Source: Escherichia phage LPEK22
Strand: one strand, 5' to 3'
DNA length: 64,000 nucleotides
Sequence record: OK283619.1
Shown: positions 1 through 64,000 of the stretch, one piece after another
Layout of the letters: every line of letters begins with the position of its first letter
How positions within the stretch are numbered: the stretch's first letter is position 1
The notes under the pieces: model-generated
Seen by the model: the letters and a program-made list of their open reading frames with translations, nothing else
What the model was told of the DNA's origin: nothing
Database searches by the model: none
Position numbers and translations under genes: made by a program

Positions 1-24
1 CTATTATCAAAATTTGGTTCGCTG

Positions 25-2319
25 TTGAAAGAAGCGGACACTCCTGTTTCTGTTGAAGCACCATTTGAAATCCGTGGGGAAATTACCCACAAACTGACTT
101 TCCATCGCGGTCGCGCTAAAAACTTTCGTTCTATCGGTAATGAATTCATGGAAATTGATTACCAACGCAACCCTGCAACCTTGGTTACATCCGATGACAA
201 TGGCGCTGGTAAATCCACCATGCTTGTCTGGCTGCTGTTCTTCGTTCTGTATAATGACACATATAGCAAGAAAGAAAAGAAAGCCGGATTAGTCAATTCC
301 CAAAACAAAAAGGAATGCGTGGGTGAAGTTGAGTTCTCCACTCGAGGAAGTGAATGGAAAGTCCGTCGTGGTATCAAACCTGATTTCGTAGAAGTCTATC
401 AGATGGTAGACGGTGAGTGGAAGCAGGTCGTGAATGATGCGGCCAAAGCCGACATGAACAAATATATTGTGAACCTGATTGGCGTAGACCAGAAGATGTT
501 TGAGAACTCCCTGGTTCTGGGCAAAGAGAAGTTCATCCCATTCACGGAAATGTACACTGCCGACCGTCGCGCTATGGTAGAGACAATCTGGGATTTGGGG
601 TTCTTCAGTCTGATGAATGAAGATGTAAAAGCATCTATCAAGACAGTAACGAATGAACTCACGACGGTCACCAATGATTACGCCTTTCATGATGTAAATT
701 TAAAAGGCCAGCAATCGCAGTTGGAACAGATCAATAATTCCAATGCGATGATCCAGCAACAATCTGCTGATATCCTTGTCCAAGAGAAGGAACGTCTGAA
801 TAGCCTGAATTCAGATATCAGCGCAGTGCAGGAACAACTGACAGAGTCCCGTGCTCAAGACTCTAAATTGGAATCAGAATTATCAGAAGTCCGTAATCGC
901 CTGAATGCCGAAATGAAAGGGGATATCGATGCCATCAATGAAGAGTATGCGGCCAAAATCCAAGCAGTTCAGGATGAAGCCGATACCAAGGCTGAAGATT
1001 ATGAACGCATAGAAGTATCCGACGGCGAAAGGTCGTTACAAGAAATCCGCGAAAGAATGGCGGTGGTCACAGAACGCAAAAACGAACTAGTCGGTCAGAG
1101 GAATGCTAATCTCGACGAACTGAATAAAGCGTTGGCGCGGCGTCAACAGGGAGAGAACTTCCGTATCAAATTCGTAACAGAAATGGAAGGACATGAATCT
1201 GCCATCAAACGTTTCCACGATATGGGCACTTGCCCTACGTGTACGCAATTAGTGTCGGACGATACCAAATCACGCATTGAAAGTCAATATTATCCACAAA
1301 TCAGTGAACTGACTGACAAGATTCTTCAGGTTGATACAGCCCTAGAAGAAGTGAATTCCCTGATTGAGAATTACAATGTCAGAGATTCAGAATTATCTTC
1401 TCAGATTTCGGTTATTGACAAAGAACTGGATGCTTTGCGCAATGAAATCCGAGAAGCGGAATCGGCGATCGCTACATTAAAACGCGACATCCAAGGATTC
1501 TATGATGTCGCTGCTGTTGAGAAAACATCTTTACAGCGGGAACAACAGTCCAAAATTAACGACGTCCTCAAGGCCGTAGACACCCGTTACGAAGATATCA
1601 CGACGTCAATCCGTCAAGCGCGTGAGCAGCTCTCTAAGAGTATCAACGACACGGCTGATAAACTCACCAGCCTGAAATCACGCCGTGCCCCTCTAGAGGC
1701 ATCCATTGCCGATTTAGAGCGTAAATTGGCGGTTAAGCCGACACCAACTGAAGCCCTGGAAGGAGAGATCGCTCGCATCACGGCATTAATGGAAGATCTG
1801 AATGCGCGGCGCGTAGAGTTGGATGAGAAATTGCAAGACCTGAACCATCTTCTGTTCTTCCTAAAAGATGATCAGACCAAGGCTCGAATTATCAGCCTGT
1901 ATTTGCCTTTCCTCAATAGTAAAATAAACGAGTATCTTGAAGCACTCAATATGTTCTTGGATATTGCTGTTGATGATACATTTGAAATCACCATGAGCGC
2001 TGCAGGTCGTAAAGGGCAAAGCATATTCTCCCTGTCTACAGGACAACGCAGCCGACTCAATCTGGCTGTGACATTAGCCCTACGGGACGTGGCCAACCTC
2101 AAGGCGTCGGTGCAATGTAACCTGTTTGTGTTAGATGAAATCCTTGAGAACATGAGCGAGCGTGGCGTACAAGAATCGGTTGAGATGCTGAAACATAAAT
2201 TTGGTGGGAACAATCTATTTGTCATCAGTCAGCGTGAGCAGGAGTTCCAAGAATATTTCCAACATAACATTCGTTATGGTCTGCGTAATGGCATGACCGA
2301 AGTGATTAAGAAGGATTGA
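25..2319 (+). CDS. SbcC/Rad50-like recombination endonuclease ATPase subunit (T4 gp46-like); 5' end uncertain, frame is open to window start
   Basis: Walker A DDNGAGKST, long coiled-coil middle, zinc-hook CPTC, C-terminal LFVLDE / FVISQ motifs; collinear with T4 gp46 as recalled (LVNSQNKKE, VRRGIKPDFVEV). Confidence 0.8.
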   Translation: MKEADTPVSVEAPFEIRGEITHKLTFHRGRAKNFRSIGNEFMEIDYQRNPATLVTSDDNGAGKSTMLVWLLFFVLYNDTYSKKEKKAGLVNSQNKKECVGEVEFSTRGSEWKVRRGIKPDFVEVYQMVDGEWKQVVNDAAKADMNKYIVNLIGVDQKMFENSLVLGKEKFIPFTEMYTADRRAMVETIWDLGFFSLMNEDVKASIKTVTNELTTVTNDYAFHDVNLKGQQSQLEQINNSNAMIQQQSADILVQEKERLNSLNSDISAVQEQLTESRAQDSKLESELSEVRNRLNAEMKGDIDAINEEYAAKIQAVQDEADTKAEDYERIEVSDGERSLQEIRERMAVVTERKNELVGQRNANLDELNKALARRQQGENFRIKFVTEMEGHESAIKRFHDMGTCPTCTQLVSDDTKSRIESQYYPQISELTDKILQVDTALEEVNSLIENYNVRDSELSSQISVIDKELDALRNEIREAESAIATLKRDIQGFYDVAAVEKTSLQREQQSKINDVLKAVDTRYEDITTSIRQAREQLSKSINDTADKLTSLKSRRAPLEASIADLERKLAVKPTPTEALEGEIARITALMEDLNARRVELDEKLQDLNHLLFFLKDDQTKARIISLYLPFLNSKINEYLEALNMFLDIAVDDTFEITMSAAGRKGQSIFSLSTGQRSRLNLAVTLALRDVANLKASVQCNLFVLDEILENMSERGVQESVEMLKHKFGGNNLFVISQREQEFQEYFQHNIRYGLRNGMTEVIKKD

Positions 2320-2630
2320 TCATGGGTAGCCTGATTCGTGTATCAAAGAAATCCAAGGGCGCTGAAAAGCGCCTGTACAAAGCCGTTCGCCTGATGATCC
2401 TCTACAAGTACAAAGCGGAGAATCAATGCTGGCGCAAGAAGACACGCGCCCGATATCAGTTGGCTCAGTACAATATGAGGCGCCATGTCGTCCGACTAGC
2501 ATTGAAGATCGCAGGGAATTACAGTTATTGGACATGTGAGGCTGTGGGTAGCCGCAAGGCCATTGACCTCATATATGACCGGAACCTGTCCTTCTTGATC
2601 AATCTATCTAATTATGAGGATATGTCATGA
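2316..2630 (+). CDS. hypothetical basic protein (104 aa)
   Basis: ORF with ATGA overlap to upstream gene; no recognisable motif. Confidence 0.4.
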   Translation: MIMGSLIRVSKKSKGAEKRLYKAVRLMILYKYKAENQCWRKKTRARYQLAQYNMRRHVVRLALKIAGNYSYWTCEAVGSRKAIDLIYDRNLSFLINLSNYEDMS

Positions 2631-2785
2631 TGGCTACTATTTGTTTGGTATTTTTGATTTTAATCACAATTTGTTCTGTGAATATGTGTTTACGCCACAT
2701 AAACTCTGGAGAAATTATCTATGGTTTTATGTACGGTGGTGTAAGCGTTTGGGCAGCATACTGGTTAGCTGATACAATCATATGA
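2630..2785 (+). CDS. small hydrophobic membrane protein (51 aa, MATICLVFLILITICSV...), not in ORF track
   Basis: Fits exactly between flanking genes with TGATG and ATGA overlaps; hydrophobic segments. Confidence 0.3.
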   Translation: MATICLVFLILITICSVNMCLRHINSGEIIYGFMYGGVSVWAAYWLADTII

Positions 2786-3111
2786 AAGTCGTCCACTTCA
2801 AGAAGGAACCACACGACGTCTACATTGGCCGTCCTGGCAAATGGGGAAACCCGTTCGAGGTCAAAGACCACGGGCGGGGAAACTGTATTGAGTTGTTTGA
2901 AGACGACTTGTATGTGCGCCTGATTGAAGGGGATATCACCGAAGATGAACTCCTTGAATTAGATGGAAAGACCTTGGGATGCTGGTGTAAGCCGCGCCCA
3001 TGTCATGGAGATGTTTATGTCAAAGTGATCGGTCGTATTAAACTATTCCGTAAGTTGGGTAAATCTTTTACTGAATATTTGAGACAAACATATGTCAGAA
3101 GAGAAAGATGA
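2782..3111 (+). CDS. DUF4326-like protein
   Basis: Motifs GRPGKWGNPF and CWCKPRPCHGDV recalled as DUF4326 signature. Confidence 0.5.
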   Translation: MKVVHFKKEPHDVYIGRPGKWGNPFEVKDHGRGNCIELFEDDLYVRLIEGDITEDELLELDGKTLGCWCKPRPCHGDVYVKVIGRIKLFRKLGKSFTEYLRQTYVRRER

Positions 3112-3376
3112 AATTCAGATTGCTTGTGATATCGCTGTCGAGTTATGGAATCAGCGAAACAAACATTATCAGGTGACGTTGACCCCAAAGCGTTATCTAG
3201 AGCAAGGTGGCTTAATAGTCGTTGATGCCGTGTTAGGTTTCAACAAATATACTGACATGCAAATCTTGGACGGGAATTTCACTATTGCTTCCAATACAGC
3301 TTGGGATGATCCTATGGAATTTGTCTACGGTTGGTTGGAATGCATCGAGGAATCATACCATCTGATCTACGAATAA
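3092..3376 (+). CDS. hypothetical protein (94 aa)
   Basis: ORF overlapping upstream gene end by 20 nt; followed by terminator hairpin. Confidence 0.4.
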   Translation: MSEEKDEIQIACDIAVELWNQRNKHYQVTLTPKRYLEQGGLIVVDAVLGFNKYTDMQILDGNFTIASNTAWDDPMEFVYGWLECIEESYHLIYE

Positions 3377-3381
3377 GGTGA

Positions 3382-3414
3382 AGGGCACTAAATATCACGT
3401 GCCCTTTATCTTTT
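3382..3414 (+). terminator. rho-independent terminator-like hairpin
   Basis: AGGGCAC / GTGCCCT stem followed by TTATCTTTT. Confidence 0.5.
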
Positions 3415-3472
3415 AACCCTGTCAGGAGGCTCCAGCGAGCTGCAAGTCGACAAACACATAAGGAACGCCATC

Positions 3473-4090
3473 ATGACGATGACAACGTTGAAGGCCATGG
3501 CCTTGTCCGTGACCTTTACCATTGCCAGCGGGAGTGTGCACGCTTCCCAAAGTACCACCCAATGTGATTACGAATTTTCTGATCAACAACTTTCAACCAT
3601 GGCCACAGCCTATCACATAGGCAAACAACAAGACCTTGGTTTCACCCTCGCCGCGATATCATGGAGGGAAAGCCGCGCCGGAGAAGATGTTGTATCCATG
3701 CGGAATAACCTCAAATCGGCTAATATGGGGGCATTTCAAAATCGCGTCCAAACCGTCGGGAAACGGGAGGGATGCAAAACACAGAAGTGTTACGCCAATG
3801 TCGCGATCAAATTACTGGTCAATCAAGAGTACGCAGCCAATGCTGCCCTTGATGAAATGAATTTCTGGCTAGAATATCATAACCAAAACATCCGCAAATC
3901 CCTTTCCTCTTACAATGCCGGTTTCAGTCGTAACCAAAAATCCAATTCATACGCTGCTGATGTCGTGAAGAAGGCTAAATATCTTCAACGATGTGTGTCT
4001 TTCAAAGGCATGGCAATAAACCCAAAGGTCGACCCAGGAGTGATCGCCATGAATAAGCGCACGATTGAGAAACTCAAGAGGACCAGATAA
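3473..4090 (+). CDS. secreted lytic-transglycosylase-like (SLT domain) protein with N-terminal signal peptide
   Basis: Hydrophobic N-terminus ending ...VHASQ; SLT-like motifs WRESRAG (Glu-Ser), GAFQ, SYNAGFS. Confidence 0.5.
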   Translation: MTMTTLKAMALSVTFTIASGSVHASQSTTQCDYEFSDQQLSTMATAYHIGKQQDLGFTLAAISWRESRAGEDVVSMRNNLKSANMGAFQNRVQTVGKREGCKTQKCYANVAIKLLVNQEYAANAALDEMNFWLEYHNQNIRKSLSSYNAGFSRNQKSNSYAADVVKKAKYLQRCVSFKGMAINPKVDPGVIAMNKRTIEKLKRTR

Positions 4091-4728
4091 TGAATATCAC
4101 TCCATCTCAGACCGGATACGAGCACTTAATGGTGTTTATTGCGATTCAGGGGGCAAAAGAAGGCATCATTACTTCAGAATATTCCGGTACAATGCGCCTT
4201 GCGGATTATGTCGCGCCTGAAGCATTCATCAAGAAATGCATTGACGCTTGGTGCCTTTATGCGCTCGGCACGTATCCATCCCCTCCTGCTGGTGAGTTAT
4301 TGTTTACCATACCGACTCCGGCAACTGGTGACACAGACGCGATATTCGCTGATATGCTGTCAAAGGGTTATCTGACATATGACAGTGCTCACGGCGTGTA
4401 TGATTTTTCTGCGCTGAATCGTATCTTCGGATTCACCATAACTTCTGAAGCCAATATTCCTGATTATGGAATACTAGCATGGGGCGTCGACGGTTTGGGG
4501 GCAACATATGCATCTTCGGATGTCGGTCCTGTGTTGATAGACCCAGGGGTGACGATGGAGCAATACATGTCACAATTCCCTCAGCATAATGTTACCGGAA
4601 GCGACATCATTATTGTCTATCCTGGTTCTAATGCGTTGTCCCGCCTGGTGGACGGCTGGAAGCCTCAGCTGAAGGACATTGTCTCTGGAATCAGGTTCCA
4701 TATTCCCGTTGTCAATCCAACACCTTAA
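4090..4728 (+). CDS. hypothetical protein (212 aa)
   Basis: ORF, TAATG overlap with upstream gene. Confidence 0.5.
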   Translation: MNITPSQTGYEHLMVFIAIQGAKEGIITSEYSGTMRLADYVAPEAFIKKCIDAWCLYALGTYPSPPAGELLFTIPTPATGDTDAIFADMLSKGYLTYDSAHGVYDFSALNRIFGFTITSEANIPDYGILAWGVDGLGATYASSDVGPVLIDPGVTMEQYMSQFPQHNVTGSDIIIVYPGSNALSRLVDGWKPQLKDIVSGIRFHIPVVNPTP

Positions 4729-4742
4729 AATATTCAATAAAA

Positions 4743-4760
4743 GGGGCAAAAGCCCCTTTA
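4743..4760 (+). terminator. terminator hairpin merging into promoter -35
   Basis: GGGGC-AAAA-GCCCC followed by TTTAC. Confidence 0.5.
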
Positions 4761-4784
4761 CTTCTTCAATAACCCACGTATAAT
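4757..4784 (+). promoter_or_regulatory. sigma70-like early promoter TTTAC-N17-TATAAT
   Basis: TTTAC (about 4757) and TATAAT (about 4779), then conserved leader before ATG 4833. Confidence 0.5.
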
Positions 4785-4832
4785 TCTAAACATAAGCAGT
4801 ACGACACCAACTTGAAAAGCAGGAACTACATT

Positions 4833-5108
4833 ATGAAAATCATCCTCGACGCATATATCCGTTACGGCAGCAAATGGTTGATGGCCAAAGTTTACGACGG
4901 TGAAGAATTAGTCCACGCCCAAACCGCCCCTTCTGAACAATTGCGTGAAATTATGAAACGCGATTTTCCTACTGCTGAAATGATTGAACCTGCCAACCAA
5001 ACCGAAGTTGACAAAGAATGGGAACGCGAATGGAGTCCGGCGGCGTTGGCACAATTTGATAAGAATTACAACAATCGCCAAAACGCGTCTCGCCCGTTCC
5101 GTCGTTAA
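4833..5108 (+). CDS. hypothetical small protein; start placed at ATG after conserved leader AGCAGGAACTACATTATG
   Basis: Downstream of terminator-promoter cassette; AGGA Shine-Dalgarno 8 nt upstream. Confidence 0.5.
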   Translation: MKIILDAYIRYGSKWLMAKVYDGEELVHAQTAPSEQLREIMKRDFPTAEMIEPANQTEVDKEWEREWSPAALAQFDKNYNNRQNASRPFRR

Positions 5109-5186
5109 GAATAAAGGGGTGTTAGCATCCCTTTCTTTTCGCTAATTAAGGGAAACCGCACCGATTTTATAATCAGGAGAATTACA

Positions 5187-7568
5187 ATGGCCATCCCATC
5201 TTTCTTGAACTTTCTTGAAGAGTCTAAACAATTAGACGAAGCGTTTAACTCATCCCCGTATGAATTGACATTCGGCAAGAAGAACGCTGGCGACATTTTC
5301 TTCACATTTGTTGATGAAGACGAAAAAGAATTCCGCATCCAATTTTATACCCCGCAGGGGCTGGGCAAGAACGTTCGTCAGGTCTTCATAGGCCAGAAAC
5401 GTGGTTCGACCTATCCAGACGCAATCGGTCGTTTCAAAAACCCAATGCGTGTCATCGCATCCATGATCGAAGCAACAAAGCAATTCATGGCGACGCCTTT
5501 GGGGAAAACCATTGACGGCTTTGCAATTAACTTCTCCAAGAAAGCATTGGAACGTGGTGTTACCCTCCTGCCGAAGATCATCCGTCAGTCCGGCCTGAAG
5601 CAGAAGCTCAATGTCATGGACCTGACGTATACCCCTATCCCTGATCGTGCATTCGTATGGGTTGTGCGTAAAGGTAAGGATCCTGCTCAGGTATTCGATG
5701 GTCCGAAAATGAAAGGCGTGACTTGGGACGACCCAGACAAAGTCGGTGACGTTCCTGACCAGAAAAATAATCCTGATGTGGGTGTATCATCTTCTGTTGA
5801 TGATTCCAACGGCTGGAAATTAACTTCAGACGGGAATCAGCCTATGATGATATGGAGTGGTAGAGAGAAAGGTCGCTTAGTCACGGCAAATATCGCCCCT
5901 CACTACAATGAGCCTGGTGTGTATGTTGGTGCCTACATGAATGAGAAATCTGTGCGCGGACAAAGTGCTGATTTTATTGCTCGTCAGTTGAAATTACCGC
6001 AAGTCCCTATCAGTATCCTGAATGATTTTACCACGGCGTCCACAAAATTCTGGAAAGGTTCTCAACAGAAATCTGCGCCTGTAGATTCCAACACCACAAT
6101 CGGTGCAACCAGCATCGAACAACTGATCGACAGCGGTTTCGTCGCCCGTGTGTTGGGTATCATTGATACCAACATTGATCAGAAAGCAAGCTACCTCCCA
6201 GGAGAAAGCATTAAGAAAATCGGACAGGCGCGTTATCAAACCAAAGGCGGTCTAGTGATCATTGTCAGCTTCGATTCGGTCGACGGTAAGAATCTGAAGT
6301 ACAGCGTGTTCTCTGAGATCGAAACTCAACCTGGTGTCATCTCTGGTGATGCTCGTCGGGTGGCAAACGAAGTCATGGAAACCATCACATACGTGGCTGA
6401 ACATCAGTATCGCGGTGAATGGGAAATCAACGCAGTGCCGATGAGCGCTCCATACCCTATCAAGTCCATCCGTCATTCTCGGGGCTGGGGCTATGTAGAG
6501 ACCGCAAATTGGACTCTGAAAATAGCCGATGCGGTTCTGAATCGCGTGAAACCAGGGAATACCGCTCTGTTGGAACTCAACAAAGAGCCTCTGCGCGGCA
6601 AGCACCTTCTGGAAATCATTCCAGAGAAGGGCGACAAGACTCTGATGCTAAAAGATCGCAGCGGAGCCATCTACGGTTCCATTGATCTGAATGCTCAGGG
6701 TGCGGATCTGGTCAACTCCGGAACCCTGAAAATCCCGAGCAACGCCATGGTATTTGGTGAGACTGTTAATGGTATGTCTGTCACATGGACTGGCGTCAAT
6801 TTCCCGAAAGGCGGGAAGTATGACGGCGCGGTGTTGACAACTAATGTGACCTATTACTACGACAAAGGTAAAGTAGCATTCACTCCGATGGTCTCTAACA
6901 AAGGTCGCACCCTGAACAATCCGAAAACATATGAACTTCCTTTGAAGAAAGAATTTGTTCAAGGTGTTCTTGATGATACCTCTGACGAGATGAGTATGGT
7001 GACGAGGAACATGCAGACCCTCGTCAGCACGAATTACAACCCGAAACAAGTCTTCCTCAATGATATCTACGTGGACGACAGCGGCGCGGTGCTCTGGCGC
7101 GGCCACAACATGGGTGATCGCCGTACGACAGAGATCATGCTAAACGCCATAAGCAAAGAAACCGAACGTCTGGAAAAAGAACCAGGGACTACCAAGAAGA
7201 CGGGTGTCGACCTCGCAACATATGCTGGTTCTATCCGCGACAATGCTCCGAAAGGGCGCGATCTGGATTGGCAGATCTATGCAAGCCGTGATGGTCAAAC
7301 ACTGAACGTGGACTGGGATATCACTTTCCGTCGCAATACGACCGAAGGAGCATATCGTGAATTCAAGGATCAGATCAACCGTGCCAACCAATACCTGCAA
7401 ACGGTATACAACGACGCGAAATCTAAAGGCTATAATCCTACCGTGCCAAATCTCATGACTCTTGAACGCGCTCGCCAATCCGACGAATGGGCTGTGAGTA
7501 ATGGTGATAGTGCATACAGTGAATATGAACAATCGCTGGGTGGTAATCTTCAGATTAGTCTGAAATAA
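5187..7568 (+). CDS. large hypothetical protein (793 aa)
   Basis: Long ORF with AGGAGA SD; no motif recognised. Confidence 0.6.
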   Translation: MAIPSFLNFLEESKQLDEAFNSSPYELTFGKKNAGDIFFTFVDEDEKEFRIQFYTPQGLGKNVRQVFIGQKRGSTYPDAIGRFKNPMRVIASMIEATKQFMATPLGKTIDGFAINFSKKALERGVTLLPKIIRQSGLKQKLNVMDLTYTPIPDRAFVWVVRKGKDPAQVFDGPKMKGVTWDDPDKVGDVPDQKNNPDVGVSSSVDDSNGWKLTSDGNQPMMIWSGREKGRLVTANIAPHYNEPGVYVGAYMNEKSVRGQSADFIARQLKLPQVPISILNDFTTASTKFWKGSQQKSAPVDSNTTIGATSIEQLIDSGFVARVLGIIDTNIDQKASYLPGESIKKIGQARYQTKGGLVIIVSFDSVDGKNLKYSVFSEIETQPGVISGDARRVANEVMETITYVAEHQYRGEWEINAVPMSAPYPIKSIRHSRGWGYVETANWTLKIADAVLNRVKPGNTALLELNKEPLRGKHLLEIIPEKGDKTLMLKDRSGAIYGSIDLNAQGADLVNSGTLKIPSNAMVFGETVNGMSVTWTGVNFPKGGKYDGAVLTTNVTYYYDKGKVAFTPMVSNKGRTLNNPKTYELPLKKEFVQGVLDDTSDEMSMVTRNMQTLVSTNYNPKQVFLNDIYVDDSGAVLWRGHNMGDRRTTEIMLNAISKETERLEKEPGTTKKTGVDLATYAGSIRDNAPKGRDLDWQIYASRDGQTLNVDWDITFRRNTTEGAYREFKDQINRANQYLQTVYNDAKSKGYNPTVPNLMTLERARQSDEWAVSNGDSAYSEYEQSLGGNLQISLK

Positions 7569-7619
7569 GTCATAGCCCCTTCGGGGGCTAAATACATCAA
7601 AATCCTTAGGAGATCCACG

Positions 7620-8189
7620 ATGAAACCGTTTATCGAATATTTTAAAGAACAAGCTCAACAACCGCAAACTCATGGCGGCATACAAGGCAAAAGTGTAACC
7701 ATCACCAAACAGGCCGACGGAACCCAATGGTGTACTGGTGCCACCGTGACCCAGATCACTCCAGATAATCAGGCCGACATCTATAATCTGGAATTGACTA
7801 ACGGCAACACCACCAAAGTAAAACTCACACCGGACCAGGTTCATGCGGTTTCTGTGGGCAAAGATGTTGTTGCCGTTCATGACGGTTTTGAGTTCTTCTT
7901 TGGGAAAGATGCCAGCAAAGGTCAGGTCACAGAATCCTATGCCCAAGAATTGGCGAACATGGATAAGATGATCGGTAAAGCGCTGGGCGTTGGCAAATCT
8001 CGTAAAAGCGGTCGTACAGAGTTTGAATATTCCGGTATTCCTGGTATTGGAAAACCTGTCGCAATCGACTTCGGCGGAGAAGACGATCCATATGTAATTG
8101 TCACAGTCGCTGGCAAACAGCATGACATCAGTAAGGGGAAAACCCTAGCTGCGGACATTGCCAAATATATTGGCGTTAAACCTGTCTAA
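7620..8189 (+). CDS. hypothetical protein (189 aa)
   Basis: ORF with SD TAGGAGA. Confidence 0.55.
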   Translation: MKPFIEYFKEQAQQPQTHGGIQGKSVTITKQADGTQWCTGATVTQITPDNQADIYNLELTNGNTTKVKLTPDQVHAVSVGKDVVAVHDGFEFFFGKDASKGQVTESYAQELANMDKMIGKALGVGKSRKSGRTEFEYSGIPGIGKPVAIDFGGEDDPYVIVTVAGKQHDISKGKTLAADIAKYIGVKPV

Positions 8190-8198
8190 GGAGGTTGT

Positions 8199-8441
8199 AT
8201 GAAAGGATTCCAGGACTTCCTCTTGAAGGAAGCAAAGGTTGACCATCGCCGCCTTGGGCAGCAGGGCATGTACGACATCACGGATGTTGGTCGTCCAACC
8301 AAAGGCGAGCTGATCGATTACTACAATCGCAACGGTGATAAGCGGCAGGGGAAAGTGAAGTCCGTGAACGCGCAAGACATCATGACCCTGACAGACACCG
8401 ACACGGGTGAAACCGTCAAGATGACTCTGGTCAAGCCGTGA
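8199..8441 (+). CDS. hypothetical protein (80 aa)
   Basis: ORF with SD AGGAGG; terminator hairpin follows. Confidence 0.5.
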   Translation: MKGFQDFLLKEAKVDHRRLGQQGMYDITDVGRPTKGELIDYYNRNGDKRQGKVKSVNAQDIMTLTDTDTGETVKMTLVKP

Positions 8442-8447
8442 TTACAA

Positions 8448-8478
8448 TCCCCCTAAATACAGGGGGATTTTCTTTTTA
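8448..8478 (+). terminator. rho-independent terminator
   Basis: ATCCCCCT / GGGGGAT stem followed by TTTCTTTTT. Confidence 0.6.
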
Positions 8479-8490
8479 GGGGTAAATATC

Positions 8491-8844
8491 ATGGTCAATG
8501 CGAGTATATTCATCAACCGTGGACTGCTTGCTATAGCCCACTCTCATGCCCTCCACTTCGTTACAACGTCCTATGCCAAGCACAAGGCACTCGGGGAGTT
8601 CTACGGGGAACTGGAGGACTTGCTAGACACCTTTACGGAAGCGTATATTGGTGCGGGTGGTATATACATTCCAGGATTCGAGAACATCAAATTGTACAAT
8701 CCTGAACCGATATCGTATATCAACAGCGTGGTCATCGACGTTAATGGGATCTACAATCAGTGTGATAGCCATTTACAAAACACGCTTGACGAAATCAAAA
8801 CTTTGTGCTATCAAACGATTTACAAACTGAAGCAATTGTCCTAA
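8491..8844 (+). CDS. hypothetical protein (117 aa)
   Basis: ORF. Confidence 0.45.
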   Translation: MVNASIFINRGLLAIAHSHALHFVTTSYAKHKALGEFYGELEDLLDTFTEAYIGAGGIYIPGFENIKLYNPEPISYINSVVIDVNGIYNQCDSHLQNTLDEIKTLCYQTIYKLKQLS

Positions 8845-8907
8845 CTCAATAGGATCATCGTCAGGTTATAATTTTGCCCATTCGTCATCAATAGGATACA
8901 GATAACA

Positions 8908-9525
8908 ATGGGCAAAATCTTTATACCTTCTCACTCAGAAGGTTGTCAAATCGCTGCAAAATTTCTACACAAACAAATGAATTGTGGTGCTGTGTTCGTA
9001 GAACCAAATTCATTCGATAATCGTGAATCCCCTGACGCCATCGGGTTCAGACCTGGGGGTTGTTCTATATTAATGGAAGTTAAAGTCTCCCGCGCCGACT
9101 TCCTGACAGACAAAAAGAAACCTCATCGCATGAATCCTTCCATAGGCATGGGAGCATATCGTTTCTATGTTTGCCCAGCAGATGTTATTAAAATTGAAGA
9201 CCTCCCTCCCAAGTGGGGTTTGTTGTACTTCACCCCTAGAAAATCTTTGAAGCCCGTTCACGTTCCGAATATGCAATATTCCTCTTTGTCTTCACCGGAA
9301 CATTATGCATCATATTTGTCTAAATCTTTGGACAAAAGAAGACCTACAGATATCCCTCATTATCTATTAGGGTACAAACAGATGCTGGAAGAATTCGCCC
9401 ACTTTGAACGCAATCAGGTTGCGGAACAAAATATTTTGTATGGGGCTTGGCGACAGCTTTGCATAGCTCAAAGTCGCGGGGTGGATTATAATGTGACAGA
9501 AGTGTTCCAGAGGCCAAATATCTAA
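8908..9525 (+). CDS. PD-(D/E)xK nuclease-like protein (MmcB-like fold suspected)
   Basis: Motif DAIGFRPGG...ILMEVKVSRADF resembles D...E-x-K nuclease core. Confidence 0.4.
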   Translation: MGKIFIPSHSEGCQIAAKFLHKQMNCGAVFVEPNSFDNRESPDAIGFRPGGCSILMEVKVSRADFLTDKKKPHRMNPSIGMGAYRFYVCPADVIKIEDLPPKWGLLYFTPRKSLKPVHVPNMQYSSLSSPEHYASYLSKSLDKRRPTDIPHYLLGYKQMLEEFAHFERNQVAEQNILYGAWRQLCIAQSRGVDYNVTEVFQRPNI

Positions 9526-10589
9526 TGAAATTCTTGGACGAACAATACATCAATTTTCTCGCCCCCCGACTTGATAAATTCAGCTGGGAACGTGTTGGCG
9601 CTGTCGCCAAATTTCGTTGCCCATTATGCGGGGATTCTAAGAAGAGTGCCAACAAGCGTCGTGGTCACTTCTTTTATGATCGTGATGACGATGTGTTTCG
9701 TTTCAAGTGCCACAACTGTAATGAAATGAGCGGTTGGGCGTTTGAATTCTGGTTGAAGAAGTTTGACGAGCGTCTGTATAATGAATACAACCTTGAAAAA
9801 TTCAGGATCATGGGGGATACCAGTTCCCGCCCGTTACAAAAACTCAAACCATTACAGCGCCTGACCCAGACAGCACGTATCGGTTCTCAGGTCGCCAAAC
9901 GGGATGAAGAGCACCTTGGGAATATGATACGCCTTGATCTTCTTGACCGTGATCATATCGCCCGTCGTTATGTTGAAGGCAGGGGAATGCCGGAGAGCAC
10001 GTTATCTTTGTTGTATTACAGCAGAAATTTTCGTCAAGATCTTCTGAGTTTTGAAACGGATGTTGAGAAGCAAAAGAAGATACCCGAAGATGAGCGGCTG
10101 GTAATCCCATTCTGGACCCAAGACGGGCGCATGAAGATAGTTCAGGGGCGCGCATTCGGCGATAACCTTCCTGATGGGGTATTACGGTATGCCACTGTCA
10201 AGCCTAAGAACGAAGACACTAAAATCTACGGGGAAGAGCGCATCATTTGGAACAAAACAAAGTTGGTAGTAGAAGGTCCAATTGATAGCTTGTTTCTACC
10301 TAATTGTCTTGCGACTGCCGATGCCGACTTATTAAGTGCTAAGGGAGACATCTATATCCCCGATAACCAATACAGGAACAAACAAGTTTGTGACGGTATA
10401 CAGAAGATGATAGACAGCGGAGTCAAAGTCGTTCTGTTTCCACCGGAAATACCGTGGAAGGATATCAATGATATGGTTCGCCCCGACAAGGGAAATATCC
10501 CGATACGTGATCTGCTTCAGATCATAGCCAAGAACGTATATCAGGGACTGTCGGCGTCCTTACGATTTTCTGACTTGAGGAAGATATGA
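9525..10589 (+). CDS. DNA primase (T4 gp61-like): zinc ribbon plus Toprim domain
   Basis: N-terminal CPLCGDS...CHNC zinc ribbon, Toprim-like VVEGPIDSLFL, size 354 aa. Confidence 0.7.
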   Translation: MKFLDEQYINFLAPRLDKFSWERVGAVAKFRCPLCGDSKKSANKRRGHFFYDRDDDVFRFKCHNCNEMSGWAFEFWLKKFDERLYNEYNLEKFRIMGDTSSRPLQKLKPLQRLTQTARIGSQVAKRDEEHLGNMIRLDLLDRDHIARRYVEGRGMPESTLSLLYYSRNFRQDLLSFETDVEKQKKIPEDERLVIPFWTQDGRMKIVQGRAFGDNLPDGVLRYATVKPKNEDTKIYGEERIIWNKTKLVVEGPIDSLFLPNCLATADADLLSAKGDIYIPDNQYRNKQVCDGIQKMIDSGVKVVLFPPEIPWKDINDMVRPDKGNIPIRDLLQIIAKNVYQGLSASLRFSDLRKI

Positions 10590-10795
10590 TGGATTTGAAA
10601 GAACTGAATAGTATGGACGATGAAGAGATTCTTCGCGGGTATATGCAAGCCCGTGAAGGATATGTCCTATCTGGCTTAGAATCTAAGAGTTTCATCCATG
10701 GTTGGAGGAATGGAATGGTGGACTTCGGCGGTTGTCCTATCACTGAAGAACAAATGGATTTGGCTCGCCAGTATTTGAAAAAGAAGCCGACCTAA
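10586..10795 (+). CDS. hypothetical protein (69 aa)
   Basis: ATGA-coupled to primase gene. Confidence 0.4.
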   Translation: MMDLKELNSMDDEEILRGYMQAREGYVLSGLESKSFIHGWRNGMVDFGGCPITEEQMDLARQYLKKKPT

Positions 10796-10823
10796 AACTT
10801 TTTAACTCAAATTATTTCCCTTC

Positions 10824-10848
10824 AGGCCTCATTCTACGAGGCCTTTTA
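10824..10848 (+). terminator. rho-independent terminator
   Basis: AGGCCTC / GAGGCCT stem followed by TTTT. Confidence 0.6.
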
Positions 10849-10888
10849 AAATACTTCAAAAATAATTTAAAAATTTATTGAAAAAGAC

Positions 10889-10917
10889 TTTACTCTTCAA
10901 TAATCATGCACTATTAT
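10889..10917 (+). promoter_or_regulatory. sigma70-like promoter TTTAC-N18-TATTAT with AT-rich upstream element
   Basis: AT-rich tract 10850-10888, TTTAC, TATTAT; drives gene 10995. Confidence 0.5.
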
Positions 10918-10994
10918 AGTTCACATAGGGCGGTACACAACACCCCGCCGAATGAAAAGTGAAACGACCCAACTACATTATGAGGAATTACATC

Positions 10995-11483
10995 ATGGCT
11001 ACTACCAAAACTCTGATCACCAACGGCACCATCTCTTTTGAACTGAACACCGAAGTTGCAAAAGTTGAAATGTTCCGCATCGCTCAGGCAGCTGGCTTCA
11101 CTGGTGGCAAAACTTCCTTCATGAATCTGCTGAACGGCAAAGTGAAAGCGACCAACGGCTTCACCCTGGTAGAGCAGGTTGTCGTAGACAAAGCCGTGGT
11201 TGCCAAAACTGCTGACAAGGTTGGCATGCTGAAAGACCTGGGCCATGACATCCACGTTGTCGAAGCGAACACCGAAACTTACGGCACCATCGTAGTCGGC
11301 AAAGGCCGCATTCAGCTGAACCCGCTGAACAACGGAACCTTCTCCGTGATGGTATTCCCGAAAAAGGGTTATGACAACAGTGATATCGTGAAAGCGGCTG
11401 GTGGCGAAGCAAAAGCTCAGTACGTCAAAATGGGTAAACTGACCGCCAAAGACGTTCAGACCCTGGTAAGCAAACTGGCTTAA
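10995..11483 (+). CDS. hypothetical protein (163 aa), likely abundantly expressed
   Basis: Strong promoter with AT-rich upstream element, GAGGA SD, host-optimal codons (ctg, ggc, aaa, ccg), terminator immediately downstream. Confidence 0.55.
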   Translation: MATTKTLITNGTISFELNTEVAKVEMFRIAQAAGFTGGKTSFMNLLNGKVKATNGFTLVEQVVVDKAVVAKTADKVGMLKDLGHDIHVVEANTETYGTIVVGKGRIQLNPLNNGTFSVMVFPKKGYDNSDIVKAAGGEAKAQYVKMGKLTAKDVQTLVSKLA

Positions 11484-11489
11484 TCGAAA

Positions 11490-11518
11490 GGGGGGGGGGG
11501 GAAACTCCCCTCCTTATT
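11490..11518 (+). terminator. poly-G (12 nt) / CCCCTCC hairpin, terminator-like
   Basis: G12 tract, AAACT loop, CCCCTCC, then TTATTC. Confidence 0.45.
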
Positions 11519-11542
11519 CAGATTTTTGGTAGGAGATTCAAA

Positions 11543-11665
11543 ATGGACGAAGAAGTTCTGTATTGCCCGCATTGTGGTTCGGAAATGGAATTTGAAGACG
11601 GTGATTGCCCGCATTGCGGTGAGCACATGGACTCCTGGAAAGATAGTGAAGGAGACGACGAATGA
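11543..11665 (+). CDS. small zinc-ribbon protein (40 aa, MDEEVLYCPHCGSEMEFEDGDCPHCGEH...), not in ORF track
   Basis: Two CPHCG motifs; AGGAGA SD 6 nt upstream; ATGA overlap with next ORF. Confidence 0.4.
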   Translation: MDEEVLYCPHCGSEMEFEDGDCPHCGEHMDSWKDSEGDDE

Positions 11666-11859
11666 CCGCATACGAAATGTGCATCAACAACATCGCATTC
11701 ACTTTGTTCAACCGCAACCCGAACATGGTGAACTCAAGCCCCCCGAGCGCATTCGATTTCTCCCTCGGGCTGGCAGTGGGGTTCTGTAAGGACGCTCAGG
11801 AAGTGGTGATGGACATCGCCGCTGCCGTCGCTAAACTCCAGAGGGAGGAAGCAGCATGA
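11662..11859 (+). CDS. hypothetical protein (65 aa)
   Basis: ATGA-coupled chain. Confidence 0.35.
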   Translation: MTAYEMCINNIAFTLFNRNPNMVNSSPPSAFDFSLGLAVGFCKDAQEVVMDIAAAVAKLQREEAA

Positions 11860-12044
11860 GCCGGGCAGTCATTCAAGCCTCTTCAGGCGCTCTATGGGTT
11901 GCCGACCGAATTCCCAACGCGCACTTTCCTCAGTTCCAAGAGGAACTGGAACAAGCGATGTTGAAAATATTTGAAAAATATGGGTATGATTCCGAAGTTA
12001 GGACTTCCTTCAAAGAAATCATGCCTGTCGTCGTAGTCAGATAA
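11856..12044 (+). CDS. hypothetical protein (62 aa)
   Basis: ATGA-coupled chain. Confidence 0.35.
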   Translation: MSRAVIQASSGALWVADRIPNAHFPQFQEELEQAMLKIFEKYGYDSEVRTSFKEIMPVVVVR

Positions 12045-12113
12045 TCGACACTAAATCCTCAAGTTCGACTTTCACTTTAAATACCTTCGCATACATTGCG
12101 GAGGTATTTTCTT

Positions 12114-12908
12114 ATGGCCATTCTAAAACTTGGCAACCGAGGTTCTGAAGTCAAAGCACTTCAACAAAGCCTCAACAAAATCGGTTTCTCCCTTACAGCC
12201 GATGGCATATTTGGTAAGGCAACAGAGAATGCTGTCAAATCCGTTCAGGCAGGTGCTGGATTGGTTATTGATGGTATTGCTGGACCAAAGACCTTCTATG
12301 CTATCCGCAACGCTGGAGACGCTCATCAGGAACATCTGACCGAAGCGGACTTGGTTGACGCAGCACGTGAACTTGGTGTTGAGCTGGCCAGTATGAAAGC
12401 GGTGAACCAGGTAGAATCCCGTGGCACGGGTTTTACCAAAACTGGCAAGATCAAAACTCTGTTTGAGCGCCACATCATGTACAAAAAGGTGACGGCCAAA
12501 TTCGGGCAAGCAAGAGCCAATGCTCTGTACCAACTCTACCCAACATTGGTTAACCCCAATTCTGGCGGGTATATCGGCGGAGACGCGGAGTTGGAACGCC
12601 TTCAGGGTGCAATCACCCTTGACGAGGACTGCGCTTACGAGAGTGCTTCCTACGGCCTATTCCAGATCATGGGGTTCAACTGCCAAATCTGTGGATATCC
12701 AAATGCCAAAGAGATGTTCACTGATTTCCTGACTGGTGAACGCGCTCACCTTCTGGCATTTGTCAAGTTCATCAAGGCTGATGCCAATATGTGGAAAGCC
12801 CTGAAGAACAAGAATTGGGCCGAGTTTGCTCGTCGGTACAATGGTCCGGCATATGCGAAAAACCAGTATGATACTAAACTGGCGGCAGCATACAAGAGTT
12901 TCTGCTAA
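12114..12908 (+). CDS. endolysin: N-terminal peptidoglycan-binding domain plus C-terminal muramidase-like (DUF3380-type) domain
   Basis: PG_binding_1-like LKLGNRGSEVKALQQSLNKIGF...DGIFGKATENAV; C-terminal NWAEFARRYNGPAYAKNQYD; GGAGG SD; terminator downstream. Confidence 0.7.
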   Translation: MAILKLGNRGSEVKALQQSLNKIGFSLTADGIFGKATENAVKSVQAGAGLVIDGIAGPKTFYAIRNAGDAHQEHLTEADLVDAARELGVELASMKAVNQVESRGTGFTKTGKIKTLFERHIMYKKVTAKFGQARANALYQLYPTLVNPNSGGYIGGDAELERLQGAITLDEDCAYESASYGLFQIMGFNCQICGYPNAKEMFTDFLTGERAHLLAFVKFIKADANMWKALKNKNWAEFARRYNGPAYAKNQYDTKLAAAYKSFC

Positions 12909-12914
12909 TTCTCA

Positions 12915-12939
12915 AGGCCGGAAACGGCCTTTTTCTTTA
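12915..12939 (+). terminator. rho-independent terminator after endolysin gene
   Basis: AGGCCG-GAAA-CGGCCT followed by TTTTTCTTT. Confidence 0.65.
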
Positions 12940-13012
12940 TCTGATATACAGGTATGCTGGGCGTGTCGCTTAATTAAAGGTGTCGACAACCCCTGTAGAT
13001 ATAGGAAGGTTC

Positions 13013-13855
13013 AACATGCAATCTGCGTCTAAAGTTGTATCCATGAAGCCAGCGAAGACAAAATCTGCTCGTAAGAAAGAAACCATCCAGAAGGAAGAAG
13101 ACTGGATGAAATTTTCTAAAGGTGATTTCAAAATTGCTCCGTTCAATGGCCTCTCAGAAAATCAGAACCTCGCATATCAATCCGCATTAAACGAACACCT
13201 CACTATCGCTATCGGTCCGGCAGGTACAGGCAAATCCTATTGTGGTGCATCTGCTGCAGCAAAACATCTGATAGACAAAACCATCAACAAGATTATCATC
13301 ACACGTTCTCCCCTTCCAACTGGCACCACAGCAGGGTTCCGGCCTGGTGACACATATGAAAAGCTGATGCCTTATTTGATGCCGCTCATACAGACATTCA
13401 AAAAGGTTCTCAAAACAGATACGGGTTCCGACGGTTTCTTCAACTATCTGTGGGAGAAACGCATCATAGAAATTCAAGACCTTGAAACTGTAAAAGGGAT
13501 GACTTTCGATGATTGTTTCCTGATTATCGAAGAGGCGCAGGAATGCGATATGGAGCAGCTGAAGAACTTGTTGACTCGCGCTTCAGATTCTTCGTACATC
13601 TTCGTGAATGGAGATATCAAACAGTCTAACAAGCGACTGCGTGATAGTGCGTTACAGACGTATGTGGATTCCTTTAAAGACTTCAACAACAAGCTGGAAA
13701 CAGGTTCCTTGCAAATTGACGGTGTAGAAATCGGGGATGAATATCCAGAGTGGGTTCAACCATTCAGCATCATCGAATTCGATAAGTCTGATCGTAATGG
13801 TCGCGGCAACTTCACCCGCCTGATGTTAGAAATTAACGACCTGTACAACATTTAA
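13013..13855 (+). CDS. phoH: PhoH-like ATPase
   Basis: Walker A GPAGTGKS, IIEEAQ, FVNGDIKQ motifs. Confidence 0.8.
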   Translation, partial: NMQSASKVVSMKPAKTKSARKKETIQKEEDWMKFSKGDFKIAPFNGLSENQNLAYQSALNEHLTIAIGPAGTGKSYCGASAAAKHLIDKTINKIIITRSPLPTGTTAGFRPGDTYEKLMPYLMPLIQTFKKVLKTDTGSDGFFNYLWEKRIIEIQDLETVKGMTFDDCFLIIEEAQECDMEQLKNLLTRASDSSYIFVNGDIKQSNKRLRDSALQTYVDSFKDFNNKLETGSLQIDGVEIGDEYPEWVQPFSIIEFDKSDRNGRGNFTRLMLEINDLYNI

Positions 13856-13939
13856 ATACCACACGAACTTCCCCGCCGCCTTCAATCCATGGAGGCGGCG
13901 TATAATAACAGCCTGCATAAACACAAACCGAGGATCGCT

Positions 13940-16216
13940 ATGATTAACATCATAAAGCGGGACGGATCTTCTGTCCCCTTTGACATTGAAAAACTCCATA
14001 CCGTTATTGAACGAGCATGTGACGGCCTTGAAGGAGTATCGGTGTCTGAGGTGGAAGCTGCATCGAAGATCCAATTCACCGATAACATGAAAACCGAACG
14101 CATTCAGGATATCATTATCCAAGCTGCGGCCACCTTAATTTCTGTTGATAAACCCAACTATCAATATGTTGCTGCCCGCCTGAAGTCGTATGACCTGCGC
14201 AAGGTTGTCTATGGTCAGTACAAGCCACCTCATTTGCTGGATATCTTTGCAAAGAACACCAAGCTGGGTGTTTATGACCGCGAATTCCTCGAACTTTACT
14301 CTAAAGAAGAATTCGAAGAACTTAACACAGTCATCAACCACAAACGCGACAAGAATTTCACTTGGGCAGCAATGGGCCAGCTGACTCAAAAATATCTTTT
14401 GCGTGATCGTTCTTCTGACAGCAAAGTGTATTATGAAACCCCTCAAGTCATGTACATGGCAATCGCTATGGCATTATTCTCAGCGTGGGATAAAGAAAGC
14501 AGACTGACAATGGTGAAGAAGTTCTATGAATACGCCAGTACAGGCAAATTCAGTCTTCCAACACCTATTATGTCCGGCGTCCGCACCCCGACCCGACAGT
14601 TCAGCTCTTGTGTATTGATCAAAACTGGTGACACATTGGACTCAATTAATGCCACTGCGAAAAGCATCGTGGATTATGTTTCCAAACGTGCTGGCATCGG
14701 ATTCGATGTTGGGGCAATTCGTGGCATCGGTAGCCCTATCCGTAAAGGGGAAATGGTCCATACAGGTCTGGTTCCATTCATCAAGTATTTGACTGGTGCC
14801 CTGAAGTCTTGCTCTCAAGGCGGTATCCGTGGTGGATCGGCAACATGCTATGTTCCCATCTGGCATTATCAATTTGATGATGTCGTTGTTCTCAAAAACA
14901 ACCGTGGATTGGAAGAGAACCGTGAACGCCGTATCGACTATGGGATTCAGATTAACCGCGTCATGTTCGAGCGCCTGGTGAACAAACAGCCTCTATACCT
15001 GTTTGATCCAAAAGACAACCGCGAAATGTATGAAGCATTTTTCGCAGACGTCAATAAATTCCGCGAAATGTACGACAATATGATCAAGGCCGCCGACGCC
15101 GGGTTATGTCGTTCCAAAAAGCTGCAAGCTGAAGAAGTGTTCCAAATGCTACTAGACCAGCGTTCTGACACTGGACGGATCTACATCGCATTCGTTGATC
15201 ACATGAACGAGTATAGTCCGTTCAATTTGGACACGATTTATAGCTCTAATCTGTGTTTAGAAATCGCGCTTCCGACTCGTGAGTTCCAACAGTATGATGA
15301 TGAAGATGGTCGCATTGCCCTGTGTACACTCGCATCATTTAACCTGACGGCGTTTGAAGATCCAACAGAAATGGAAGATGTTGCTTTCGTTCTGGTTTCA
15401 GCTTTGGATATGTTGTTGGAATATCAGGACTACCCAGCTCGCCAAGCCCGTTTGGCCGTAGAAGAATATCGTCCTCTGGGTATCGGTATCGTCAACGTCG
15501 CACATTTCCTGGCCAAGAATTTCACGGGTTATGGATCGCCTATCGGATTAGAACTTCTAGACAAGTGGATGGCGCATCTTCATTTCTACTTGGTCAAAGC
15601 GTCCAACCGTCTGGCCATGCGTTTCGGATCTTGTAAGAAATCAACTATCCATGATTCCGGATTTGTAACAGCCGACCTTCAGCCTCTCCCGCTGGACATC
15701 CTACCCAATGGCAAAAAGCCTGTTGGGCAAGCCTATGGTCTTGACTGGGAAGGTCTTAAGCAGAACCTATCCGAGTATGGGATCCGTAACGCCACGTTGT
15801 TAGCCGTAGCACCAACTGAAAGCTCCTCTCAGGTGCTGAACGCAACGAACGGTATAGAGCCACCCAAAGGCCTCATCAGTATCAAAGGCAGCAAGGATGG
15901 CGTCTACAAGCAGATCGTTCCGGACGTTGAAACCCTTGGTCCTCTATATGACCTGAAATGGAATCTGGATTGTATTGAATACCTGAAGACGGCTGCGGTC
16001 ATACAACGTTGGGTAGATCAATCTATCAGTACCAACACATGGTATGACCCAGAGAAATATCCAGAAGGCAAGATCCCGCGCTCTCTTATGATGCAGGATA
16101 TTCTGTCTTTCTACATGTGGGGTGGTAAAACTCTGTATTACAACACCAACAAAGACTCCAAGGAAGATGAAGAGTTGAAACAAGTTGAAGAAATTTGTGA
16201 TACCTGTGTTGTTTGA
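13940..16216 (+). CDS. nrdA: ribonucleoside-diphosphate reductase large subunit (class Ia)
   Basis: ATP-cone N-terminus (IIKRDGSSVPFDIEKL), catalytic core NLCLEIALP, C-terminal CDTCVV; about 758 aa. Confidence 0.9.
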   Translation: MINIIKRDGSSVPFDIEKLHTVIERACDGLEGVSVSEVEAASKIQFTDNMKTERIQDIIIQAAATLISVDKPNYQYVAARLKSYDLRKVVYGQYKPPHLLDIFAKNTKLGVYDREFLELYSKEEFEELNTVINHKRDKNFTWAAMGQLTQKYLLRDRSSDSKVYYETPQVMYMAIAMALFSAWDKESRLTMVKKFYEYASTGKFSLPTPIMSGVRTPTRQFSSCVLIKTGDTLDSINATAKSIVDYVSKRAGIGFDVGAIRGIGSPIRKGEMVHTGLVPFIKYLTGALKSCSQGGIRGGSATCYVPIWHYQFDDVVVLKNNRGLEENRERRIDYGIQINRVMFERLVNKQPLYLFDPKDNREMYEAFFADVNKFREMYDNMIKAADAGLCRSKKLQAEEVFQMLLDQRSDTGRIYIAFVDHMNEYSPFNLDTIYSSNLCLEIALPTREFQQYDDEDGRIALCTLASFNLTAFEDPTEMEDVAFVLVSALDMLLEYQDYPARQARLAVEEYRPLGIGIVNVAHFLAKNFTGYGSPIGLELLDKWMAHLHFYLVKASNRLAMRFGSCKKSTIHDSGFVTADLQPLPLDILPNGKKPVGQAYGLDWEGLKQNLSEYGIRNATLLAVAPTESSSQVLNATNGIEPPKGLISIKGSKDGVYKQIVPDVETLGPLYDLKWNLDCIEYLKTAAVIQRWVDQSISTNTWYDPEKYPEGKIPRSLMMQDILSFYMWGGKTLYYNTNKDSKEDEELKQVEEICDTCVV

Positions 16217-16247
16217 TTAGGTCTATACAACACAAACGTTTAATATC

Positions 16248-16272
16248 AGGGGTGATTCGTCACCCCTTATTC
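16248..16272 (+). terminator. hairpin between nrdA and nrdB (terminator / attenuator-like)
   Basis: AGGGGTGA-TTCG-TCACCCCT followed by TATTCATC. Confidence 0.45.
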
Positions 16273-16286
16273 ATCAGGAAAGAAAC

Positions 16287-17390
16287 ATGAACGAACAAAA
16301 GCAATTCTCAGTATTCGATCCATCTTCAAATAATACAGGACTGCCATTCTTTGGCGACCCTGTAAGTATCCAGCGTTATGACAAAGTGGCTTGGCCTTTT
16401 GTTCAAAAATGGTATGAAAAAGGCCTCAGCCAATTCTGGCGTCCGGAAGAAGTGGATGTCACCAAAGACAAAGCAGACTTTGCCACTCTATCCGCTGCGG
16501 AACAACACATCTACTTCAGCAACCTGAAACGACAGACCATGCTGGATTCTATCCAGGGTGCTGCTCCGTTCGAAGCGTTTGGCCCATGGGCATCAACACC
16601 AGAAGCGCAATTTGCTATTCTGGAGTGGACGCGCCAAGAAGCCATCCACTCACTATCTTACACGCATATCCTTCGTAACACAGTGAATGATCCTGGTATC
16701 GTTTTTGACCATGTTCTGGACGTTCAGGAGATCGTCGATTGCGCCGGACAGATCAGCGTATACTACGACGACATGGTGCGTTACAGCGGGATGCGTATGG
16801 CTGGACGCGCGTTCACCCGTGAAGACATCATGAACGCCAAGCGTGCATTCTGGCGTGCTCTGTTTGCCGCCAACTCCCTCGAAGGCGTCCGTTTCTATGT
16901 TTCATTTGCGTGTTCTTGGGCATTCATGCAATTCCTCAACAAAATGGAAGGCAACGCTAAAATCATCCGTCAGATTGCTCGTGATGAGCAAGATCACCTC
17001 ATCCTGACCCAGACTTTCCTGAACCGTCTGCCACTGATGGACCCTGATTTTGCCATTATTAGAGAAGAACTGCGCGGCGAAATGACCCAGATGTATGTCG
17101 ACGTTGTCAACCAAGAAAAAGAATGGGCGAATTATCTGTTCAAAGACGGCTCAATGCTGGGACTGAATGCAAATATCCTTCATCAAATGGTGGACTGGTT
17201 GGCAACACACCGTATGGGAGCTATTGGCCACCCATATCCAGGACAAGCCCGTAAAGACAATCCGGTGCCATGGATAAATGAGTGGCTAGATAATAAAACA
17301 ATGCAATATGCATTACAGGAAGCGGAAGCCCCTGATTATCTGACTGGTGTCCTTACTGGATCAGTCTCCGACGGTCTGAAATTTGCCTAA
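16287..17390 (+). CDS. nrdB: ribonucleoside-diphosphate reductase small subunit
   Basis: 367 aa protein directly downstream of nrdA, separated by hairpin; size and acidic C-terminus as in NrdB. Confidence 0.85.
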   Translation: MNEQKQFSVFDPSSNNTGLPFFGDPVSIQRYDKVAWPFVQKWYEKGLSQFWRPEEVDVTKDKADFATLSAAEQHIYFSNLKRQTMLDSIQGAAPFEAFGPWASTPEAQFAILEWTRQEAIHSLSYTHILRNTVNDPGIVFDHVLDVQEIVDCAGQISVYYDDMVRYSGMRMAGRAFTREDIMNAKRAFWRALFAANSLEGVRFYVSFACSWAFMQFLNKMEGNAKIIRQIARDEQDHLILTQTFLNRLPLMDPDFAIIREELRGEMTQMYVDVVNQEKEWANYLFKDGSMLGLNANILHQMVDWLATHRMGAIGHPYPGQARKDNPVPWINEWLDNKTMQYALQEAEAPDYLTGVLTGSVSDGLKFA

Positions 17391-17399
17391 AGGTGAGAA

Positions 17400-17624
17400 A
17401 TGATTACGATTTATTCCAAACAAGGTTGTGCGCAATGTTTACAAGCTGAAAACATCTGTCGCATTCGCGGTATTGAACATAAGATTCTGAAACTTGATAA
17501 AGATTACAAGCTGGAAGAATTACAGAAAATCACTGGTAAACAGCGCATGTCTATGCCCGTGATTGTCCTGGCTGATCAAACCGTGACCGACGTTACTGGA
17601 CTCGCCGCAAGTTTGAAACGCTGA
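17400..17624 (+). CDS. glutaredoxin-like protein (NrdH / T4 NrdC-like redoxin)
   Basis: 74 aa, CAQC redox motif at N-terminus, immediately downstream of nrdB. Confidence 0.7.
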   Translation: MITIYSKQGCAQCLQAENICRIRGIEHKILKLDKDYKLEELQKITGKQRMSMPVIVLADQTVTDVTGLAASLKR

Positions 17625-17633
17625 TCTTTCAAA

Positions 17634-17660
17634 GCCCCTCAATGAGGGGCTTTACTTTTG
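17634..17660 (+). terminator. terminator hairpin merging into promoter
   Basis: GCCCCTC-AAT-GAGGGGC followed by TTTACTTTT. Confidence 0.55.
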
Positions 17661-17679
17661 AAACCTTTCCGCCTATACT
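17651..17679 (+). promoter_or_regulatory. sigma70-like early promoter TTTAC-N18-TATACT
   Basis: TTTAC and TATACT spaced 18 nt; conserved leader follows. Confidence 0.45.
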
Positions 17680-17730
17680 TCCCAGTAATTTATTGGCAAA
17701 CGCCACAAATTGAATAGCAGGAACTATATC

Positions 17731-17964
17731 ATGACCAACTCTGAAATATATCATGCTTCTATGCATTATCACGACCTACGCGCCCGTCCAGGACACGCAA
17801 AACAAAAAGCATTCTGGGTGGCAGAACTCAGATTACGCCGTGCTGTCGTTAACCACCAAATAATCATGAATCGGAAAAACGACAAATCACCGTTGTTGGC
17901 AGATTCTTATCTTGAACTCCGCACAGCCTATGAACAAGCCAAACAGCACGTAATAGGAGCATAA
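17731..17964 (+). CDS. hypothetical small protein behind conserved leader AGCAGGAACTATATCATG
   Basis: Terminator-promoter cassette upstream; leader near-identical to that of the 4833 gene. Confidence 0.45.
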   Translation: MTNSEIYHASMHYHDLRARPGHAKQKAFWVAELRLRRAVVNHQIIMNRKNDKSPLLADSYLELRTAYEQAKQHVIGA

Positions 17965-17965
17965 C

Positions 17966-18427
17966 ATGTCCAACAAATTACTCACCAACCCTCGTCACAA
18001 CTTCGGTTACATCCAATTGCCTGAAGTGATCGATACGTTATTCCCAGAAGACAAGGAAGAAGTTTGTTGGGCACCAGCGACTCTTATTGAACGCGAAATT
18101 TTCAAATCTGAAGTAGACGTGATGTTCCGCATCGGTTCATCCGGAGACCTCCATTATTTGGGGAAAGTGACCGAGTTAAAGACCTGCCATGCTCAAAGAT
18201 TTTTGCGCATTGACACCACTCAATGTGAAGACTTTTCATTCAGCATTCTGCGTGAATATGTTCAGGTCAACCGTCCTGTGTATCAACACCGTCCTTATTT
18301 GACGTCGATGCATATAGACAATTATATTTCTGACATTCATTTACGTGCATCAACTATCCATGAAGAAGATTCTGGTGTCGCGGTTGATACAGTACTCAAT
18401 ATGATCGTCATTACTTTGGTGCCGTGA
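17966..18427 (+). CDS. hypothetical protein (153 aa)
   Basis: ORF, tightly coupled. Confidence 0.45.
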   Translation: MSNKLLTNPRHNFGYIQLPEVIDTLFPEDKEEVCWAPATLIEREIFKSEVDVMFRIGSSGDLHYLGKVTELKTCHAQRFLRIDTTQCEDFSFSILREYVQVNRPVYQHRPYLTSMHIDNYISDIHLRASTIHEEDSGVAVDTVLNMIVITLVP

Positions 18428-18428
18428 T

Positions 18429-18767
18429 ATGTACAAATTCCCGATATTAGAAACAGTGTACTCTGTTCACAAAAAGGAAGGTCCATTATTTGAAAATTTG
18501 GATATTCTGTTAAAGGAAAATGTCCGTATCCCTCTGGTTCTAAAGGGAAAGCAAATAGGATATAGCCATGACTGCCAAATAATGCGTTCTGAAGGCACCA
18601 ACGTCTTACGCATCCGTCTGACATTTGTGTTGACAGGTAATCTGGACGGTATGGTGGTTAATCTGAAACCAACCACCATAGTCCACAGAACGGGTGGGAA
18701 AATATTATATCGTTTATTAACTCATTTTGAGTTGGTGACAAAATGCTCTGCCACGGACGTTCTTTAA
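18429..18767 (+). CDS. hypothetical protein (112 aa)
   Basis: ORF, tightly coupled. Confidence 0.4.
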   Translation: MYKFPILETVYSVHKKEGPLFENLDILLKENVRIPLVLKGKQIGYSHDCQIMRSEGTNVLRIRLTFVLTGNLDGMVVNLKPTTIVHRTGGKILYRLLTHFELVTKCSATDVL

Positions 18768-19181
18768 TCAATTTGTCCGTTTCAACCATATGGTGTCTGT
18801 TATCGGCTCTGGGTTGTTGACCACATAGAACGTGATGGTTACGCCCAGAGAATGATAATCGTCCGACAATGATACATCAACAGATTGCAATTCAGCTCTT
18901 GGCTCAAAAAGAGCAATGGCATCTTCAACTTTGTTCTTCACGTCGACCTGTATCGTGGGATTTGTGTTTTCTCCCAACATGGTATACAACCCCGCCCCAA
19001 TACTCGGATACGTCGGCCAATCACCTACCGTCGACATTACTATATTACGCACAGATTGTAGTACAGCATAAATGCCTGTTTTCTTAGTGACATCTTTGGT
19101 GACCGGATGCATGCCAAACTTCAGGTCAATGTCCTTGTACTCTTTCATGTTAAACCCCTTTGGATATTGCCTCTCCAGCAC
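18768..19181 (-). CDS. baseplate wedge protein (T4 gp25 / GPW family)
   Basis: 137 aa; pattern ...DWPTYPSIGAGLY...LFEPRAELQSVDVSL...ITFYVVNNPEP parallels T4 gp25 as recalled. Confidence 0.6.
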   Translation of the reverse strand: MLERQYPKGFNMKEYKDIDLKFGMHPVTKDVTKKTGIYAVLQSVRNIVMSTVGDWPTYPSIGAGLYTMLGENTNPTIQVDVKNKVEDAIALFEPRAELQSVDVSLSDDYHSLGVTITFYVVNNPEPITDTIWLKRTN

Positions 19182-19212
19182 GAGAGGGCATTATCTGCCC
19201 TCACCAGTGTAA

Positions 19213-20838
19213 TCATGCGCCTTTACCACCAAAATTGCCGCCGTTATCCTCTAACTCCGGTTTTATATCAATTGGACCTGGGCCTGTAGTTGTTACAGGA
19301 GTTGCCCCCGCACGTGAGGCGGCGCGACCAGCGCCTTCAGCATATTTGATGTTGCCTTCAATAGTCTGCGCCACCGACAACTTATCACAAACTATTTCAC
19401 TAGCCAGTATTTTAGGCACTTTCAAAGTATTGGAAACTTCCAACATTTCACAGATGAGACGCAACACGTTCTGTGCCTGTATCTCAGCCAATTGGGAAAA
19501 TTTCATCAACGCTGTTCCAGCGACCACATTGGAATAGTTAGAAGAGTGTAAGTGGTAAACTTCTCCTTTCTTGCGCTGTACTTCAGTCCCACCAATTGTC
19601 AGGTTATGATCACCCCCCACATAATAACGTTTGTCGAACATCGTCAGGTCATAATGATCTTTGACTGATTTATTAACAACATCACCGTCAGGAAGCATTT
19701 GCTTGTAAGACCCAGAAGAGTGCATCCAATGCAAACGTTCCCCGCCTGGAGTGTCATCGACCTCCATAATATGCCCAGCGCGAGAAGCCATAACATTGTT
19801 GTATGGATAACGAGACCCCCCAGCCGAAGGAACCGATACCTCTCCTGTGTTGTCAATATCCTGAACACGACCAGAAGGAGGCGGTGTTTCTTGGACTTTC
19901 GGGGTACGATCCGGAATAGGTTCAGACCATTTACCATTTTGTTGTGCCGGAGCTGCTGAAGCTGTAGTTGCTGGACCTGGCCAACGATAACCCAACACGG
20001 ATGAGCGGCTAAAACGGCTCACCTTCACAGAATCGGATTGGTTTCCCCCGATACACCAAACGTAGTTGGCGTCAAATTTCTGAACGAATGCAACGTGACC
20101 GAATGTCGGGTTGTTCCCGCGCCGGAACACTACAACAGCGCCGTAACGTGGTTCTGACAGAGGAGACCCCCATTGTAAATATGAACGAGCCAAAGCAGAA
20201 CGTGTTGATGTATATCCGGCCTGTATCAGAACCCATCCGACAAACGACGCACACCAACTAACTTCATCTTCTGACGCCCCCAGGGAAGTTGTCTTATGAT
20301 ATTCCAATATCCTTGGGTTGTTATTGAACTTACCAGAATATTCTTTGACACCCAATTCCCCACGAGCCACGGTCATCCACTTCTCAGGATCATATCCGTC
20401 TACTGGTGGTTGTGGATCCGGTTGCGGTTCATCCTCAATCTTAACAGGAACATTCTCGACGGCATTATACTTCTGCCTTTCTATAGATTGAACGACCTGA
20501 CCCAGCGCCAATGGGTTTGTATCTGACCCATCTGTTGGTGTTGCTGCTGGCCATACCCATGCAATACGGATGTTCTGATATGCTTCATCCAAAGCAAACC
20601 CCATGACGTCAGAGCCGACAGTGATACCCGTCGGAGACCAGCCTAAACCTGCCGAGGAGGCGTTAGATGCTGGCATAAGCATTTTACCCCAAGGCAATAA
20701 TTCGGTAGGCAGGAGAGTGGTATCCTCCGTGTGTACCCCATAGATGCGTACTGCGACGCGCCCGTTTTGATCGGGATCATTCACGTCTTCAACGCGCCCG
20801 TAAAACCAACGCAAGTTGTCTAACATATTGAAACCCAT
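19213..20838 (-). CDS. baseplate hub / cell-puncturing protein (gp5-like) with internal Cys/His peptidoglycan-hydrolase-like domain
   Basis: N-terminal gp5 OB-domain signature WFYGRVEDVNDPDQNGRVAVRIYGVH...LPWG; central SWCASFVGWVL...FGHVAFVQ (CHAP / NlpC-P60-like). Confidence 0.6.
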   Translation of the reverse strand: MGFNMLDNLRWFYGRVEDVNDPDQNGRVAVRIYGVHTEDTTLLPTELLPWGKMLMPASNASSAGLGWSPTGITVGSDVMGFALDEAYQNIRIAWVWPAATPTDGSDTNPLALGQVVQSIERQKYNAVENVPVKIEDEPQPDPQPPVDGYDPEKWMTVARGELGVKEYSGKFNNNPRILEYHKTTSLGASEDEVSWCASFVGWVLIQAGYTSTRSALARSYLQWGSPLSEPRYGAVVVFRRGNNPTFGHVAFVQKFDANYVWCIGGNQSDSVKVSRFSRSSVLGYRWPGPATTASAAPAQQNGKWSEPIPDRTPKVQETPPPSGRVQDIDNTGEVSVPSAGGSRYPYNNVMASRAGHIMEVDDTPGGERLHWMHSSGSYKQMLPDGDVVNKSVKDHYDLTMFDKRYYVGGDHNLTIGGTEVQRKKGEVYHLHSSNYSNVVAGTALMKFSQLAEIQAQNVLRLICEMLEVSNTLKVPKILASEIVCDKLSVAQTIEGNIKYAEGAGRAASRAGATPVTTTGPGPIDIKPELEDNGGNFGGKGA

Positions 20839-20892
20839 TAGTCAATTAGAATCATGTGATATTTATGGCGGGGATTTGAAATCTGTCGAATA

Positions 20893-20925
20893 ATATATTA
20901 TAGGAAGCTCTGCTTCCGTTCAACC
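20893..20925 (-). promoter_or_regulatory. candidate promoter for gp5-like gene with palindrome in spacer
   Basis: Minus strand TTGAAC-GGAAGCAGAGCTTCC-TATAAT about 45-75 nt upstream of ATG 20838. Confidence 0.35.
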
Positions 20926-21165
20926 TTTATTCTTTTCGTTCCTACTCGCTGAAGCTCGTAACACCGCCTTGACAGGCAGTCCCATTCCAATGCCATGGAG
21001 GCATAAAGGCGAGGAAAATACTGTACACCTCAGAACATGCGTAGAAAAGGATTATTTTTGCTTCAAAACAAATTCAAACCCCAATTACACAACACTTACT
21101 TCAGCAACAACGGTGTTATAGCAATTTAAGGTTAAACGTTCCTGTCTTAACCTATAAAACAGGTA

Positions 21166-21193
21166 AGCAAAGAAAACCCCACATTACGTGGGG
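21166..21193 (-). terminator. rho-independent terminator (minus strand)
   Basis: Minus strand CCCCAC-loop-GTGGGG followed by TTTTCTTTG. Confidence 0.55.
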
Positions 21194-21344
21194 TTGGAAG
21201 ATTTCTTAGACAATCTAATTTTCAGTGTCTCGGTAAGCAAATCAAGATGCCACGGCATCGATTCACTGATTTCAAATATGCTATAGCCGTGTGCCTTTAA
21301 TTCGTCACACATCACAAAATAGGAGAGTAAATCAATTTCAAAAA

Positions 21345-22151
21345 TTAAATGAAAATCTCGGTGACACTGTTAAATTTGACTTCGTGTTCTTTCCCACACG
21401 AAGGGCATTTAATTTTTGTCGCGTAACGAATACGCGGAATCTTTTTAAAGAAATCATTCGAAATGTCCTGAACAATCTCAGATTCAATATTGTCCCCGAC
21501 CCATTTGACAAATTCATCCTTAATGCGTTGGCGTTCTTTAGCAACTTCTGGATCGATACCAGGTTCAGCCGGATTTTCCACCTTCCAAACCTGACCATCG
21601 TCGTCATACAGACAATCGATAAAGGTGGCAATCATTTGTTCAACAGAGGATGCTTCATTAAGCACTGAGGCATCCGAGAAGGACGGCTGGCGCATCTTTA
21701 TATGATAACCACCTGGTAGATCAAACGTCTCCCTGAAGCCTTCTGGGGACACGCATTTTACCTGATTGAGCGGGATCGGTAACACAAGCTCTTGACCACA
21801 ATCTTTAAGGCCAGAAACTGGTTCTTCACCACCTTCATTGGTTTCGGCTTGAACTTTGTTATTACATTTGTAACGTATCTTCATGACCTCGCCGATAGAT
21901 ATACAGCGCATCTTTAAAAATACTTCTTCAGTAACACCGATTGGCAGTTTACTAAAGGGAACGCCAGCATCAACACAACTGTCAAATAGTTGCTCCAATG
22001 TTGCCACGCGCTCACTCATAGGAGTGTTCGGATCAGCAACCTGAAGTAACATGGTCTGTTGCCCTGCTGTAAAGGCGCGGTATTTGATCACAGTCGGCCA
22101 GAAATCACTTTTATGTGTTCTCTCAGTTTTGGGCAATGATGGTAAATTCAT
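21345..22151 (-). CDS. late-expressed hypothetical structural protein with C-terminal zinc ribbon (possibly baseplate-associated)
   Basis: Exact TATAAATA late-promoter box about 28 nt upstream of ATG plus GGAGA SD; C-terminal CPSCGKEH; adjacent to gp5-like gene. Confidence 0.5.
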   Translation of the reverse strand: MNLPSLPKTERTHKSDFWPTVIKYRAFTAGQQTMLLQVADPNTPMSERVATLEQLFDSCVDAGVPFSKLPIGVTEEVFLKMRCISIGEVMKIRYKCNNKVQAETNEGGEEPVSGLKDCGQELVLPIPLNQVKCVSPEGFRETFDLPGGYHIKMRQPSFSDASVLNEASSVEQMIATFIDCLYDDDGQVWKVENPAEPGIDPEVAKERQRIKDEFVKWVGDNIESEIVQDISNDFFKKIPRIRYATKIKCPSCGKEHEVKFNSVTEIFI

Positions 22152-22179
22152 AATGTATCTCCACGGTATATTGTAATTG

Positions 22180-22187
22180 TATTTATA
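22180..22187 (-). promoter_or_regulatory. T4-type late promoter box TATAAATA
   Basis: Exact TATAAATA on minus strand about 28 nt upstream of ATG of gene 21345..22151, with GGAGA SD between. Confidence 0.55.
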
Positions 22188-22200
22188 ACGAGGACTGAAA

Positions 22201-22725
22201 ATGCACGCGTTCTGTTTCAGTAAAGTGGGGGAGCAACTCGCAATTAATTATCCGGATGCAAACACGGACTTTTTTGTATTACTCACAGATTTTGCAAATA
22301 AATTGGGGATAAAGAATGTCGCCATGACCGTGTCCGATATGAAATTCGGGTGGCTGGGAGTTAAAGATTTATTGAATTATGGATTCAATGTGATTATCGT
22401 TGATCCAACGTACAGCCCAATTGACGAGGAAGATGTTATTCCAGTTTGGGTTCAACGAGACATAAACACTCTGGATAAGCATTATCCCGATTGTGTCATC
22501 ATTGGCGAATTAATACCGTATTTTCATAAACGTCGTCGCCTTGAAACAATTAAAAGTTATTTTCAAGATAATGATTGTGGATATAAAATGGATGTCCTTA
22601 CGAGCGGTTGGGTTGTGAAGAATACCACAGGCAATGCCGACCGAATTACTTCTCGTCTTTATGAATATGTTAAAGAACGGGATTATGAACTGGAGAACAA
22701 TAATGCCAAACGTAGAACGCGCTGA
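22201..22725 (+). CDS. hypothetical protein (174 aa)
   Basis: ORF with GAGGA SD. Confidence 0.45.
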   Translation: MHAFCFSKVGEQLAINYPDANTDFFVLLTDFANKLGIKNVAMTVSDMKFGWLGVKDLLNYGFNVIIVDPTYSPIDEEDVIPVWVQRDINTLDKHYPDCVIIGELIPYFHKRRRLETIKSYFQDNDCGYKMDVLTSGWVVKNTTGNADRITSRLYEYVKERDYELENNNAKRRTR

Positions 22726-23188
22726 TATTCAGCAGGTACAAGACGTCATCCTTCAACGCCTTCGCGCTGTGATCACAAATGAAAAGGGAGAAATTGCGCC
22801 AGGGTTTGAAGGCGCATTCGACGGTTTCGTTGCTGATGATCAGGGGAACCCCGTTGTACAAACGATCGCTGGCATGATTATGCTGAATAGCGAATTTATG
22901 GCTGATGGTAAAATCCATTATTCACCCAATCTCAGTGTTGACGGAGAATCTTTGGCTTCCGAAGTGGTTGATTTAACGGTTGCCGTTGGTGAGTTGGGTT
23001 ATGTTTTGATGGTTTGCACCGCGCATTATGTGGACGCCAACGGCCATGTGTCATATGGTGATGAAGCGCGGGGGATCAAACGTCATGTGGACACTTCTGC
23101 ATTACTGCAACAGATACGTCAGATGCAAGAAGAAATGGACTCCAAACCTCGCCTGATTTTACCGGAAAGCAAAATCGTCACCAGATAA
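22703..23188 (+). CDS. hypothetical protein (161 aa); start at internal ATG with GGAGA SD
   Basis: ORF overlapping upstream gene by 23 nt. Confidence 0.45.
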   Translation: MPNVERADIQQVQDVILQRLRAVITNEKGEIAPGFEGAFDGFVADDQGNPVVQTIAGMIMLNSEFMADGKIHYSPNLSVDGESLASEVVDLTVAVGELGYVLMVCTAHYVDANGHVSYGDEARGIKRHVDTSALLQQIRQMQEEMDSKPRLILPESKIVTR

Positions 23189-23237
23189 TCCGGTCTAAAT
23201 ACCCATAACACAATGAAACTTCGTTATGGGTATTTTT

Positions 23238-23837
23238 ATGAAATTTTGCGGAATCGACTATTCTTACGGCTGTCCAGCCATGTGCTTCTGGGACGACAAA
23301 GATCCTCTGGATTTTGATCATCTTCATTTCTATGCACATCATACCGTTGAGAAGCACTGTCGTCAAGTGCGACACAATATTCTTATTTTACGTCAACCCA
23401 AATATGAATCCCCCGAAGAACGGTTTTATAACATTTCCAAATGGGCTGAAGCCGTACTTCTTACAGAGAAGCCGGATTTCATCACCCTAGAAGGCTATGC
23501 TATGGGGAATTCAAAAAACTCCAACAACATATGCCAAACCGCCGAGAACACATCTCTATTGAAACAAGCGATGCGCCGTAACAATATGGAATTTCAGATT
23601 GTTACCCCGTCTTTTGTTAAGAAACATTTTTGTGGTAAAGGAAATGCCGACAAATTGGTCATGATAGATCACTTTGAGAAGCTGTTCAACGTTAAGATGC
23701 GCGGTATAATGGACATGTTGGATGTGAAGGATCCAAAGCCAATCGATGACCTCGTGGATTCGTTTGCAAATATGGTTTCTGGTCCTTACTTCATAGAAAA
23801 TTATCCTGATTTCAATAGAGGTGTAAGAAATGATTAA
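23238..23837 (+). CDS. RuvC-like Holliday junction resolvase (putative)
   Basis: N-terminus MKFCGIDYSYG (RuvC-like GIDxG), ITLEGYAMG, GKGNADKLVMID; start choice uncertain (23226 or 23238). Confidence 0.45.
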   Translation: MKFCGIDYSYGCPAMCFWDDKDPLDFDHLHFYAHHTVEKHCRQVRHNILILRQPKYESPEERFYNISKWAEAVLLTEKPDFITLEGYAMGNSKNSNNICQTAENTSLLKQAMRRNNMEFQIVTPSFVKKHFCGKGNADKLVMIDHFEKLFNVKMRGIMDMLDVKDPKPIDDLVDSFANMVSGPYFIENYPDFNRGVRND

Positions 23838-24126
23838 TTACTGGCTGCTGGCAGATATACTGCTTTTCGCCTTGCTGTTGATGACGGCGTTTGTTTGGAT
23901 TAAGGGATTCTTGACATTCCTTCATTCATTAAGTGCCATGGTATCTTTCTATGCGGTTTCGCCACATAGTGACGTCAATGTAAGAGCTGCAAATCAATCT
24001 GATATGTTGGCCGAATATGTTTTGCTGCGTGATAAAGCAAGCAGGATTGTCCTGTTTTCTACGCTGGTGGGAGCAGTTATTATATTTCTACGACACGTAT
24101 TGGAGGCGATTCATGCCGTTTTATGA
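23830..24126 (+). CDS. small membrane protein (98 aa)
   Basis: Hydrophobic segments LLADILLFALLLMTAFVWI and VLFSTLVGAVIIFL. Confidence 0.4.
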   Translation: MINYWLLADILLFALLLMTAFVWIKGFLTFLHSLSAMVSFYAVSPHSDVNVRAANQSDMLAEYVLLRDKASRIVLFSTLVGAVIIFLRHVLEAIHAVL

Positions 24127-24358
24127 TTATGCCTGTACAGGTTGTGGAAATTCGTTTAGTGCTCGAAAATCTTGTGCTGAACGTCATACACCTGAATTAG
24201 AGCCATGTTCTGAATGTGGCGGTGAAATAAAAATGATTATTGGAGCACCAAAGATCGTATCTGGTGTTCGTGGTCCTCAGTCCGCGCCTGATGGCTTCAA
24301 AGACGTTTTGCGTCATATTAAGAAGCAATCAGGGAAGGGGAATACAATCGATGTCTGA
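24113..24358 (+). CDS. FmdB-family zinc-ribbon protein
   Basis: MPFYDYACTGCGNSF...CSECGG pattern. Confidence 0.55.
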   Translation: MPFYDYACTGCGNSFSARKSCAERHTPELEPCSECGGEIKMIIGAPKIVSGVRGPQSAPDGFKDVLRHIKKQSGKGNTIDV

Positions 24359-24593
24359 TCAACAAATAGCACAAGTGCTCACACCAGATTCTTTTTCCGA
24401 ATTGGTGTTGATGAGAGCAAGCCAACGCAAGGAATCAATCCTTGAAACGATGGCCAGTGTTTGTGAAGAGTATGACATCGAAGAAGCAAAGGTCAAAAAA
24501 TTGATCACGCCTCCTCTTTTGTCAAGGCTAACAGCTGAATGTTCTGATGCTCGGTTGTTGAAGGGTGAATTGAAATCTAAAAAACTCATTTAA
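24351..24593 (+). CDS. hypothetical protein (80 aa)
   Basis: ORF, internal start with overlap to upstream gene. Confidence 0.4.
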   Translation: MSDQQIAQVLTPDSFSELVLMRASQRKESILETMASVCEEYDIEEAKVKKLITPPLLSRLTAECSDARLLKGELKSKKLI

Positions 24594-24602
24594 GGTTGTA
24601 AC

Positions 24603-24842
24603 ATGAGCAAAGAGCAAATCTATAAAATGTTGAAGGCGCAAGAGTATCTGCCAGGTTCTATCCGCTGGCGTCACGGTAGCCTCAATGAACATGCTGATGA
24701 TATGGATCGTGTACGTTACACGACGCCGGAAGGTAAATCCTATGTCATCGAATACCATACATTCTTGGAAGGACACAAAACCTTCTCGGATGTGTACGAC
24801 ATTATTGAAATAGACCCAGCAAAACAAATGATTGCGGGTTAA
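24603..24842 (+). CDS. hypothetical protein (79 aa)
   Basis: ORF. Confidence 0.4.
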   Translation: MSKEQIYKMLKAQEYLPGSIRWRHGSLNEHADDMDRVRYTTPEGKSYVIEYHTFLEGHKTFSDVYDIIEIDPAKQMIAG

Positions 24843-24938
24843 CTCAATAGCAAAACGCAGTATAATTACACCGTCGGAATAATTGACAAATACATTTACA
24901 GAATAGCCCGAAGGGGCGGATTATAGAGGAATATTAAA

Positions 24939-25976
24939 ATGGGTAATTTATTTGATCGTCTTAAACAATCTCGTGGCCAACAAGCCGAAGCTATGCAACA
25001 GCGACTCGCTCAGCAAGGCCAGCGTGTTGGTGGCGGTCGTGACCCACGCATCTGGAAGTGGACCTGGAATGATAAGGGTACTTCTGAAAACATCATTCGT
25101 TTCCTGTCGATCCCTTTGGTGGACATGAAGGCTAAAGAAGAAGGCACCATCCCTGAAGATGCTGTGTTAACTCCGTGTGCCATGATCATGAAACACGCAT
25201 TCCAGGGCGCTGGTGGTTGGTATATCGAAAACTCTCCTCAGACTTTCGGTAACGATGATCCTGTTCGTGACCATGACCGTCCTCTGTGGGCACAACAGAA
25301 AGAAACGAATGATGAAAAGCTGAAAACAGTTCTCAAAAAACGTCTGCCGGACACCAAATACTACGCCAACATCCTGGTGATCAAAGATGGCAACAATCCG
25401 GAAAACAACGGCAAGGTCTTCTTGCTTGAGTTCGGTAATGCCGTCAAGAAAATCCTGGATTCGGCTCAGAATCCTAAGTTCTCAACTGACCCTAAATTCG
25501 ACCCGTTCGATATGTGGGAAGGCGCGAACCTGATTCTGAACCTCTTTGGTGAAGAGAAAGAGTTCGGAAACTGGAAAGGTCTGGTGGCCAACTTCACCAA
25601 TGTGAAGTGGGATAGTCCGGCACCGCTGGGAACCGACGAATACATTGAAGAGATCTGGGAAAAAGAGCACAGCTTGTTTGAGTTCTTTAATCCGGCCAAC
25701 TTCAAATCGTACGAAGATCTGGAAAAACGTTTGCGCAAAGTTCTGGCCATCCCTGATAATCAGCCTCTGGTTGAAGGTGGTGCTTCTACTATGGCACATG
25801 CGCCTACCCAGTCTCAGGAACCCCAGCGCCCGACAGCGCAGGAAAGTCTGAACCAACAACAATCTCAGCCTTCTAATGCACAGCAATCTGTTCCAGCCAA
25901 TAATGGTGGTGCGGGTGCCGATGCGAAACAGACGGCTTCCATTGATGAGTTCGAGCAGTTCCTGAAGCAAGACTAA
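24939..25976 (+). CDS. single-stranded DNA-binding protein (T4 gp32-like)
   Basis: Collinear with T4 gp32 as recalled: IRFLSIPL, WYIENS, YYANILVIKD, PENNGKVF, DMWEGANLIL, SYEDLEKRLRKVL; acidic C-terminal tail; strong terminator downstream. Confidence 0.85.
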   Translation: MGNLFDRLKQSRGQQAEAMQQRLAQQGQRVGGGRDPRIWKWTWNDKGTSENIIRFLSIPLVDMKAKEEGTIPEDAVLTPCAMIMKHAFQGAGGWYIENSPQTFGNDDPVRDHDRPLWAQQKETNDEKLKTVLKKRLPDTKYYANILVIKDGNNPENNGKVFLLEFGNAVKKILDSAQNPKFSTDPKFDPFDMWEGANLILNLFGEEKEFGNWKGLVANFTNVKWDSPAPLGTDEYIEEIWEKEHSLFEFFNPANFKSYEDLEKRLRKVLAIPDNQPLVEGGASTMAHAPTQSQEPQRPTAQESLNQQQSQPSNAQQSVPANNGGAGADAKQTASIDEFEQFLKQD

Positions 25977-25984
25977 TTTCACTA

Positions 25985-26011
25985 AAGCCCCTTCGGGGGC
26001 TTTTTAGTTTT
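25985..26011 (+). terminator. strong rho-independent terminator after gp32 gene (likely bidirectional)
   Basis: AAGCCCC-TTCG-GGGGCTT followed by TTTTAGTTTTT. Confidence 0.75.
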
Positions 26012-26948
26012 TAACGACGTCCTGCAACAATCCGAGTAAACTACTCTTCTCAGACGCCGTCAGGTTATCATTGCCTAATATATCCCTCTGGATGCCGATA
26101 GAGATCCTTTCGAAGTCTGCCAGGCTGATACCCGCCAAATTATTTACAAGCTGATCGAGTTGCTTGTAGGCCAGTAGGGCTTCACCTGTAAAGTTTCCTT
26201 CCTTAATCTTTTTATACAGCTGTCCGGCTTTTGACGCTGCGGTTTCCCAATCTCCGGAAGCAAGAGCATCAGCAATGCCCAAAGGAAGAAAGTCGCTGGC
26301 GAGGCTGCGCGTTTCATATTCAGTCTCCGATAATACTTTATTGTAAGAGAACGATATATTGTACTGGTTAAATTGGTCGGCGGCACTTTTGTCTAGGTCG
26401 ATGGAACTGAAGTTAATAGGATGAGCCTCAGTCACATAAACGCGATGAACAACCTGATCTTCCGTATCCATCTGCTCTATACAAATGTCTGTAACGAAGT
26501 CTTCATAATAACCCATCTTGGTTGTGTATGGGTCGAATATCAGGTTCTTCCATTTGTCCATGACCGACTTTTCATAATAATCGTTGGCGAGGAGGAACGA
26601 CAACTCCAGATCAACGTTCGTCTTGTTATTTGGCATTTTAATGTGGTTGCCGTTGTTGGTCATGGGAGTAGTGTCAATCCCTGTACCAGGTAAAGATGCG
26701 ACCATACACATCATTTGTAAGGAACGAGACGTCTGGTTTGTCCCTCCAAAGAAAGCGTTTACAATACGGGCGCTTTGTTTGAACAGATCCCCAAATGATG
26801 AAGATGAAGGATATGCGTTCCCATCATTTGCTAGTGTTGCATTGGAATCAAATATTCCAGGCGGCAACGGAATTGTAACACGAAATCTGTTCTTGCGGGA
26901 AATACCCCGTTGAAGCAGTTGCGTTAGAAAATTGCGATAGTCTTCCAC
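26004..26948 (-). CDS. hypothetical protein; start uncertain (GTG at 26948 with GGAG SD proposed; ORF-track start at 27143 would overlap divergent gene)
   Basis: C-terminal two thirds look protein-like; N-terminal part of the track ORF is antisense to gene at 27003. Confidence 0.4.
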   Translation of the reverse strand: MEDYRNFLTQLLQRGISRKNRFRVTIPLPPGIFDSNATLANDGNAYPSSSSFGDLFKQSARIVNAFFGGTNQTSRSLQMMCMVASLPGTGIDTTPMTNNGNHIKMPNNKTNVDLELSFLLANDYYEKSVMDKWKNLIFDPYTTKMGYYEDFVTDICIEQMDTEDQVVHRVYVTEAHPINFSSIDLDKSAADQFNQYNISFSYNKVLSETEYETRSLASDFLPLGIADALASGDWETAASKAGQLYKKIKEGNFTGEALLAYKQLDQLVNNLAGISLADFERISIGIQRDILGNDNLTASEKSSLLGLLQDVVKN

Positions 26949-27002
26949 GATGAGGACTCCATTTAAATAATATATCTGTTGATATTTATAAGGAGTTGAC
27001 AA

Positions 27003-27707
27003 ATGGCTAAGAACGCTATGGGTGAAGAAGACCCGTTGTTGCTTCCCGCCGAGATGGACGCCCCAGAACTGGTCAAGCGTTACATCCGCAAATATCGTCA
27101 ACATTTTGGGCCGGAAGCGAAGCGTAATATTCGTCGTTCTCATGTATGGTTTATGGAGCGCGTATCGAAAGATGCCAATTTATCCCCCAACCACATGATG
27201 AAGGCGTTTGCTGAAAATAAACGTCCTGTCCAGGGTGTGCGCTATATTGTTGGTCGCATGTATTATTTCAAATATGATGCGCTGACCAAAGATGAACTCC
27301 CGTATTGGGATATGTATCCCCTGGTATTCTTCTTCAATTTTGTGAAGGGGGACGGGGTGAAATTCGGTGAACGTGGTGTAACCTATCTTTATGGTCTAAA
27401 CCTCCATTATTTACCGCCTAAACTCAGATTGTTGGTGTTTGAAGATCTTATCAAGTTGAGGAACGAAAGAGCGTACCGTTCTAAAACTCGTTTGAGACTT
27501 ACTTGGGATGCCCTGAAACGGTTCGCCAATCACCCTCTGTACAACCATTGTGTGAAACTGTACCGCGCTGATCAATTTCGTTCACAGCTTTATGAGATTG
27601 AGCCTCAATACTGGGAAGTTGTTTTGTTTATGCGCACTGCTCGATTCCAGAAACAGAGCCAGATGTCTGTTTGGAAAGACGCTCGTCGTAAACACAAAAA
27701 TGGTTAG
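27003..27707 (+). CDS. hypothetical protein (234 aa)
   Basis: ORF with AAGGAG SD. Confidence 0.5.
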   Translation: MAKNAMGEEDPLLLPAEMDAPELVKRYIRKYRQHFGPEAKRNIRRSHVWFMERVSKDANLSPNHMMKAFAENKRPVQGVRYIVGRMYYFKYDALTKDELPYWDMYPLVFFFNFVKGDGVKFGERGVTYLYGLNLHYLPPKLRLLVFEDLIKLRNERAYRSKTRLRLTWDALKRFANHPLYNHCVKLYRADQFRSQLYEIEPQYWEVVLFMRTARFQKQSQMSVWKDARRKHKNG

Positions 27708-27712
27708 TTCTA

Positions 27713-27750
27713 AAAGCCGTTCTATGGGATAATTCGCGAACGGCTTTCTA
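27713..27750 (+). terminator. terminator-like hairpin
   Basis: AAAGCCGTTC / GAACGGCTTT stem, weak T tract. Confidence 0.4.
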
Positions 27751-27768
27751 TAAACATGAGGTTATGAT

Positions 27769-28515
27769 ATGTCACAGCTACACCGTATTTTTGGTATTGA
27801 ATTCAGTTCTAATTGCGTTCGTTATGATCGCACTCATAAAGATTCGGGTGGTAAAACCGGATATGAACTCGGTAGCCAGTTGGGATATTCCAGGGAACAA
27901 TTGTTCAATCAATACAGGCTGAATGAAACGGATCTTCTTAGGGTTATGGGCATTGAACTTGATTCCGAAGCCAGCTTGGATCTGGGCGACGAAATTCGTT
28001 TTGGTAAACCAGAAGCATTGGAATTCATTGAAGATTTCGTTTCTGGTTATACCCAAGCCGCTACGAACCGCCGCGCTGCTAATGATGCAGTGGGTAAATT
28101 CTACTTTGCGGCGAAATATCTTGCCGACAAACGTATACAGATGGAAGCCGAATTCAGTAAAGAAAATCTGAAAGCAGTTTTCGGCGAAGAAGGCGATTTC
28201 CGTTTAATGCCAGAATCTGGCACTGAATCAGCTCGTGATTTCTTTGAAAAACCATTTGTGGTCAAAGGTTGTAAAATTCTTACCGACGAAGACCACGCTT
28301 TCGCAATCCATACTGAAGTCGTTTACAATGAAGAGAATTGCCTTGTTATTTCCAGATTGTTCAACAGTCTGTCATATACAGCGTATTCTTTGATTGAACG
28401 TTGTATGGAAGAAGAGCATCGTCAGGTGGTGGTGAACAAAATTCGCTTACACGTTGAGCAGAATTTTAACGGGTTTGGTTGTGAATCCGGCGAAATCCCT
28501 AATTTCTATCTGTAG
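27769..28515 (+). CDS. hypothetical protein (248 aa)
   Basis: ORF with GAGG SD preceded by hairpin. Confidence 0.5.
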   Translation: MSQLHRIFGIEFSSNCVRYDRTHKDSGGKTGYELGSQLGYSREQLFNQYRLNETDLLRVMGIELDSEASLDLGDEIRFGKPEALEFIEDFVSGYTQAATNRRAANDAVGKFYFAAKYLADKRIQMEAEFSKENLKAVFGEEGDFRLMPESGTESARDFFEKPFVVKGCKILTDEDHAFAIHTEVVYNEENCLVISRLFNSLSYTAYSLIERCMEEEHRQVVVNKIRLHVEQNFNGFGCESGEIPNFYL

Positions 28516-28532
28516 CACAAGCAGGGGGCTGT

Positions 28533-28820
28533 ATGAAGAAATATGTTCGCCTGAACACGGTACTGGAATCTGTAATCGAATATTTCATAATGCAGCACCT
28601 CAGAGCAGAAAATGATCATGTGAGCGATGCTTTGACTTATGACCACCGGATAGTGGTTCATTCCGTCGAAATAGTGGACGACGAATTGTTGATTGCCAAC
28701 ATAGAACATGCTCTCTGGGACGAAGTTTTGGACCAGTATGTTCAACCCAAATTCACACAAATCGAGTTGTCTGCCATGTGGCCACCTGAAACAGTTTTCA
28801 ATATTGATATACAAAGTTAA
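28533..28820 (+). CDS. hypothetical protein (95 aa)
   Basis: ORF with AGGGGG SD. Confidence 0.4.
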   Translation: MKKYVRLNTVLESVIEYFIMQHLRAENDHVSDALTYDHRIVVHSVEIVDDELLIANIEHALWDEVLDQYVQPKFTQIELSAMWPPETVFNIDIQS

Positions 28821-28898
28821 TATTCACGCCAGTCCGCGCTGATACAGCGTTCCGTTGTCTAACACAGAAGTGTTAACCAACTTTTCAATAAAAAGTGG

Positions 28899-28926
28899 TT
28901 TACATCTTCTAAAAAGGCAGTATATT
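28899..28926 (+). promoter_or_regulatory. sigma70-like promoter TTTAC-N17-TATATT
   Basis: Preceded by TTCAATAAAAA box; upstream of gene 28994. Confidence 0.45.
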
Positions 28927-28993
28927 AATGTTCCAGACGCACAGTTGAACATTAGACTGCCAAAGAAGGTTACTACACAAAAGGGTTTTTATT

Positions 28994-29953
28994 ATGTCCT
29001 ATATTCTTCATATCGAGTCCGGCCTGAAATTTGAAATTGATGGTAAAACCGCTGCTGATCTTCAAGCAGAAATCAAAGGTGCAGACCTTATCATCGGCAA
29101 CGTCACGTTACGCCGTATGATGGAAGGCGTCCTCCAGTCAGCCAATGGCTTTGAACTCATCGAAGGTCTGAGCCAGGAAGAGAAAGAAGAGACTCTCGAA
29201 GCTCTTGACCGCGCTGAAGCCGAAAAAGTTAAACCGACCGAAGATGCGGGGGTTAAACAGGGCGACGGTGAATCAAATCCGGTGATTGACGCCGAAGAAA
29301 CGGTTGGGCAACCTGTCGGTGATCAAAATTCCCAGACCGTCGAAGACGGTTCTCTTGAAGTCAACAAAGACGGTTCCATTTCCCTGGTAGTTGAAGGCGA
29401 AGAAGTTCTTGACGAAGAAGCGCAAGCCCGTGCTGAAGAAGTTCGCCGTCGTATGCTGGGCACAACCGTTGCTGAAGCAATCGCCGACGTTGAAAATCCG
29501 AAGGATGATCAGGCTTTAGCGAACGCGAAGGCGGTTCTGGCCAAGAAATCTTCTGAAATGCGCCCTGCATCTTCTACCGAAGAACGCAAGCGTCGTCATA
29601 ACAAGCGTGAAGAAATGGTTGAAGCGGCTCGCGCATCCAATTATGGTCCTATCCTGGCTGCGGTTGAATCAGGGGTTGTGCCTGGGGTTTATTTGAGCTA
29701 TGTGAATCCGGATATGCGCTGGTTCCAGTTCCCTGTTACCGAACTGGCAGATGAAGCCAATCCACACGCCCGCACCAATACTTATGTTGATCTGGCGCCA
29801 ATCGTTTCCGGCGGCTGGGGGTTCAGTCTGTATGTGAATGGTAAATCATTCACCAAACGCCAGAAAATCAAAGAAACCGATGCCGAATCTCTGGTGAAAG
29901 CAATCAATGAATGGTTGCCTCAGGCGTTGGCCGAAGCGAAAGCTGCTGCGTAA
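28994..29953 (+). CDS. acidic hypothetical protein (319 aa)
   Basis: ORF downstream of TTTAC-N17-TATATT promoter; Glu/Asp-rich central region. Confidence 0.5.
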   Translation: MSYILHIESGLKFEIDGKTAADLQAEIKGADLIIGNVTLRRMMEGVLQSANGFELIEGLSQEEKEETLEALDRAEAEKVKPTEDAGVKQGDGESNPVIDAEETVGQPVGDQNSQTVEDGSLEVNKDGSISLVVEGEEVLDEEAQARAEEVRRRMLGTTVAEAIADVENPKDDQALANAKAVLAKKSSEMRPASSTEERKRRHNKREEMVEAARASNYGPILAAVESGVVPGVYLSYVNPDMRWFQFPVTELADEANPHARTNTYVDLAPIVSGGWGFSLYVNGKSFTKRQKIKETDAESLVKAINEWLPQALAEAKAAA

Positions 29954-29974
29954 TTTAATTCAGAAGCGTTCAAT

Positions 29975-30008
29975 AGATAAAGGGGCTGCTATAATAGCAG
30001 CTCCTTTT
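29975..30008 (+). terminator. hairpin with TATAAT in loop, terminator-like
   Basis: GCTGCT-ATAAT-AGCAGC followed by TCCTTTTGTTTG. Confidence 0.45.
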
Positions 30009-30010
30009 GT

Positions 30011-30688
30011 TTGTTGGAGCATGTCATGTCTTATTCGCTCAAAGGGCTGTTGAAGCGCCCTGTGCATTTGTTTGTCAAACCACCTGCTGTAGAAGGGGAA
30101 TATTCGGCACGAGGAGAGTTGTATTACATTAAAGGCTCCAATGGTAGTGGTAAGTCTACTGTGCCTTCTTATTTGGCGGAGAATGATCCTCAGGCGTATG
30201 TCGTAACCCATAACAGTAAGATCATGCTCACGGTTTGTCCATCTTACAATATTGTCTGTGTCGGTAAATATGACAAGTCTAAGTCCAAAGGGGTTGATTC
30301 TCTGAAGGATACTGAGCAGATGTTGTTCGCGTTGTCTATTGCTGACCAACCAGAATACCTGAAATATGATGTGATTTTCGAAGGCATCATTCCGTCTACA
30401 TTATTGAGTTCTTGGATTCCCCGCCTGACACGCCCACCACGTGAATTGGTCGTCCTCTTTATGGATACCCCTCTTGAAACCTGTATTGCCCGTGTTAAAT
30501 CGCGTAACGGTGGCGCAGACTTCAATGAAAGTCTGGTGGTCGAGAAGTGGGAGAGAGTTCATGATCACCGTCAACGGCATAAAGGCTTGTTCCCTACCGT
30601 TCCCGCAGGTATGATGAAGTCCGATGGCCTGACTGTAGAGCAGGCTGTTTTTGCGTTTCTCAATCGTGATTTTGGGAGTATTTATTGA
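30011..30688 (+). CDS. P-loop NTPase, putative nucleotide or nucleic-acid kinase
   Basis: Walker A GSNGSGKST; first gene of ATGA-coupled operon with TS-fold enzyme and dNMP kinase; start may be 30011 or 30026. Confidence 0.55.
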   Translation: MLEHVMSYSLKGLLKRPVHLFVKPPAVEGEYSARGELYYIKGSNGSGKSTVPSYLAENDPQAYVVTHNSKIMLTVCPSYNIVCVGKYDKSKSKGVDSLKDTEQMLFALSIADQPEYLKYDVIFEGIIPSTLLSSWIPRLTRPPRELVVLFMDTPLETCIARVKSRNGGADFNESLVVEKWERVHDHRQRHKGLFPTVPAGMMKSDGLTVEQAVFAFLNRDFGSIY

Positions 30689-31734
30689 TGGAAATCAAAG
30701 CAATTAACAACAACGACATGCTGAAACAGGCTGTCTTGGCTATCCGTGAGCACGGGATTGAATCTGACCCTGGTAACGCGGAGATCAACACAGACGGCAC
30801 TCGTTTTATTGATGGCGTGACGATCACCGTCTCTGACATCCGCGACCGTTGGCTGTCTGTTGAAGGACGCAACTCATCGGCTATTGCTGCCATCGGCGAG
30901 ACCTTCTGGGTTCTGTCTGGGCGCGATGATGTGCGCTTCTTGTCCCGTGTCCTCCCTCGCGCCGCCAACTTCTCTGATAATGGCCATACATGGCGAGCCG
31001 CTTATGGTCCGCGTCTGTACGCCCATGGCCAGCTGGATAGCGTTATCAACCGCCTACGCAAGAACCCAAATACTCGTCAAGCGTACCTCACCATCTATGA
31101 TCCGGCTCTAGATTCGGATGCTGGTCTGGCGAAGTTCAGCGAGAGCGGCGAAGCAAAGACTAAGGACATGGTGTGTAACCTGGCTCTGTTGTTCGCCATC
31201 GTTGAAGGTCGTCTGAACCTGACGGTCATCAACCGCTCACAGGATGTTCTGTGGGGGATGAGTTCAATCAACTTCATTGAGTTCTCTATTCTTCAGGAAG
31301 TGATTGCTCAGGTGTTAGATGTTGATGTCGGTCAGTACAAGCTATTCTCTAACAATCTTCATTACTACAACAATGAAGTCAGCCAGAAGCAGCTTGGCAA
31401 GATCACCAAAGACACAAAAGTCACTGGTGGTTTCATCAACTCCATGATCTACTTCACGAACGTGACCAACCAGAACCATATCCGCAATCTGTTCACTGGT
31501 GTGCTTCATCACTGTGATATCGGCAGCCCGTGGGAAACTGTTGTCGCTCACCTGAAGGAGTACGGCGCGGATCGCGGCCTGATCGTGCAGATGGCGTACT
31601 GCCTGTACTGCAAACTGAACGACAAGCTCATCAACATGAACCTGATTCAGGATCATGGTTTGAACATCGCGCTCGCTCATTCTCCGATTGACCGCAAGAT
31701 CGTTGATCCCAAGTTCTTGGAAGGTGCAGTATGA
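30685..31734 (+). CDS. thymidylate-synthase-superfamily enzyme, divergent: putative pyrimidine (dUMP/dCMP) hydroxymethylase
   Basis: Collinear with TS / dCMP hydroxymethylase core as recalled: ETFWVLSG, NPNTRQAYLTIYDP (versus NPxSRR..SAWNP), Cys in DMVCNLALLF (versus PCH), RSQDVLWGMSSINFIEFS (versus RSxDxxLGxPFNIASY); 349 aa with N-terminal extension. Confidence 0.65.
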   Translation: MMEIKAINNNDMLKQAVLAIREHGIESDPGNAEINTDGTRFIDGVTITVSDIRDRWLSVEGRNSSAIAAIGETFWVLSGRDDVRFLSRVLPRAANFSDNGHTWRAAYGPRLYAHGQLDSVINRLRKNPNTRQAYLTIYDPALDSDAGLAKFSESGEAKTKDMVCNLALLFAIVEGRLNLTVINRSQDVLWGMSSINFIEFSILQEVIAQVLDVDVGQYKLFSNNLHYYNNEVSQKQLGKITKDTKVTGGFINSMIYFTNVTNQNHIRNLFTGVLHHCDIGSPWETVVAHLKEYGADRGLIVQMAYCLYCKLNDKLINMNLIQDHGLNIALAHSPIDRKIVDPKFLEGAV

Positions 31735-32300
31735 TGTATCCGAACCTTGAATTCTTTACGGGGCGCAAGCGCTCCGGCAAGGACTTCTGTTTGGAGTCCC
31801 TCATCAGCTATCACCATTTACAGGGTGATATGGACATCCAGCGCTTATCTTTCTCGGACGAGTTGCGTCGGGTGGCTCATTACATCTATCCTTGGTTGCC
31901 AGAGGAAGTAGAGGACGATATCAAGGACTTGCCATATGTTCACCCAGATAACCCCAAGGGATTAACCCCAAGGCAGATCTGGCTTCATCTCGGCAGCGAT
32001 ACGGGGCTTCGTTATGTCCAACCGGATCTGTTTTTGTCTTTCTTTAAGCGTTACCAACTCCCATTAGTTGAACAGAATCCTAACATTCATTATATTGTGA
32101 GTGATCTACGGACGCCTCAAGAATATGAATGGGCGCTGAGCACTAAATGTCCCATCACCCGCATTTCAAAGGCAGATCGCGGCGGTATCATAGAGGACGA
32201 CATAGAGGCTTTCATTGATGAGATGAAAGTTGATTATGAATTTGTTAACCCATTTGAAGGTTGGCAACCATTCGTCAAATTTTATAGGGAACGGAAATGA
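31731..32300 (+). CDS. deoxynucleoside monophosphate kinase (T4 gp1-like)
   Basis: P-loop FFTGRKRSGKDF (T4 gp1 recalled as FLSGVKRSGKDT) and IVSDLRTPQEYE. Confidence 0.65.
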   Translation: MMYPNLEFFTGRKRSGKDFCLESLISYHHLQGDMDIQRLSFSDELRRVAHYIYPWLPEEVEDDIKDLPYVHPDNPKGLTPRQIWLHLGSDTGLRYVQPDLFLSFFKRYQLPLVEQNPNIHYIVSDLRTPQEYEWALSTKCPITRISKADRGGIIEDDIEAFIDEMKVDYEFVNPFEGWQPFVKFYRERK

Positions 32301-32848
32301 TCACAGCAGAGCATATCAAAAGTCTGCTCGAACTTCAAAAGGCCACCAACGTGGCCTATTTTGGGGAAGAGTGGCGTAAACATTGGACTCATGTGGCGGT
32401 GGTGAACTCCATCTATCGTGAGTGGGCAGAGTTTCTTGACGAAACAACCCAGGACTGGAAAATCTATGGCGGTGGGATACAATATGACCGAGAAGCAGCT
32501 GTCTACGAATTGGTGGACGTGGTACATTTTATGTTGTCTTCCATTTTATCTGGATTTGGTTCTGCTTTCCCAGTTGAAATGCAGATTGACCTTTTCTTCA
32601 AGGACGGACGAGTGATAGACAAATCGGCCAATCTGGAATCGGTCACAGAATGTTTTACGTCATTTATGGTTCAACCAGATGTTATCCGTTTTGTGCGGTT
32701 TTTATCAAAGGCTTGTGGTTATTTGGATCTGGACACCGAAACCTATATGCTGGCCCACAAGCGCAAGAACGATCGCAATCGTCTACGTGCTGCTGGCGGT
32801 GCGAACTATGACAAGTCTGCCGAAACCCCTCTGACTCTGGAGTTCTAA
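32297..32848 (+). CDS. all-alpha NTP pyrophosphatase (T4 gp56 dCTPase/dUTPase-like)
   Basis: Acidic motifs EEWRKHWTH, EWAEFLDE, ELVDVVHFML resembling dimeric dUTPase/dCTPase family. Confidence 0.5.
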   Translation: MITAEHIKSLLELQKATNVAYFGEEWRKHWTHVAVVNSIYREWAEFLDETTQDWKIYGGGIQYDREAAVYELVDVVHFMLSSILSGFGSAFPVEMQIDLFFKDGRVIDKSANLESVTECFTSFMVQPDVIRFVRFLSKACGYLDLDTETYMLAHKRKNDRNRLRAAGGANYDKSAETPLTLEF

Positions 32849-33378
32849 TGTTTACAGTTGTCGTATCATATTATGCGGAACATGCCCCGTACATGGCAGA
32901 GAACTTCGCTGAGTTTATTAAACCAGGCGGTCATGTCGTTATTGCGACCAATTTCAAGAAAGAGCCAGATGGTGCGGCTACTGTAACACAACATATTACA
33001 ACCAAAGAGCCGGAAACACTTTTTAAACGCATTGAAGATTTTGCTTTTGGCGGGGAAGAAATTCCAGAGTCATTACAGCATATCTATTTTGAAGATGCGA
33101 TATATTATGTTCATGCTATTCCAAAGGATGTTACAACTGAACAAATGATGTATATCCTGAATATCGCATTGAATGTTTCTTGTGTCAACAGGGCACAGCA
33201 CAATCGTCTGCGTAATATGTATTTAACAGAACGCGGGGGTTCCGAAATTAACGATGAAAAACTCCCGTCAATAATGGCGATTCACGAAGCAATCAATATA
33301 TTGTCCAAGAAAGTCTTGGGCACCGATTTATTAATTACGATCAACAAGCAAGAGGAAACGAAATGGCCGATTCATTGA
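32848..33378 (+). CDS. hypothetical protein (176 aa)
   Basis: ORF coupled within nucleotide-metabolism operon. Confidence 0.45.
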   Translation: MFTVVVSYYAEHAPYMAENFAEFIKPGGHVVIATNFKKEPDGAATVTQHITTKEPETLFKRIEDFAFGGEEIPESLQHIYFEDAIYYVHAIPKDVTTEQMMYILNIALNVSCVNRAQHNRLRNMYLTERGGSEINDEKLPSIMAIHEAINILSKKVLGTDLLITINKQEETKWPIH

Positions 33379-34448
33379 TGGCTCGCATGCTCAAGACAGC
33401 AAAGAAACTGGACCCGAATGCCGAAGTGCTGTCAAAGACCGATGCGCTGAAGCCTGACATTATTTGCAGTACGGGTATTCCTATTCTGAATTTGGCCTGG
33501 TCCGGTCGTATTGATGGTGGTCTGATATCAGGCATCAAACAGTTGGTGGGGGATTCTCGTACATTCAAAACCATGTTTGGGCTGGTGGATGTTAAGGCTT
33601 ACATGGATAAGTTTCCTGATGCAATTTGTATCTTCGCGGATTCAGAAGGCGGTGCGAATGAAAACTACTGGACATCTATGGGTATTGACATGGACCGTGT
33701 CTTGTATCTGCCGATTGAAAACGTTGAAAAGACGAAGATCAAGCTGACACAGCTTCTGAACGATGCACAGAAAGGTGACAAGATCATCGTATTCATTGAC
33801 TCAATCAGCCAGTTGCCGTCTACCAAAGAAGTTGATGATGCCATAGCGGGCAAAGACACACAAGATATGACCCGCGCTCGCGCTCTCAATAGTTTTTGGC
33901 GTGTTATCACCCCGTTGGTCACTGAAAAGAAATTCGTTTTGGTATGGATCAACTCGTACTATGATGAAATCGGGAACCAATACGCCGAGCCGAACATCAA
34001 AGGCGGTAAACAGGGGTTCCTGTCTTCTAACCAATTGTGGTTCATCACGCGTTCTCAAGTTAAAGAAGACAAAGACCTTTTGGGATGGCAGTTTACAGTC
34101 AACATTATGAAAGGCCGCTTTGTCCGTGAAAAAGCCAAGTTCCCTGTCACTGTGTTGTATGAAGGCGGTATTGACCGTTGGTCCGGTATGTTAGAAATTG
34201 CGCGCATGCTGGGGTATGTGGATTTGGTGAGTGGCTCTTGGTATCAACGCACTGCCAAAGGCGGGTTTGATCCAGAAAAAGAAAAGAAATATCGTAAGGC
34301 AGAGCTGGGGGATGACTTCTGGTATCCGCTGCTGGAAAACCCAGACTTTGTTGACGATGTGAACAACATGTTCGGTATCTCTCAGAGTTCGGTTATGCCT
34401 GCAGATATGCTGGAGCGCCTCGATAATGTCATCAAAACAACCGAGTAA
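33363..34448 (+). CDS. uvsX: UvsX recombinase (RecA-like)
   Basis: Collinear with T4 UvsX as recalled: ILNLAWSGRIDGG, GDSRTFKTMFGL, VFIDSISQLPSTKEVDDA, DMTRARALNSFWR, GGIDRWSGMLE. Confidence 0.85.
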   Translation: MADSLMARMLKTAKKLDPNAEVLSKTDALKPDIICSTGIPILNLAWSGRIDGGLISGIKQLVGDSRTFKTMFGLVDVKAYMDKFPDAICIFADSEGGANENYWTSMGIDMDRVLYLPIENVEKTKIKLTQLLNDAQKGDKIIVFIDSISQLPSTKEVDDAIAGKDTQDMTRARALNSFWRVITPLVTEKKFVLVWINSYYDEIGNQYAEPNIKGGKQGFLSSNQLWFITRSQVKEDKDLLGWQFTVNIMKGRFVREKAKFPVTVLYEGGIDRWSGMLEIARMLGYVDLVSGSWYQRTAKGGFDPEKEKKYRKAELGDDFWYPLLENPDFVDDVNNMFGISQSSVMPADMLERLDNVIKTTE

Positions 34449-34755
34449 TATTGCAGGGGGAGGAGACTCCCCCGTTAATTACAAAATCATCGACCCTGGT
34501 TCTGATCAGTTAGCAATAATCGAAATAACGGAAGGCAAATTCCGTGGCGTTCAATTTCGTATAGGGAAAGTGGGTGTCCATTTAGATAATGGAGAGCCTC
34601 GGTTATCCTTTACAACAGATATATTGAAGAAACCATGGCGTTTGTTATTTGTTAATTTGAAAGAAAATGACTTGTTCACTGTGGTGTCTGGGGATATCTT
34701 AGTTGATCTGATACAGCAAAATGCTCAGGATTACAACAAAATTTTGGTGGGGTAG
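34426..34755 (+). CDS. hypothetical protein (109 aa) between uvsX and helicase gene
   Basis: ORF. Confidence 0.45.
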   Translation: MSSKQPSNIAGGGDSPVNYKIIDPGSDQLAIIEITEGKFRGVQFRIGKVGVHLDNGEPRLSFTTDILKKPWRLLFVNLKENDLFTVVSGDILVDLIQQNAQDYNKILVG

Positions 34756-36186
34756 TTGCCAATGTTACTCGAATCTGTCGTGCTTTCCCAATTAATCTAT
34801 AACGAAGAATATCAAAGAAAGATCCAGCCGTATTTGAAAGCCGATTATTTCGATAACGAAGGCGAGAAAATTATATTCGGTCTCATTGACCATTACACTT
34901 GCGAATATAATGCTCGTCCTTCGGTTGAAGCGTTGTCTATTATGCTGGAAAAGACTTCGCTCAACGAACACGTATTTGAACAAGCTATTTCTGCTCTTGA
35001 GAATATCAATGACAACACATTCCATCAGGAATGGCTTGTAAAAGAAACAGAAAGTTGGGCGCGGCAGAAAGCTGTTCATAATGCGATCAAACACGCCGTC
35101 AACATCTATGGTGATGAGAAACGTAAAGATGAGATGAACACGATTCCAACTCTCCTACAAGAGGCGTTGGCGATAAGTTTTGATTCTTATCTTGGCCATA
35201 TCTATTGGGAAATGGCTGAACAACAATACGACCACATGAACTCTAATGAAGCGAAGATTCCTTTCGCTGTAGAGATATTCAACAAAGCGACTCGTGGTGG
35301 TGTTGGTAAGAAAACGCTGAACATCGTGACGGGTGCAATTAATGCGGGTAAGACAACAACTCTGATTGATTTGGCTGCTGGTTACTCCGAGCAAGGGTTG
35401 AACGTATTCGTATTCACCCTAGAAGTGGCTGAGAACGTCTGGCGTCACCGCCTTGATGCCCGTATGATGCGCAGGGACTTCGAGTCCTTAGAGAAGCTCT
35501 CACGACATGAATATGTCGCCACGATACAAAAGTTGCGAACTCGTCAAGACGGTTCCATGAAGGGTGATATTGTTATCAAGGAATATCCTTCAGGCGCTGG
35601 GCATACAGGACTATATCGCCGCGATATCCTTGATTATGCGACATCCACGGGAATTACGCCGGACGTCATTATTATAGACTACTTGGGTGAATCAGCGTCT
35701 TCTCGCCTTCCTGCCCATTTAATGCAGAACACCAACGTGTATTATACGTCGGTGGCGCGTGAATTCCGTGCGCTTGGATTTGAATTTGATTGCCCTGTAT
35801 GGACAGGTATGCAATTTAACCGTGAAAAACAATCGGCGACTGATGGTGATATTAGCGACCTGGCAGATGCTATCGGTATTCCGAAGGTTGCAGACTTCAT
35901 CATGGCGTTCTATGCCCCTGATGAACTGGCGGCTGTTAAGAAAGCCCGAGCGTCTATCTTGAAAAACCGTTATGCCAATAAACAGAAACTCAAATCGTTC
36001 TTGTTCGGTATGGATCAAGATAAACAGATATTGTTTGACTTGGATTGGAATGAAGTCAAGCGAGACCTGACAGAAGAGGAAGCCCGTTATGTTGAGAATG
36101 TTCATATCAAACATGACTTAAACAAAACAGGCGACGTAAATGATGTCAAGAAAGCCGAGACCGTGAATAATTGGAATTTCGGTTAA
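34756..36186 (+). CDS. replicative DNA helicase (T4 gp41, DnaB-like)
   Basis: Walker A GAINAGKTT; EWLVKETE and ALAISFDSYLGH parallel T4 gp41 as recalled; 476 aa. Confidence 0.85.
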   Translation: MPMLLESVVLSQLIYNEEYQRKIQPYLKADYFDNEGEKIIFGLIDHYTCEYNARPSVEALSIMLEKTSLNEHVFEQAISALENINDNTFHQEWLVKETESWARQKAVHNAIKHAVNIYGDEKRKDEMNTIPTLLQEALAISFDSYLGHIYWEMAEQQYDHMNSNEAKIPFAVEIFNKATRGGVGKKTLNIVTGAINAGKTTTLIDLAAGYSEQGLNVFVFTLEVAENVWRHRLDARMMRRDFESLEKLSRHEYVATIQKLRTRQDGSMKGDIVIKEYPSGAGHTGLYRRDILDYATSTGITPDVIIIDYLGESASSRLPAHLMQNTNVYYTSVAREFRALGFEFDCPVWTGMQFNREKQSATDGDISDLADAIGIPKVADFIMAFYAPDELAAVKKARASILKNRYANKQKLKSFLFGMDQDKQILFDLDWNEVKRDLTEEEARYVENVHIKHDLNKTGDVNDVKKAETVNNWNFG

Positions 36187-36249
36187 CTTCAATAATGGTG
36201 ATCATAGGGTATAATCTCTATGATCTGAATATTAACCCAGGAGCACATC

Positions 36250-36582
36250 ATGTCGGATGTTGCATTTATAGCTGACCTGATTCGGGCGGCACAACAGGTG
36301 TGCCAGTCTGGAGAAACCAGTCTCAAACTCACTACAGAGCAGACTCTAGAATTTTATAAGAATCGTCGGTATTGGGGTAAGAATGTCAAGATACATTGCG
36401 AACCAGGTGAATTGGTTCAGCTTGATCTTCCGTCTTTTCCGTTGCCAGTACAGACCAACACTCAGGAATATTACAATGTTGAAGGCGTTGATATTATTCC
36501 TAAGTTTGGTTTTCACAGTATCGTTTATTTCTTCCTGCGCCGTTTGGGAACCAGTATCGGTCCACTCGGTTCTCGTCATTAA
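36250..36582 (+). CDS. hypothetical protein (110 aa)
   Basis: ORF with AGGAG SD. Confidence 0.45.
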   Translation: MSDVAFIADLIRAAQQVCQSGETSLKLTTEQTLEFYKNRRYWGKNVKIHCEPGELVQLDLPSFPLPVQTNTQEYYNVEGVDIIPKFGFHSIVYFFLRRLGTSIGPLGSRH

Positions 36583-36594
36583 TGAGGATATATT

Positions 36595-36897
36595 ATGTCA
36601 GTTGAACAAATTGGTTTTTATCAACTCCCTTCTGATCCAAAACTGCGTCAAAAGATGATGCAGACTTTAGAAAATTGTCGTGCCGCCCAGATCCGTATCA
36701 AGTCTGAACAGACCTTTGTTACCGAAGCCCTGGCTGAATTGGCAAAAGAAACAGGCATCAAAGCCGTTGATCTGCGCAAAGTCGTTACCGATCGCGCTGG
36801 TGGAACTTATACCAAGACCATCGAGACCAGCGCCAAATACCAAGATCTTTATGAGTCGCTGTATCCTAACGCCGCGCCTGATCGCACGGATGAATAA
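36595..36897 (+). CDS. hypothetical protein (100 aa)
   Basis: ORF with GAGGA SD; terminator downstream. Confidence 0.45.
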   Translation: MSVEQIGFYQLPSDPKLRQKMMQTLENCRAAQIRIKSEQTFVTEALAELAKETGIKAVDLRKVVTDRAGGTYTKTIETSAKYQDLYESLYPNAAPDRTDE

Positions 36898-36906
36898 TAT
36901 CGGTTA

Positions 36907-36930
36907 AAGCCCAACATTTGTTGGGCTTTA
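36907..36930 (+). terminator. terminator hairpin merging into promoter
   Basis: AAGCCCAAC-ATTT-GTTGGGCTT followed by TACTT. Confidence 0.5.
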
Positions 36931-36971
36931 CTTCAATAAAACTTTACTTCAATAAAACTTGCGGCTATCAT
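36926..36971 (+). promoter_or_regulatory. tandemly duplicated promoter -35 region: 2 x CTTTACTTCAATAAAA, then TATCAT
   Basis: Exact 16-bp direct repeat; second TTTAC is 18 nt from TATCAT. Confidence 0.45.
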
Positions 36972-37014
36972 TTAACCTACATTGAAAAGTTTCACTACAT
37001 CATGAGAGGCAAAA

Positions 37015-38208
37015 ATGAAAGCCAAGACCTTCAGCATCCCAATTGATAACATTGGTCGTGTCAAGGAACGTCTTGCCAAACTTGAAAGAACGGCAAACCG
37101 CCTGAAACTCGAGTTCCCTCTTGTTGAGTTCAGTGAACCATACAAAACACAACACCGCGATTCTATCACTGGCGAAAAATTTTATCGTTGGTGGCAAGAT
37201 TGTACTCTAACTGGTGAAGGCATCGACCGCCCCGTTTCTTATGGTGGGTGGAGTATCATTGGACAATTCAACCACCAGTATCCAAAAGTCATTCTGAATA
37301 AACTGTCAGATGACATCCACCCAAATTTCGTTCAAAGATTTGAAGCTGAAAACGTATCTTGGTGCGAGCATTGCAACAAATCTGTGCGTCGTCATAACAC
37401 ATATGTCGTTCGTAACGAACAATCTGGCGCACAGATGCTCGTGGGTAGCAGCTGTATGCATCATTATGTCCCGCATCAGAAATCCCTTGATGCGGTTATG
37501 TCTTATTACATGTCTATTCACGAAATGTTTACCCCCGATGAAGATGACCCAGAAGGGATTTATCGGGTTAATGAACCAGATTATGTTGACACAGAAGGAT
37601 ATTTGTGTAAATGTTTTCAGGTTTTGCTGTCCGGCCTGAGCATTAAAAGTGATGATTTTGGTCGGGTTCTTGGTCATATCTCTAGCGGCACTCGTCCGGA
37701 GAAAGGTTCTGACATTGAGATATTCTATAACAAGGCTGTTAAAGCCCGTGAAGATGCTCAATCAGAGATGTATCATATGATGCTTTTCATCGCATCGTTG
37801 TCTGAAAATAACGATTTCAACGTCCGGCTGAAACGTATGTGCGAACCTGGTTATCACCTTGTTAAAGACTCAACAACAGTTCGTTGGGGAGCAGCAAAGT
37901 ATTATGATTATATCCACACCCCCCGCCAAACGCGCACTGTATCAAATTGGGTTGGTGAAGTTGGTGAAATGTTAGAAGCACAGGTCAAATTTGAAGCAAG
38001 GATTTTCCTGTATTCATCTGATTATGGTGACACGTATCTGTATACTTTCAAAACCAAGGAAGGCAATACCATTACATGGAAGACTTCCTATATGGAAACC
38101 GAGTTTTTAGAAGGCGATATGATCATTCGAGGTCGTGTCAAAGAATTGACCGAATTCAAAGGTATTAAACAAACTCAGATTACAAGGGCAAAACTGAGGA
38201 AATTATGA
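37015..38208 (+). CDS. hypothetical protein (397 aa) with Cys/His cluster
   Basis: ORF after tandem promoter; WCEHCNKS...SSCMHHY. Confidence 0.55.
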   Translation: MKAKTFSIPIDNIGRVKERLAKLERTANRLKLEFPLVEFSEPYKTQHRDSITGEKFYRWWQDCTLTGEGIDRPVSYGGWSIIGQFNHQYPKVILNKLSDDIHPNFVQRFEAENVSWCEHCNKSVRRHNTYVVRNEQSGAQMLVGSSCMHHYVPHQKSLDAVMSYYMSIHEMFTPDEDDPEGIYRVNEPDYVDTEGYLCKCFQVLLSGLSIKSDDFGRVLGHISSGTRPEKGSDIEIFYNKAVKAREDAQSEMYHMMLFIASLSENNDFNVRLKRMCEPGYHLVKDSTTVRWGAAKYYDYIHTPRQTRTVSNWVGEVGEMLEAQVKFEARIFLYSSDYGDTYLYTFKTKEGNTITWKTSYMETEFLEGDMIIRGRVKELTEFKGIKQTQITRAKLRKL

Positions 38209-38321
38209 TTCTTTTACAATTTGTTTTGAAAGCATTTGCATTCGGTCTTATCGCATGCGGAGTGATCACAGCTATGCTGTTAATCATAGCCCTGATCATC
38301 CCATTTAAGAGGAAACGTTAA
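38205..38321 (+). CDS. small membrane peptide (38 aa, MILLQFVLKAFAFGLIACGVITAMLLIIALIIPFKRKR), not in ORF track
   Basis: ATGA overlap upstream and TAATG overlap downstream; single TM helix. Confidence 0.3.
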   Translation: MILLQFVLKAFAFGLIACGVITAMLLIIALIIPFKRKR

Positions 38322-38521
38322 TGAAACGGGAAATCTTGGATGTTTACTACCCTGGATCTTGTTGTCCAGGCCATGACAAGTACCCAGCGGACACATACAA
38401 AAATCGCCGCTCTAAATCAAAACGTTCAGACGGTATTAAAAAGGAGCATCGACATGTCCGCCGTGTCAAGCGCCAAAATCTGAAATCTGATTTGCTCTTC
38501 ATTACCAAGGAGGATTTCTAA
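38321..38521 (+). CDS. hypothetical basic protein (66 aa)
   Basis: Coupled chain. Confidence 0.4.
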   Translation: MKREILDVYYPGSCCPGHDKYPADTYKNRRSKSKRSDGIKKEHRHVRRVKRQNLKSDLLFITKEDF

Positions 38522-38733
38522 TGGAATGTTCATGCGGAGGGCAAGGCACAAGTGCATACTTGCCATTTAACACCGTGAAGGAAGCCGAAGAAGCCGGATA
38601 TGCCGTGGATAAGGCTCCCTGTGTAATTGCCACCAAGGATTGTCCGTGCTGTAAGAGGCACTCTCAGGACGTGCATTACTCACCAAACGCACGTTCAGAT
38701 AAAGTCAATCTTCTTTCACTGATGAGTAAATGA
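38521..38733 (+). CDS. Cys-rich small protein (70 aa)
   Basis: MECSCGG...DCPCCKRH. Confidence 0.4.
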   Translation: MECSCGGQGTSAYLPFNTVKEAEEAGYAVDKAPCVIATKDCPCCKRHSQDVHYSPNARSDKVNLLSLMSK

Positions 38734-38734
38734 C

Positions 38735-39088
38735 ATGCGCAAATATTTTAACTGGTTGTTGGGGAAACCCCTAAGCGTCGAAATCCGTTGTCTTATTGAT
38801 GCCATCGACGCTGATGACGTTGAATGGAATGGTGAACGCTTTGTCGGTATCGATGCTGTCATCTATAACGGCGTAAGGGTATGTGCATATACAGTCAATA
38901 GCAGCGCAGGGTATAGAGTCGATATCGGTTTTTGTTTCGATTGTCTGCCATACCATGAGGCCAAGGCCGTGTATAAAGCGCTCACCCGACATCACAGGCG
39001 TCGGATTAATCGTGAAGCAATTCAGGTCGATACATATGACCGTGAAAAAGTCCGCAAAGCTCTGGGGTGTCACAATGTCAAAAGTTGA
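38735..39088 (+). CDS. hypothetical protein (117 aa)
   Basis: Coupled chain. Confidence 0.45.
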   Translation: MRKYFNWLLGKPLSVEIRCLIDAIDADDVEWNGERFVGIDAVIYNGVRVCAYTVNSSAGYRVDIGFCFDCLPYHEAKAVYKALTRHHRRRINREAIQVDTYDREKVRKALGCHNVKS

Positions 39089-39494
39089 AATCCAATGCAA
39101 ATGCTGTCCGAACAAGAAGATGGTTCGCCAGGCCGACATTGACCGTGGCTGGGGGTTGTTCTGTTCTAAGTCTTGCGCCGCCTACTGGAAGACCTTTGGG
39201 TGTCGTAAAGATACCCCAACAGACCTGTCCCTGAATGGCAAGCGACCTAAATCGGCGCAGGCAATCCTTTCTGATTTGCGGAAAGAGTCTGTCCGCCTTT
39301 CTGCTGGCCTCACTGAAGAGCAGATGGACAAACTCAATAAGGCGGGTTGTGGTCATATCCGATTCGACGGAATGGACTATCCTCTGTTCAGTTCTCGCCA
39401 GCTCAGAGTCCTTGGGGCTTCAAAGGCTGAGATAAGAGAAGCTGAACGCGATGAAGCCGAAGAGGGCGCATACGGCCATCACGATTTTCAATAA
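39075..39494 (+). CDS. Cys-rich putative zinc-binding protein (139 aa)
   Basis: CKCCPNKK...CSKSCAAYW; internal ATG of track ORF 38883..39494. Confidence 0.45.
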   Translation: MSKVEIQCKCCPNKKMVRQADIDRGWGLFCSKSCAAYWKTFGCRKDTPTDLSLNGKRPKSAQAILSDLRKESVRLSAGLTEEQMDKLNKAGCGHIRFDGMDYPLFSSRQLRVLGASKAEIREAERDEAEEGAYGHHDFQ

Positions 39495-39541
39495 ACGATT
39501 TACCCATATAATGCATGGGAACTTTACAGAAGGATCAGACT

Positions 39542-39901
39542 ATGACCACACTTGTAGAAACATTATTCCCAGGATGCACCCTTGGGCGCGGCGGTAGCGA
39601 AGCCAACGGGCTGGCAATTGACGCCGAACCCCAGAACTGTGTTGTTATCGACAAATTCCATGACAATCATTATGCTCTGAATGATCGTCGCGATCATTAT
39701 TTGGTTTCTGTGGGAGAATCTTTGGTTCACCTTCGAATCTGTTCTGCTTTACCAGGATATGGGTATGACGCATTTGCTTATATCCATGATGTTTCCAACG
39801 GTGAGATGGGGAAAGAATCCCTGATTGAAAAATTCAAGAGTTGGAAGGAATCTTTCACCTCTGCCACACCACCGAACAACAGAAAAAGACGCAGCAAATA
39901 A
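39542..39901 (+). CDS. hypothetical protein
   Basis: Internal ATG with AAGGA SD within track ORF 39515..39901. Confidence 0.4.
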   Translation: MTTLVETLFPGCTLGRGGSEANGLAIDAEPQNCVVIDKFHDNHYALNDRRDHYLVSVGESLVHLRICSALPGYGYDAFAYIHDVSNGEMGKESLIEKFKSWKESFTSATPPNNRKRRSK

Positions 39902-39954
39902 ATCTATTGAAGTCTCTAGGGTTATAATAGCATGACGAATAACCCTGGAGACAC

Positions 39955-41382
39955 ATGATGCTTCCTCTTTTAGAAATAATTCAAAATCTTCGCGATACCA
40001 AAGGCACCAACGCCAAGAAAGCTGTGCTGACCGAGGCGTTCAGAAACAACCCAGAATTGGTTGATTTCCTTCAATACGTCTACGACCCGATGCGTTCTTA
40101 TTACCGCACTCAATTCAATCTAAACGCATTCCCTCGCATGCTTTCGCGCGGCGTTGTTGGTAGCTGGGATCAGGTTTATGACGTTCTCGATATGATGGCC
40201 GAACGCAAGATCGGTGGGATGAAGGCAGATCAAGAACTTGCGAAGGCCGCGACCAACATCCATCCGGATTACCATACCCTGATACAAATTATACTCGACA
40301 GAGACATCAAAGCGGGAATTGCCGAGAAAGGTATAAACGCAGCATTCAATGCGGCAGGTGGTACAGGGCGTCTGATTAATATCCTTCCATATCACCGTTA
40401 TGATAACATGACGATTGACTTGCTGAAGAAGATGGACTTCAAGCGCGGCGTCTTCAGCCAGCTGAAGTCAGATGGCATGTTCGCCAACATCATCTGTCGT
40501 TATGGAAGAGACCCAGAGATTCGTTCTCGTTCCGGTTCTCTTATTGCGGGTGGTTCCGTTGATAACCTGTCATTGGTTTTCAAAGACCTGATCTATGATG
40601 CGGGGATTGGTGAAAGCGTCTTCCATGGTGAACTGCTCGTCATTGATCTGAAAACGAATACAGTGTTGCCTCGGGCTATCGGCAATGGTAAGCTCAACAG
40701 TGTCATCCAAACGGGTGAACCCCTGGAAGATCGTTACAAGGTGATCTACCGAGTGTGGGACGTTGTGCCGTATGATAATTGGTTCAATGCTCAGCGTGTG
40801 GACACCCCATATGAGCGCCGTTTTGATATCATACAACAGTTGTTCGAAGGGGATGACGGACTGGTTCAGGTTCAAGAAACCCGTGTTGTTCATTCATTTG
40901 AAGAAGCTGTCGAACACTTCAAAGACGCTTTGGCTCGTCGGGAAGAAGGCACGATTTGTAAGGCCGCAGATATGCCTTGGGAAGATGGAACATCATCTGA
41001 AGGGTTAAAGCTAAAAATGGAAGTAGAATGTGACCTTGAAATCGTTGGCTTCAACGAGGCCGATAAGAAAGGGAAGCACGCCAAGACATTTGGATCTCTC
41101 CTCTGCAAGACCTCTGATAGCCTCTTAGTTGTTGGCGTATCGGGGATCTCAGATGAGTTGAGACTACGAATGTGGGAAAACCAAGAGGACTTCATTGGTA
41201 AGATTGCCGCCGTGCTCTCTAATGGCGTACAGGATAAAACCGATGACGCCATGAAGTCTCTATTCCTTCCACGTCTCGTTGAAGTACGCACAGACAAGAA
41301 AGTCGCTAATACACTGGCTGAAGTCTATGCTATCCAGAAAGCATATATCGAAAATATTTTGGTGTTGTTGGAAGCGGCATGA
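39955..41382 (+). CDS. ATP-dependent DNA ligase (T4 gp30-like)
   Basis: Adenylation motif QLKSDGMF (KxDG), 475 aa. Confidence 0.8.
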   Translation: MMLPLLEIIQNLRDTKGTNAKKAVLTEAFRNNPELVDFLQYVYDPMRSYYRTQFNLNAFPRMLSRGVVGSWDQVYDVLDMMAERKIGGMKADQELAKAATNIHPDYHTLIQIILDRDIKAGIAEKGINAAFNAAGGTGRLINILPYHRYDNMTIDLLKKMDFKRGVFSQLKSDGMFANIICRYGRDPEIRSRSGSLIAGGSVDNLSLVFKDLIYDAGIGESVFHGELLVIDLKTNTVLPRAIGNGKLNSVIQTGEPLEDRYKVIYRVWDVVPYDNWFNAQRVDTPYERRFDIIQQLFEGDDGLVQVQETRVVHSFEEAVEHFKDALARREEGTICKAADMPWEDGTSSEGLKLKMEVECDLEIVGFNEADKKGKHAKTFGSLLCKTSDSLLVVGVSGISDELRLRMWENQEDFIGKIAAVLSNGVQDKTDDAMKSLFLPRLVEVRTDKKVANTLAEVYAIQKAYIENILVLLEAA

Positions 41383-41386
41383 AAAT

Positions 41387-41410
41387 CGGGGTTCTTCGGA
41401 ACCCCATTCA
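41387..41410 (+). terminator. terminator-like hairpin after ligase gene
   Basis: GGGGTTC-TTCG-GAACCCC followed by ATTCAATAAA. Confidence 0.45.
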
Positions 41411-41459
41411 ATAAAGACAGTAGCAGTATAATTCCAAGAAATCATTACCAGGTGTTATT

Positions 41460-41723
41460 ATGAAACTTATTGATAAGAAACCAAGGAAAGACAATGATTC
41501 TCTTAATCTCATAAACATTATGAGGGAATTGGGAGTTTCTGAATTACAGATGATGAAGATGATGAATTGTTCTGACGTTGTCTATAATTGGACAAACGGT
41601 TATCGTCTTATCCCAAAATCTTTTCGGCGTTTTATTCTGGCGTTGGTTTTTATTCACCGACAAGGGAAGACAGAAGAGTTTCAACGTTTCGTTCGCACAG
41701 AGGAGAGATCACGTGGTTGGTAA
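41460..41723 (+). CDS. hypothetical protein (87 aa), possible HTH
   Basis: ORF. Confidence 0.4.
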   Translation: MKLIDKKPRKDNDSLNLINIMRELGVSELQMMKMMNCSDVVYNWTNGYRLIPKSFRRFILALVFIHRQGKTEEFQRFVRTEERSRGW

Positions 41724-41866
41724 AAATCCGCCGTCATATGCCAAGATTGGAATTGCTTTTCGAAACGCCATTCTCTTTATAAAGGAGAAAGGCTTGGTGA
41801 CGGAGTTCAATCAGTTCTGTTCTGAACGCCGCAGATTACAGAAACAGAAAAGCAGGGAGAAACGCC

Positions 41867-42529
41867 ATGATAACTGAGTGGGAGAAAATGCAATATGAAA
41901 GGGCATTCAACGTTTATTGCATCTATATGGCGATCAAATTGCATTTCACCACAAAAGACTTTGATTATGGCCTGTATGGGCCGATGAACAATTACAAGTT
42001 TGAAACGTTCTATTCTAAACAGGGCGTGGCCAAACAATTTGCTAAACTTGCTCGTCGGTTCGAATCTTCCCAAGGTGAAGTGGTGGAAAATTATATTATT
42101 GCCAACTTTGTTAAATCACCAAAGACGTGGGTGACAACATTACTTACAAGACAGGCTCAAGAAAATTATAATGAATATCGCCGCCTGTATGACAACTTCT
42201 CATATAATTTTCTTGAACATTTTGAGAGATATATGATCCCTGAGATAAAAGAAAGAGGCGTGAATTTTATCCAATATATCAAAGGAAATGGTAATGGGCA
42301 TCCACCTTTACTGACAGATATTATTGTTAAACGCTATCCAATTTGGTTTCTCGTTGGATTGAATAAAGTAGTGGGGTTCATCCATTTATATGATACAATA
42401 CTCAAGGATGACATCTATTGGAACTCTGAGTCCTTTTTATTAAAGAAAACCAATTCAGTTGTTCCTGATGAAAACACAGAATACACAAAAGGAAAACTCC
42501 GTGAGCTAATCCTTGCCCACGGAATTTGA
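41867..42529 (+). CDS. putative helicase loader (T4 gp59-like)
   Basis: Weak resemblance to T4 gp59 N-terminus as recalled (YMAIKLHF...DFDYGLYGPMNNYKFETFYSK). Confidence 0.35.
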   Translation: MITEWEKMQYERAFNVYCIYMAIKLHFTTKDFDYGLYGPMNNYKFETFYSKQGVAKQFAKLARRFESSQGEVVENYIIANFVKSPKTWVTTLLTRQAQENYNEYRRLYDNFSYNFLEHFERYMIPEIKERGVNFIQYIKGNGNGHPPLLTDIIVKRYPIWFLVGLNKVVGFIHLYDTILKDDIYWNSESFLLKKTNSVVPDENTEYTKGKLRELILAHGI

Positions 42530-44470
42530 TTACCAATCCCAGAGAATGCGCCCTGTATCAGTACGGTTGGACGGCTCCAACTGTGAACTATTGAAGTTGT
42601 TCGTCGTACTGACTTTCTTCGAGTTGTCCACATTTTGTTGTACTGGAACCACAACACTGGCTGGCGGGTTAGCATAGGCGGATTTAACTTCTTCGATGTT
42701 ATTGGCTGCTCTTCCTTGAACCGGATAAGCCCCGCCCAGAGTACCTCCCCCAATCCCTGCGTATGCGTCTTTCAATTGTGAAGTTCTATCCGTAACGTTG
42801 ACAGCGTCTGAGGACACCCCAGAAGGCATTGGAGTTAACGTGCTGATATTGGCATTGGGTTGTGCTGGTGATTGGCTGCTTGGCGGCGTAGACGCATTCT
42901 CAGGAGCCTTATCGTCTTGGCTGATTAGCATAGACTGTCTTGCTTCCGCCATTTTGTTCCTGGCTGCTTCACCACCCAGAGCATCAGGTATGATACTCAC
43001 GAATTTATCCACGATATCAAACATGGCATTGGTTATGGCATTCAACATATTAAAGAATGGTTTCTTCACGTTTTCCGCAAATCCTTTCTTCATATCTTCA
43101 ACGACTTTATTTGCAGCCGCCATGCCATCATCAATCAATCCTGATATCCCGCCCGTTACCCAATCAACCAATTTTATCAATTGGCCTTGTAAGTTGTCTG
43201 CAAGTTTACCAGGGATTTCGGTCAGTGATGTACTCTTCCCGATACCCGCAAACAAATCGTTGGTGACCCAATCAACAATCGAGTTCAACCAACGCACGGG
43301 CGCTTCGGTCATTTTCAGCACTTGTTCACGGAACGCCTTTCCAAACCCAGCATTGTTCCATCCGAATATTTCAGCAACCCAATCAGCGAGATCCCCGAAA
43401 CTACCGACCAGCTCTGTTATCCCTGCCTGAACCCGATCAACGATCGATACTTGCGCTTTACCAAGGATTTCTTTAGCATTAAAGAAACCTTTACCGAATT
43501 CAAATACAGATGTTATTAACGCCAGAGGTCCAACTCGAAGCATCTTGGTTGCTGCTTTCAGAGGCGCAAGCAACCCGCCGATCCCAGCACCAAACCCCAT
43601 GAATAATTTAATGAAGCCACCAACAAGTTTTAATGGGGACATCAGGAGTTTTAACGCGCCCAGTCCAAGGAGTGCCCCCAGCGCCGCGCCTAACCCAGAA
43701 GATTGACCATCTTGTTTAGGCTCAGACGGAGGGATAGAACCAGCCTCTGGGTTGTTCTTGTTTTCCTTACCTTCTTCGCCACGACGGAATTTCTCTTCTT
43801 CTCTATATTTTTGATCACTTTCATAGATACGTGTCAGAGTATCATTAAGATCTTCGTTCATGTATCCCAATTTGTCATCAATGCTGTCGAGGCGGGTAAC
43901 AGTTTCGTTACTGGCATCTTTATTGAAATCCAGCGTGTCCTTATGTGTTTGAAGCATTATGTCAGTCAGGTTTACGATCTCCCCTCCGACCAACGCCAGC
44001 TTATCCTTTAATCCATCAAGGCGTTCAAGACTATCTTCGTTGGCCGCACCTAATTGATCTGATATCATGTCAAGATATTCAACTGACATGTCGTCAACCG
44101 GACCATTCGCCGCTTCACCAAATTTTTCGATCTTGGTGGCGATACGCATCAGTTCTTCATTGCCATCCTTTGTTAGACTGACGGTGTCTTTCATCCAAGT
44201 GCTGTAATCCCTTGTGAAAATAGGACTGACGCGGACAAACCCACCAACAATATCATTCACCGATGGGAATTTAATTGGCGGGACTTTCTGCTCCTGATTA
44301 GACGCCTGGCGTGTCTTCAGAGATTGCAGTTGTTTGTTGACATCGGCGAGCTGTTTATTCGTCTCGGATTGGGCGCGCAATTGCTTGCGCTCCATCATTT
44401 CTTTTTTGATTTTATCCAAAACCTTGACGATGTCTTGCTGCCCTGGTGTCGGTTGATTGTTATCTGCCAT
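42530..44470 (-). CDS. tail tape-measure-like / baseplate hub length-determining protein (gp29-like)
   Basis: 646 aa, N-terminal coiled coil, Gly-rich hydrophobic stretch GLGAALGALLGLGALKLL...GFGAGIGGLLAPL. Confidence 0.5.
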   Translation of the reverse strand: MADNNQPTPGQQDIVKVLDKIKKEMMERKQLRAQSETNKQLADVNKQLQSLKTRQASNQEQKVPPIKFPSVNDIVGGFVRVSPIFTRDYSTWMKDTVSLTKDGNEELMRIATKIEKFGEAANGPVDDMSVEYLDMISDQLGAANEDSLERLDGLKDKLALVGGEIVNLTDIMLQTHKDTLDFNKDASNETVTRLDSIDDKLGYMNEDLNDTLTRIYESDQKYREEEKFRRGEEGKENKNNPEAGSIPPSEPKQDGQSSGLGAALGALLGLGALKLLMSPLKLVGGFIKLFMGFGAGIGGLLAPLKAATKMLRVGPLALITSVFEFGKGFFNAKEILGKAQVSIVDRVQAGITELVGSFGDLADWVAEIFGWNNAGFGKAFREQVLKMTEAPVRWLNSIVDWVTNDLFAGIGKSTSLTEIPGKLADNLQGQLIKLVDWVTGGISGLIDDGMAAANKVVEDMKKGFAENVKKPFFNMLNAITNAMFDIVDKFVSIIPDALGGEAARNKMAEARQSMLISQDDKAPENASTPPSSQSPAQPNANISTLTPMPSGVSSDAVNVTDRTSQLKDAYAGIGGGTLGGAYPVQGRAANNIEEVKSAYANPPASVVVPVQQNVDNSKKVSTTNNFNSSQLEPSNRTDTGRILWDW

Positions 44471-44480
44471 TTGTCACCTC

Positions 44481-45869
44481 TCAGACCTTCTGGGCTTGTC
44501 CTTTCTCTATTGGCGTCGGAGTTGGTGTAGAAGCCACAGTTTGACCAGTCTGAGGCGGTAAGACCTTCTGGATCATACTATCTTTGGCAATCTCGGCGAC
44601 GCATTGATAATCATTTGTCAGGCGTGAAATCTTATGGCGTATCTTTGTGACGATATAATGGCCTGTTGATAACTTACTTAACTCGGCAATGTTTTCATTA
44701 GATTTCGGGCGGTTCGACAAATCTTCAATATAATAAACCTGCCCAACATTCAGACGGTTATCCCCCACGACCAGTAAACGCATAACCGTTGACGCGAGGC
44801 TGAATTCTATAACGCGTCGTGCGTAATCTATTTGTTCGGCACCATCCGGTTGCGCTTCAATGTACCTAACGTTCTCGCGGTCGAATTGATCAGAGAACAA
44901 AGGGAACGGATCAAGGTGAGCAGTGCTGTCAAACCATTCTGAATAAATGCGTTGGGTCGCTGTCGTGGATTTTGTACTAAAGTCATACACGCGCTCGTTC
45001 ACTGCCAAGATATCCCGATAATTCGCCATGTACTGATCACGCGCCAGTTTCTTTTCAGCCTTGATGATCGTCCGCATAAAACGTTCGGAGTTGAAGTTAT
45101 TGTCTTGCATTAACGGGGCATCTTGAGGATCACGGAAGAATTTCTTTTCCGCGCTTGCCTCTTGTTTCTCTTCAGCAGTCATAGACTGGTTGCCCTGGTT
45201 GAACAATGTTGTCATGCTTTTGAAGTGATAACCCGTAAAGTCTTCATAGAAAACGAACGGCATGAATAATTCGTCATATGCACGGCTGGCCATATAATCT
45301 ATGGAGCGGAGTACAGGCCAAAGAGGGGTAGCGAACCTTTCTTGTATCCCATATGAAGGATCTATGTCTTCAAATTTGGTGCGTGAATTCAGTTGCTCAA
45401 AGATCTTAGCTGCCATCTCAGAATAAGAACCGCTTAATCCAACAGATTTACGCAACATGCTATCTCGATACGCGTCTGTTGTCACCAAGTGTAACCAAAA
45501 TGCCTTTTTCGAAGAAGAGTTCGATTCGTCAGCAACTCTCCCCACCCGACTGACTCGTAATGAAAGTGTAGTGTAATCAGAAGCTGCAGGCGATTTGAAC
45601 GATACCACTACTTCCTCACCTCCGAGGATTGGCATCGTATCCAATATATCCCAGCCTTCTTTGATCAGAATATTAGCTGTCAGCGACGGTGAAGCATTCC
45701 CTTCCAGACCAAGATCCTGATATACGTTGAATTCTTGAAACAACGATGAAAGGTCATAAGGCTTGGGAGTACCGCCTTCAGGCGTGTGTGGTAATATCGC
45801 CATATATTTCAAATCAAATGTTGTGGACGGAGTTAAAATTCCGTCCTGGGATTCTTTATTTTCGATCAT
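44481..45869 (-). CDS. baseplate hub-like structural protein (gp27-like?)
   Basis: Position in tail/baseplate block; product name is a guess. Confidence 0.35.
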   Translation of the reverse strand: MIENKESQDGILTPSTTFDLKYMAILPHTPEGGTPKPYDLSSLFQEFNVYQDLGLEGNASPSLTANILIKEGWDILDTMPILGGEEVVVSFKSPAASDYTTLSLRVSRVGRVADESNSSSKKAFWLHLVTTDAYRDSMLRKSVGLSGSYSEMAAKIFEQLNSRTKFEDIDPSYGIQERFATPLWPVLRSIDYMASRAYDELFMPFVFYEDFTGYHFKSMTTLFNQGNQSMTAEEKQEASAEKKFFRDPQDAPLMQDNNFNSERFMRTIIKAEKKLARDQYMANYRDILAVNERVYDFSTKSTTATQRIYSEWFDSTAHLDPFPLFSDQFDRENVRYIEAQPDGAEQIDYARRVIEFSLASTVMRLLVVGDNRLNVGQVYYIEDLSNRPKSNENIAELSKLSTGHYIVTKIRHKISRLTNDYQCVAEIAKDSMIQKVLPPQTGQTVASTPTPTPIEKGQAQKV

Positions 45870-46423
45870 TTGGTCAGCTCCTGTTCCAGCTGATTAACAA
45901 AGGAAGAAACATAATCTGGGTCTAGAACCTGAATATTCCGTTTGGCTTCGTTTTTGTTTATAGCATCATCATGATATGTAATACCTGTCAGACCATAGTT
46001 GGCGATAATCGTGGAATCATCCATAGAACCAAGGCCATATGCTAAACGTATTGCTCTAGGATCTGTTTCATGACCGAATTCGTCAACGTAGTATTTCACA
46101 TCCCACATTCCGTCAAGGCCGTATCGATCCGTCAGTTCTTCAATGATACGGCGCTCTGGTTTTGGCCAGTCCTCTGCGATGTCCATGATACCATTGATAA
46201 GACATGGGATCCAAAACAGCTCGAAGGAACCGTAGACGCGTTCGGCAAAAGACCTTGGGGTTTCCCCATCGAAAACAGTATACGGCAGGAGAAGCCCTTC
46301 TATGTCCCTAATTTTCTTAACAACCATAACCCGTCGTGTTAAGTTCTGTAACAGGACTTGGTCATCCTCTTTGACACCAATTAATTGATGCCACACGAGT
46401 GGAAATTTCTCAAAATATTTCAT
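45866..46423 (-). CDS. baseplate/tail structural protein (185 aa)
   Basis: Start at internal ATG with AAGGAG SD; within structural block. Confidence 0.4.
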   Translation of the reverse strand: MKYFEKFPLVWHQLIGVKEDDQVLLQNLTRRVMVVKKIRDIEGLLLPYTVFDGETPRSFAERVYGSFELFWIPCLINGIMDIAEDWPKPERRIIEELTDRYGLDGMWDVKYYVDEFGHETDPRAIRLAYGLGSMDDSTIIANYGLTGITYHDDAINKNEAKRNIQVLDPDYVSSFVNQLEQELTK

Positions 46424-46436
46424 GGCATCTTTCTCC

Positions 46437-47405
46437 TTAGAAGCTGTCGCCTTCGGTATCAAAGCGGCCTTTGTGCAACGGTTCTAGTTCTATAAACGTC
46501 ATGTCGATTTGTGTCGACACGATGCTGTCATCTTTGTGTACAGCATATGAAGAGTCAGGCGTCTCGTTGACAAACATATTTGATAGGACGCAAGTCGATA
46601 TCCGATGCAACCATTTGTTGCGTTCTCCCTGGACCATGAACGTGATATCAAACGTGGATGGATGAAGATAGAATGCGCTGGAATTCTTGTTGTATTTGTA
46701 TTCTGGATACATGTGCATCTTGAATAAACGGATAATCTCCCGCACCATTTTCGCCTCTTTTTGCGATCTTGGAGTGAATTTGAATGTGAACGGGATTTCT
46801 CGGTTGCGCACCCCTTGGAAAATCATTTCCACATACGGGTTGGTCATCGTACCTGTAAACAATTCTAATGTGTCATGAGCATTAATTGTCGGCAAGAAAG
46901 GAATTGCTTCCGAAGCAGATTGAATGGCCTTTGTTGCCGCAAATCTCCCCATTTCTTTCCCAACATTCAAAGCATCCCCAAGTTTGAATTGACTCATATC
47001 TTGGGCGGCGCGTGATAAGAATTGGGCACCCATACCTGCTAATCCCAACTCGGAGCCGTTCCAGCCAACGCCATAGTTGGTTGTAATGGATTCGGGCATA
47101 CACAACACAATTGACTCGTTAGAGCGGACATGACGCGCCCAAGCATATTTGCTAATAGAACCCGATTTAGAGCCGTAAACCACAGGAGTCTTACCCAATG
47201 GATTTTGTATCGGATTTTCGACGGTTTGGGTTGTGGTGTCTCCATATGAAGAACCAGATATTCGGTTGATGTTGAATAGAACATAATGGCCGAGGGTTTT
47301 ACCCCCTGTTATGTCTAAAGGATAGACCAATTGCTTCTGAGACTTGGCCAAGCCTTTTGTGTTCAGAACTTTGATCTTATCGATGGTCGACTTGAAATTC
47401 GCCAT
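46437..47405 (-). CDS. baseplate tail-tube-associated protein (gp48/gp54-like?)
   Basis: 322 aa, first gene of minus-strand structural block; family assignment tentative. Confidence 0.35.
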   Translation of the reverse strand: MANFKSTIDKIKVLNTKGLAKSQKQLVYPLDITGGKTLGHYVLFNINRISGSSYGDTTTQTVENPIQNPLGKTPVVYGSKSGSISKYAWARHVRSNESIVLCMPESITTNYGVGWNGSELGLAGMGAQFLSRAAQDMSQFKLGDALNVGKEMGRFAATKAIQSASEAIPFLPTINAHDTLELFTGTMTNPYVEMIFQGVRNREIPFTFKFTPRSQKEAKMVREIIRLFKMHMYPEYKYNKNSSAFYLHPSTFDITFMVQGERNKWLHRISTCVLSNMFVNETPDSSYAVHKDDSIVSTQIDMTFIELEPLHKGRFDTEGDSF

Positions 47406-47458
47406 GGTCTGAAGCCCTTTAATTAGAATAGAGTGATGACACTATTTAGGACTAGAAT

Positions 47459-48079
47459 ATGGCTATGTATTTGCAGGGGAAGTATGTTCCCGTAAATCCC
47501 AAGAAATATAAAGGCGACGTGAACAAAATAGTATTTCGTTCTTCGCTAGAACTTGTCGCCTTTAAATTTTGTGATATGAATCCTGCTATCGTCTATTGGT
47601 CTTCAGAAGAAACTGTAATCCCTTACATATCTCCGGTTGATGGCCGCGCCCATCGTTATTTCATGGATTTGAAGGTTTGGACTCGTCGGCAGGATTCCGA
47701 TGAATTACAAATTACTCTTATTGAAATAAAACCCAAAGACCAGATTAAAGAACCTCGCAAAACTAAAACGATGAAGGAATCAACATTCAATAATTCAATG
47801 CGCACTTGGTTGGTAAATCAGGCAAAGTGGACAGCAACTAAAGAACATTGTGCAAAGGTGGGTTGGAAATTCATTATCTGGACAGAAGAACATTTGGTGC
47901 CAGGTGAAGACCCAGAAGTTAAAAAACAATTTGCTCTTCGTTCTAAGAAAAAGCGCGAAGTCGAAATGGAAGATCGACGCCGCGCTCAAAGGATTAATGC
48001 GTTGAAAGAGCAAATGAAGAAGGAAACTGCTAATAAACAACCAACGCAATCGGAAGATGATGGTTTGTTATTACCCTGA
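47459..48079 (+). CDS. head completion protein (T4 gp4 family, PD-(D/E)xK-like)
   Basis: KYKGDVNKIVFRSSLEL...WSSEETVIPYISPVDGRAHRYFMD...LIEIKPKDQ matches recalled gp4-family signature. Confidence 0.55.
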   Translation: MAMYLQGKYVPVNPKKYKGDVNKIVFRSSLELVAFKFCDMNPAIVYWSSEETVIPYISPVDGRAHRYFMDLKVWTRRQDSDELQITLIEIKPKDQIKEPRKTKTMKESTFNNSMRTWLVNQAKWTATKEHCAKVGWKFIIWTEEHLVPGEDPEVKKQFALRSKKKREVEMEDRRRAQRINALKEQMKKETANKQPTQSEDDGLLLP

Positions 48080-48289
48080 TTTCCTTGGATGTCCAGGGGC
48101 AAAGCAAGTTTGTTTGTCCCTGCATATCATCCACCCATCAGCACGGGCTTGTCTAGCACAGTCTCCCCAAGATTCACCAGCATAAGACTTCATCCCACAT
48201 CTGGGGTGATGTTCTTCCCAAGCCCAATTACAAGATTTGCATTCAACACACTCACAATACAAATCGACGGTGTATCCTGCAGTAATCAT
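48071..48289 (-). CDS. Cys-rich small protein (72 aa)
   Basis: CECVECKSC...CGMKS...CARQ...CRDKQTC. Confidence 0.4.
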   Translation of the reverse strand: MITAGYTVDLYCECVECKSCNWAWEEHHPRCGMKSYAGESWGDCARQARADGWMICRDKQTCFAPGHPRKSG

Positions 48290-48697
48290 TTAGTCACCCA
48301 GATGATCATAAATTTTTTGACGGAATTCGTTCCCTTTAGCACAACCTGTAGCCAACAGGCGAGTACCGCCCGTGCCAATAACACTGATGGTTGAAAACTT
48401 CAGGATACGGCCTGTAATAGACTGGTCCACCTTAATGGTTTCTACTTTACCAAGACGAAGTTCATCAGCATCACGACGAATAAATCCCCGTTTGACAATA
48501 ACACGCTTGTTGGTGACTGCGAATTCAGTTGTCAATACATTTAAAATTGTTGGTATCAGAAATAACAAGCTGAATCCAAATGTTGGGATAATCGTTAAAA
48601 TAACCAGAACATAAATCCAAAAACCGCTCCACCAAGTCGGGCGGGTGAAAGCGATGACATGTTCATTTTCGCCGAGCATGCGGTCTACATAACGCAT
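48290..48697 (-). CDS. membrane protein with bacterial PH domain (bPH_2 / DUF304-like)
   Basis: Two TM helices (FWIYVLVILTIIPTFGFSLLFLIPTIL) then YAVTNKRVIVKRG...LRLGKVETIKVDQS...ISVIGTGG. Confidence 0.55.
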   Translation of the reverse strand: MRYVDRMLGENEHVIAFTRPTWWSGFWIYVLVILTIIPTFGFSLLFLIPTILNVLTTEFAVTNKRVIVKRGFIRRDADELRLGKVETIKVDQSITGRILKFSTISVIGTGGTRLLATGCAKGNEFRQKIYDHLGD

Positions 48698-48698
48698 T

Positions 48699-49226
48699 TT
48701 AATTCCTTACTTTGTCTGGGTTGGATAAGATTTGTTCGTATCCGACTTCGCCTTGATCGTCGAAAACGTGTTTAAGGATCGCCATATCGTCTACCATCCG
48801 ATAAACTTCAATTCCAGCGTTCATCAATTTTTTGATTCCATCCATGATACGATATGGCTCTTGATAATATACTTTATCGATCTTGCCGTTGTCGATGATC
48901 TTCTGAGTGCAATCAGGGCATGGGCTATGTGTCACAAACATAACCAACCCTGTGAAATCATCTGCATTTTCGGGGATACGCATTAGAGCATTTTCCTCCG
49001 CATGAATGACACACGGGTTTGTAACAATTTGCCCGTGTTGTTCCATCTCACAAACATTCGGCATGCCAGGAGGCGTTCCGTTCCATCCGATAGCCACAGG
49101 CTGATCAGTTTCAGGGTTTACGATAACACAACCGACTTGCAGACGCCGAGCATAACTGGTTACACCATATGCTGCAGCTGATCGCATATGGGCGAACATC
49201 ATACGTGGTTTAATCATTTTTAACAC
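48699..49226 (-). CDS. dCMP deaminase
   Basis: Zinc-binding HAEENAL and SPCPDC motifs. Confidence 0.8.
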   Translation of the reverse strand: MLKMIKPRMMFAHMRSAAAYGVTSYARRLQVGCVIVNPETDQPVAIGWNGTPPGMPNVCEMEQHGQIVTNPCVIHAEENALMRIPENADDFTGLVMFVTHSPCPDCTQKIIDNGKIDKVYYQEPYRIMDGIKKLMNAGIEVYRMVDDMAILKHVFDDQGEVGYEQILSNPDKVRN

Positions 49227-49617
49227 CCTTTAATTTGTTCATGAAACGGCGGAAAATGCTTGGTTTGTTATTTTCCATATTTTCTGTCAAGGTCAATTTC
49301 ATCACATAATTCGTTGCCATATCAACTTTAGATTCACGGATGAAGATATGTTCCCCTGGTAGATCTATGGCTATCGCTTCAGACACTATTTCTAAAGCTG
49401 AACCAATCATGGCCGCGACTCGAAGATGACCAAAACTTAATACTCCTTTGGCGTCCTTTTCAATGGCACGGTATACTTTATCGACTTCACCAGCCAATAT
49501 TATCTTCAGCCATTCAGTGTATTCCGTATCATAAGGATCATATATGAAAATTTCCCCATATATGAGTTCGTTGTCTTCCCTTCGAGTTAACTCAAACTTC
49601 AGGCGATAACGTTTCAT
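49210..49617 (-). CDS. hypothetical protein (135 aa)
   Basis: ORF. Confidence 0.45.
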   Translation of the reverse strand: MKRYRLKFELTRREDNELIYGEIFIYDPYDTEYTEWLKIILAGEVDKVYRAIEKDAKGVLSFGHLRVAAMIGSALEIVSEAIAIDLPGEHIFIRESKVDMATNYVMKLTLTENMENNKPSIFRRFMNKLKGVKND

Positions 49618-49955
49618 TTGACCACCACATTTTTCTCAATGTAGAAAATAAGATCATCATGGTCCTGGCGACCAAATACTTGTCCCAACGCCAACATAGA
49701 GTTCACAACACCAGAGATAGCCGTGTGGACTTTATCCATACCCAATTTGTCATACGTGATTGGGGACAGTTTTTCCAGTTCAACGTTCACACGTTCAACA
49801 ATGTGAGGTGGGTGATTGATATAACGTTGAAGATACTTTTCACGCAACGCAATTTTTTCGATAAGATCTGACATTTCTGCATTCTCTTCTGAATACAGAC
49901 GTTCTTTAGATTTCAGTTCTTCGAGGCGTTCGTACATTTCTTTTAATGAAATCAT
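49614..49955 (-). CDS. hypothetical protein (113 aa)
   Basis: Start at internal ATG with GGGAGAG SD after terminator hairpin. Confidence 0.45.
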   Translation of the reverse strand: MISLKEMYERLEELKSKERLYSEENAEMSDLIEKIALREKYLQRYINHPPHIVERVNVELEKLSPITYDKLGMDKVHTAISGVVNSMLALGQVFGRQDHDDLIFYIEKNVVVK

Positions 49956-49987
49956 GTTTGTCTCTCCCAATAAATTAAGGGGAAGTA

Positions 49988-50015
49988 TACCTTCCCCTTT
50001 CTTCAATAACCTAAA
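49988..50015 (-). terminator. rho-independent terminator (minus strand)
   Basis: Minus strand GGGGAAG-loop-CTTCCCC followed by TTAATTTATT. Confidence 0.5.
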
Positions 50016-50018
50016 ATA

Positions 50019-50369
50019 TTATTCAGTACATGCTTTACCGAGGTCTGTAAGCCTATAGAATGTTACTTCAGACTTCGGCCAATGCTTATACTCTTCAGAG
50101 TTGTCATGAACCATTGTAAACGCAGGTTCTATCAGACCTTTAGACAACAAGGATTGACCTGAACGCGTATCCCATGGATCACCCTTTACAGAACGAAACC
50201 CGCCAGATATCGGTGGCGCATGAAAAGTCCAAACCGTTTTCCCTTTATCGTTCGTCCAAGATTTGGGATTGAAATACCAATGACAAAGGCGTCTAGCTTC
50301 ACCTTTTTCAAAATTCAACATTCCTAAAAGGACGCAGAGTTGATGTCCTGTGATGCGTGGCTTTTTCAT
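50019..50369 (-). CDS. hypothetical protein (116 aa)
   Basis: ORF. Confidence 0.45.
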   Translation of the reverse strand: MKKPRITGHQLCVLLGMLNFEKGEARRLCHWYFNPKSWTNDKGKTVWTFHAPPISGGFRSVKGDPWDTRSGQSLLSKGLIEPAFTMVHDNSEEYKHWPKSEVTFYRLTDLGKACTE

Positions 50370-50698
50370 AAGATCCCCAAGTCAGTAAGGTAACGATAAA
50401 ACAAGATTATAGACAGAAATCCAATTAACACCCAAGACGACAGGATGGGCTTGCAATTTAGCGTAGTCTTTCCATTGGGTATGTTGGGACTTCCGGTAAT
50501 AACGACGGAGTCTGTTTTGGCTCTCAGCGTCATGACAGAACCCATGAGGATGATTGGGCGCACATAATGCCCTTCATGATTGCGCTTCACGATACATGGT
50601 GAAGAAAATCGCAGGAACGGATCACCGCTTTTATAACCAAATAACTCGACCTTTTGTATTTCTTCGGGTACTTTCTGACCAGGAAAGAATATTCTCAT
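50366..50698 (-). CDS. hypothetical protein with C-terminal TM segment (110 aa)
   Basis: ORF; C-terminal [13 protein letters not shown]. Confidence 0.45.
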
Positions 50699-51255
50699 AA
50701 CACAATTCCTAAATTTGTGTATAATAACTCAGCCAGGGTTACAGGACGCTTGAATTGTTCCCAACTGCAGTTCAGGTATTCGCGCTCTTCGCGAATATTT
50801 TCGTGAAGATGACCATGGATATTATACGCCCAACGGTCTAATTGATAAGGAACATGTGTTGTCAACACACGGCCAACAGGCGTGTCACGTTCATACATAG
50901 CGCCGAAGGAGCTAATCCAGCCGTCCAGATACAGAGACAACAACATCTTAAAGCTGTCATGGTTGCCTTGTGCCACCTTGATGATAAAGTTCGGACGCCA
51001 GTCATCGGGAACGGGGCGTCGCTTAAACTCATCAATGTTTCGCTTGGCACCCTCCCGCATCAGGCGAATGAACCCTTCAGCCCCGATGAAGCATATATCA
51101 CCAGCCAGTTCAAGAACGTCCCGAGACTTCAACCCCTGAAAGATACTGTCAATGACCGCAGCGTCATGGGCTTCCTGTGTATCAAATCCACGCGGTTTAA
51201 AGACCTTCTTATGCCCAAGATGAGTGTCACCAAGGTGCTTTACAATTCCCGCCAT
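50695..51255 (-). CDS. calcineurin-like metallophosphoesterase
   Basis: Motifs [22 protein letters not shown]; start at internal ATG giving TGATG coupling. Confidence 0.6.
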
Positions 51256-51596
51256 TATGGTTTCCTCAGCCATTCTAAAATCGGCACGTTCACAAACCCT
51301 TTATGCCAACGATGCGGTTTGTGACCTCTATTATGTTCGAGCAAACACGTGTCTGGTGGGACACTGAAGTGGATGCCTTCGATGTCGTAGTAATGTCCGT
51401 CAATCAGAGTATACACATGACCTTCGATCTGGCTGTAATGGATCTCTGCTTGAGGATACACATGCTTCAGAACCAGAGCAACCTGATAGCACTTTCCGTT
51501 CTTCCCAACATACTCAACATCCACCTGTTGTGGGAAGACGTCTTTGATAAGATTTATCAATCTCGTGATGTCATTTACAACAACTGAACGTTTCAT
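51255..51596 (-). CDS. hypothetical protein (113 aa)
   Basis: ORF. Confidence 0.45.
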
Positions 51597-51598
51597 CT

Positions 51599-52261
51599 CT
51601 ATGATAACTCATGGCGATGTCGAACACACGCAGGGCAATCACAATTCTTTTTCAAAATTGGCAATTCACACCATGTCATTAAGTCATGTATTGGGGACAT
51701 GTGATGATAGAACCAAGATTTCTTGAGACTAATCAATGGATATAAAATTTCAATAGGTCTTTCCCCGTCTCTGGTCATCATGTTGTACCCTTCAATGACT
51801 TTATTAAAGGCGGGTATCCAGTGTATTGCGTCATCGCCGTTAACATATGCCAATATATACGTGGAAGGCAAGCTCCTGCCTTTAAATTGCGTGTTTAATA
51901 ACCATATCGGGGCTTGTGCTAAACAAGAGCGAAAACCACCGTTCGGGACGTTGATGCTACTGATAGGTTCTTGATGATGTGTCCAACGATACATGAGAAG
52001 TGGGGCATTTTTATTAATCCAGTTGTGTATTTTATTCCTCGCCCAATTTTCGCGCTTAGATTTAAATTTATTATTTTCGAGGTGGCAATACACAGTATGA
52101 ACTGAATATCCTTTCGATAACAACCAAATCAACATGTATGTGCTATCCACCCCACCAGACCAGAACAACGTCACTTCTTGATTATTCTCCGGTAATGGAG
52201 CATCCCCTTGAAGAACACGGTATACAAAATCACAATCAGATATTGAGACAACAATTTCCAT
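51599..52261 (-). CDS. QueC-like PP-loop ATPase (7-cyano-7-deazaguanine synthase family) with divergent active-site region
   Basis: PP-loop FWSGGVDST; C-terminal Cys cluster WCELPILKKNCDCPAC parallels QueC zinc site as recalled; central GVCETDFSGYPDCR-equivalent region replaced. Confidence 0.6.
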   Translation of the reverse strand: MEIVVSISDCDFVYRVLQGDAPLPENNQEVTLFWSGGVDSTYMLIWLLSKGYSVHTVYCHLENNKFKSKRENWARNKIHNWINKNAPLLMYRWTHHQEPISSINVPNGGFRSCLAQAPIWLLNTQFKGRSLPSTYILAYVNGDDAIHWIPAFNKVIEGYNMMTRDGERPIEILYPLISLKKSWFYHHMSPIHDLMTWCELPILKKNCDCPACVRHRHELS

Positions 52262-52557
52262 TAAAATATTCCTCTTAAAGAATCATTTATCCTGCGCAAT
52301 TCGTTTTCCACTTTTATCTTCATATTTTTATCGTCGTTCACGAAAATCATTTTATCTAAATCTTCGCCATTAATCTTTGTATAAAAATAAATGTCATGCT
52401 CAAAGAAAATCGTTTTTCCAACAGAACGCATGGCAAAGAACGTTGCGATAGTTCTTGATAAAGGTTTGAATTTAATGGCATTGAAACGCAAAGCCTGATA
52501 GAGAGGTTTTAATGTTCCTAAGCGAATACAATGCTGGATAATTTCTTGCTCTTTCAT
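52261..52557 (-). CDS. hypothetical protein (98 aa)
   Basis: ORF. Confidence 0.45.
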   Translation of the reverse strand: MKEQEIIQHCIRLGTLKPLYQALRFNAIKFKPLSRTIATFFAMRSVGKTIFFEHDIYFYTKINGEDLDKMIFVNDDKNMKIKVENELRRINDSLRGIF

Positions 52558-52595
52558 TTGTTGTGCGCCATAAAGATATGATGGTACAATGATAA

Positions 52596-52630
52596 TACAT
52601 TATACAAATAGAAAAGCCCCTTTCGGGGCT
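52596..52630 (-). terminator. rho-independent terminator (minus strand)
   Basis: Minus strand AGCCCC-GAAA-GGGGCT followed by TTTCTATTTG. Confidence 0.55.
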
Positions 52631-52920
52631 TATTTGTCTTCAGATTCGTACAAACGCCAATTGCCGATGCTAAACCATTCCCCCACATTATTTGAATATC
52701 TGGTTGTTCGGACTCCTCCGACTTCATACGCCCATTTGAAGAATTTCCATTTGGACGATAAAGAAGGGCATTCGCTTCCGGATTTCAAAGAACACGCTGT
52801 GAGCCAACGCGTAATACTGAGAGCCTGAAAAATCGGATGGATAAATGAAGAATACAATATCCAAAGCGTTATGGCAACAAAAACAATGGTCGTGATCACC
52901 CCGACAATTTGAAAGAACAT
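52630..52920 (-). CDS. small membrane protein (96 aa)
   Basis: N-terminal TM VGVITTIVFVAITLWILYSSF. Confidence 0.4.
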   Translation of the reverse strand: MFFQIVGVITTIVFVAITLWILYSSFIHPIFQALSITRWLTACSLKSGSECPSLSSKWKFFKWAYEVGGVRTTRYSNNVGEWFSIGNWRLYESEDK

Positions 52921-52996
52921 TTAAGAACCTCCAAAATATTGAACACAGACTATGAAGAAAACTATGATTGTAAACAACCATGAAACAAGGAAAGAT

Positions 52997-53629
52997 TCAT
53001 CCTTCCACCTTCAGCCCCATCAGGTCTTCCATGGTTTTCTGAATGCGTAGCCAGTCAAGCGCCGCATCATAACGAGGGTCATGATAGATCATACCTTCCA
53101 GTTCCCACGCCTTGATACCAGCATATCGATCCTGCTGCCCAACACCCTTCAGCCAGCTTACGATGTCAAATGTGTGGTGATAGTCCCAAGGTTCGTTGGA
53201 ATCTTGCTTACACGTCACCTCAATGATGTGCTGAGCCTTGCGTAGGTCAAACAGATTCCTATCACACCAGTCAACCGATCGCGGGTCGATCCCAAGGCGA
53301 TGGCATCCCCTGCGAATTTCATCGGCCAATTTGAAAATAGAAATATCCTTGTCGGTCGGATATAGACTGATAGCTCGGGCGGCGTCGCACGGGTTGCGTT
53401 TACCTGTACCCAGCCACCATTCCACAGTGCCCTGGTCTTTCACACGGCCAAGTTCAATCTGTTCTTTGACATTCAGTTTGATAAATGTCGTGCGCTCTAC
53501 AACAAGCTGCTGAAGAGTATAACGCTTGGTCAGGTCGGCGATAGTCTGTGCCCAAGACAACATGACAGCATCATCCCAACGACCGAGAGTTTCGCTATCA
53601 GCGACGGCCAAGAAATTAGATTTATACAT
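52997..53629 (-). CDS. DEDDh-type 3'-5' exonuclease-like protein (DexA-like?)
   Basis: Candidate Exo I motif VADSET and Exo III-like YHHTFD. Confidence 0.4.
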   Translation of the reverse strand: MYKSNFLAVADSETLGRWDDAVMLSWAQTIADLTKRYTLQQLVVERTTFIKLNVKEQIELGRVKDQGTVEWWLGTGKRNPCDAARAISLYPTDKDISIFKLADEIRRGCHRLGIDPRSVDWCDRNLFDLRKAQHIIEVTCKQDSNEPWDYHHTFDIVSWLKGVGQQDRYAGIKAWELEGMIYHDPRYDAALDWLRIQKTMEDLMGLKVEG

Positions 53630-53966
53630 CAGTTTCCCCTGCTTTCTCTAAAAGAAGTTTCAAAGGATATGTCCCACAAGCGGTGGCATACTCGACTTTG
53701 AAATATGAATTATCGTTCATGGCGAAATTTCGATGTGGGAAATATTCCCCGTCATCCAACCCGCCTAATCCCCCGCCGACGCGATATTGTTTTAACTCGA
53801 CTTCGCCGCCATAACGGAGTTGGGCATATAGGCCGATAGGAGCGCGAACATAATGCTCCAGCCATACCCAATTTCCATCGTGTAAACGTGTAGGGATAAA
53901 TGCAAAACGCACCTTGGGATGAAGAACGGCTTTGGCGAGCATCTCTTCTGTTATTTCACGCTTCAT
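53622..53966 (-). CDS. hypothetical protein (114 aa)
   Basis: ORF. Confidence 0.45.
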   Translation of the reverse strand: MKREITEEMLAKAVLHPKVRFAFIPTRLHDGNWVWLEHYVRAPIGLYAQLRYGGEVELKQYRVGGGLGGLDDGEYFPHRNFAMNDNSYFKVEYATACGTYPLKLLLEKAGETDV

Positions 53967-54568
53967 CCAATACCTTCCTCTTCGATGATATCTTCTTCAC
54001 TAGCGACGACAGAGATTCCGTAGTCTACCATCTGGGAAAGTTCTTGTAAATCTTGTTCAAACCCGTCACCCTGTCGGATATAAAAGACGGGTACGACACG
54101 ACGCCTGGTATCTTCGAAGATAGTATCTGCGATTTTATTAATCTGGCTCACCACATGAAACAGTTTCAATCCACCGATGCCACAGCCGATGGCGGGTAAA
54201 CCAACATAGACTGTTTCGTCAGTTTTTGCCTCAATGATATCGTGAACTTGTTCAAACATAATCTGAACTGAACTGATAATGGAAGGCATGCGTGCGTTAG
54301 GACCAGGGTAGAACTGAGTGTACAAATTGAATCCCCAGACACCAGTGTCATGATCAAACGCATAGGACATGTTCCCCAAACGTTGTTCCGGACCACGTTC
54401 ATCTAATTGGTCGGCTCGGTAAATTTCTGGGAAATCTAATCGAACATGGTTGGCGATACCTGCGCCCATCACAGACCAACAATTTGCGCCATGAGCGAAA
54501 GCATTGATGAGATTAAAACTCGTAGCGGCTTTCAGTAAATCGCCGTTTGTGATAACATATGTGGTCAT
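53963..54568 (-). CDS. macro-domain protein (ADP-ribose binding / hydrolase-like)
   Basis: INAFAHGANCWSVMGAGIA resembles macro-domain NAAN...GGGV motif; ATGA coupling at chosen start. Confidence 0.6.
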   Translation of the reverse strand: MTTYVITNGDLLKAATSFNLINAFAHGANCWSVMGAGIANHVRLDFPEIYRADQLDERGPEQRLGNMSYAFDHDTGVWGFNLYTQFYPGPNARMPSIISSVQIMFEQVHDIIEAKTDETVYVGLPAIGCGIGGLKLFHVVSQINKIADTIFEDTRRRVVPVFYIRQGDGFEQDLQELSQMVDYGISVVASEEDIIEEEGIG

Positions 54569-54801
54569 GCGTAACGTCTCCATTGTATAATTTCGTTGTT
54601 GACACAGCTAACCTGGATGATACACATATTCTGGCGATGGTCAGTGAGTGTCATAATAAAACTGTCTGTCTGTGCCATAACGCAATTGACAGATATTCCT
54701 CGCATTATCAAACGAACACAGATTTCTTGATATAATCGTTTCATGTATCCTGAAACTGAAGCGGACTCATACACGCGTTCAAATTCATATAACTCGTTCA
54801 T
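54565..54801 (-). CDS. hypothetical protein (78 aa)
   Basis: ORF. Confidence 0.4.
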   Translation of the reverse strand: MNELYEFERVYESASVSGYMKRLYQEICVRLIMRGISVNCVMAQTDSFIMTLTDHRQNMCIIQVSCVNNEIIQWRRYA

Positions 54802-55022
54802 TTATTCAGACCATCAATAGCGTGTTCAGAAATATATTCAACGAATTGGTTATCAGCTGCCATCTTTAAAAGTTCAAATAATTCCGTTCCAACGGTACTC
54901 CCAAACATCCCTTCCAATACACCCTGAACATCTTCATCTATTTCTTCGATGACGAGTCCATACGATTTCAGGCGGCGTGAAATAGCACGGAACTGGGCAA
55001 TATCACCAATTTCATTTGCCAT
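54798..55022 (-). CDS. hypothetical acidic protein (74 aa)
   Basis: ORF. Confidence 0.4.
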   Translation of the reverse strand: MANEIGDIAQFRAISRRLKSYGLVIEEIDEDVQGVLEGMFGSTVGTELFELLKMAADNQFVEYISEHAIDGLNK

Positions 55023-55071
55023 GTTATTTGTCTCATTATGGGGTTAGGCGGCAATTATACCGCCAATTTAT

Positions 55072-55485
55072 TCAATAGAGGTCTTCGGAAAAGAGTTCTT
55101 TGAAAGGAGTGTTCTTCAAACGGACCTGATTAGTTTGTCCGGCTTCACGAGCGACCACAGCAGCCTCTTCACGGGACATCCATTGCCCATAGTTATCAAT
55201 AAACCCTTGTTCACGAGTGTGGGTGGTTTCGATAATACCTGCTTCCTTCAATCGTTTGAGTTGCGTGTTCATCAATTTGTCGTGATGTCGGGCGCTTACA
55301 ACGATCACATCACCATATTTGTTGGCAGCAGCCACAACACGCCGATCAAACTTGGTTGGGTCAGGTATATCACGAGCATACAAGGCGATGTGAGTGTCGT
55401 TCACGTCCCCTTTCACTTCAGAGTATAATTGACACCCATTAGGAGATCCAGTAGGCAAAGAACGAAAATATCCAAGTAATTTCAT
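55072..55485 (-). CDS. hypothetical protein (137 aa)
   Basis: ORF. Confidence 0.45.
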   Translation of the reverse strand: MKLLGYFRSLPTGSPNGCQLYSEVKGDVNDTHIALYARDIPDPTKFDRRVVAAANKYGDVIVVSARHHDKLMNTQLKRLKEAGIIETTHTREQGFIDNYGQWMSREEAAVVAREAGQTNQVRLKNTPFKELFSEDLY

Positions 55486-55488
55486 AAT

Positions 55489-55800
55489 CTAATCTATCCA
55501 TATTTCAGGTTCAGGAATATCGACCATCTCCACGGTTTGATTCTTTAATTCGTGGAAACAATCTCCAAGGAATTGTAATTTGCCATCTGTCAAAAATAAA
55601 TGGCAACGGCTATTTGGATCAGAATGATTCACCAACAGACTAGGAGTGAAAGTCGGTGCTTCGAGATCGTGATTCCATTGCCATATTGGGCCAGGCGTTT
55701 GCCCTGAAATGCGATAAGGATGAAGCATATTACATCCAGGACAATGAAAATATATGGAACCACCCATTGATAATAATTTTGGGGTCAATAATTTTGACAT
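55489..55800 (-). CDS. hypothetical Cys/His-containing protein (103 aa)
   Basis: Internal ATG with GGAGG SD; motifs YFHCPGC...DCFH. Confidence 0.45.
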   Translation of the reverse strand: MSKLLTPKLLSMGGSIYFHCPGCNMLHPYRISGQTPGPIWQWNHDLEAPTFTPSLLVNHSDPNSRCHLFLTDGKLQFLGDCFHELKNQTVEMVDIPEPEIWID

Positions 55801-55801
55801 A

Positions 55802-56080
55802 TCACGCCTCCACTTCTTCATCAGGATTGTATGGGCGTAATTCTCCAATTAACTTAGGGAATAATGCGAATCCAAATAAATTAAATGAACGCATGGTGCC
55901 AACCATACCCACTTCATCCGATTCGGTTACATCAGAAAGAGCGCAAAGAGGTATCCATAAATCTTGTTGACCTTCATGATTGACAAAAGCAACTTCCTCT
56001 TTAATAAAACGAGGGCATAAGATATCGAACAACCAATAGAAGAAAGTCAGCAATGAGAGACTGCGGAAATATACAAACAT
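55802..56080 (-). CDS. small membrane protein (92 aa)
   Basis: Internal ATG with GAGGGG SD; N-terminal hydrophobic MFVYFRSLSLLTFFYWLF. Confidence 0.4.
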   Translation of the reverse strand: MFVYFRSLSLLTFFYWLFDILCPRFIKEEVAFVNHEGQQDLWIPLCALSDVTESDEVGMVGTMRSFNLFGFALFPKLIGELRPYNPDEEVEA

Positions 56081-56122
56081 GGTGAACCCCTCGCTTGTTT
56101 GGAGGGAATTCACCCTCCAGAT

Positions 56123-57454
56123 TTATAGGCCCAATGCCTTTTCAAGATCATCTAAATCTTCAGTATAAAGATCGATGTCTTGCTTATTATTTAATTCTTC
56201 TCGTTGAACTTCTAAATTCTTTATCTGGTTCAACAAACGTTCACGGGCATCTAGTGTAATTGATGATAAAGACATCTTGAATAAATCATCGAGATCGCCA
56301 TCAAAATCAGGATAGTCTGTCTGGAATAACGCTTTCAGTTCCGTGAGGCTCCGGCGCATATCTGTAACGACAGCCCACCCAATGAATATGGCACGATTGT
56401 TCAAACGGTGTATTTTGTCGGTCAATTCCTTGATAAGATACTGACGTCTATCTTCATAGCGACTCAGGCGATAATTGAAAAATGGAAGCAACATATCTTT
56501 CCAACCATCGTAACGGTGAATAACACCATCTTCATCCCAAGCTGTCCACACGGGCTTATTAGCTGAGTAGAGGCGGAACATTTGTTCAACCTGTTCGTCA
56601 TTCAACTTAGACAATTCACCCCGCTTGAATACAACAGTGATATCCCAACCATCTTCGGTCGTATCGTTAGCATATTCAGTGAGTATGCCGGATTTGTACA
56701 ACGGCAACAACACTTTGGTCTCATAGGTTTTAGAGAACCAACCAATAGGAACCTCGGTGATGTTCAGAGTGGTTGCATTGACGCGGGTGAACAAACCACG
56801 ACTGTATGCTCTTCCTTCCTCAGTATAGCCTGTCTCTCCTTTGAAACCATTCCAGTACGGTTTTAAGTCCTTCGGGTCTTCGCCACGGAGAAGTGCTCTC
56901 AGGGCACTGAGCACGGACTTAACGCAGTGGCATGGGGTGTCGGTGGCATAACCCGAGCCGATACCATTGATACCATTCACGAGAAACATGGGCAGGATGG
57001 GTAAAAAGAATTTCGGCTCCAGTTTCTCTTCCCCAAGATAATTGTATTCCAATATCCCATCGTCCTCCTTTCGGAAGATCTTACGGATAACTTCAGACAC
57101 TGCCACTGAAATATAACGAGCGGAAGACGCTTCGCGCCCCATGATTGAACCAAACTGGCCATCGCGGTCAAAGTATGGGATGTTGTTCGTACCTGGGAAC
57201 CCCTGAGCCATGTTCACGATCGTACCGCTCATGTTCTCACCACCAGATTTGTAATTCGTGCGAGCGGCGGCGAACATGCCAAGGCGGTCAACAATCTCCT
57301 CCTTGTTGTATTCAAGAGCAGCGAAGAGTATCTTGCGCTGGCTTGGCTTCAGGCTGTCAATCAGCTGAGGGATTTGACGGATGCTGTTGACCACGGAAAA
57401 CTCCTTGTGGTCGGTGTTGACAAAGTCCGTTACAGTAATGCTCTTGGCAACCAT
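56123..57454 (-). CDS. DNA topoisomerase II medium subunit (T4 gp52-like, GyrA-type catalytic domain)
   Basis: LKPSQRKILFA and active-site region SSARYISVAVSE parallel gp52 as recalled; start placed at ATG after gp39 stop (GAGGA SD). Confidence 0.85.
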   Translation of the reverse strand: MVAKSITVTDFVNTDHKEFSVVNSIRQIPQLIDSLKPSQRKILFAALEYNKEEIVDRLGMFAAARTNYKSGGENMSGTIVNMAQGFPGTNNIPYFDRDGQFGSIMGREASSARYISVAVSEVIRKIFRKEDDGILEYNYLGEEKLEPKFFLPILPMFLVNGINGIGSGYATDTPCHCVKSVLSALRALLRGEDPKDLKPYWNGFKGETGYTEEGRAYSRGLFTRVNATTLNITEVPIGWFSKTYETKVLLPLYKSGILTEYANDTTEDGWDITVVFKRGELSKLNDEQVEQMFRLYSANKPVWTAWDEDGVIHRYDGWKDMLLPFFNYRLSRYEDRRQYLIKELTDKIHRLNNRAIFIGWAVVTDMRRSLTELKALFQTDYPDFDGDLDDLFKMSLSSITLDARERLLNQIKNLEVQREELNNKQDIDLYTEDLDDLEKALGL

Positions 57455-57455
57455 C

Positions 57456-59369
57456 TTATTCATCCTCGGTTTCAAATAGGCAAACATCGCTAAACCAGGT
57501 TTTGCGGTAATCGGCGGCCTCATCACCGAAGCCATTCTTCAGTGACTGCTTGTATCCATCGTCCAGCGTGACCGTCGTAGTATACGCATCCAGGTTGTTT
57601 AGAATACGCTTGAAGTCTTCAGTGCTGTTACCGCCAAGACCTTTCAGATATTTCTTCTTCGTGATCTTCTTGGCGTCTGGTGTCTTCAGGAACTCCTCAT
57701 ATTCGGCATTGTTCATGAATTCATGCATTATATTACCACACCACACGCGCATGTATGGAGTACGAAGGAGCTTCAGCCTACCCTGACGAACGTATTCAGG
57801 CCAGAACGTACAATACAGAGTTATTAACAACCCACGGATGTGAATGCCGTCGTCATCCGCGTCTGTTGCCACGACGGTCTGTGGATAGCGACTGATATCA
57901 AGCGGCTGGCCTGGCACAGCACCGCCGTGAATGGTGCATAAATTCTTGAATTCTTCGTTCGCCATCACCTTTGAGCGCGGGGCGTTCAGGCAGTTGATGA
58001 ACTTACCACGAAGCGGGAACAAACCAATTTTCTTGGTATCACGAGCGTTCAGGATAGGGTTGGATGCGCTATCACCTTCTGTCAGTAGCAGAGAACACCC
58101 ACTGCGGTCGCCTCTGGCGGTCGCCGGATAATACTTCTCAATCTCACGATAATCCCGTTTGCTGATATCCTTCTTCGCCTTTTCAAATTCGGCATCTTCT
58201 TGTTCATTGCGTAATGAAGCCAGTTCTTTACTCAGCCCTGCTGTCACGAACTCAAGCGCCTTGCGAATCAGTTTATCGCTGGGCTTGTAGGACGTACCAA
58301 ACTGGCTCACAGGAGTCGTCATGCGCTCCTTGGTCTGGCTGTCAAAGCGAGGGTTGTTGATGTCGGCGGCGATGAACAATGACATGTGGTTCTTGATCAT
58401 CGCTGGCTTCAGTTCGGTCTTGAACTTCTTAACCAGCTGAGGGCGTATCGCCGCCACAATCTGGTCGGCAACATAATCAACGTGAGGTCCACCGATGTGC
58501 GTGGCGATTGAGTTCACGTATGACGCATGCATGAACACACCAGATGAGGGAGTGATAGCAACAGACCAATCATCCGTTTCATCAACAGCCGAGCCAGCGT
58601 AGAAGTAATCAACGAAATGACCAAATCGATCAATGCGGATTTGCTTGCCGTTGAGAACAACCTTCAGGCGCGGGTTGCATGCCGCCACTTCGAATGCACG
58701 ACGGTAAATCATGAGCAGGTTGTTCTGGTCAAGCCCCTTAACACCCAGGCGCGCATAATCAGGGATCCAGGCAATAGTGGTGCCGAACTCTTTCGGTGTA
58801 TTGCCGATGACCGGATTGGACTTCTTGCTCATGTTGTCTTCAAACAGCTGAGTATAAGACTTCTTGCCGTCACTGGTAGCAACGCGGAACCACTTTGAGA
58901 ACACGTTGACGAGCGAAGCCCCTTCACCGTTCTGGCCGCCGGACTTCTGGTTGTTGTACTCCTCGTCCTCATCGTTGAAGTTGCTGCCCGCATAGAGCGA
59001 GCCAAACAACATCTCAGGGAGCCACTCATTGGTGACGCCATGCTTGACCACAGGGATACCCCCGTTGTCGGAAACGATGATTTGACCGTTCATAGGGGAG
59101 ACCGTGACGGTGATTTCCGTCAAGCCTTTACCCTCAGGGGTCTTGCTGTGGTCAACACAGTTGGTGATGATTTCATCAAACTGTTTGATCAGCGCAGGGG
59201 AGTACTCAAAGTTGTCACGGAAGATGACTTTGTCTTTGGTTGGGTCATACACCCACACCGTCCCCACAGACGAACGGATACTGCCCAGATGACGCTCTGG
59301 GCGAAGTAGGATATGCTCTATGTGAGTGAGCTTTTTGTATTTGCGTTCAATATCAATTTTGTTGGACAT
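57456..59369 (-). CDS. DNA topoisomerase II large subunit (T4 gp39 with gp60 region fused; GyrB-type ATPase plus Toprim)
   Basis: GHKL ATPase N-terminus, Toprim LLTEGDSA, 637 aa. Confidence 0.85.
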   Translation of the reverse strand: MSNKIDIERKYKKLTHIEHILLRPERHLGSIRSSVGTVWVYDPTKDKVIFRDNFEYSPALIKQFDEIITNCVDHSKTPEGKGLTEITVTVSPMNGQIIVSDNGGIPVVKHGVTNEWLPEMLFGSLYAGSNFNDEDEEYNNQKSGGQNGEGASLVNVFSKWFRVATSDGKKSYTQLFEDNMSKKSNPVIGNTPKEFGTTIAWIPDYARLGVKGLDQNNLLMIYRRAFEVAACNPRLKVVLNGKQIRIDRFGHFVDYFYAGSAVDETDDWSVAITPSSGVFMHASYVNSIATHIGGPHVDYVADQIVAAIRPQLVKKFKTELKPAMIKNHMSLFIAADINNPRFDSQTKERMTTPVSQFGTSYKPSDKLIRKALEFVTAGLSKELASLRNEQEDAEFEKAKKDISKRDYREIEKYYPATARGDRSGCSLLLTEGDSASNPILNARDTKKIGLFPLRGKFINCLNAPRSKVMANEEFKNLCTIHGGAVPGQPLDISRYPQTVVATDADDDGIHIRGLLITLYCTFWPEYVRQGRLKLLRTPYMRVWCGNIMHEFMNNAEYEEFLKTPDAKKITKKKYLKGLGGNSTEDFKRILNNLDAYTTTVTLDDGYKQSLKNGFGDEAADYRKTWFSDVCLFETEDE

Positions 59370-59418
59370 CGGCCTATCCCGTCAATGGTAAACACACAAG
59401 ATTATGTATGGGGTTGGC

Positions 59419-59997
59419 TTATAGACCAAATTTACCACGCCACTTTTCAACTTTGTGTTCTATGGCATGTTCTACTTTAACGATCGTGTTGATATGGTTT
59501 TGATTATACCCACACGCCAATTTGGCAGTATTGCGTATCAGATTTGAAACCAGGTCCACCATATTATCTTCTGAACGTTGAGGTTGGTTCAGTAAACGAG
59601 TGATGCGGCCTTTGTAATGATTAACCATCGCAAGATATTTGTCTATAGTTTCAACACCACTACAGAACCAATAATCTTCCAACGTATGTTGGCTGAGATC
59701 AGTTGTGTGATTGGCCGTAGCCAAAGCAAACACCATGGAGTCAAAGATTTCTTCTTTGGTCATAGACCCATGTTGTTGAACTTGTTGATAATCCACAACA
59801 TATAATAGATCCAGAGCCGAGATGATAACGTCCGCCACTTCACCGTTCAGGGGTTCGGATGCAGCGATTCCATAAAGCACATCTGATAGTTCACAAGACT
59901 CTTCCACGAGTTTGCAATATACAAACACAGGAGAACGATTAGGATCGCGCTGGCTGAGTTCATATGATGTATTGAAGATAGTTTTTAGAAAATTCAT
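59419..59997 (-). CDS. MazG-like all-alpha nucleotide pyrophosphohydrolase (putative)
   Basis: Acidic helix motifs KLVEESCELSDVL and EVADVIISALD. Confidence 0.4.
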   Translation of the reverse strand: MNFLKTIFNTSYELSQRDPNRSPVFVYCKLVEESCELSDVLYGIAASEPLNGEVADVIISALDLLYVVDYQQVQQHGSMTKEEIFDSMVFALATANHTTDLSQHTLEDYWFCSGVETIDKYLAMVNHYKGRITRLLNQPQRSEDNMVDLVSNLIRNTAKLACGYNQNHINTIVKVEHAIEHKVEKWRGKFGL

Positions 59998-60494
59998 TTC
60001 AAATATCCTTCTAGACGGAAGCGGTTAATATGCTGTATGATAAAATCCATAGAGTTTTGAAAACTGTATTTCCCCTGATGTTCATAAGCGTGAATCAGGG
60101 GAAGACGGCTGTGGGCCAATTGGAATCTCAACTTGGATGGCATTGTCAGCAATTTTTGACTCGTCGCTGCGATAATGTCTCGTTTAAATTTGGGATCATC
60201 AGGGGACAATACAACGATGCGTGACTTGGCCAGGGTTTGTCCAAATTGCTTGGCGTCGTTCCCGTAAAGACTACGCAAGTCGTCGTGGCGATATTTTAGC
60301 CAATACCAGTAGCCTTCTAACGAATTGAAATTACCATCAACAGTATCCATGGGATGGTATGCAAAATGGGAAAGGAATCTGCCTAGTTCTGTGCGGCTTC
60401 GACTGTATATGTTGTAATGGGTCTTGCCTTCACTATCCGGCGTCATACGTTCTTTTGGAACATTGAGTAATGGGAGCATGATATAGGGTCTCAA
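59994..60494 (-). CDS. hypothetical protein (166 aa)
   Basis: ORF. Confidence 0.45.
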   Translation of the reverse strand: MRPYIMLPLLNVPKERMTPDSEGKTHYNIYSRSRTELGRFLSHFAYHPMDTVDGNFNSLEGYWYWLKYRHDDLRSLYGNDAKQFGQTLAKSRIVVLSPDDPKFKRDIIAATSQKLLTMPSKLRFQLAHSRLPLIHAYEHQGKYSFQNSMDFIIQHINRFRLEGYLK

Positions 60495-60522
60495 ATCAAA
60501 ATTGCTGTGTGTGTGAGTTAAA

Positions 60523-60672
60523 TCAGATCTTTTTGTACGCTTTCAAAGCACTAATAACCGAGACACCGCCAAATAGAACTAACAATATGAATCGTTCCAT
60601 CCTGAAATCAGGAAGGGAAAGCAGTCCCACAAGGCTGTCTAAAGCAATCATGAACGTTACTCCAGTCAGCAT
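60523..60672 (-). CDS. small two-TM membrane peptide (49 aa), tentative
   Basis: MLTGVTFMIALDSLVGLLSL...FILLVLFGGVSVISAL; weak SD; competing plus-strand ORF looks less protein-like. Confidence 0.25.
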   Translation of the reverse strand: MLTGVTFMIALDSLVGLLSLPDFRMERFILLVLFGGVSVISALKAYKKI

Positions 60673-60761
60673 ACCCAACTTAAAGGAGTTGGAACCTCTC
60701 TTGCAACGTAACATAAATCACCTCCGATTCAAAATGGGGAGTTCTCTCCCCACACAGATAT

Positions 60762-61271
60762 CTAGCCCAGAAACACTACTAAAGTCAAATTTGTGAGACT
60801 GGTCCGAGCATCCTGCAACATTTCACGGGCAGCGGCTAAACGTTTTACATCATGTAGAGTGTCAGAGAACACGATTATGTTAGCCTTATCGATCCTGGTC
60901 CCCATGAAATGGGTGATTGTCGTCGTGCTCTCTTTCTTGTCGACATCAGGGATAAGTAATTCTTCGCCCGTCTGAGGGTTGCGGGAAGGATAGAAGAATG
61001 CATCACGTTCACGAGAAGTATGGAAGATGCCAAACACATATGCGTCGTTTTCGACCTGAAACTTTTTAGAAAGTAGTTTCTTCAGAGCGGCTGTATGTCC
61101 GGTCTGGCGGAGCATTCTGTAGTAGAGCATGTTGCCGGAGCAAATAGGGTCTATCACTCCCCTAATCTGACGTTCCTTTTGTATCTCATACGCATCTGCC
61201 ACAAGCTGCTGGATCATATCGACATGGGCATTCATGGAGATTTCTATTTTACGTTTGATCATAGATTGCAT
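60762..61271 (-). CDS. hypothetical protein (169 aa)
   Basis: ORF. Confidence 0.45.
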   Translation of the reverse strand: MQSMIKRKIEISMNAHVDMIQQLVADAYEIQKERQIRGVIDPICSGNMLYYRMLRQTGHTAALKKLLSKKFQVENDAYVFGIFHTSRERDAFFYPSRNPQTGEELLIPDVDKKESTTTITHFMGTRIDKANIIVFSDTLHDVKRLAAAREMLQDARTSLTNLTLVVFLG

Positions 61272-61332
61272 TTGGTATATCCTCAGTTAGGTTCCGCTCA
61301 TGGGGAACGGGTCCATTATACACCCAATGCTG

Positions 61333-61358
61333 GAAATGAAAAAGAGGCCGAAGCCTCT
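61333..61358 (-). terminator. rho-independent terminator (minus strand)
   Basis: Minus strand AGAGGC-TTCG-GCCTCT followed by TTTTTCATTT. Confidence 0.55.
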
Positions 61359-61580
61359 TTAATCGTCGTATTGGCCTGTCCTGAAATTCCATTTTCGTGC
61401 CTTGGATAAATCCAAATCTTTGAAAATGTTGCCAAAGATCTTTTTAAAATCAGACTCTTCTTCAAGATCTTTTGGTTTTTTGACAGGCTCCTTGACCATA
61501 CCGCCTTCGGGTTTCCCCACATCGGCGGTCGTGGTTGCCGGAGCAGAAGAGTCTTCAAGGAAATCCTGGAAGCTCTTCAT
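61359..61580 (-). CDS. hypothetical acidic/basic small protein (73 aa)
   Basis: ORF followed by terminator hairpin. Confidence 0.4.
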   Translation of the reverse strand: MKSFQDFLEDSSAPATTTADVGKPEGGMVKEPVKKPKDLEEESDFKKIFGNIFKDLDLSKARKWNFRTGQYDD

Positions 61581-61583
61581 AAA

Positions 61584-62405
61584 TTACACCACAGCCATTT
61601 CACAACGAGTAGACGTGACAGAATGGCCATCTGCATCAGAAACAACACACCAATATTCGCCTTCATTTGCGGCTTCAACTGCTGTGATAACCAGGTTAGC
61701 AGTGGCGGCGGTGGCATTAGTGCCAGCATCGATAACTGACCCCGCACCCCCAGGAGTATCAGAGAAATGCCACACATAAGTGTATGGAGTTGTACCACCC
61801 GCAGCAACAACACTAAAGGTTCCGTCTTGTCCGGAAGTTACGTCTTTGGTGGCAGGTAAATCAGTAGACAAAGACAGAGCGCCTGCAACTGTAATAACCG
61901 TAGAATCTGTGTGATTCCCTTCAACCGTGACACCATAAACCGTTACAGTTCCTGAAGCCAGCAATTTGAATTTACCACCACCGACATGTACAGCTTTCGT
62001 AATATCACCAGAATACCAATTAACGCCTTGATATGTGGCATTGGCAGGGGATACCGTCGCTAGCAATTCAACAAATTGTCCGATCTCCCCGCTGGCTGTA
62101 GCTGGAGTAATCACAAGTCCGGTGGTTAAAATGGCATTCGGATCGTGGATTTCATAAGATACTTGAAAGCCGATAGGCTTGGTGGGATCCACTTTGGTGA
62201 CACCGTCCGCTTGTAAATTGCTCTTGGTGAGCAGAGCGTCAAGACCTTTACATTCGGTCAGGATCTCATCAGGATCTTGGTTGAGGCTGGTCTTTTGCCA
62301 ACCCTTTGCAACACCCGTCACGACATGATTGCGTTCGGTTTCGGGTTTGTTGCGGACAACTTCCGGTGCGACTAATACTGTGATTGTTGGCATGGTTTCC
62401 TCCAC
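61584..62405 (-). CDS. Ig-like domain-containing virion protein (Hoc-like?)
   Basis: Ig-like signatures (TVYGVTVEG, EGEYWCVVSDADGHSVTS), Thr/Ala/Gly-rich repeats. Confidence 0.5.
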   Translation of the reverse strand: MEETMPTITVLVAPEVVRNKPETERNHVVTGVAKGWQKTSLNQDPDEILTECKGLDALLTKSNLQADGVTKVDPTKPIGFQVSYEIHDPNAILTTGLVITPATASGEIGQFVELLATVSPANATYQGVNWYSGDITKAVHVGGGKFKLLASGTVTVYGVTVEGNHTDSTVITVAGALSLSTDLPATKDVTSGQDGTFSVVAAGGTTPYTYVWHFSDTPGGAGSVIDAGTNATAATANLVITAVEAANEGEYWCVVSDADGHSVTSTRCEMAVV

Positions 62406-62764
62406 TCATCCAAATCGTTGTTCAGAGCCATCATCAGCTCGTTATCTGGTTCGTATGAACCGGAACATAAATCATCTCGCCAAACACCTAACGTCAACAG
62501 TGCTGCTTTAAGACGAGGATGTTGGTTCTTATCCGTTTTCAACACCAACATTCGACACACGGCTTCGGTTTCAAAGGTATTGAAAAGAATAATCAATTGA
62601 TTGATAAGTACTCGAGGACTTTTCCCTGGCACAAATCTTTTCAATGATTGATTAATTAGCGAAATTCGCTGAATGTCTACCATCAAATCATCTCTTGAGA
62701 CACCAGGGGTGATATAATGTCTTAGAGCGTACTCCATCAAATTGCTTTCGTCAACGATAGCCAT
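62372..62764 (-). CDS. hypothetical protein (130 aa)
   Basis: ORF. Confidence 0.45.
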   Translation of the reverse strand: MAIVDESNLMEYALRHYITPGVSRDDLMVDIQRISLINQSLKRFVPGKSPRVLINQLIILFNTFETEAVCRMLVLKTDKNQHPRLKAALLTLGVWRDDLCSGSYEPDNELMMALNNDLDEWRKPCQQSQY

Positions 62765-62796
62765 ATTGAATTATAATCAGCAGTTATACACTGGGA

Positions 62797-63210
62797 TTAT
62801 TTAATCTGCAGTTTTTCAGCCAATTGCGAGATTATTTCATTACGGTCAGTCGCGTCGATACCCAGGGGTTCCGCAAGTGTTTTAAGATCATTGATATCGA
62901 GCAAAAGAAGAACTTCAACTGTAATATCGGTTGATACCACAGTACCTGGTTTCATCGGCTTACCGAATTTATCTAACCCATAACGGCGCAAAGTTCCGGC
63001 AAGTCCGGTGAGTTCCTCTAGAAGCTCCTTAGAGCCGTCTTTATATTCACACACCCAACCGTAGTCACCAGCGTAGACAATACCGCCGTCGCCGCCCTGA
63101 GGCACGTTATCCACCACGCGTTGCAGATAACTGGGAAGTTTATTTTCTTCCTGTGCAGTGATTTCTTGAATGGTTTGGGTGTTTTCAATTTTCTTTTGTG
63201 TCTTCGCCAT
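62797..63210 (-). CDS. hypothetical protein (137 aa)
   Basis: Internal ATG with AGGAGA SD. Confidence 0.45.
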   Translation of the reverse strand: MAKTQKKIENTQTIQEITAQEENKLPSYLQRVVDNVPQGGDGGIVYAGDYGWVCEYKDGSKELLEELTGLAGTLRRYGLDKFGKPMKPGTVVSTDITVEVLLLLDINDLKTLAEPLGIDATDRNEIISQLAEKLQIK

Positions 63211-63484
63211 GATCAGTTCTCCTATAGACTGTAATATATTTACCACAACAATTGCAGCAATAAACATGCATGGAATATCCGTCGTCGTTAAAGTCACAGC
63301 CGCCACAACGACAAAATAATTTCACGAACTGGTCGCCTATGACTTCTCTCGGAGGAAAATTCCTGAACGAGTATTCCTTGAGTTCTCCATCAAATTGGAA
63401 TGAATCAACAAGGAACTTTGTTTTTCGGCGCAGTGATCCAAATGCCTGTTGCTCATACACGAAGTAAACATCTCTGGTTTCCAT
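63185..63484 (-). CDS. Cys-rich small protein (99 aa)
   Basis: FCRCGGCDF...YCCNCCGKY; terminator hairpin upstream. Confidence 0.4.
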   Translation of the reverse strand: METRDVYFVYEQQAFGSLRRKTKFLVDSFQFDGELKEYSFRNFPPREVIGDQFVKLFCRCGGCDFNDDGYSMHVYCCNCCGKYITVYRRTDHGEDTKEN

Positions 63485-63494
63485 ATCGACCTCA

Positions 63495-63525
63495 AAGAAA
63501 AGGAGGCCGAAGCCCCCTCTTTTAT
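63495..63525 (-). terminator. terminator-like hairpin (minus strand)
   Basis: Minus strand GAGGGGGC-TTCG-GCCTCC followed by TTTTCTTTG. Confidence 0.5.
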
Positions 63526-63537
63526 GTCAGTTCGCGG

Positions 63538-63981
63538 TTACTTGTATAGACCTTCAACATCAATGGATTTATGTTGGCGGTTGTATTCCGTGGTATAGTC
63601 ATCCAACACGAGATATTCACAGCAGCGGATTTTACTGGAGCCATAATCATCAGTGATAGACACGATATCTTTCGGGTTCAGTTTGCAACGGACAACGCGT
63701 TGTCCCAGGCTACCAAAACATTGTTTCAGATAAGCCAGAGAACAAACGTGAAGACCGTAAGAGCACAGATCTTTGTTGTTATCGTTCACGAATGAGCGAG
63801 CCATCCGAACAATGGTGCCAGGAGCATTACTAACTTTTCCTGTGCGCTTGTCCATGTAGTTACCGCGAACGGATTTATACAGGATGATATCACCGTCTTC
63901 ATGAATTTCGATATCCGAATATGCCATGAATTCATAGATTCGACCGGACTGAACCAGCGCGGCGCTCGGGTTTTGGAACAT
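63538..63981 (-). CDS. hypothetical protein (147 aa)
   Basis: ORF near window end. Confidence 0.4.
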   Translation of the reverse strand: MFQNPSAALVQSGRIYEFMAYSDIEIHEDGDIILYKSVRGNYMDKRTGKVSNAPGTIVRMARSFVNDNNKDLCSYGLHVCSLAYLKQCFGSLGQRVVRCKLNPKDIVSITDDYGSSKIRCCEYLVLDDYTTEYNRQHKSIDVEGLYK

Positions 63982-64000
63982 TTTGTCCAGGAAACGACCC

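Follow-up and report, generated by a model that had tools for sequence, protein, structure and literature searches.

The analysed window, 64,000 nt of record OK283619.1 (Escherichia phage LPEK22), belongs to a Kuttervirus and is 99.8% identical to phage CBA120. The order at the locus is helicase, regulator, terminator and promoter, p397, a chain of five small genes, DNA ligase, and the gp59 loader (Table 1). All five small ORFs proposed by a sequence-only reading of this DNA were present on the plus strand. The chain lies inside the replication-gene cluster, and its coupled genes are best explained as belonging to a single transcription unit. The hairpin that closes the upstream unit (RNA fold -16.9 kcal/mol, z = -5.1) was retained in all genera despite altered stems (GCCCAACA/TGTTGGGC vs GCCCAGTC/ACTGGGC), and the corresponding hairpin of phage Matapan carries a terminator annotation. 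The promoter candidate behind it would drive the unit from p397 to p139. This element is conserved across four genera and is overlapped by a direct repeat of 2 x 15 nt, ACTTCAATAAAACTT (36930-36960), with three matches against 0.22 expected. Another candidate promoter lies in the 47-nt gap after p139, where the tight coupling ends. Rfam and tRNA scans found no RNA genes in the window.

Table 1. Features of the p397-ligase region; E-values refer to full-length PHROG matches.
Feature	Position	Strand	Other names	Description	PHROG family (E)
Intrinsic terminator hairpin	36902..36932	+		Closes the preceding unit, behind the 100-aa "transcriptional regulator"	
Sigma-70-like promoter candidate	36943..36971	+		TTTACT, 17 nt, TATCAT; 9/12 matches, promoter scan	
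p397	37015..38208	+	CBA120 orf061/gp046	Heads the chain	
p38	38205..38321	+		38-aa single-pass membrane peptide	phrog_6569 (2e-27)
p66	38321..38521	+	orf060/gp045	66-aa very basic protein	phrog_5428 (6e-38)
p70	38521..38733	+	orf058/gp044	70-aa four-Cys (CxC...CPxC) protein	phrog_4789 (9e-45)
p117	38735..39088	+	orf057/gp043	117-aa accessory protein	phrog_8918 (2e-70)
p139	39075..39494	+	orf055/gp042	Putative N-terminal zinc knuckle, unique C-terminal region	phrog_20332 (2.3e-99)
Promoter-like site	39485..39512	+		TTTTCA, 16 nt, TATAAT; 10/12, top consensus match in a 9-kb scan	
p119	39542..39901	+	orf053/gp041	Accessory gene between chain and ligase	phrog_5022
DNA ligase	39955..41382	+		gp30-type, ATP-dependent; annotated in CBA120 as gp30 DNA ligase	

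All five ORFs are genuine genes and are coupled in translation. Each matched a PHROG family over the whole profile, and all five are under purifying selection, with pN far below pS in comparisons with other genera (dN/dS of about 0.07-0.3, quoted only where dS was unsaturated). Shine-Dalgarno sites precede p38, p66, and p70, and the junctions are conserved across genera. The linkage by ATGA or TAATG overlaps that had been proposed for the chain holds for three junctions (p397/p38 by ATGA, p38/p66 and p66/p70 by TAATG) but not for the other two, since p70 and p117 are separated by a 1-nt spacer (TGAcATG) and p117 and p139 overlap by 14 nt. Such overlaps are not special to the chain, since 47 stop-start overlaps were counted across the window vs 4.4 +/- 2.1 in shuffles. 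The ORFs are labelled "hypothetical" in more than 200 public genomes, and their earlier description as uncharacterised was borne out: the matching families are all of unknown function, and searches of Pfam, NCBIfam, PADLOC, and PDB sequences with all proteins and profiles returned nothing significant. The literature contained no transcriptomic, proteomic, or functional data on the five ORFs, mass spectrometry having been reported only for purified virions.

Comparison with relatives revealed that the chain is a composite of an old core and later-inserted accessory genes. In a tblastn matrix of 14 genomes, p397 and p70 were present in all 14, and p66, p117, and p139 were patchy; the presence of p38 was scored separately, by ORF inspection. 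The core order of p397, usually a small membrane peptide, p70, and ligase was found in six genera of Ackermannviridae, in Vibrio phages, and in metagenomic lineages. Yersinia phage CAU_YEP3 carries the bare core (p397, p38, p70, 108 nt, ligase) with nothing inserted, and in a Dickeya phage the core is nearly bare. The idea of a single cassette was thus not upheld, since close relatives carry or lack p66, p117, and p139 independently of one another. The ancestral core probably comprised p397 as a nucleic-acid-binding protein, usually a p38-like membrane protein, p70, and the ATP-dependent ligase, whose homologs match PF01068. Insertions into this core have placed p66 between p38 and p70, and p117, p139, and p119 between p70 and the ligase. 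p119 is found in many, not all, relatives and has a dN/dS of about 0.11-0.14. An apparent insertion in phage PLL1, considered as a new element, proved to be a 112-nt tandem duplication.

In phage T4, the ORFs 30.1-30.9 form a small-ORF cluster next to the gene 30 ligase. Such T4-like clusters likewise consist of short, overlapping ORFs, most of them uncharacterised, that share the strand of core replication genes, vary among relatives, and are often interspersed with homing endonucleases. The likeness is one of architecture, and in the present chain two members (p38 and p70) are widely conserved.

The gene heading the chain, p397, encodes an N-terminal alpha/beta domain, a CxxC...CxH zinc ribbon, a helical domain, and a C-terminal SSB-like OB fold. 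It differs from SSB/RPA-type OB-fold proteins in being a 397-aa multidomain protein with the extra zinc ribbon and helical domain, both without structural relatives, and the annotated SSB of the phage is another protein. p397 is dispensable, as shown by its deletion in allotria, where p38, p70, and ligase are retained.

The most conserved gene of the chain is p70. Four of its cysteines (C3, C5, C41, and C44) are the same in all of 13 sequences, the most divergent at 26% identity, and C34 and C43 vary. Both motifs noted earlier, CSC and CPCC, are present in this phage, but the variation of C43 across homologs makes the second one a CPxC knuckle. Zinc binding by a two-knuckle Cys4 site is plausible on this pattern. 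The structure model was of moderate confidence (pLDDT 71.5) and had no fold relative.

The genomic neighbourhood connects p70 with DNA ligase. All five Miltonvirus isolates carry an in-frame fusion of p70 to the N-terminus of the ligase: phiMAM1 has a continuous 565-aa p70-ligase ORF, the junction is identical in 3M, 2050H1, KNP4, and Kevin, and the fusion persists at 14% protein divergence (Kevin, 86% identity). The methionine of the ligase itself is retained in the fusion, so the ligase could also be translated separately. Elsewhere p70 or a p70-like gene lies shortly upstream of the ligase, with gaps of 4 nt in Vibrio phage D533, 40 nt in the metagenomic lineage L034, 46 nt in Erwinia phage phiEa2809, 51 nt in the metagenomic lineage L030, 108 nt in CAU_YEP3, and 146 nt in the Dickeya phage; the p70-like protein of D533 was aligned by hhalign at 87% probability (E = 3.8e-6). 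In Kuttervirus, Taipeivirus, and lineages L032 and L036, p70 and ligase lie 0.4-2.5 kb apart with other genes in between, and the coupling of p70 is to p397 or p38. The p70 domain is not promiscuous, its profile yielding 9 hits among 1.84 billion representative proteins. Two long matches to the profile, P0047 and P0048, consisted of multiple short stretches and were judged to be Cys-rich noise. Thus, both signals of the Rosetta-stone approach, fusion and adjacency across divergent lineages, were found for p70 and ligase.

The best reading of these data is that p70 may be a zinc-binding partner of the ligase. It would be a zinc-stabilised protein, most likely serving as a recruitment, nick-sensing, or DNA-binding module, and could act in trans in most phages and as an N-terminal ligase domain in Miltonvirus. 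Zinc modules are known from cellular ligases: eukaryotic DNA ligase III has an N-terminal PARP-like zinc finger, and the bacterial NAD+-dependent ligase LigA a Cys4 zinc finger. p70 would likewise be a small Cys4 module, either joined to a ligase or cooperating with it, and in Miltonvirus its domain occupies the N-terminus, as does the finger of Lig3. Genuine coupled genes, a composite chain, and p70 as a ligase partner together make up the best explanation overall, which we consider somewhat probable.

Alternatively, p70 and ligase may be neighbours by inherited order of the replication module, the fusion being a neutral loss of a stop codon and p70 acting alone or with p397. This is rather unlikely, but several observations agree with it: p70 is coupled directly to p397 in L036 (TGATG) and via p38 in most genera, up to 2.5 kb of unrelated genes intervene before the ligase in many phages, and the fusion keeps the ligase methionine. 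On the other hand, p70 stays with the ligase and not with p397 in Miltonvirus and phiEa2809, where p397 has been displaced, and stays with the ligase in allotria, where p397 has been deleted, and their adjacency holds where p70 is just 26-39% identical. The survival of the fusion through 14% protein divergence in five isolates and the scarcity of p70 among representative proteins likewise argue against neighbourhood by descent alone.

Three further genes, p66, p117, and p139, are best explained as mobile accessory genes. The 66-aa protein is basic, as had been noted (pI 9.9, 18 K+R). Its gene has been inserted, alone and exactly, between p38 and p70: it is absent from ViI, SeKF_19, MK-13, and the Dickeya, Klebsiella, and Serratia phages, in which p38 and p70 couple by TGATG. 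Proteins 57-76% identical to p66 were found in Felixounavirus, Pseudomonas phage phiPMW, and a T4-like Yersinia phage, and the Felixounavirus gene overlaps the ligase stop codon. Its invariant residues are MKRE, CC-P-x-H-D, KEHR, and RRV, and pN is 0.16 vs a pS of about 0.8. Zinc binding via the invariant CC-P-x-H together with H43 is possible. p117 occurs in 114 records, all from Ackermannviridae except two with doubtful host labels, and is absent from PM10, SeKF_19, ECML-4, and the Dickeya phage; its dN/dS is 0.15, and it had no PDB or Pfam match. L032 also has a 117-aa gene after p70, but it is not homologous to p117. The alignment ruled out p117 as a zinc protein, its cysteines not being conserved. 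Full-length p139 was found in only 28 phage records and 7 protein clusters; a 203-aa ORF with a GTG start was rejected for this gene since that is not the conserved start. The divergent lineage L036 retains the pair of p117 and p139 with an overlap of the same 14 nt. The N-terminal domain of p139 also occurs in phrog_17137, 21416, and 22491, which come from many unrelated phages.

Both motifs reported for p139, CKCC and CSKSC, are present, and its residues of about 3-47 form a TRASH/FCS/YacG-like knuckle, C8-x2-C11-x18-C30-x3-C34, which makes zinc binding plausible. The matches to Pfam TRASH_ZMYM4 and zf-FCS had E-values of about 0.015, below the cutoff, the top score with these families (PF24900, PF06467) being 15.2 bits vs a cutoff of 27. 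p139 has the C-x2-C-x19-22-C-x3-C pattern of these families with a spacer of 18 residues. Among 11 homologs of the domain, three matched TRASH_ZMYM4 and one zf-FCS, with E of about 0.014-0.02. The same knuckle pattern with an "FCSK.C" core occurs in YacG, a gyrase inhibitor of E. coli (hhalign probability 85%), and hmmsearch likewise aligned the motif with this protein. The C-terminal tail of YacG binds GyrB (structure 4tma). However, the alignment ends at the zinc motif (query residues 1-37 to YacG 1-35), p139 continuing with AAYWKTFG and then an unrelated 90-aa region. A further difference from YacG and TRASH/FCS fingers is an invariant A-D-x-x-R-G-W ahead of the second knuckle, which is confined to the phage family. 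PF03884 (YacG) did not match p139 at E <= 10, and YacG chains in PDB gave E = 6.6-6.9. Membership of p139 in the YacG family was therefore rejected: the motif alone is shared, a family-level match and a GyrB-binding tail being without support. Of the tiny zinc-binding proteins envisaged in the sequence-only reading, p70 and p139 remain plausible and p66 possible, but p117 drops out.

That reading had placed the whole chain in a host-takeover module. Early effectors that bind and inhibit gyrase, RNA polymerase, the nucleoid, or other host machinery would agree with the gain and loss of p66, p117, and p139 among close relatives and with the occurrence of p66 and the p139 knuckle across unrelated phage families, as for host-directed accessory genes. 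The identity of p66 over four unrelated lineages would fit a conserved host target, and the CxxC...FCSKxC of p139 resembles YacG. As an account of the chain, a takeover cassette is nevertheless distinctly unlikely, and neither location nor conservation supports it. The chain lies in the replication cluster between helicase and ligase, rather than in an early region at a genome end; p38 and p70 show wide conservation in Ackermannviridae, which sets them apart from variable early genes; and p70 adjoins or fuses with DNA ligase in many lineages. The similarities to YacG, zf-FCS, and TRASH are all sub-threshold, and searches with PADLOC and for anti-defence genes gave no matches. For p66, p117, and p139 individually, the host-takeover view could still hold.

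The conservation of p70 could also mainly reflect a DNA element to which the ORF is secondary, for example a promoter, a recombination linker, or the target of a homing endonuclease together with its co-conversion tract. Codons 1-50 have a pS of 0.23-0.33 vs 0.6-1.0 in p397 and ligase at equal pN, and they are the only stretch of the chain still matching Klebsiella and Serratia phages in DNA. A homology breakpoint is located at about codon 50 in many Kutterviruses, and genes for HNH or homing endonucleases lie near the locus in several relatives. A primary DNA element is very improbable, since the four cysteines, P33, and Y53 are kept in Vibrio and metagenomic homologs without DNA similarity and the dN/dS of p70 is 0.1-0.3. 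For the 5' region of p70, conservation of an RNA structure was also rejected, with one compensatory pair (covariation term +0.83, z = -1.3). At most, the DNA signal is an extra layer on a real p70 gene.

The 38-aa peptide has the single transmembrane helix attributed to it, with a GRAVY of 1.73 and a KRKR tail. An ORF of 38-46 aa that encodes a TM helix and a basic tail and overlaps its neighbours at both junctions was found in all four genera tested and in CAU_YEP3, and the counterparts keep this architecture even at 39-45% identity (dN/dS of p38, 0.07-0.29). The gene is annotated in ViI, PLL1, and other phages and is unannotated in the CBA120 RefSeq record. It is missing in lineages L032 and L036. 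Small TM proteins with a basic tail are coupled upstream of p70 in Kuttervirus, Erwinia, Miltonvirus, and Vibrio phages and in L030; these membrane proteins are not all homologous to each other. p38 may tether or localise the p70-ligase function at the inner membrane. A role as a lysis or exclusion protein (holin, antiholin, or superinfection-exclusion peptide) without any part in replication would suit its lone helix and charged C-terminal tail, as well as the membrane proteins and the PspA/IM30-like gene carried by other versions of the region, but it is highly unlikely, since no endolysin or spanin gene is nearby, the neighbours are replication genes, p38 invariably occupies its coupled position between p397 and p70, L032 and L036 have lost it but not the neighbours, and its sole family match is phrog_6569, with no holin match in Pfam or NCBIfam.

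Combining p70, with or without p38, as a zinc-binding cofactor of a new type for the ATP-dependent ligases of phages with an exchange hotspot in the p70 DNA gives a further, joint reading. There, p70 would recruit or regulate nick sealing, possibly at the membrane, as a trans counterpart of the zinc fingers of cellular ligases, and its first 150 nt would be a recombination or homing hotspot driving the exchange of downstream accessory genes. Taken jointly, these proposals are doubtful.

With these results, five "hypothetical proteins" of more than 200 genomes resolve into a conserved core tied to ligase and exchangeable accessory genes, and the "DNA ligase" mislabels on tiny ORFs in several public records are explained. 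The carriers include phages for biocontrol of Salmonella and E. coli O157. The chain otherwise has the ordinary architecture of a large lytic phage and provides one modestly new, testable lead. Should p70 indeed act as a cofactor, no accessory zinc protein would have been described before it for any viral ATP-dependent ligase, and this could matter for ligase biochemistry and enzyme engineering.

All five ORFs of the chain described in the sequence-only reading, here named p38, p66, p70, p117, and p139 by their length in amino acids, are present as described and, as far as sequence goes, all of them are genes. Stop-start coupling, which that reading extended to the whole chain, was found at the starts of p38, p66, and p70, while p117 and p139 are joined differently (see the table). 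Good Shine-Dalgarno sites precede p38 (GAGGAA), p66 (AGAGGA), and p70 (AAGGAGGA), with weak sites ahead of p117 and p139. Overlaps of the stop-start type (ATGA or TnATG) are a habit of the whole genome: among ORFs of at least 35 aa, the window contained 47 of them versus 4.4 ± 2.1 in shuffles, and the packing of the chain is real, yet not distinctive.

Positions of the chain ORFs and of a gene family carried by other versions of the p70-to-ligase interval
Feature	Coordinates	Remark
p38	38205-38321	start = ATGA overlap with the stop of p397, the 397-aa Cys/His protein heading the chain
p66	38321-38521	start = TAATG overlap
p70	38521-38733	start = TAATG overlap
p117	38735-39088	1-nt spacer after p70
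p139	39075-39494	14-nt overlap with p117
PspA/IM30-family gene	L005 4292-4897; L032 3757-4365; L036 5511-6119 (related loci, own coordinates)	absent from the window

Each ORF matched a PHROG family end to end (E values from 2e-27 to 2e-99), and pN was far below pS in every ORF compared with other genera. The dN/dS ratios were 0.07–0.29 for p38, 0.11–0.32 for p70, and 0.15 for p117, and p66 had a pN of 0.16 at a saturated pS of about 0.8. With a GRAVY of 1.73, the p38 protein is strongly hydrophobic, and it carries a KRKR tail; it is unannotated in the RefSeq record of phage CBA120 and annotated in ViI, PLL1, PM10, and others. Each of the four genera tested has it as a 38–46-aa ORF that encodes a transmembrane (TM) helix and a basic tail and shows both overlaps, and this layout is kept in Klebsiella and Serratia phages despite just 39%–45% identity. 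The p66 protein has a pI of 9.9, and cysteine makes up 8.6% of p70 and 5% of p139, versus 0.9% in large proteins nearby. The ORFs are uncharacterised: they are hypothetical proteins in public annotations, and all five PHROG families have unknown function. No expression data on these ORFs were found in the literature, where the only proteomics concerned purified virions.

Over positions 36900-39900, the window shares 99.8% identity with Escherichia phage CBA120 and with dozens of Kutterviruses (Ackermannviridae) of Salmonella and E. coli. In CBA120, the gp41-type helicase gene is followed by two small genes, one of them named "transcriptional regulator," orf061 (the 397-aa protein), orf060, orf058, orf057, orf055, orf053, the gp30 DNA ligase gene, two small genes, and the gp59 helicase loader gene, all on a single strand; the chain therefore sits within a replication-gene cluster. 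Ahead of the p397-to-p139 unit lies a strong terminator hairpin (z = –5.1); its stem varies in sequence by genus with pairing kept, and the hairpin is followed by a TTTACT-17-TATCAT/TAATAT element, conserved across genera, with predicted promoter function. A TATAAT-bearing site is contained in the 47-nt gap 3′ of p139. The promoter-like element is overlapped by a perfect 2 × 15-nt direct repeat, ACTTCAATAAAACTT (36930-36960), located directly after the hairpin; a third copy with 2 mismatches was found on the minus strand at 22364-22378. Upstream of the chain, the 100-aa "transcriptional regulator" (36595-36897) has homologs with weak matches to Pfam Phage_DsbA (PF11126) and may be a T4 DsbA-like dsDNA-binding protein, not a classical regulator. 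The entire 64-kb window yielded no tRNA genes and no Rfam families. Two GenBank records, OR844942 ("Enterococcus phage Efm 3-10") and MN871475 ("Pseudomonas phage Pa-sanjiao"), match Kuttervirus at 99.8% identity over 36900-39900; their stated hosts are questionable, and contamination or mislabelling may be the cause.

Comparison with 14 relatives (CBA120, PLL1, ST2, JN03, Matapan, ViI, PM10, SeKF_19, ECML-4, fGh-Ecl02, Agtrevirus MK-13, Klebsiella RCIP0012, Limestonevirus Ds3CZ, and Taipeivirus IME250) showed that the chain is composite. The genes for p397, p38, and p70 occurred in constant order in all of them. In contrast, ViI, SeKF_19, and four other genera have no p66, and in them p38 is joined straight to p70 via TGATG; p66 is therefore an exact one-gene insertion. 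Several of the 14 genomes lack p117, and full-length p139 is limited to 28 phage records of the CBA120 type plus a few divergent relatives from metagenomes. Between the p397 stop codon and the start of the ligase lie 0.5 to 2.9 kb, depending on the genome, an interval filled elsewhere with other genes, and HNH/homing endonuclease genes are often close by. Yersinia phage CAU_YEP3 has the bare core of p397, p38, p70, 108 nt, and ligase. Other versions of the p70-to-ligase interval carry, alongside small membrane proteins, a PspA/IM30-family protein of about 202 aa (PF04012, up to 35.1 bits; cutoff 33.9), by its profile match a putative phage-encoded membrane-stress or membrane-remodelling homolog within the replication cluster. 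In Salmonella phage PLL1, a 112-nt tandem duplication within the 3′ end of the p117 gene (about 3580-3700 of its locus) cuts p117 short and makes the annotated p139 ORF longer; the duplication may be genuine or may have arisen in assembly.

Given its place in the replication cluster, the proposed host-takeover cassette is a misfit for the conserved part of the chain, and such a role is possible for p66, p117, and p139. The p66 family (phrog_5428) recurs in Felixounavirus, 57%–76% identical and overlapping the stop of an ATP-dependent ligase gene, in Pseudomonas phage phiPMW amid tRNA genes, and in a T4-like Yersinia phage. Its invariant residues are MKRE, CC-P-x-H-D, KEHR, and RRV. It is a small basic protein that is mobile and under strong constraint, with a possible CCHH metal site. 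The p117 protein lacks conserved cysteines, occurs in Ackermannviridae only, and matched nothing known; the p117-p139 pair with its overlap is retained in a divergent lineage. A CxC/CxxC...R-G-W...CSKxC-A-A knuckle occupies the N-terminal ~45 residues of p139 and recurs in many unrelated phages at the C-terminus of ~110–165-aa proteins or the N-terminus of a 95-aa protein. Its likeness to TRASH/FCS fingers and to YacG stays below family thresholds, and p139 does not align with YacG beyond the zinc motif. Two of six knuckle genes examined adjoin exonuclease or recombinase genes: in a Uetakevirus and a Klebsiella siphovirus (L015 1486-2596 and L019 1198-2600), the gene for the knuckle protein is immediately followed by a PD-(D/E)XK or "exonuclease VIII" gene and a recombinase gene, which hints at a DNA-end or recombination-related role of the domain.

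The best-conserved member is p70, with 69%–86% identity in other genera versus 66%–71% for p397. Its family is tiny: an indexed search gave 15 clusters, and an exhaustive HMMER scan of 1.84 billion representatives gave 9 matches, about 7 of them credible. Five observations tie p70 to the DNA ligase. In Serratia phage phiMAM1, the 565-aa annotated "DNA ligase" begins with a p70 domain and has no stop before the ligase; sequencing error is excluded, since the same junction recurs in 3M, 2050H1, KNP4, and the more divergent Kevin (86% identity). In Erwinia phage phiEa2809, a TM protein, a p70-like protein, and the ligase are contiguous, and p397 is far away. Vibrio phage D533 encodes, in this order, a p397-like protein (just 23% identical), two TM proteins, and a 99-aa p70-like protein (hhalign probability 87%, E = 3.8e-6, cysteines aligned), with the ligase 4 nt on. 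Metagenomic lineages with p70 at 32%–39% identity have it 40–51 nt upstream of the ligase, in one case behind a 60-aa TM protein whose tail is basic. Finally, Salmonella phage allotria lost p397 by a 1.66-kb deletion and retained p38, p70, and ligase. This deletion (L029 2127-2501) has one end inside a gene for an F-LimIV-like HNH homing endonuclease and the other at the 3′ end of p397, and it joins the endonuclease fragment to the p38 reading frame; the isolate is viable without p397.

The only residues invariant across all ligase-linked homologs are C3, C5, C41, and C44, together with G6, P33, and Y53, which fits one structural zinc site. We infer that p70 is most likely a ligase partner stabilised by zinc. 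The chief rival explanation is that the two genes simply inherited their neighbouring order and that the fusion was an accident the phages tolerated. The further reading of p70, alone or together with p38, as a new ligase cofactor seems rather unlikely. Stand-alone homologs of p70 or of p119, a small gene between p139 and ligase, are labelled "DNA ligase" in allotria (gp130), Klebsiella phage FKP10, and the notes of the fGh-Ecl02 record; these wrong labels seem to have been seeded by the p70-ligase fusion of the Serratia Miltonvirus phages (L027 3501-5198 and relatives).

In the first ~50 codons of p70 (38521-38672), synonymous divergence to other genera was 0.23–0.33, versus 0.6–1.0 in the flanking p397 and ligase, although the non-synonymous divergence of the ligase equals that of p70. 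This part contains long identical runs across four genera and is the sole chain segment alignable as DNA with Klebsiella and Serratia phages; in many Kutterviruses, homology switches at about codon 50 (about 38672). RNA structure as the cause was not supported; a recombination linker or a homing co-conversion tract would be plausible, and the stretch may be a hotspot of recombination or homing.

The chain follows a familiar pattern of large lytic phages, in which short coupled ORFs fill plastic regions between core replication genes. Nothing in it is categorically new, and its ORFs are already public; what is modestly new and open to testing is the p70–ligase link.

Follow-up and report, generated by a model that had tools for sequence, protein, structure and literature searches.

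Described counterparts and phage identity

Counterparts of the region studied here have been published for several Kuttervirus genomes: SFP_0013-0030 of SFP10, Vi01_014-032, CBA120 orf016-039 and Det7 132-150. Beyond this genus, phage T4 provides an experimentally characterized reference, as its Tk.4/AdfM protein protects T4 from DarTG2 and a knockout sensitises the phage (preprint, bioRxiv 10.1101/2025.11.20.689424). One Taipeivirus was shown to carry 5-NeOmdU, for which the listed genes encode a dUMP hydroxymethyltransferase, a kinase, two aGPT-Pplases and a PLP enzyme. A Kuttervirus singleton among the QueC-like proteins, from phage ECML-4, was already put aside as a different subfamily (Hutinet et al., 2019).

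Judged from its sequence, the window (the whole stretch of 64,000 nucleotides analysed) belongs to a Kuttervirus (Ackermannviridae), a group of Salmonella/E. coli phages. In nucleotide comparison the whole block at 48071-55848 is 99.9% identical to the Kuttervirus genomes S117, kage and SFP10, and the identity is 98-99.9% for the set of SFP10, S117, kage, PhaxI and FEC14. We consider the segment to be the variable slot for accessory genes in an SFP10-like Kuttervirus, with a mixed content that includes a probable counter-defence enzyme, and assign this reading a probability of roughly 0.7.

Boundaries and gene content of the slot

The slot follows the topoisomerase II genes and runs up to a convergent head-completion gene. 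It comprises 21 co-oriented minus-strand genes, 20 of which lie within 48071-55848 according to the ORF listing and the PHROG and Pfam scans. The initial annotation had counted about 22 consecutive minus-strand genes; the co-oriented run is confirmed, but the real count is 20-21 after removal of two probably spurious ORFs that it may have included. These ORFs (52554-52727 and 52724-52981) have no family match, and one overlaps g09 while the other overlaps terminator T1, so both were rejected and are probably not genes. The block had also been placed between ligase and topoisomerase genes on one side and structural genes on the other. Topoisomerase II and the head-completion/baseplate genes do flank it, but in the SFP10 annotation DNA ligase is not adjacent. 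The genes, all on the minus strand, are:

g01, 55802..56080, minus: small hydrophobic protein, first gene after topoisomerase II-M (phrog_2241, E 3e-39)
g02, 55489..55800, minus: DUF6527 protein with CxxC...C...C (Pfam PF20137, E 5e-13; phrog_3362, E 6e-46)
g03, 55072..55485, minus: Arn.3-like protein (Pfam T4_Y16D)
g04, 54798..55022, minus: acidic protein of 74 aa, patchy (phrog_5924)
g05, 54565..54801, minus: DUF7234 protein (Pfam PF23881, E 3e-39)
g06, 53963..54583, minus: DarG-type macrodomain, T4 Tk.4/AdfM homologue (phrog_335, E 5e-74)
g07, 53622..53966, minus: patchy gene (phrog_5613)
g08, 52997..53629, minus: DexA-type DEDDh 3'-5' exonuclease (phrog_255, E 3e-53)
g09, 52630..52920, minus: small membrane protein with an N-terminal anchor, transmembrane segment at residues 5-23 (phrog_2531, E 2e-37)
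g11, 52261..52557, minus: patchy gene (phrog_9302)
g12, 51599..52261, minus: stand-alone PP-loop ATPase resembling QueC/Cap9, Zn-type Cys cluster at the C-terminus (phrog_1550, E 1e-81)
g13, 51255..51596, minus: phage YunG-like protein (Pfam PF24591, E 6e-43)
g14, 50695..51255, minus: small calcineurin-type metallophosphoesterase (phrog_547, E 6e-43)
g15, 50366..50698, minus: DUF7618 protein, C-terminal transmembrane segment at residues 82-100 (Pfam PF24594, E 4e-52)
g16, 50019..50369, minus: widely conserved gene, four genera (phrog_4677)
g17, 49614..49955, minus: divergent allele (phrog_4059, match from residue 18 of the long ORF)
g18, 49210..49617, minus: lineage-specific gene (phrog_13393)
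g19, 48699..49226, minus: dCMP deaminase, Cd (Pfam PF00383, E 5e-17; phrog_174, E 9e-65)
g20, 48290..48697, minus: membrane protein with a bPH_2 domain (Pfam PF03703, E 1.7e-12; phrog_3707, E 3e-76)
g21, 48071..48289, minus: 72-aa peptide with 8 Cys (phrog_926, E 2e-26)

The domains listed earlier (Cys-rich, bPH_2, dCMP deaminase, metallophosphoesterase, QueC-like, exonuclease and macrodomain) were all recovered, and the two small membrane proteins correspond to g09 and g15. A transmembrane segment is also present in g20, and the SFP10 and kage annotations call g01, which lies just outside 48071-55848, a membrane protein. Family matches of g02 begin at residue 17 of the long ORF, and for g16 a PDB sequence search returned no relative. 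The 3' end of g21 extends 9 nt into the convergent head-completion gene; this peptide is annotated in Vi01, Det7 and AG3, not in SFP10 or kage, and shows 45-100% identity in four genera. About 13 proteins of the slot received no functional assignment in the Pfam and PHROG scans. The content could be divided into (a) two nucleotide-pool enzymes, dCMP deaminase, which makes the dUMP that enters the phage's thymidine hypermodification, and the DexA exonuclease; (b) one probable counter-defence enzyme, the Tk.4/AdfM-type macrodomain; (c) g12 and g14, enzymes with intact active-site motifs; and (d) some 13 small proteins, three or four of them membrane-bound.

Variability across the Ackermannviridae

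A presence/absence matrix was made for 15 Ackermannviridae genomes from six genera. In all 15 the slot lies at the same place, between gp4 and topoisomerase II-M, but its length ranges from 2,215 to 9,934 bp. Only the bPH gene g20 and the deaminase gene g19 are found in every genome (15/15); g01 is found in 14/15 relatives. Most other genes are patchy, and g12, g14, g13, g15, g11, g07, g05 and g04 are variably present or absent. Conservation of all genes in order, with housekeeping functions throughout, would have spoken against the accessory character proposed in the initial annotation; instead, both length and content vary among the 15 genomes.

The absences differ from gene to gene. In the genomes compared, g04 is absent from maane, SilasIsHot, AG3, EspM4VN and PWKp5, g07 is absent or replaced in SilasIsHot, AG3, PWKp5 and RCIP0012, and g11 is absent from maane, SilasIsHot and all non-Kuttervirus genomes; g13 occurs only in Kuttervirus and Agtrevirus, and g15 only in Kuttervirus and EspM4VN. 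The g17 allele is 68-69% identical to other Kuttervirus genomes, with flanking genes at 96-100%. Matches to its neighbour g18 came from 59 phage records and no others, 42 of them at >= 95% identity and 17 at < 60%; among the 15 genomes this gene is confined to the SFP10 lineage, and a few other Kuttervirus records carry divergent alleles. This SFP10-lineage cassette of g18 and the divergent g17 is carried here, whereas Vi01, CBA120, Det7, maane and SilasIsHot are without it. In our reading, gene cassettes are acquired, lost and exchanged within the slot, while its anchors stay fixed: topoisomerase II at one side and the bPH and deaminase genes at the other.

Internal terminators and expression

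Two internal terminators had been proposed, and both are present on the minus strand at positions conserved among relatives:

T1, 52614-52631, minus: intrinsic terminator hairpin then U-run, AAGCCCCGAAAGGGGCTT + TTCTATTT, dG -16.6
T2, 49977-49999, minus: terminator-like hairpin, AAGGGGAAGGTATACTTCCCCTT + AATTTATT, dG -17.4

T1 sits directly 3' of the g09 stop, and T2 is located between g16 and g17, 21 nt upstream of the g17 start. Kuttervirus, Agtrevirus and Taipeivirus have both hairpins in the same gaps between genes, and Limestonevirus shares T2. The T1 stem is retained in the first three of these genera, and the T2 stem carries compensatory changes across four genera. Terminator-like sites number 15 in the scanned 10 kb, compared with 7.4 +/- 2.6 in shuffles. 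The two hairpins divide the slot into three sub-units, g01-g09, g11-g16 and g17-g21. A scan for sigma-70-like promoters showed no enrichment (20 found, 24.8 expected). Early or middle expression of the slot genes is inferred, and its timing is unproven, since a search found no transcript data for any Kuttervirus.

A macrodomain protein related to T4 Tk.4

The view of the block as a site of anti-defence and host-takeover functions holds in part: the slot is variable and g06 is homologous to T4 Tk.4/AdfM, but the dCMP deaminase and DexA serve the nucleotide pool. For a single gene of the 21, an anti-defence phenotype has been demonstrated in a homologue; it is described in the preprint for a protein sharing no more than 38% identity with g06 (over 114 aa, E 1e-18), and besides g06 no slot gene showed any link to defence or host takeover. 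Some of the small genes may act in host takeover.

The best defence-library and NCBIfam models for g06 are those of DarG (NCBIfam E 3e-9, PADLOC E 4e-10), and it matches PDB 5m3i at E 1e-4. We predict that g06 is a DNA ADP-ribosyl glycohydrolase countering DarT2, which would strip the ADP-ribose that this toxin places on thymidines of phage DNA. With T4 Tk.4 it shares 'LYTQF.PGPN' and 'P.IG.GIG' within the macrodomain core. The proteins differ in size (206 aa, compared with 155 aa for Tk.4), in an acidic 50-residue C-terminal extension that Tk.4 lacks, and in gene neighbours, DexA for g06 and vs and tk for Tk.4. At the position of 'FPTKKHW' in the DarG macrodomain, g06 has 'FYPGPNA' (PDB 5m3i alignment) and Tk.4 'FQPGPNF' (Tk.4 alignment), and the chemistry of g06 may therefore differ from that of DarG.

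This substitution, together with the C-terminal extension, could also mean that g06 is not directed against DarT. Its substrates would then be ADP-ribosylated proteins or RNA, or ADP-ribose-1''-phosphate, and it might, for instance, offset ADP-ribosyltransferases of the phage or the host or act against another NAD-based defence. Existing labels agree with such an activity, as the T4 record lists Tk.4 as an A1pp-motif phosphatase and the PHROG family of g06 is labelled 'phosphatase'. We nevertheless regard it as unlikely, although it is the most serious of the alternatives: the sole genetic phenotype reported for the family is the DarTG2 sensitivity of T4 without tk.4, the top curated models are those of DarG and not of other macrodomain classes, and 'LYTQF.PGPN' is common to both phage proteins.

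Other enzymes of the slot

In g12, Pfam detects the PP-loop only (23.9 bits), and the nearest solved fold is Cap9/QueC. Like QueC, Cap9 and QatC (Pfam PF06508 superfamily), the protein has the SGGxDS PP-loop, a C-terminal Cys cluster 'CE...C.C..C' and a P(x)4K element. In contrast to QueC and Cap9, it lacks the substrate motifs YxQxHxxE, VPxRN and YPDC, and an assignment as canonical QueC was rejected; its length is half that of QatC. The family is large and stood alone in every phage contig examined, with no FolE/QueD/QueE/DpdA, CD-NTase or QatABD neighbours in five contexts. For g14 a Pfam scan gave no match, while all five metal-binding motifs (GDxH, GD, GNHD, H, GHxH) are invariant and there are weak matches to PdeM and PDB 1xm7; its start is likely 51255, because homologues begin with MAG.

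The dCMP deaminase (T4 cd, E 1e-12) and the DexA-type exonuclease (T4 dexA, 25% identity over 217 aa, E 2e-7) are nucleotide-pool housekeeping functions. DexA is 71-95% identical in the non-Limestonevirus relatives, and both behave as core rather than accessory genes. One might take the entire block for a housekeeping operon of nucleotide metabolism and DNA modification, whose enzymes (deaminase, exonuclease, phosphoesterase, QueC-like ATPase and the macrodomain 'phosphatase') jointly serve synthesis of hypermodified thymidine DNA. The deaminase, present in all 15 genomes, makes dUMP, the entry substrate of that pathway, DexA is highly conserved, and the topoisomerase II genes directly precede the block. 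We consider this improbable, as the 5-NeOmdU enzymes are other proteins, none of them encoded in the block, and about 13 genes are without enzyme features. Moreover, the QueC-like gene and the phosphoesterase are both missing from the slots of LIMEstone1 and of PWKp5, a Taipeivirus, a genus with one member shown to carry 5-NeOmdU, while AG3 lacks the QueC-like gene and Det7 the phosphoesterase.

That the small ORFs are mostly non-functional filler or annotation noise is hardly credible: two ORFs of the region do look spurious and sister phages are viable despite the loss of several genes, but all 21 retained genes match PHROG families at E <= 1e-26, neighbouring genes touch or share a few bases and their frames are undisrupted, and many of their proteins are 45-90% identical between genera with a DNA identity of only ~70%.

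Comparison with known systems

Gene order and flanking genes agree with the published Kuttervirus counterparts, with no substantive difference. The sequence was already known and the system is not of a new kind; the accessory slot is real but ordinary.

By tblastn, the slot matches only four T4 genes (cd, dexA, tk.4 and arn.3), none of which encodes a structural or replisome protein, and 17/21 genes have no T4 homologue. In T4, arn.3 follows gene 52 on the same strand at a distance of ~1.2 kb, and g03 is placed likewise relative to the topoisomerase II-M gene. The arn-motA-52, dexA, cd and tk regions of T4 resemble the slot in having long co-oriented runs of small genes among nucleotide enzymes. 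The four homologues occupy four separate regions in T4, whereas in the Ackermannviridae they are brought together in one slot.

Location and gene content of the block

The minus-strand block at 48071-55848 matches 267 phage records in megablast searches, and in 159 of these at least 80% of the query lies in a single match. Highest in identity are three Salmonella phages, S117 and kage at 99.9% and SFP10 at 99.8%, which the record taxonomy places in Kuttervirus (Ackermannviridae); the block corresponds to SFP_0013-0030 of SFP10. Two of the matches, MN871475 (named as Pseudomonas phage Pa-sanjiao) and OR844942 (named as Enterococcus phage Efm 3-10), carry sequence that is 98-99% identical to Kuttervirus. 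Misassigned hosts or contaminated samples probably explain this.

In the SFP10 annotation, the block is flanked by the gene for the medium subunit of topoisomerase II (topoisomerase II-M) and, on the other side, by a convergent head-completion gene (gp4-like), followed by baseplate and tail genes. The initial annotation had placed the block between ligase and topoisomerase genes and structural genes; the topoisomerase II flank holds, but in the SFP10 annotation the DNA ligase gene is not adjacent. We refer to the stretch between gp4 and topoisomerase II-M as the slot.

From the ORF list and scans of Pfam, PHROG and NCBIfam, 20 minus-strand genes lie within 48071-55848, and one more (g01, 55802-56080) lies ahead of topoisomerase II-M. 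Each of these 21 genes matches a PHROG family at E <= 1e-26. The number of about 22 genes proposed initially is therefore supported as 20-21, as two ORFs (52554-52727 and 52724-52981) are probably not genes: neither has a family match, one overlaps g09 and the other the terminator T1, and conservation in Vi01 is low for both. Antisense ORFs on the plus strand (e.g. 50842-51324) were set aside because they lie wholly within well-supported minus-strand genes. Family matches and homologue alignments shifted three starts inward, to 55800 for g02, 51255 for g14 and 49955 for g17. Every domain named in the initial annotation was recovered in the scans or in motif and transmembrane checks, and the observation as a whole (gene run, terminators and domains) is confirmed. 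About 13 proteins of the slot are unassigned.

Selected features of the block
48071-48289, minus strand: g21, peptide of 72 aa with 8 Cys (phrog_926)
minus strand: g20, bPH_2 membrane protein (E 1.7e-12) with one strong transmembrane segment
minus strand: g09 and g15, two small membrane proteins
49977-49999, minus strand: T2, hairpin terminator between g16 and g17, predicted -17.4 kcal/mol
52614-52631, minus strand: T1, hairpin terminator directly past the g09 stop, predicted -16.6 kcal/mol

Four records (SFP10, kage, CBA120 and maane) lack an annotation for g21, despite 45-100% conservation over four genera. At 48071-48079, the 3' end of g21 runs 9 nt into the 3' end of the convergent head-completion gene, which is encoded on the plus strand at 47459-48079. 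Similarly, g15 (DUF7618; 50366-50698) is missing in the SFP10 RefSeq annotation, leaving an apparent gap there.

Variability of the slot in Ackermannviridae

The slot was taken from 14 more genomes (Vi01, CBA120, Det7, maane, SilasIsHot, AG3, EspM4VN, PWKp5, RCIP0012, IME250, LIMEstone1, RC-2014, phiMAM1 and phiEa2809) and each protein of the window was scored by tblastn; absence here means absence from the slot, as slots rather than whole genomes were compared. In every genome compared (n = 15) the slot is bounded by gp4 and topoisomerase II-M, with a length of 2.2-9.9 kb.

Length of the slot in the genomes compared
LIMEstone1: 2.2 kb
RC-2014: 3.5 kb
PWKp5: 5.3 kb
AG3: 6.2 kb
Kuttervirus, EspM4VN, RCIP0012, IME250, phiMAM1: 7.0-8.3 kb
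phiEa2809: 9.9 kb

Only g20 (bPH) and g19 (deaminase) are present in all 15 genomes. The genes g01, g02, g03, g16, g17 and g21, together with those for DexA (g08) and the macrodomain (g06), are widespread, and g12 (QueC-like), g14 (phosphoesterase), g13, g15, g11, g07, g05 and g04 are patchy. The g18 gene is lineage-specific and occurs in 59 phage records only (42 near-identical, 17 with less than 60% identity). The g17 gene is 68-69% identical to that of other Kuttervirus genomes, compared with 96-100% for the flanking genes; judged from these identities, such divergence inside near-identical flanks is the signature expected of a swapped cassette.

Thus, the 15-genome matrix shows the variable content at a fixed position that characterizes an accessory island. 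With its patchy gene content and variable length, the slot does not have the conserved gene order and exclusively housekeeping content that would argue against the initial annotation.

In some relatives, homing endonuclease genes are located beside the head-completion or baseplate genes bordering the slot (Det7, extract L011, 149-889; LIMEstone1, extract L006, 7658-8395 and 4951-6594; RC-2014, extract L016, 1947-3590). Mobile elements thus come and go at this border as well.

Terminators and expression

Both internal terminators of the initial annotation are present on the minus strand, with U-rich tails. The 10 kb scanned contain 15 terminator-like sites, compared to 7.4 +/- 2.6 in shuffled sequences. 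When the equivalent intergenic regions were extracted from 13 relatives, T1 and T2 kept their places in Kuttervirus, Agtrevirus and Taipeivirus. T2 was also present in Limestonevirus, and its stem shows compensatory changes between genera (AAGGGGAAGG/CTTCCCCTT, AAGGGGGAGT/ACTTCCCCTT and AAGGAGAGT/ACTCTCCTT). This makes both hairpins genuine, conserved RNA elements.

T2 ends 21 nt upstream of the g17 start. With so short a distance, g17-g21 would be expressed by read-through past T2 or from a promoter within g16. T2 may act as an attenuator or RNA-stability element instead of a full stop. The distance from T2 to the g17 start is fixed at 20-25 nt across relatives (equivalent sites in extracts L003-L016). 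The region past g21 gave no terminator hairpin in this lineage, whereas Agtrevirus and Limestonevirus carry one there. Two further GC-rich hairpins, both lacking a U-tail on the minus strand, lie at 55047-55064, between g03 and g04, where the hairpin scores as a terminator on the plus strand, and at about 56096-56117, just past the topoisomerase II-M stop codon.

A sigma-70 promoter scan gave no enrichment, and TATAAATA, the late-promoter consensus of T4, has just two occurrences in the window, both outside the block and not above chance; nothing on timing can be drawn from these results. A literature search on Kuttervirus transcription yielded nothing usable and no expression data. Of the interpretation put forward initially, the positionally fixed, content-variable slot stands, while early expression of the block and a host-takeover role for its genes are what we infer.

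Nucleotide enzymes and phosphoesterase

The g19 deaminase matches PF00383 (E 5e-17, 62 bits against a cut-off of 25) and T4 cd (E 1e-12), and contains the HAE and PCxxC motifs as HAEENA and PCPDC. The g08 protein matches phrog_255 (E 3e-53) and, over its full length, T4 dexA (E 2e-7), and shows the DEDDh motifs 'ADSET' near the N-terminus and 'H-D-P-R-Y-D' (H-x4-D) near the C-terminus; the Pfam Rv2179c-like match is weak (E 0.035).

All five metal-binding motifs of a metallophosphoesterase (DxH, GD, GNH[DE], H and GHxH) are found in g14, with G15-D16-x-H18, G58-D59, G103-N104-H105-D106, H140 and G154-H155-x-H157 invariant in six homologues from five genera. It matches phrog_547 'phosphoesterase' (E 6e-43) and, weakly and under the family cut-off, NCBIfam PdeM (E 0.002). 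There was no Pfam match at E <= 0.1, and a profile search of the PDB gave only a marginal match to 1xm7 (E 0.049).

For thymidine hypermodification to 5-NeOmdU in Ackermannviridae, the listed enzymes comprise a dUMP hydroxymethyltransferase, one kinase, a pair of aGPT-Pplases and a PLP decarboxylase, and the block encodes none of them. The only link of the block to this pathway would be the g19 deaminase as a supplier of dUMP, a role suggested by that of T4 Cd.

A probable anti-DarTG2 macrodomain

The g06 protein is 38% identical to T4 Tk.4 over 114 aa (BLASTP, E 1e-18) and matches T4 segments in tblastn (E 1e-14). Its best models are antitoxin_DarG in NCBIfam (E 3.2e-9) and DarG in PADLOC (E 3.7e-10), in both cases for the macro part only, and the Pfam Macro models gave no match at E <= 0.1. 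In the PDB, g06 matches the macrodomain chains 5m3i, 7omu and 5m31 (E 1e-4 to 5e-3), of which 5m3i and 5m31 are presumably DarG macrodomains. The family occurs in 2,722 phage records, and the g06 counterpart is labelled Tk.4-like in the AG3 and CBA120 records.

In T4, tk.4 is the single gene required on cells expressing DarTG2, and a clean knockout renders the phage DarTG2-sensitive; the gene was renamed adfM (2025 preprint, bioRxiv 10.1101/2025.11.20.689424). Based on this homology, g06 is a probable anti-DarTG2 macrodomain that most likely strips ADP-ribose off the thymidines of phage DNA, as is presumed for T4 too. In contrast to DarG, where the segment reads 'FPTKKHW', g06 has 'FYPGPNA' and T4 Tk.4 'FQPGPNF' at the same point, and the catalytic detail may therefore differ from that of DarG. 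The anti-defence character proposed for the block is thus credible for one gene, homologous to a validated T4 factor, whereas the deaminase and DexA are housekeeping nucleotide enzymes.

The QueC-like ATPase

The g12 protein matches Pfam QueC in the PP-loop only (23.9 bits). The SGGxDS signature is present as WSGGVDST, invariant in three alignments, two of Ackermannviridae (A1 and A2) and one of the wider family (A3). The zinc motif is a variant, C198-x8-C207-x-C209-x2-C212, compared to C(x)8CxxCxxC in QueC; three of its cysteines are invariant in A1 and A2, and all four in A3. Set against the published motif sets (PMC13329287), g12 keeps SGGxDS, the 'CE...C.C..C' cluster and the P(x)4K element. 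The catalytic and substrate motifs of canonical QueC, YxQxHxxE, VPxRN and YPDC (PMC13329287), are missing, the family consensus there being Y....NN..K..RE, FR..LAQAP and YVNGDDA. Therefore, g12 is not a preQ0 synthase, and the label 'QueC-like queuosine biosynthesis' is misleading.

A profile search of 1.84 billion representatives returned 1,425 relatives of g12, 639 of them, counted as clusters at 50% identity, at E < 1e-10. Nearly all are about 200-250 aa long, and 39 of 41 sampled match Pfam QueC weakly. In phages with 7-deazaguanine DNA, canonical QueC occurs together with FolE, QueD, QueE and DpdA; none of these is annotated in the 20-kb neighbourhood of g12 in SFP10. They are equally missing in five distant contexts, of which two are contigs of jumbo phages, one is T4-like, one is phiMAM1-like and the last is a bacterial chromosome, where the gene lies next to IS elements. 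On each of the four phage contigs inspected (two of them jumbo, the others Ackermannviridae-like or T4-like) the gene stands alone, with no deazaguanine-pathway neighbour. A conserved partner was not found either, the upstream and downstream ORFs in six contexts being mutually unrelated; a module of g12 with the YunG-like g13 was rejected, as AG3 carries g13 without g12. The singleton of the Kuttervirus phage ECML-4 was previously set aside as a different ATP-pyrophosphatase subfamily (Hutinet et al., 2019).

Two defence systems employ related proteins. Cap9 of type IV CBASS is encoded in an operon with a CD-NTase and Cap10, and QatC, of about 400 aa and with its own motif set, in one with QatA, QatB and QatD; in contrast, no CD-NTase or Qat genes lie beside the g12 homologues in the five distant contexts. 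A stand-alone phage enzyme interfering with nucleobase-based immunity is an improbable reading of g12, and the most speculative yet testable lead of this work. Such an enzyme would intercept or divert 7-carboxy-7-deazaguanine or an adenylated intermediate, its target being the supply for protein deazaguanylation in type IV CBASS (Cap9) and QatABCD (QatC). Alternatively, its product would be an amide or nitrile modification, so far unrecognised, of a nucleotide, a tRNA or a protein. What the alignments and contexts support is an enzyme other than canonical QueC, with apparently retained ATP and Zn sites and no conserved partner gene.

The family is otherwise phage-borne, with one bacterial member on the 4.2-Mb chromosome OW818669.1 (assembly GCA_942493195.1; extract L018, 8001-8687). 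There it sits among IS elements and large TPR, WD40, CHASE2 and nSTAND-type genes, in a region resembling a defence island.

Significance and relation to T4

Besides one credible anti-defence gene, the slot contains two nucleotide enzymes of the housekeeping type, two enzymes with no assigned substrate and about 13 proteins with no assigned role. As its sequence and layout are already present in well over a hundred public genomes, it is no new kind of system. The useful output is a corrected annotation for phages that are widely applied in the biocontrol of Salmonella and E. coli O157, together with a small set of variable genes worth screening. A gene recorded as 'Tk.4/hypothetical' can be labelled as a probable anti-DarTG2 macrodomain, and the variable genes g04, g05, g07, g11-g15, g17 and g18 make up a compact, clearly bounded set that would sensibly be tested first when Ackermannviridae genes are screened in pairs with defence systems.

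In g13 (51255-51596) a Cys...His...Asp pattern (GKCYQ ... EGHVY ... DGHYYD), seen by eye and with no tool support, is reminiscent of small papain-like or transglutaminase-fold hydrolases. A PDB profile search with g16 returned nothing. The g03 protein is 39% identical to T4 Arn.3 (E 1e-19; Pfam T4_Y16D), and its confident structure model has no fold match in the PDB, which leaves the labels 'C-N hydrolase' and 'tRNA processing enzyme' unsupported.

In tblastn searches of T4 segments outside 98-110 kb, only four block genes have T4 homologues (cd, dexA, tk.4 and arn.3), and unlike in the block these are scattered in T4. However, g03 follows the gene 52 homologue at a distance of about 0.6 kb (window 55072-57535), and in T4 arn.3 likewise follows gene 52, at about 1.2 kb and on the same strand (extract L023, T4 159500-166500). 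The order of Arn.3 and gene 52 is thus kept between T4 and the window over a long evolutionary distance.

Follow-up and report, generated by a model that had tools for sequence, protein, structure and literature searches.

Gene organization of the locus

The window analyzed here, a 64,000-nucleotide stretch of Escherichia phage LPEK22 (OK283619.1), carries a gene for a QueC-like protein on its minus strand. The positions of this gene, of its motifs and of the adjoining features are given in Table 1. An earlier note on this DNA had placed a QueC-like ORF here, and the frame exists as described, with all three of the motifs that were quoted. The plus-strand reading of the same interval contains many stops. 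An AGAGGA ribosome-binding site precedes the ATG, which shares TAATG with the stop of the upstream gene. Comparison with a 91%-identical ortholog gave a dS value of 1.26 and a dN value of 0.039, i.e., a dN/dS of 0.03; thus, the ORF is a genuine gene under strong purifying selection. Its product has a pI of 8.1 and matches phrog_1550 ('QueC-like queuosine biosynthesis') over residues 1–219 with an E-value of 1.3e-81. A 4-kb stretch around the gene shows 99.8% identity with the Salmonella phages S117, kage, and SFP10 (Ackermannviridae, Kuttervirus), and SFP_0023 of SFP10 is the same ORF, annotated as "QueC-like queuosine biosynthesis".

Table 1. Features of the QueC-like gene and its surroundings in the window.
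Feature	Position	Strand	Description
QueC-like ORF	51599..52261	minus	220 aa, ATG start; phrog_1550; ortholog of SFP10 SFP_0023 and ECML-4 YP_009101458
PP-loop FWSGGVDST	52139..52165	minus	residues 33–41; SGGVDS is 35–40
YCHLENNKFKSKRE	52049..52090	minus	residues 58–71; aligned with the QueC YxQxHxxE / Cap9 [YF]xQx5E motif
LAQ	51914..51922	minus	residues 114–116; L114 aligned with Cap9 L83
YVNGDDAIHW	51818..51847	minus	residues 139–148 (139–151 with IPA); family motif GYV[ML][NG]D[DC]AIS[YFW]
PLISLKK	51719..51739	minus	residues 175–181; P175 and K181 aligned with the Cap9 PFx4K motif; K181 aligned with QueC K165
WCELPILKKNCDCPAC	51626..51673	minus	residues 197–212; Cys4 zinc-type motif, colinear with the QueC/Cap9 motif
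Upstream gene	52261..52557	minus	98 aa; phrog_9302; stop overlaps the QueC-like start (TAATG)
YunG-like gene	51255..51596	minus	113 aa; PF24591; downstream, begins 2 nt past the QueC-like stop
Metallophosphoesterase gene	50695..51273	minus	192 aa; phrog_547; second gene downstream
Hairpin-plus-T-run sites	52631–52614, 49999–49977	minus	enclose the QueC-like gene and five tightly packed neighbors

The metallophosphoesterase gene lies two genes downstream, as had been reported, and is followed by genes for a DUF7618 protein and a 116-aa protein, with a dCMP deaminase gene at ~2.4 kb. Farther upstream are DexA and a DarG-like macro-domain protein. Besides dCMP deaminase and DexA, this early region also holds MazG-like genes. 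In a promoter scan, sigma-70-like sites were no commoner than in shuffled sequences.

Genomic context and partner genes

The lack of a QueD, QueE, FolE, or transglycosylase partner in the window, to which the earlier note had drawn attention, extends beyond it: across its 157,950 bp, the SFP10 genome has no annotation for QueD, QueE, FolE, TGT, or DpdA. The neighborhood of the QueC-like gene also varies among phages. Linkage to the metallophosphoesterase was seen only in Kuttervirus and Miltonvirus, the two Ackermannviridae genera examined for it. In phiMAM1, the gene order differs: the QueC-like gene lies between that for the phosphoesterase and that for dCMP deaminase, the latter one gene away; here, as in Campanilevirus YC and Noxifer, its neighbors are other ones. 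ORFs were further clustered from 77 IMG/VR loci. One uncultured syntenic lineage (~25 loci) has the order SNF2 helicase, a 120-aa protein (F2), the QueC-like protein, family-B DNA polymerase (PolB), and Nudix; F2 is unrelated to the Kuttervirus neighbors (hhalign probability 0.1). No partner gene was conserved across lineages in the 77 IMG/VR loci, YC, Noxifer, and phiMAM1. Since no que, fol, or tgt gene is annotated and no cross-lineage partner was found, any substrate has to come from the host, unless it is a common macromolecule.

Kuttervirus DNA carries 5-NeOmdU (PMC8989533), and the location of the gene could suggest an accessory enzyme of the Ackermannviridae 5-hmdU to 5-NeOmdU hypermodification or of its nucleotide pool. 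Its placement among early genes such as those for dCMP deaminase, DexA, and MazG-like proteins, like its proximity to dCMP deaminase in phiMAM1, is consistent with such a role, and the pathway intermediate O-serinyl-thymidine has a carboxylate. Yet, this role is extremely improbable: the kinase gp67/gp243, the serine:DNA transferase gp247, and the PLP decarboxylase gp226 alone sufficed to rebuild the ViI modification on 5-hmdU DNA in vitro, and the QueC-like protein is not among the pathway enzymes listed for ViI (5-HMUDK, aGPT-Pplase, and PLP decarboxylase) (PMC8989533). Moreover, the gene lies outside the modification cluster, and its family is shared by many large phages of unrelated lineages. 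A role in 5-NeOmdU synthesis itself was rejected from the literature, as the pathway was reconstituted without the QueC-like protein. Nothing in the analysis supports a role in phage DNA modification.

Distribution of the clade

A tblastn search located the gene in 195 phage records, and in 192 the match had a coverage of at least 80%. A phmmer search against 1.84 billion cluster representatives (50% identity) returned 498 relatives at E ≤ 1e-3 and 105 at E ≤ 1e-10, most of which span residues ~30–215. Among cultured phages, relatives are present in the Ackermannviridae genera Kuttervirus, Taipeivirus, Miltonvirus, and Campanilevirus, in Pseudomonas jumbo phages (Noxifer and PA1C), in Ralstonia phage RSF1, and in a Saccharomonospora phage. 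The family is carried by many unrelated large phages, including jumbo phages of the Chimalliviridae type, and the IMG/VR relatives are found on viral contigs of 50–370 kb. By contrast, only four loci were detected in cellular genomes when one genome per species was scanned for 185,579 bacterial and archaeal species with exact degenerate patterns, by which divergent members could be missed. The sole full-length cellular locus adjoins WD40/CHASE2 genes and IS elements, a setting that says little about function. Within the limits of such pattern matching, the clade is essentially confined to viruses.

Family placement

Searches with the single sequence place the protein only loosely. The Pfam QueC model PF06508 scored 23.9 bits against a cutoff of 22, covering residues 33–76 only; the TIGR00364 equivalog scored 18.4 bits, below its cutoff of 150.3 bits; and a PDB search gave matches at the PP-loop level only (E > 0.1). 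The full-length relationship is visible with the family profile, not with the single sequence. An hmmsearch of this profile against the PDB matched Bacillus subtilis QueC (E 4e-12) and Cap9 (E 1e-10) over the full length, and TtuA (E 3e-6) in its N-terminal part only. The affinity to QueC proposed in the earlier note therefore stands, the best matches being QueC and Cap9 and not TilS or NadE. Pfam QueC (best E 1e-12) and phrog_1550 recognize all 66 relatives compared, and the PADLOC 'QueC' model recognizes 21 of 22 (best E 9e-17); PADLOC QatC and NCBIfam QatC each match one of the 22, the former with an E-value of 0.003. The C-terminal extensions of ten long relatives contain no significant Pfam domain, with only hints of an HTH and of HAD_SAK_2, the latter below threshold.

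Profile comparisons by hhalign point to Cap9 as the nearer relative. The family aligned with the single Cap9 sequence with a probability of 98.1 and a score of 84.6, and with a 23-sequence Cap9 profile with a probability of 98.85, an E-value of 4e-17, and a score of 111.6. The corresponding probabilities and scores were 96.7 and 65.3 for B. subtilis QueC and 95.2 and 55.5 for Escherichia coli QueC; for reference, the Cap9 profile scored 100.3 against E. coli QueC. Judged from these alignments, the phage clade has a closer affinity to Cap9 than to QueC.

The TtuA matches, also obtained with Foldseek, together with three invariant Cys residues, might indicate an Fe–S thiolase of a tRNA base or nucleotide (TtuA/NcsA/ThiI/YcfA-like), in which three Cys residues would hold a [4Fe-4S] cluster and sulfur would be transferred to an adenylated carbonyl. 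However, similarity to the Fe–S thiolases (TtuA, NcsA, TtcA, and archaeal ThiI) is limited to the N-terminal PP-loop region, whereas full-length profile alignments place the phage Cys residues colinear with the structural zinc motif of QueC and Cap9. The protein also has no THUMP or other RNA-binding domain, its pI is 8.1, and no sulfur-carrier partner gene was found. A thiolase is thus very unlikely.

Conserved motifs and the substrate pocket

Conservation was counted in an alignment of 66 diverse relatives. The canonical QueC signature and the mutagenesis data used for the mapping were those of Libby et al. 2026 (PMC13329287), and the CDG-contacting residues were taken from the Cap9–CdnD structure and the QatC papers. 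The PP-loop is well preserved: Gly36, Gly37, Asp39, and Ser40 are invariant, while Trp34, Ser35, and Thr41 are found in 62, 64, and 63 of the 66 sequences. Lys181, the counterpart of QueC Lys165, occurs in all of them. The C-terminal Cys cluster, said in the earlier note to mirror that of QueC, is indeed colinear with the QueC zinc motif, although its middle spacing is one residue shorter: the Kuttervirus protein has C198-x8-C207-x-C209-x2-C212, whereas QueC has C-x8-C-x2-C-x2-C. The canonical CxxCxxC spacing is found in the wider family, in which the four Cys residues are present in 64–66 of the 66 members. The whole family signature reads W-SGGxDST; Y..[IL].NN..[KQ]..RE..A; L.Q; GYV[ML][NG]D[DC]AIS[YFW]; FPL....K; and WCE(x6-9)C(x1-2)CxxC.[RK].

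The substrate-recognition elements of QueC are far less conserved. In the counterpart of the YxQxHxxE motif, as mapped by the Cap9 alignment, Leu61 (Ile/Leu in 57/66) stands for Tyr and Asn63 for Gln, the His is missing, and Glu71 is kept. The VPxRN motif is absent, Gln116-Ala117 being aligned with Arg99-Asn100 of QueC; the alignments to E. coli QueC and Cap9 agree that Gln116 (Gln in 59/66) occupies the position of QueC Arg99 and Cap9 Arg86. Nor is the YPDC motif intact: a loop of 4–6 residues with the stacking Tyr (Tyr115 in Cap9, Tyr131 in E. coli QueC) is deleted. Glu199 (63/66) corresponds to the lid residue in the 'CE' motif of Cap9 and stands in for QueC Tyr189.

These positions matter for recognition of the base. 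In Cap9 with bound CDG, Asp117 forms hydrogen bonds with N1 and N2, Tyr115 and Arg86 stack on the base, and the backbone of Leu83 contacts it; Tyr129 and Asp131 of B. subtilis QueC are the equivalents of Tyr115 and Asp117. The central QueC segment (GVCETDFSGYPDC) is replaced in the phage protein, though not wholly. The claim of a replaced segment, made from the sequence earlier, is correct for the stacking-Tyr loop, but Asp143 and Trp148 appear to keep the positions of the base-reading Asp and of the Phe. Trp148 (aromatic in 61/66) is aligned with the Phe of the DCxxxF motif common to QueC and Cap9. Asp143 (65/66) falls on Cap9 Asp117 and B. subtilis QueC Asp131 only in the better-scoring Cap9-based alignments, because the QueC-based alignment places the loop differently: hhalign with E. 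coli QueC sets Asp144 on the Asp of an upstream "ETD" with low confidence, while Cap9 sets Asp143 on the Asp of YPDC. As far as these alignments can tell, the substrate pocket is remodelled rather than fully rewritten or erased.

Comparison with QueC

The phage protein resembles QueC in length and fold, in its colinear full-length alignment, and in the SGGxDS, Lys, and Cys4 motifs. It differs in that the counterparts of Tyr35, His39, Arg99, Tyr131, and Tyr189 are changed or deleted, in its equivalog score (18 bits against a 150-bit cutoff), and in the lack of a queD/queE/folE context. Four of these residues are essential in E. coli QueC, where the mutants Y35A, R99A, Y131A, and Y189A are all inactive (PMC13329287). 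Because their counterparts are changed, preQ0 synthase activity is very unlikely, and the alignments indicate that the phage protein is almost certainly not a preQ0 synthase. The earlier view of a stand-alone PP-loop ATPase lacking an intact QueC substrate signature is borne out, since proper alignment gives no complete QueC active site.

Another reading is a divergent true QueC, taking host CDG to preQ0 or no further than 7-amido-7-deazaguanine, so as to supply queuosine synthesis or a 7-deazaguanine modification of DNA; this is accordingly judged highly improbable. The RefSeq/PHROG label, the marginal pass of the Pfam QueC cutoff, and the equal length, zinc motif, Lys, and base-reading Asp are in its favor, and CDG is made by the host itself. 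Against these stand the TIGR00364 score and the replacement of the essential E. coli residues (Tyr35 by Ile/Leu, Arg99 by Gln, and Tyr189 by Glu, with Tyr131 deleted), and the phage has no annotated gene for DpdA/TGT, QueD, QueE, or FolE. In the literature consulted, Ackermannviridae DNA is described as thymidine-modified (5-NeOmdU), with no mention of 7-deazaguanine. Hutinet et al. 2019 (PMC6884629) also separated this protein from QueC: they named YP_009101458 of ECML-4 as a singleton that probably falls in a different subfamily of N-type ATP pyrophosphatases. ECML-4 belongs to Kuttervirus, and synteny shows its protein to be the ortholog, so that this is the same gene; that study set it aside without a family description, residue mapping, or function.

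Comparison with Cap9 and QatC

The reference motif set of Cap9 from type IV CBASS (PDB 9NTO, chain B) consists of LxSGGxDS, [YF]xQx5E, RN, Hx4YxDCxxxF, PFx4K, and CEx6CxxCxxC. The phage protein keeps the PP-loop, PLx4K, CEx7CxCxxC, and the D[DC]xxx[YFW] half-motif. It differs from Cap9 by deletion of the four-residue TPYY loop with Tyr115, by which Hx4Y is lost, by the change of Arg86-Asn87 to Gln-Ala, and by the change of Phe44-x-Gln46 to [IL]xN with two extra residues ahead of the Glu. The genetic settings are also different: Cap9 is encoded in defense islands next to a CD-NTase and the TGT-like Cap10, whereas the phage clade is encoded by viruses and its neighbors are early or replication genes in every lineage examined.

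QatC of the QatABCD system, another member of the QueC family, likewise has a remodelled CDG-recognition motif while keeping the PP-loop and the zinc site. However, QatC has ~400 residues, N- and C-terminal extensions, a 27-residue Var3 loop, and a C(x)19CGxCxxRR motif, whereas the phage protein has 220 residues. QatC has Thr in place of both the Tyr and the Asp and is encoded with QatA, QatB, and QatD; no Qat genes are near the phage locus. As QatC illustrates, the substrate of a QueC-family enzyme with a remodelled pocket may be hard to identify despite crystal structures (PMC13376578). In the literature searched, no characterized phage QueC-like or PP-loop enzyme and no anti-CBASS or anti-Qat role for the clade were found. 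The anti-Qat genes that have been reported are rIIA/rIIB-like genes in Bas63 only.

Proposed function

In every characterized PP-loop ATP pyrophosphatase, a carboxyl or keto oxygen is adenylated first, after which a nitrogen or sulfur nucleophile is accepted (PMC13376578), and both QueC and Cap9 adenylate CDG. For these reasons, the phage protein is read as an adenylate-forming ligase. The fold, the family placement, the motifs kept and lost, the near-confinement to viruses, and the selection are results of the analysis, while the catalysis, the chemistry, and the class of substrate are inferred. On balance, we consider it somewhat probable that the virus clade represents a catalytically competent, zinc-stabilized PP-loop ATP pyrophosphatase that would ligate a heterocyclic acid, bound in a manner unlike CDG or other than CDG itself, to an amine acceptor. 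In such a reaction, ATP would be bound through SGGxDS, AMP would be moved to the carboxyl (or keto) oxygen of the first substrate with release of PPi, and a nitrogen nucleophile would then displace AMP to give an amide-type bond. Ammonia, a metabolite, and a protein N-terminus are candidates for the acceptor amine.

A heterocyclic acid from the host, differing from 7-carboxy-7-deazaguanine or bound differently, is the probable first substrate, as the Asp that reads N1 and N2 and the Cap9-type Glu appear to be kept while the Tyr/Arg stacking pair is lost. The idea that the protein acts on a different substrate, possibly a modified nucleotide or nucleic acid, had been raised before. However, the nearest relative, Cap9, conjugates proteins, so that the evidence favors a small-molecule or nucleic-acid substrate no more than it does an acceptor that is a protein or an amine: Cap9 attaches CDG to the Gly2 amine of its partner protein.

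The example of Cap9 raises the narrower possibility of a Cap9-like enzyme that conjugates proteins or macromolecular amines. It would activate CDG, or an acid resembling it, made by the host and join this to the N-terminus of a protein, whether from the phage or from its host; the modification would serve some process of the phage or counteract QueC-family immunity (type IV CBASS or QatABCD). Such an enzyme would be one form of the adenylate-forming ligase, with the acceptor fixed. The affinity to Cap9 and the common CE motif argue for it, yet it is considered unlikely since the Tyr and Arg residues that stack on the nucleobase in Cap9 are missing and no CD-NTase, Cap10, or QatB-like partner was found, the small upstream protein F2 being lineage-specific. 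An anti-defense role, in particular, fits poorly with a gene that is present in nearly all matched Kuttervirus records and lies beside replication genes in uncultured phages, which is atypical of accessory genes.

A more novel reading takes the clade as the equivalent of Cap9 in viruses, a nucleobase- or acyl-to-amine ligase that would use an acid from the host 7-deazaguanine pathway, or a related heterocyclic one, to tag a phage or host protein or amine. We regard this as distinctly unlikely. If true, the enzyme would serve phage replication or jam type IV CBASS or QatABCD, and it would be the first virus-encoded modification enzyme of the deazaguanylation type.

Implications

The gene had already been catalogued and its non-QueC nature remarked in print, and it is not a new kind of system. 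What is added here is the size of the clade and its near-restriction to viruses, its affinity to Cap9, and a residue-level account of what is kept and lost. No surprising mechanism is demonstrated for the QueC-like gene. The clade is carried by therapeutically relevant Ackermannviridae and jumbo phages.

Recent work has shown that QueC-family enzymes are not confined to preQ0 synthesis: in anti-phage immunity, Cap9 modifies protein N-termini with an added group, and QatC probably does so too. A large, conserved clade of viral proteins whose nearest relative is Cap9 is an obvious branch of this QueC-family immunity story. The identity of its substrate could reveal a new metabolic or counter-defense reaction of phages, and it would also correct the "queuosine biosynthesis" misannotation across hundreds of phage genomes.

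Genomic Context of the QueC-like Gene

The QueC-like gene belongs to a run of six minus-strand genes, overlapping or abutting, which are enclosed by two terminator-like hairpins. The block looks like a single unit with translational coupling, for which the promoter scan gave no convincing sigma-70 site. Outside it, a 206-aa protein annotated as a phosphatase (phrog_335) matches no Pfam family, and its PDB matches are macro domains of the DarG/YmdB type (5m3i at an E-value of 1e-4, as well as 7omu and 5m31). This protein could be a de-ADP-ribosylase acting against a DarT-like defence.

Features of the window and of related loci
Feature	Location	Strand	Remark
Terminator-like hairpin	52631-52614	-	One edge of block
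Six-gene block	49977-52631	-	In order: phrog_9302, QueC-like, YunG-like (PF24591), metallophosphoesterase, DUF7618, phrog_4677
Terminator-like hairpin	49999-49977	-	Other edge of block
phrog_335 protein	53963-54583	-	Macro-domain-like
dCMP deaminase, window	48699-49226		175 aa
dCMP deaminase, Serratia phage phiMAM1 (L089)	7042-7977		311 aa
Extended relative, Vibrio phage YC	L079:5944-6909		
Extended relative, Pseudomonas phage Noxifer	L080:5983-6963		
Extended relatives P0046, P0131, P0151			
Cellular homolog (OW818669.1)	L081:7896-8582		Metagenome chromosome
tRNA region, Salmonella phage SFP10 (L088)	137450-138860		Beyond window

In phiMAM1, the dCMP deaminase is encoded one gene downstream of the QueC-like gene, and its greater length in comparison to that of the window enzyme indicates an additional region. 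The SFP10 region encodes tRNA-Met(CAT), tRNA-Asn(GTT), tRNA-Ser(GCT), and a pseudo-tRNA. tRNA-Asn(GUU) is a tRNA of the queuosine type, and the CAT-anticodon tRNA could be a lysidine-type tRNA-Ile.

Variation among Relatives

In the Kuttervirus subfamily, the C-terminal zinc motif (window residues 198–212) has CxC rather than CxxC spacing, and the homolog of Serratia phage Kevin (P0020) lacks the first Cys, retaining three. Some relatives, among them the five tabulated, carry C-terminal extensions of 100–200 aa in which Pfam revealed no significant domain; the P0151 extension gave a sub-threshold match to HAD_SAK_2, an RNA-repair HAD (E-value 0.003).

The genome scan yielded a sole full-length cellular homolog, sharing 43% identity with one IMG/VR member. 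It lies in divergent orientation beside genes for a CHASE2 and a WD40-repeat protein, with two copies of an IS adjoining; this setting suggests acquisition via a mobile element.

An uncultured large-phage lineage (IMG/VR loci L020, L025–L030, L034–L057, and L069; site near position 8000) keeps the gene order SNF2 helicase, 120-aa protein, QueC-like protein, and PolB of ~1200 aa, with a Nudix-domain protein farther along. The 120-aa protein is unrelated to the Kuttervirus neighbors of the QueC-like gene. Its N-terminus is conserved as M[GA]xxYxWxxNP[FL]xD, resembling Cap9/QatC substrates in the Gly or Ala directly after Met.

Follow-up and report, generated by a model that had tools for sequence, protein, structure and literature searches.

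The locus examined here, in a 64,000-nucleotide stretch of Escherichia phage LPEK22 DNA (sequence record OK283619.1; the window), raises the question of which ADP-ribosylated substrate a free-standing phage macrodomain acts on, and whether it serves to counter a host defence. The gene lies on the minus strand within an open reading frame spanning positions 54583..53963, in which an ATG at 54568 yields a 201-aa protein (Table 1). As judged from sequence comparison, this ATG is the correct start, because homologues begin with MTTYVI, a GGAG lies 9 nt upstream and the GenBank coding sequences of relatives are also 606 nt long; the gene boundaries given in the initial annotation are therefore right. 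That annotation had also described an ATGA coupling to small neighbouring ORFs, and such overlaps are present at both gene ends, at 54565-54568, where the upstream 78-aa ORF ends and the macrodomain gene begins, and at 53963-53966, where the macrodomain gene ends and the downstream 114-aa ORF begins. The 3 kb around the gene share 99.7% identity with Salmonella phages S8, SeHz-1, S117, kage and SFP10, which belong to Kuttervirus (Ackermannviridae, ViI-like).

Table 1. Features of the macrodomain locus, in coordinates of the window.
Feature	Position	Strand	Remarks
Macrodomain CDS, T4 Tk.4/AdfM homologue	53963..54568	minus	Standalone, 201 aa plus stop
Ribosome-binding site GGAG	54578..54581	minus	9 nt upstream of ATG 54568; RBS annotated there in phage Maynard
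Loop 1 of ADP-ribose pocket, residues 21-39, INAFAHGANCWSVMGAGIA	54452..54508	minus	His26, Asn29 and Cys30 invariant in clade
NLYTQ motif, residues 81-85	54314..54328	minus	Invariant; Gln85 at DarG/TARG1 catalytic lysine position; aligned to DarG NFPTK
Diphosphate-binding loop PAIGCGIGG, residues 125-133	54170..54196	minus	Aligned to DarG PPLGAGNGG loop
C-terminal add-on, residues 166-201 (36 aa)	53966..54073	minus	11 acidic, 0 basic residues
78-aa ORF, DUF7234, phrog_5593	54565..54801	minus	Upstream; stop overlaps macrodomain start (ATGA)
114-aa ORF, phrog_5613	53622..53966	minus	Downstream; no function assigned; start overlaps macrodomain stop (ATGA)
DexA-like exonuclease	52997..53629	minus	phrog_255 1.3e-53; exonuclease/DexA in relatives; next in leftward string
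Terminator-like hairpin AAGCCCCGAAAGGGGCTT + T-run	52614..52631	minus	Terminator annotated at equivalent place in phage Maynard

The 201-aa protein is a macrodomain of the TARG1/DarG/Poa1p ('ALC1-like') branch. It matches phrog_335 with an E-value of 6e-73, a family to which T4 Tk.4 (1.3e-65) and PhiKZ gp104 (8e-43) also belong, and 63 homologues were retrieved at E<=1e-3. The Pfam Macro model scores below threshold (E 0.22, 11.9 bits against a cutoff of 22 bits), and the weak case that Pfam alone would make was set aside, as profile and structure searches are decisive. Among defence and antitoxin models, the sole matches were to PADLOC DarG (3.4e-10) and NCBIfam DarG (3e-9), in the N-terminal macro part only. 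A phmmer search of the PDB found DarG macrodomains (5M3I at 1.2e-4), and a 35-member family profile run against solved structures retrieved Mtb DarG (2.6e-26), Taq DarG (5.5e-25) and T. africanus DarTG (8.9e-20) and, more weakly, TARG1 (~6e-16), Poa1p (1.6e-11) and SCO6735 (1.1e-10). The AlphaFold2 model (33 homologues; mean pLDDT 96.5, pTM 0.92) folds as a mixed beta-sheet between helices, as macrodomains do, and a Foldseek search with it returned TARG1 (E 4e-9), DarG and Poa1p, each with a probability of 1.00. The macrodomain reading of the initial annotation is borne out by both routes, and the phrog_335 match, the 63 homologues and the confident model lie well outside what chance would give.

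Two glycine-rich ADP-ribose-binding loops are present, HGANCWSVMGAGIA (with N29) and PAIGCGIGG, which align to the ADP-ribose-contacting loops of DarG, where residues G117-G121 contact the ligand (PMC5179494). The longer stretch INAFAHGANCWSVMGAGIA, originally singled out as the ADP-ribose-binding loop, appears to be correctly assigned, as it aligns with DarG loop 1. Across 33 homologues reaching down to ~30% identity, H26, G27, N29, C30, D53, N81-L82-Y83-T84-Q85 and G130 are invariant. Asn29 aligns to N22 of TaqDarG and His26 to H23 of Poa1p, whereas Lys80 of the TaqDarG NFPTK motif aligns to Gln85 of NLYTQ. Catalysis by TaqDarG depends above all on Lys80, the K80A variant being inactive and failing to rescue DarT toxicity; the N22A substitution ranks second in effect (PMC5179494).

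A glutamine at the K80/K84 position is also found in Streptomyces coelicolor SCO6735 (PDB 5E3B), a standalone ALC1-like macrodomain with the equivalent His, Asn and Gly. By match coordinates, H26, N29, Q85 and G130 of the phage protein correspond to SCO6735 H24, N27, Q85 and G128; this equivalence comes from match-coordinate arithmetic to 5E3B_A with an assumed tag offset (chain = native + 20) and is consistent with the residues named in the paper. The 201-aa protein thus combines the Gln with the loop-1 Asn, the conserved His and the loop Gly of a Gln-type site, the SCO6735 part of this assignment resting on match coordinates. Thymidine-linked ADP-ribose is efficiently cleaved off DNA by SCO6735, which also shields cells against DarT; its activity is lost in Q85A and Q85E and nearly lost in N27S, G128E causes a substantial loss and His24 has a structural role (PMC9411070). 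The mechanism proposed for it involves an ordered water, while Gln85 holds the distal ribose in position (PMC9411070). The two proteins also differ. SCO6735 is encoded by a cellular, DNA-damage-regulated gene and is not a phage counter-defence protein, its Lys34 and Lys89 serve DNA binding and the Lys34 position is Ala36 in the 201-aa protein, and by profile score it is farther than DarG from the phage protein.

We rejected an identity with DarG itself, as the catalytic lysine, the C-terminal DarT-binding domain and a neighbouring darT are all missing. The DarG macrodomain (DarTG2; PDB 5M31, 5M3E, 5M3I, 7OMU) has the catalytic Lys80 where Gln85 is found here, and DarG (~330-400 aa) carries a C-terminal DarT-binding domain that the 201-aa protein lacks. 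Accordingly, the NCBIfam DarG match reaches 36.6 bits against a cutoff of 250 and covers positions 3-135 of 338. DarG is encoded beside darT, whereas the macrodomain gene has function-unassigned small ORFs and DexA as neighbours.

The most conserved peptide of the family, searched against 185,579 species genomes, identified nine loci. At seven of them the macro protein has the N-x-x-[TS]-Q motif, which is absent in Campylobacter concisus and a Sulfurospirillum MAG. No DarT was detected by Pfam in the 10 ORFs flanking the cellular relatives at five loci. Seven of these 10 ORFs have a Pfam match, in each case to a housekeeping family or an unrelated one (MnmA-like, RmlD-like, pyruvate kinase, Dfp, HepT), and the other three have none. 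As far as these neighbours could be identified, gene context thus gives the Gln-type clade no DarT link; the clade is a free-standing family of cells and phages and not a recently captured DarG.

Two phage homologues, the nearest relatives with test data, have been characterised under the name AdfM, and the 201-aa protein is likewise a phage-encoded stand-alone macrodomain homologous to both. T4 Tk.4, with which it shares 38% identity over 114 aa (BLASTP, E 1e-18), falls in the same phrog_335 family and has HGxNC, NLYTQ and GxGIG in common with it, including Gln where DarG has lysine. Tk.4 has Ala instead of Cys129 in the diphosphate loop, is 155 aa long without the acidic 36-aa C-terminal add-on, and comes from Straboviridae rather than Ackermannviridae, with different neighbour genes; the phenotype data are those of T4. 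Transposon sequencing singled out Tk.4 as the one T4 gene needed on DarTG2 hosts, whence its name AdfM (HIDEN-SEQ preprint 10.1101/2025.11.20.689424). A clean tk.4 knockout sensitised T4 to DarTG2, and the authors proposed, without measuring it, that ADP-ribose is removed enzymatically (10.1101/2025.11.20.689424). PhiKZ gp104, an orphan phage macrodomain also in phrog_335, retains the loop-1 Asn (N23 there, N29 here) but is just 28% identical over 118 aa (BLASTP, E 1e-7), keeps the DarG-type FPTK lysine where the 201-aa protein has Gln85, and is imported into a phage nucleus, a structure that Ackermannviridae lack. It strips DarT2-placed ADP-ribose off DNA in oligonucleotide form and relieves the toxicity of DarT2 (Morgan et al. 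2026, PMC13309987), and substitution of its conserved active-site Asn (N23A) reduces activity (PMC13309987). A need for AdfM on DarTG2-carrying hosts is known only for T4 (10.1101/2025.11.20.689424) and PhiKZ (PMC13309987). T4 further encodes AdfN, a NADAR eraser for DarTG1 that is analogous to AdfM (PMC11825919).

According to the annotation of relatives, the leftward string of genes comprises rIIA, rIIB, the topoisomerase II subunits, small ORFs, the macrodomain gene, the 114-aa ORF, the DexA exonuclease, a PP-loop/QueC-like ORF, a phosphoesterase and dCMP deaminase. The small ORFs around the macrodomain gene belong to DUF7234, DUF6527, phrog_5613, phrog_5924 and phrog_839. The macrodomain gene and its overlapping neighbours are kept across Ackermannviridae genera, and a Klebsiella Taipeivirus has the same gene order and overlaps. 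Since rII, topoisomerase and nucleotide-metabolism genes form a long same-strand block, early or middle expression seems likely, and the hairpin followed by a T-run downstream of DexA probably ends the transcription unit. A promoter scan of the locus was uninformative, with 13 sites against 12.3 expected. Low-sensitivity tblastn searches of the 64-kb window with T4 AdfN (NADAR) and Alt queries returned no homologue (best E 0.68), no Alt-like ADP-ribosyltransferase is annotated within 20 kb in a relative (vB_Sen_ST2), and no DarT is annotated near the macrodomain gene in Maynard, kage or vB_Sen_ST2. With no DarT, NADAR or Alt-like transferase in the window or annotated nearby, the protein would be an 'orphan' eraser.

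The 137-aa ORF at 55072..55485 (minus strand; phrog_839, no Pfam match) has conflicting labels: some relatives name it 'C-N hydrolase superfamily protein', a Klebsiella Taipeivirus 'tRNA processing enzyme'. Two genes downstream of DexA, a 220-aa ORF (51599..52261, minus strand) has an apparent counterpart in vB_Sen_ST2 that is named 'QueC-like queuosine biosynthesis protein' and in other relatives 'hypothetical'; a PP-loop/QueC-like enzyme would here occur in a phage whose known modification is of the thymidine, not the deazaguanine, type. The acidic 74-aa ORF at 54798..55022 (minus strand; phrog_5924, no Pfam match) is called 'calcium-binding hemolysin protein' in many records, which looks like a propagated annotation artefact. 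The 119-aa ORF at 55489..55848 (minus strand) contains a DUF6527 domain (E 1.4e-13), and its CPGC and HxxxC-like motifs suggest a small zinc-binding protein. In vB_Sen_ST2, a homing endonuclease (26770-27618) adjoins the gene for the topoisomerase II large subunit, whereas none is annotated there in Maynard or kage, which points to a mobile-intron or HEG polymorphism among Kutterviruses.

We propose that the macrodomain protein is probably an orphan DNA ADP-ribosylglycohydrolase that reverses the DarT2 thymidine modification on phage DNA by Gln-type catalysis. The suggestion in the initial annotation that such a protein could counter host ADP-ribosylating defences is supported. Our analysis establishes the fold, the family relationships, the make-up of the active site and the gene context; we infer that the substrate is thymidine-linked ADP-ribose on DNA, and likewise the route of catalysis and the protection against DarTG2. 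The protein would be a free-standing TARG1/DarG (ALC1-like) glycohydrolase and the Ackermannviridae counterpart of T4 Tk.4 (AdfM). Host DarT2 would attach ADP-ribose to thymidine in single-stranded phage DNA, and the macrodomain protein would then bind the ADP-ribose and cleave the ribose-base bond, restoring replicable DNA. In the active site, Gln85, held by Asn29, would position the distal ribose while an ordered water starts hydrolysis, following the SCO6735 route and not the DarG lysine route. DarT2 targets N3, whereas the 5-NeOmdU modification is at C5; because these sites differ, the hypermodified base could still be a DarT2 target. In Kuttervirus DNA, 5-NeOmdU replaces ~40% of thymidine (PMC11721090, PMC5889632).

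It seems unlikely that the protein instead acts on small ADP-ribose metabolites, as a Poa1p-like ADP-ribose-1''-phosphate phosphatase, an O-acetyl-ADP-ribose deacetylase or a hydrolase of defence signals derived from ADP-ribose. Such an activity would explain the 'phosphatase' label found in many records, and the loop-1 His of Poa1p is kept (H26); loop 1, HGxNC, resembles HSCNC of Poa1p, which is the probable origin of that label. However, profile E-values are ~15 orders of magnitude better for DarG than for Poa1p, and the position of Poa1p Ser30 is occupied by Val33 here. The Poa1p positions were derived from an alignment of T4 Tk.4 with Poa1p combined with the family alignment, H23 and S30 being mutated in deposited structures according to PDB titles. 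In addition, the T4 Tk.4 homologue has a specific DarTG2 phenotype (10.1101/2025.11.20.689424), and SCO6735, the characterised enzyme with a like Gln-type site, works on DNA (PMC9411070).

Removal of ADP-ribose from protein or RNA, which would reverse the marks of host transferase toxins or tune a phage-encoded transferase, strikes us as quite unlikely. As a class, macrodomains work on numerous linkages, TARG1 ranks with the top structural matches (Foldseek E 4e-9) and SCO6735 also takes ADP-ribose off automodified PARP1 (PMC9411070). Yet the catalytic Lys of TARG1 is absent from the 201-aa protein, a T4 Alt homologue was neither found in the window by tblastn nor annotated within 20 kb, and it is DarT2-modified DNA that serves as substrate for the closest relatives by sequence and for the phage homologues that have been tested.

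Neutralisation of DarT mainly by binding, with the protein as a stoichiometric inhibitor or ADP-ribose reader of little or no catalysis and the acidic add-on perhaps as a DNA mimic, is very unlikely. In its favour, the protein lacks the catalytic lysine of DarG, the catalytically dead Q85A variant of SCO6735 remains able to inhibit DarT through interaction (PMC9411070), the C-terminal domain of DarG inhibits DarT via ssDNA mimicry (Deep et al. 2023, as cited in PMC11825919) and the add-on contains 11 acidic residues but not one that is basic. Against it, the invariance of the Gln-type catalysis residues H26, N29, Q85 and G130 across 33 diverse homologues speaks for an active enzyme, T4 Tk.4 functions with no add-on of this kind, and the add-on, at 36 residues, is not comparable in size with the C-terminal domain of DarG.

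This add-on is the sole distinctive feature of the macrodomain protein. In the AlphaFold2 model it is predicted to form a helix (171-178), a strand (185-188) and a second helix (191-198), with pLDDT values of 94-98 up to the last residues, and the phiEa2809 and phiMAM1 proteins match structurally over the full length, add-on included. The family alignment places it only in the closer homologues (P0001-P0036, ~35-76% identical; the named ones are Ackermannviridae), and it is absent from T4 Tk.4, PhiKZ gp104 and other distant short homologues. We consider it improbable, on present analysis, that the protein has a second activity without counterpart in T4 Tk.4, for which the add-on could act as a miniature DNA mimic that blocks DarT, as the DarG C-terminal domain does, or as a handle to the replisome or to single-strand-binding proteins, or that the enzyme could be tuned to DNA with ~40% 5-NeOmdU. 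The miniature-mimic idea is conceivable speculation.

The identification of the domain is already public. The gene is annotated as 'ADP-ribose binding protein; contains macro domain' in phage Maynard, with the note 'Tk.4 protein [Shigella phage Ag3]' in phage kage and as 'phosphatase' in vB_Sen_ST2, and the phiEa2809 and phiMAM1 homologues are 'Macro domain-containing protein' in UniProt. The counter-defence role of the family was published in 2025-2026. A 2024 review of the Ackermannviridae mentions neither macrodomains nor ADP-ribose nor DarT. By tblastn, the family occurs in 2,721 phage records, with at least 282 near-full-length matches; the matches listed are from Ackermannviridae.

As the family and its role have already been described, current concepts are unchanged, and the gene is a sound but unsurprising member of AdfM, of predicted function, as a Gln-type DarG-like macrodomain. 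If the proposed function is correct, Ackermannviridae carry a built-in eraser against DarTG2, a DNA-ADP-ribosylating defence of enterobacteria, which would add one more counter-defence item for this family and aid the prediction of host range in phages applied to the biocontrol of Salmonella and E. coli O157. The Gln-type DarG-like variant, characterised so far only in SCO6735, would then extend to a very large phage clade, with T4 Tk.4 among its members. On that reading, the lysine mechanism of DarG would not be the one used by the majority of phage 'AdfM' proteins.

Length varies among the homologues. In Salmonella phage bering (BFVD A0A6G9LAL9) the protein is only 103 aa long, with 98% identity over 100 aligned residues; the gene there may have been split, frameshifted or mis-called, and it could represent a naturally inactive allele. 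The phrog_335 profile has 422 positions, and the match of the 201-aa protein begins at position 53. BFVD matches of the Tk.4 family in Acinetobacter phage 133 (tk.4), SUSP2 and vB_Eam-MM7 are 245-260 aa long and extend ~100 aa beyond the macro core; with the match start at profile position 53, this means that the family has several extended forms apart from the add-on at the C-terminus of the Ackermannviridae proteins.
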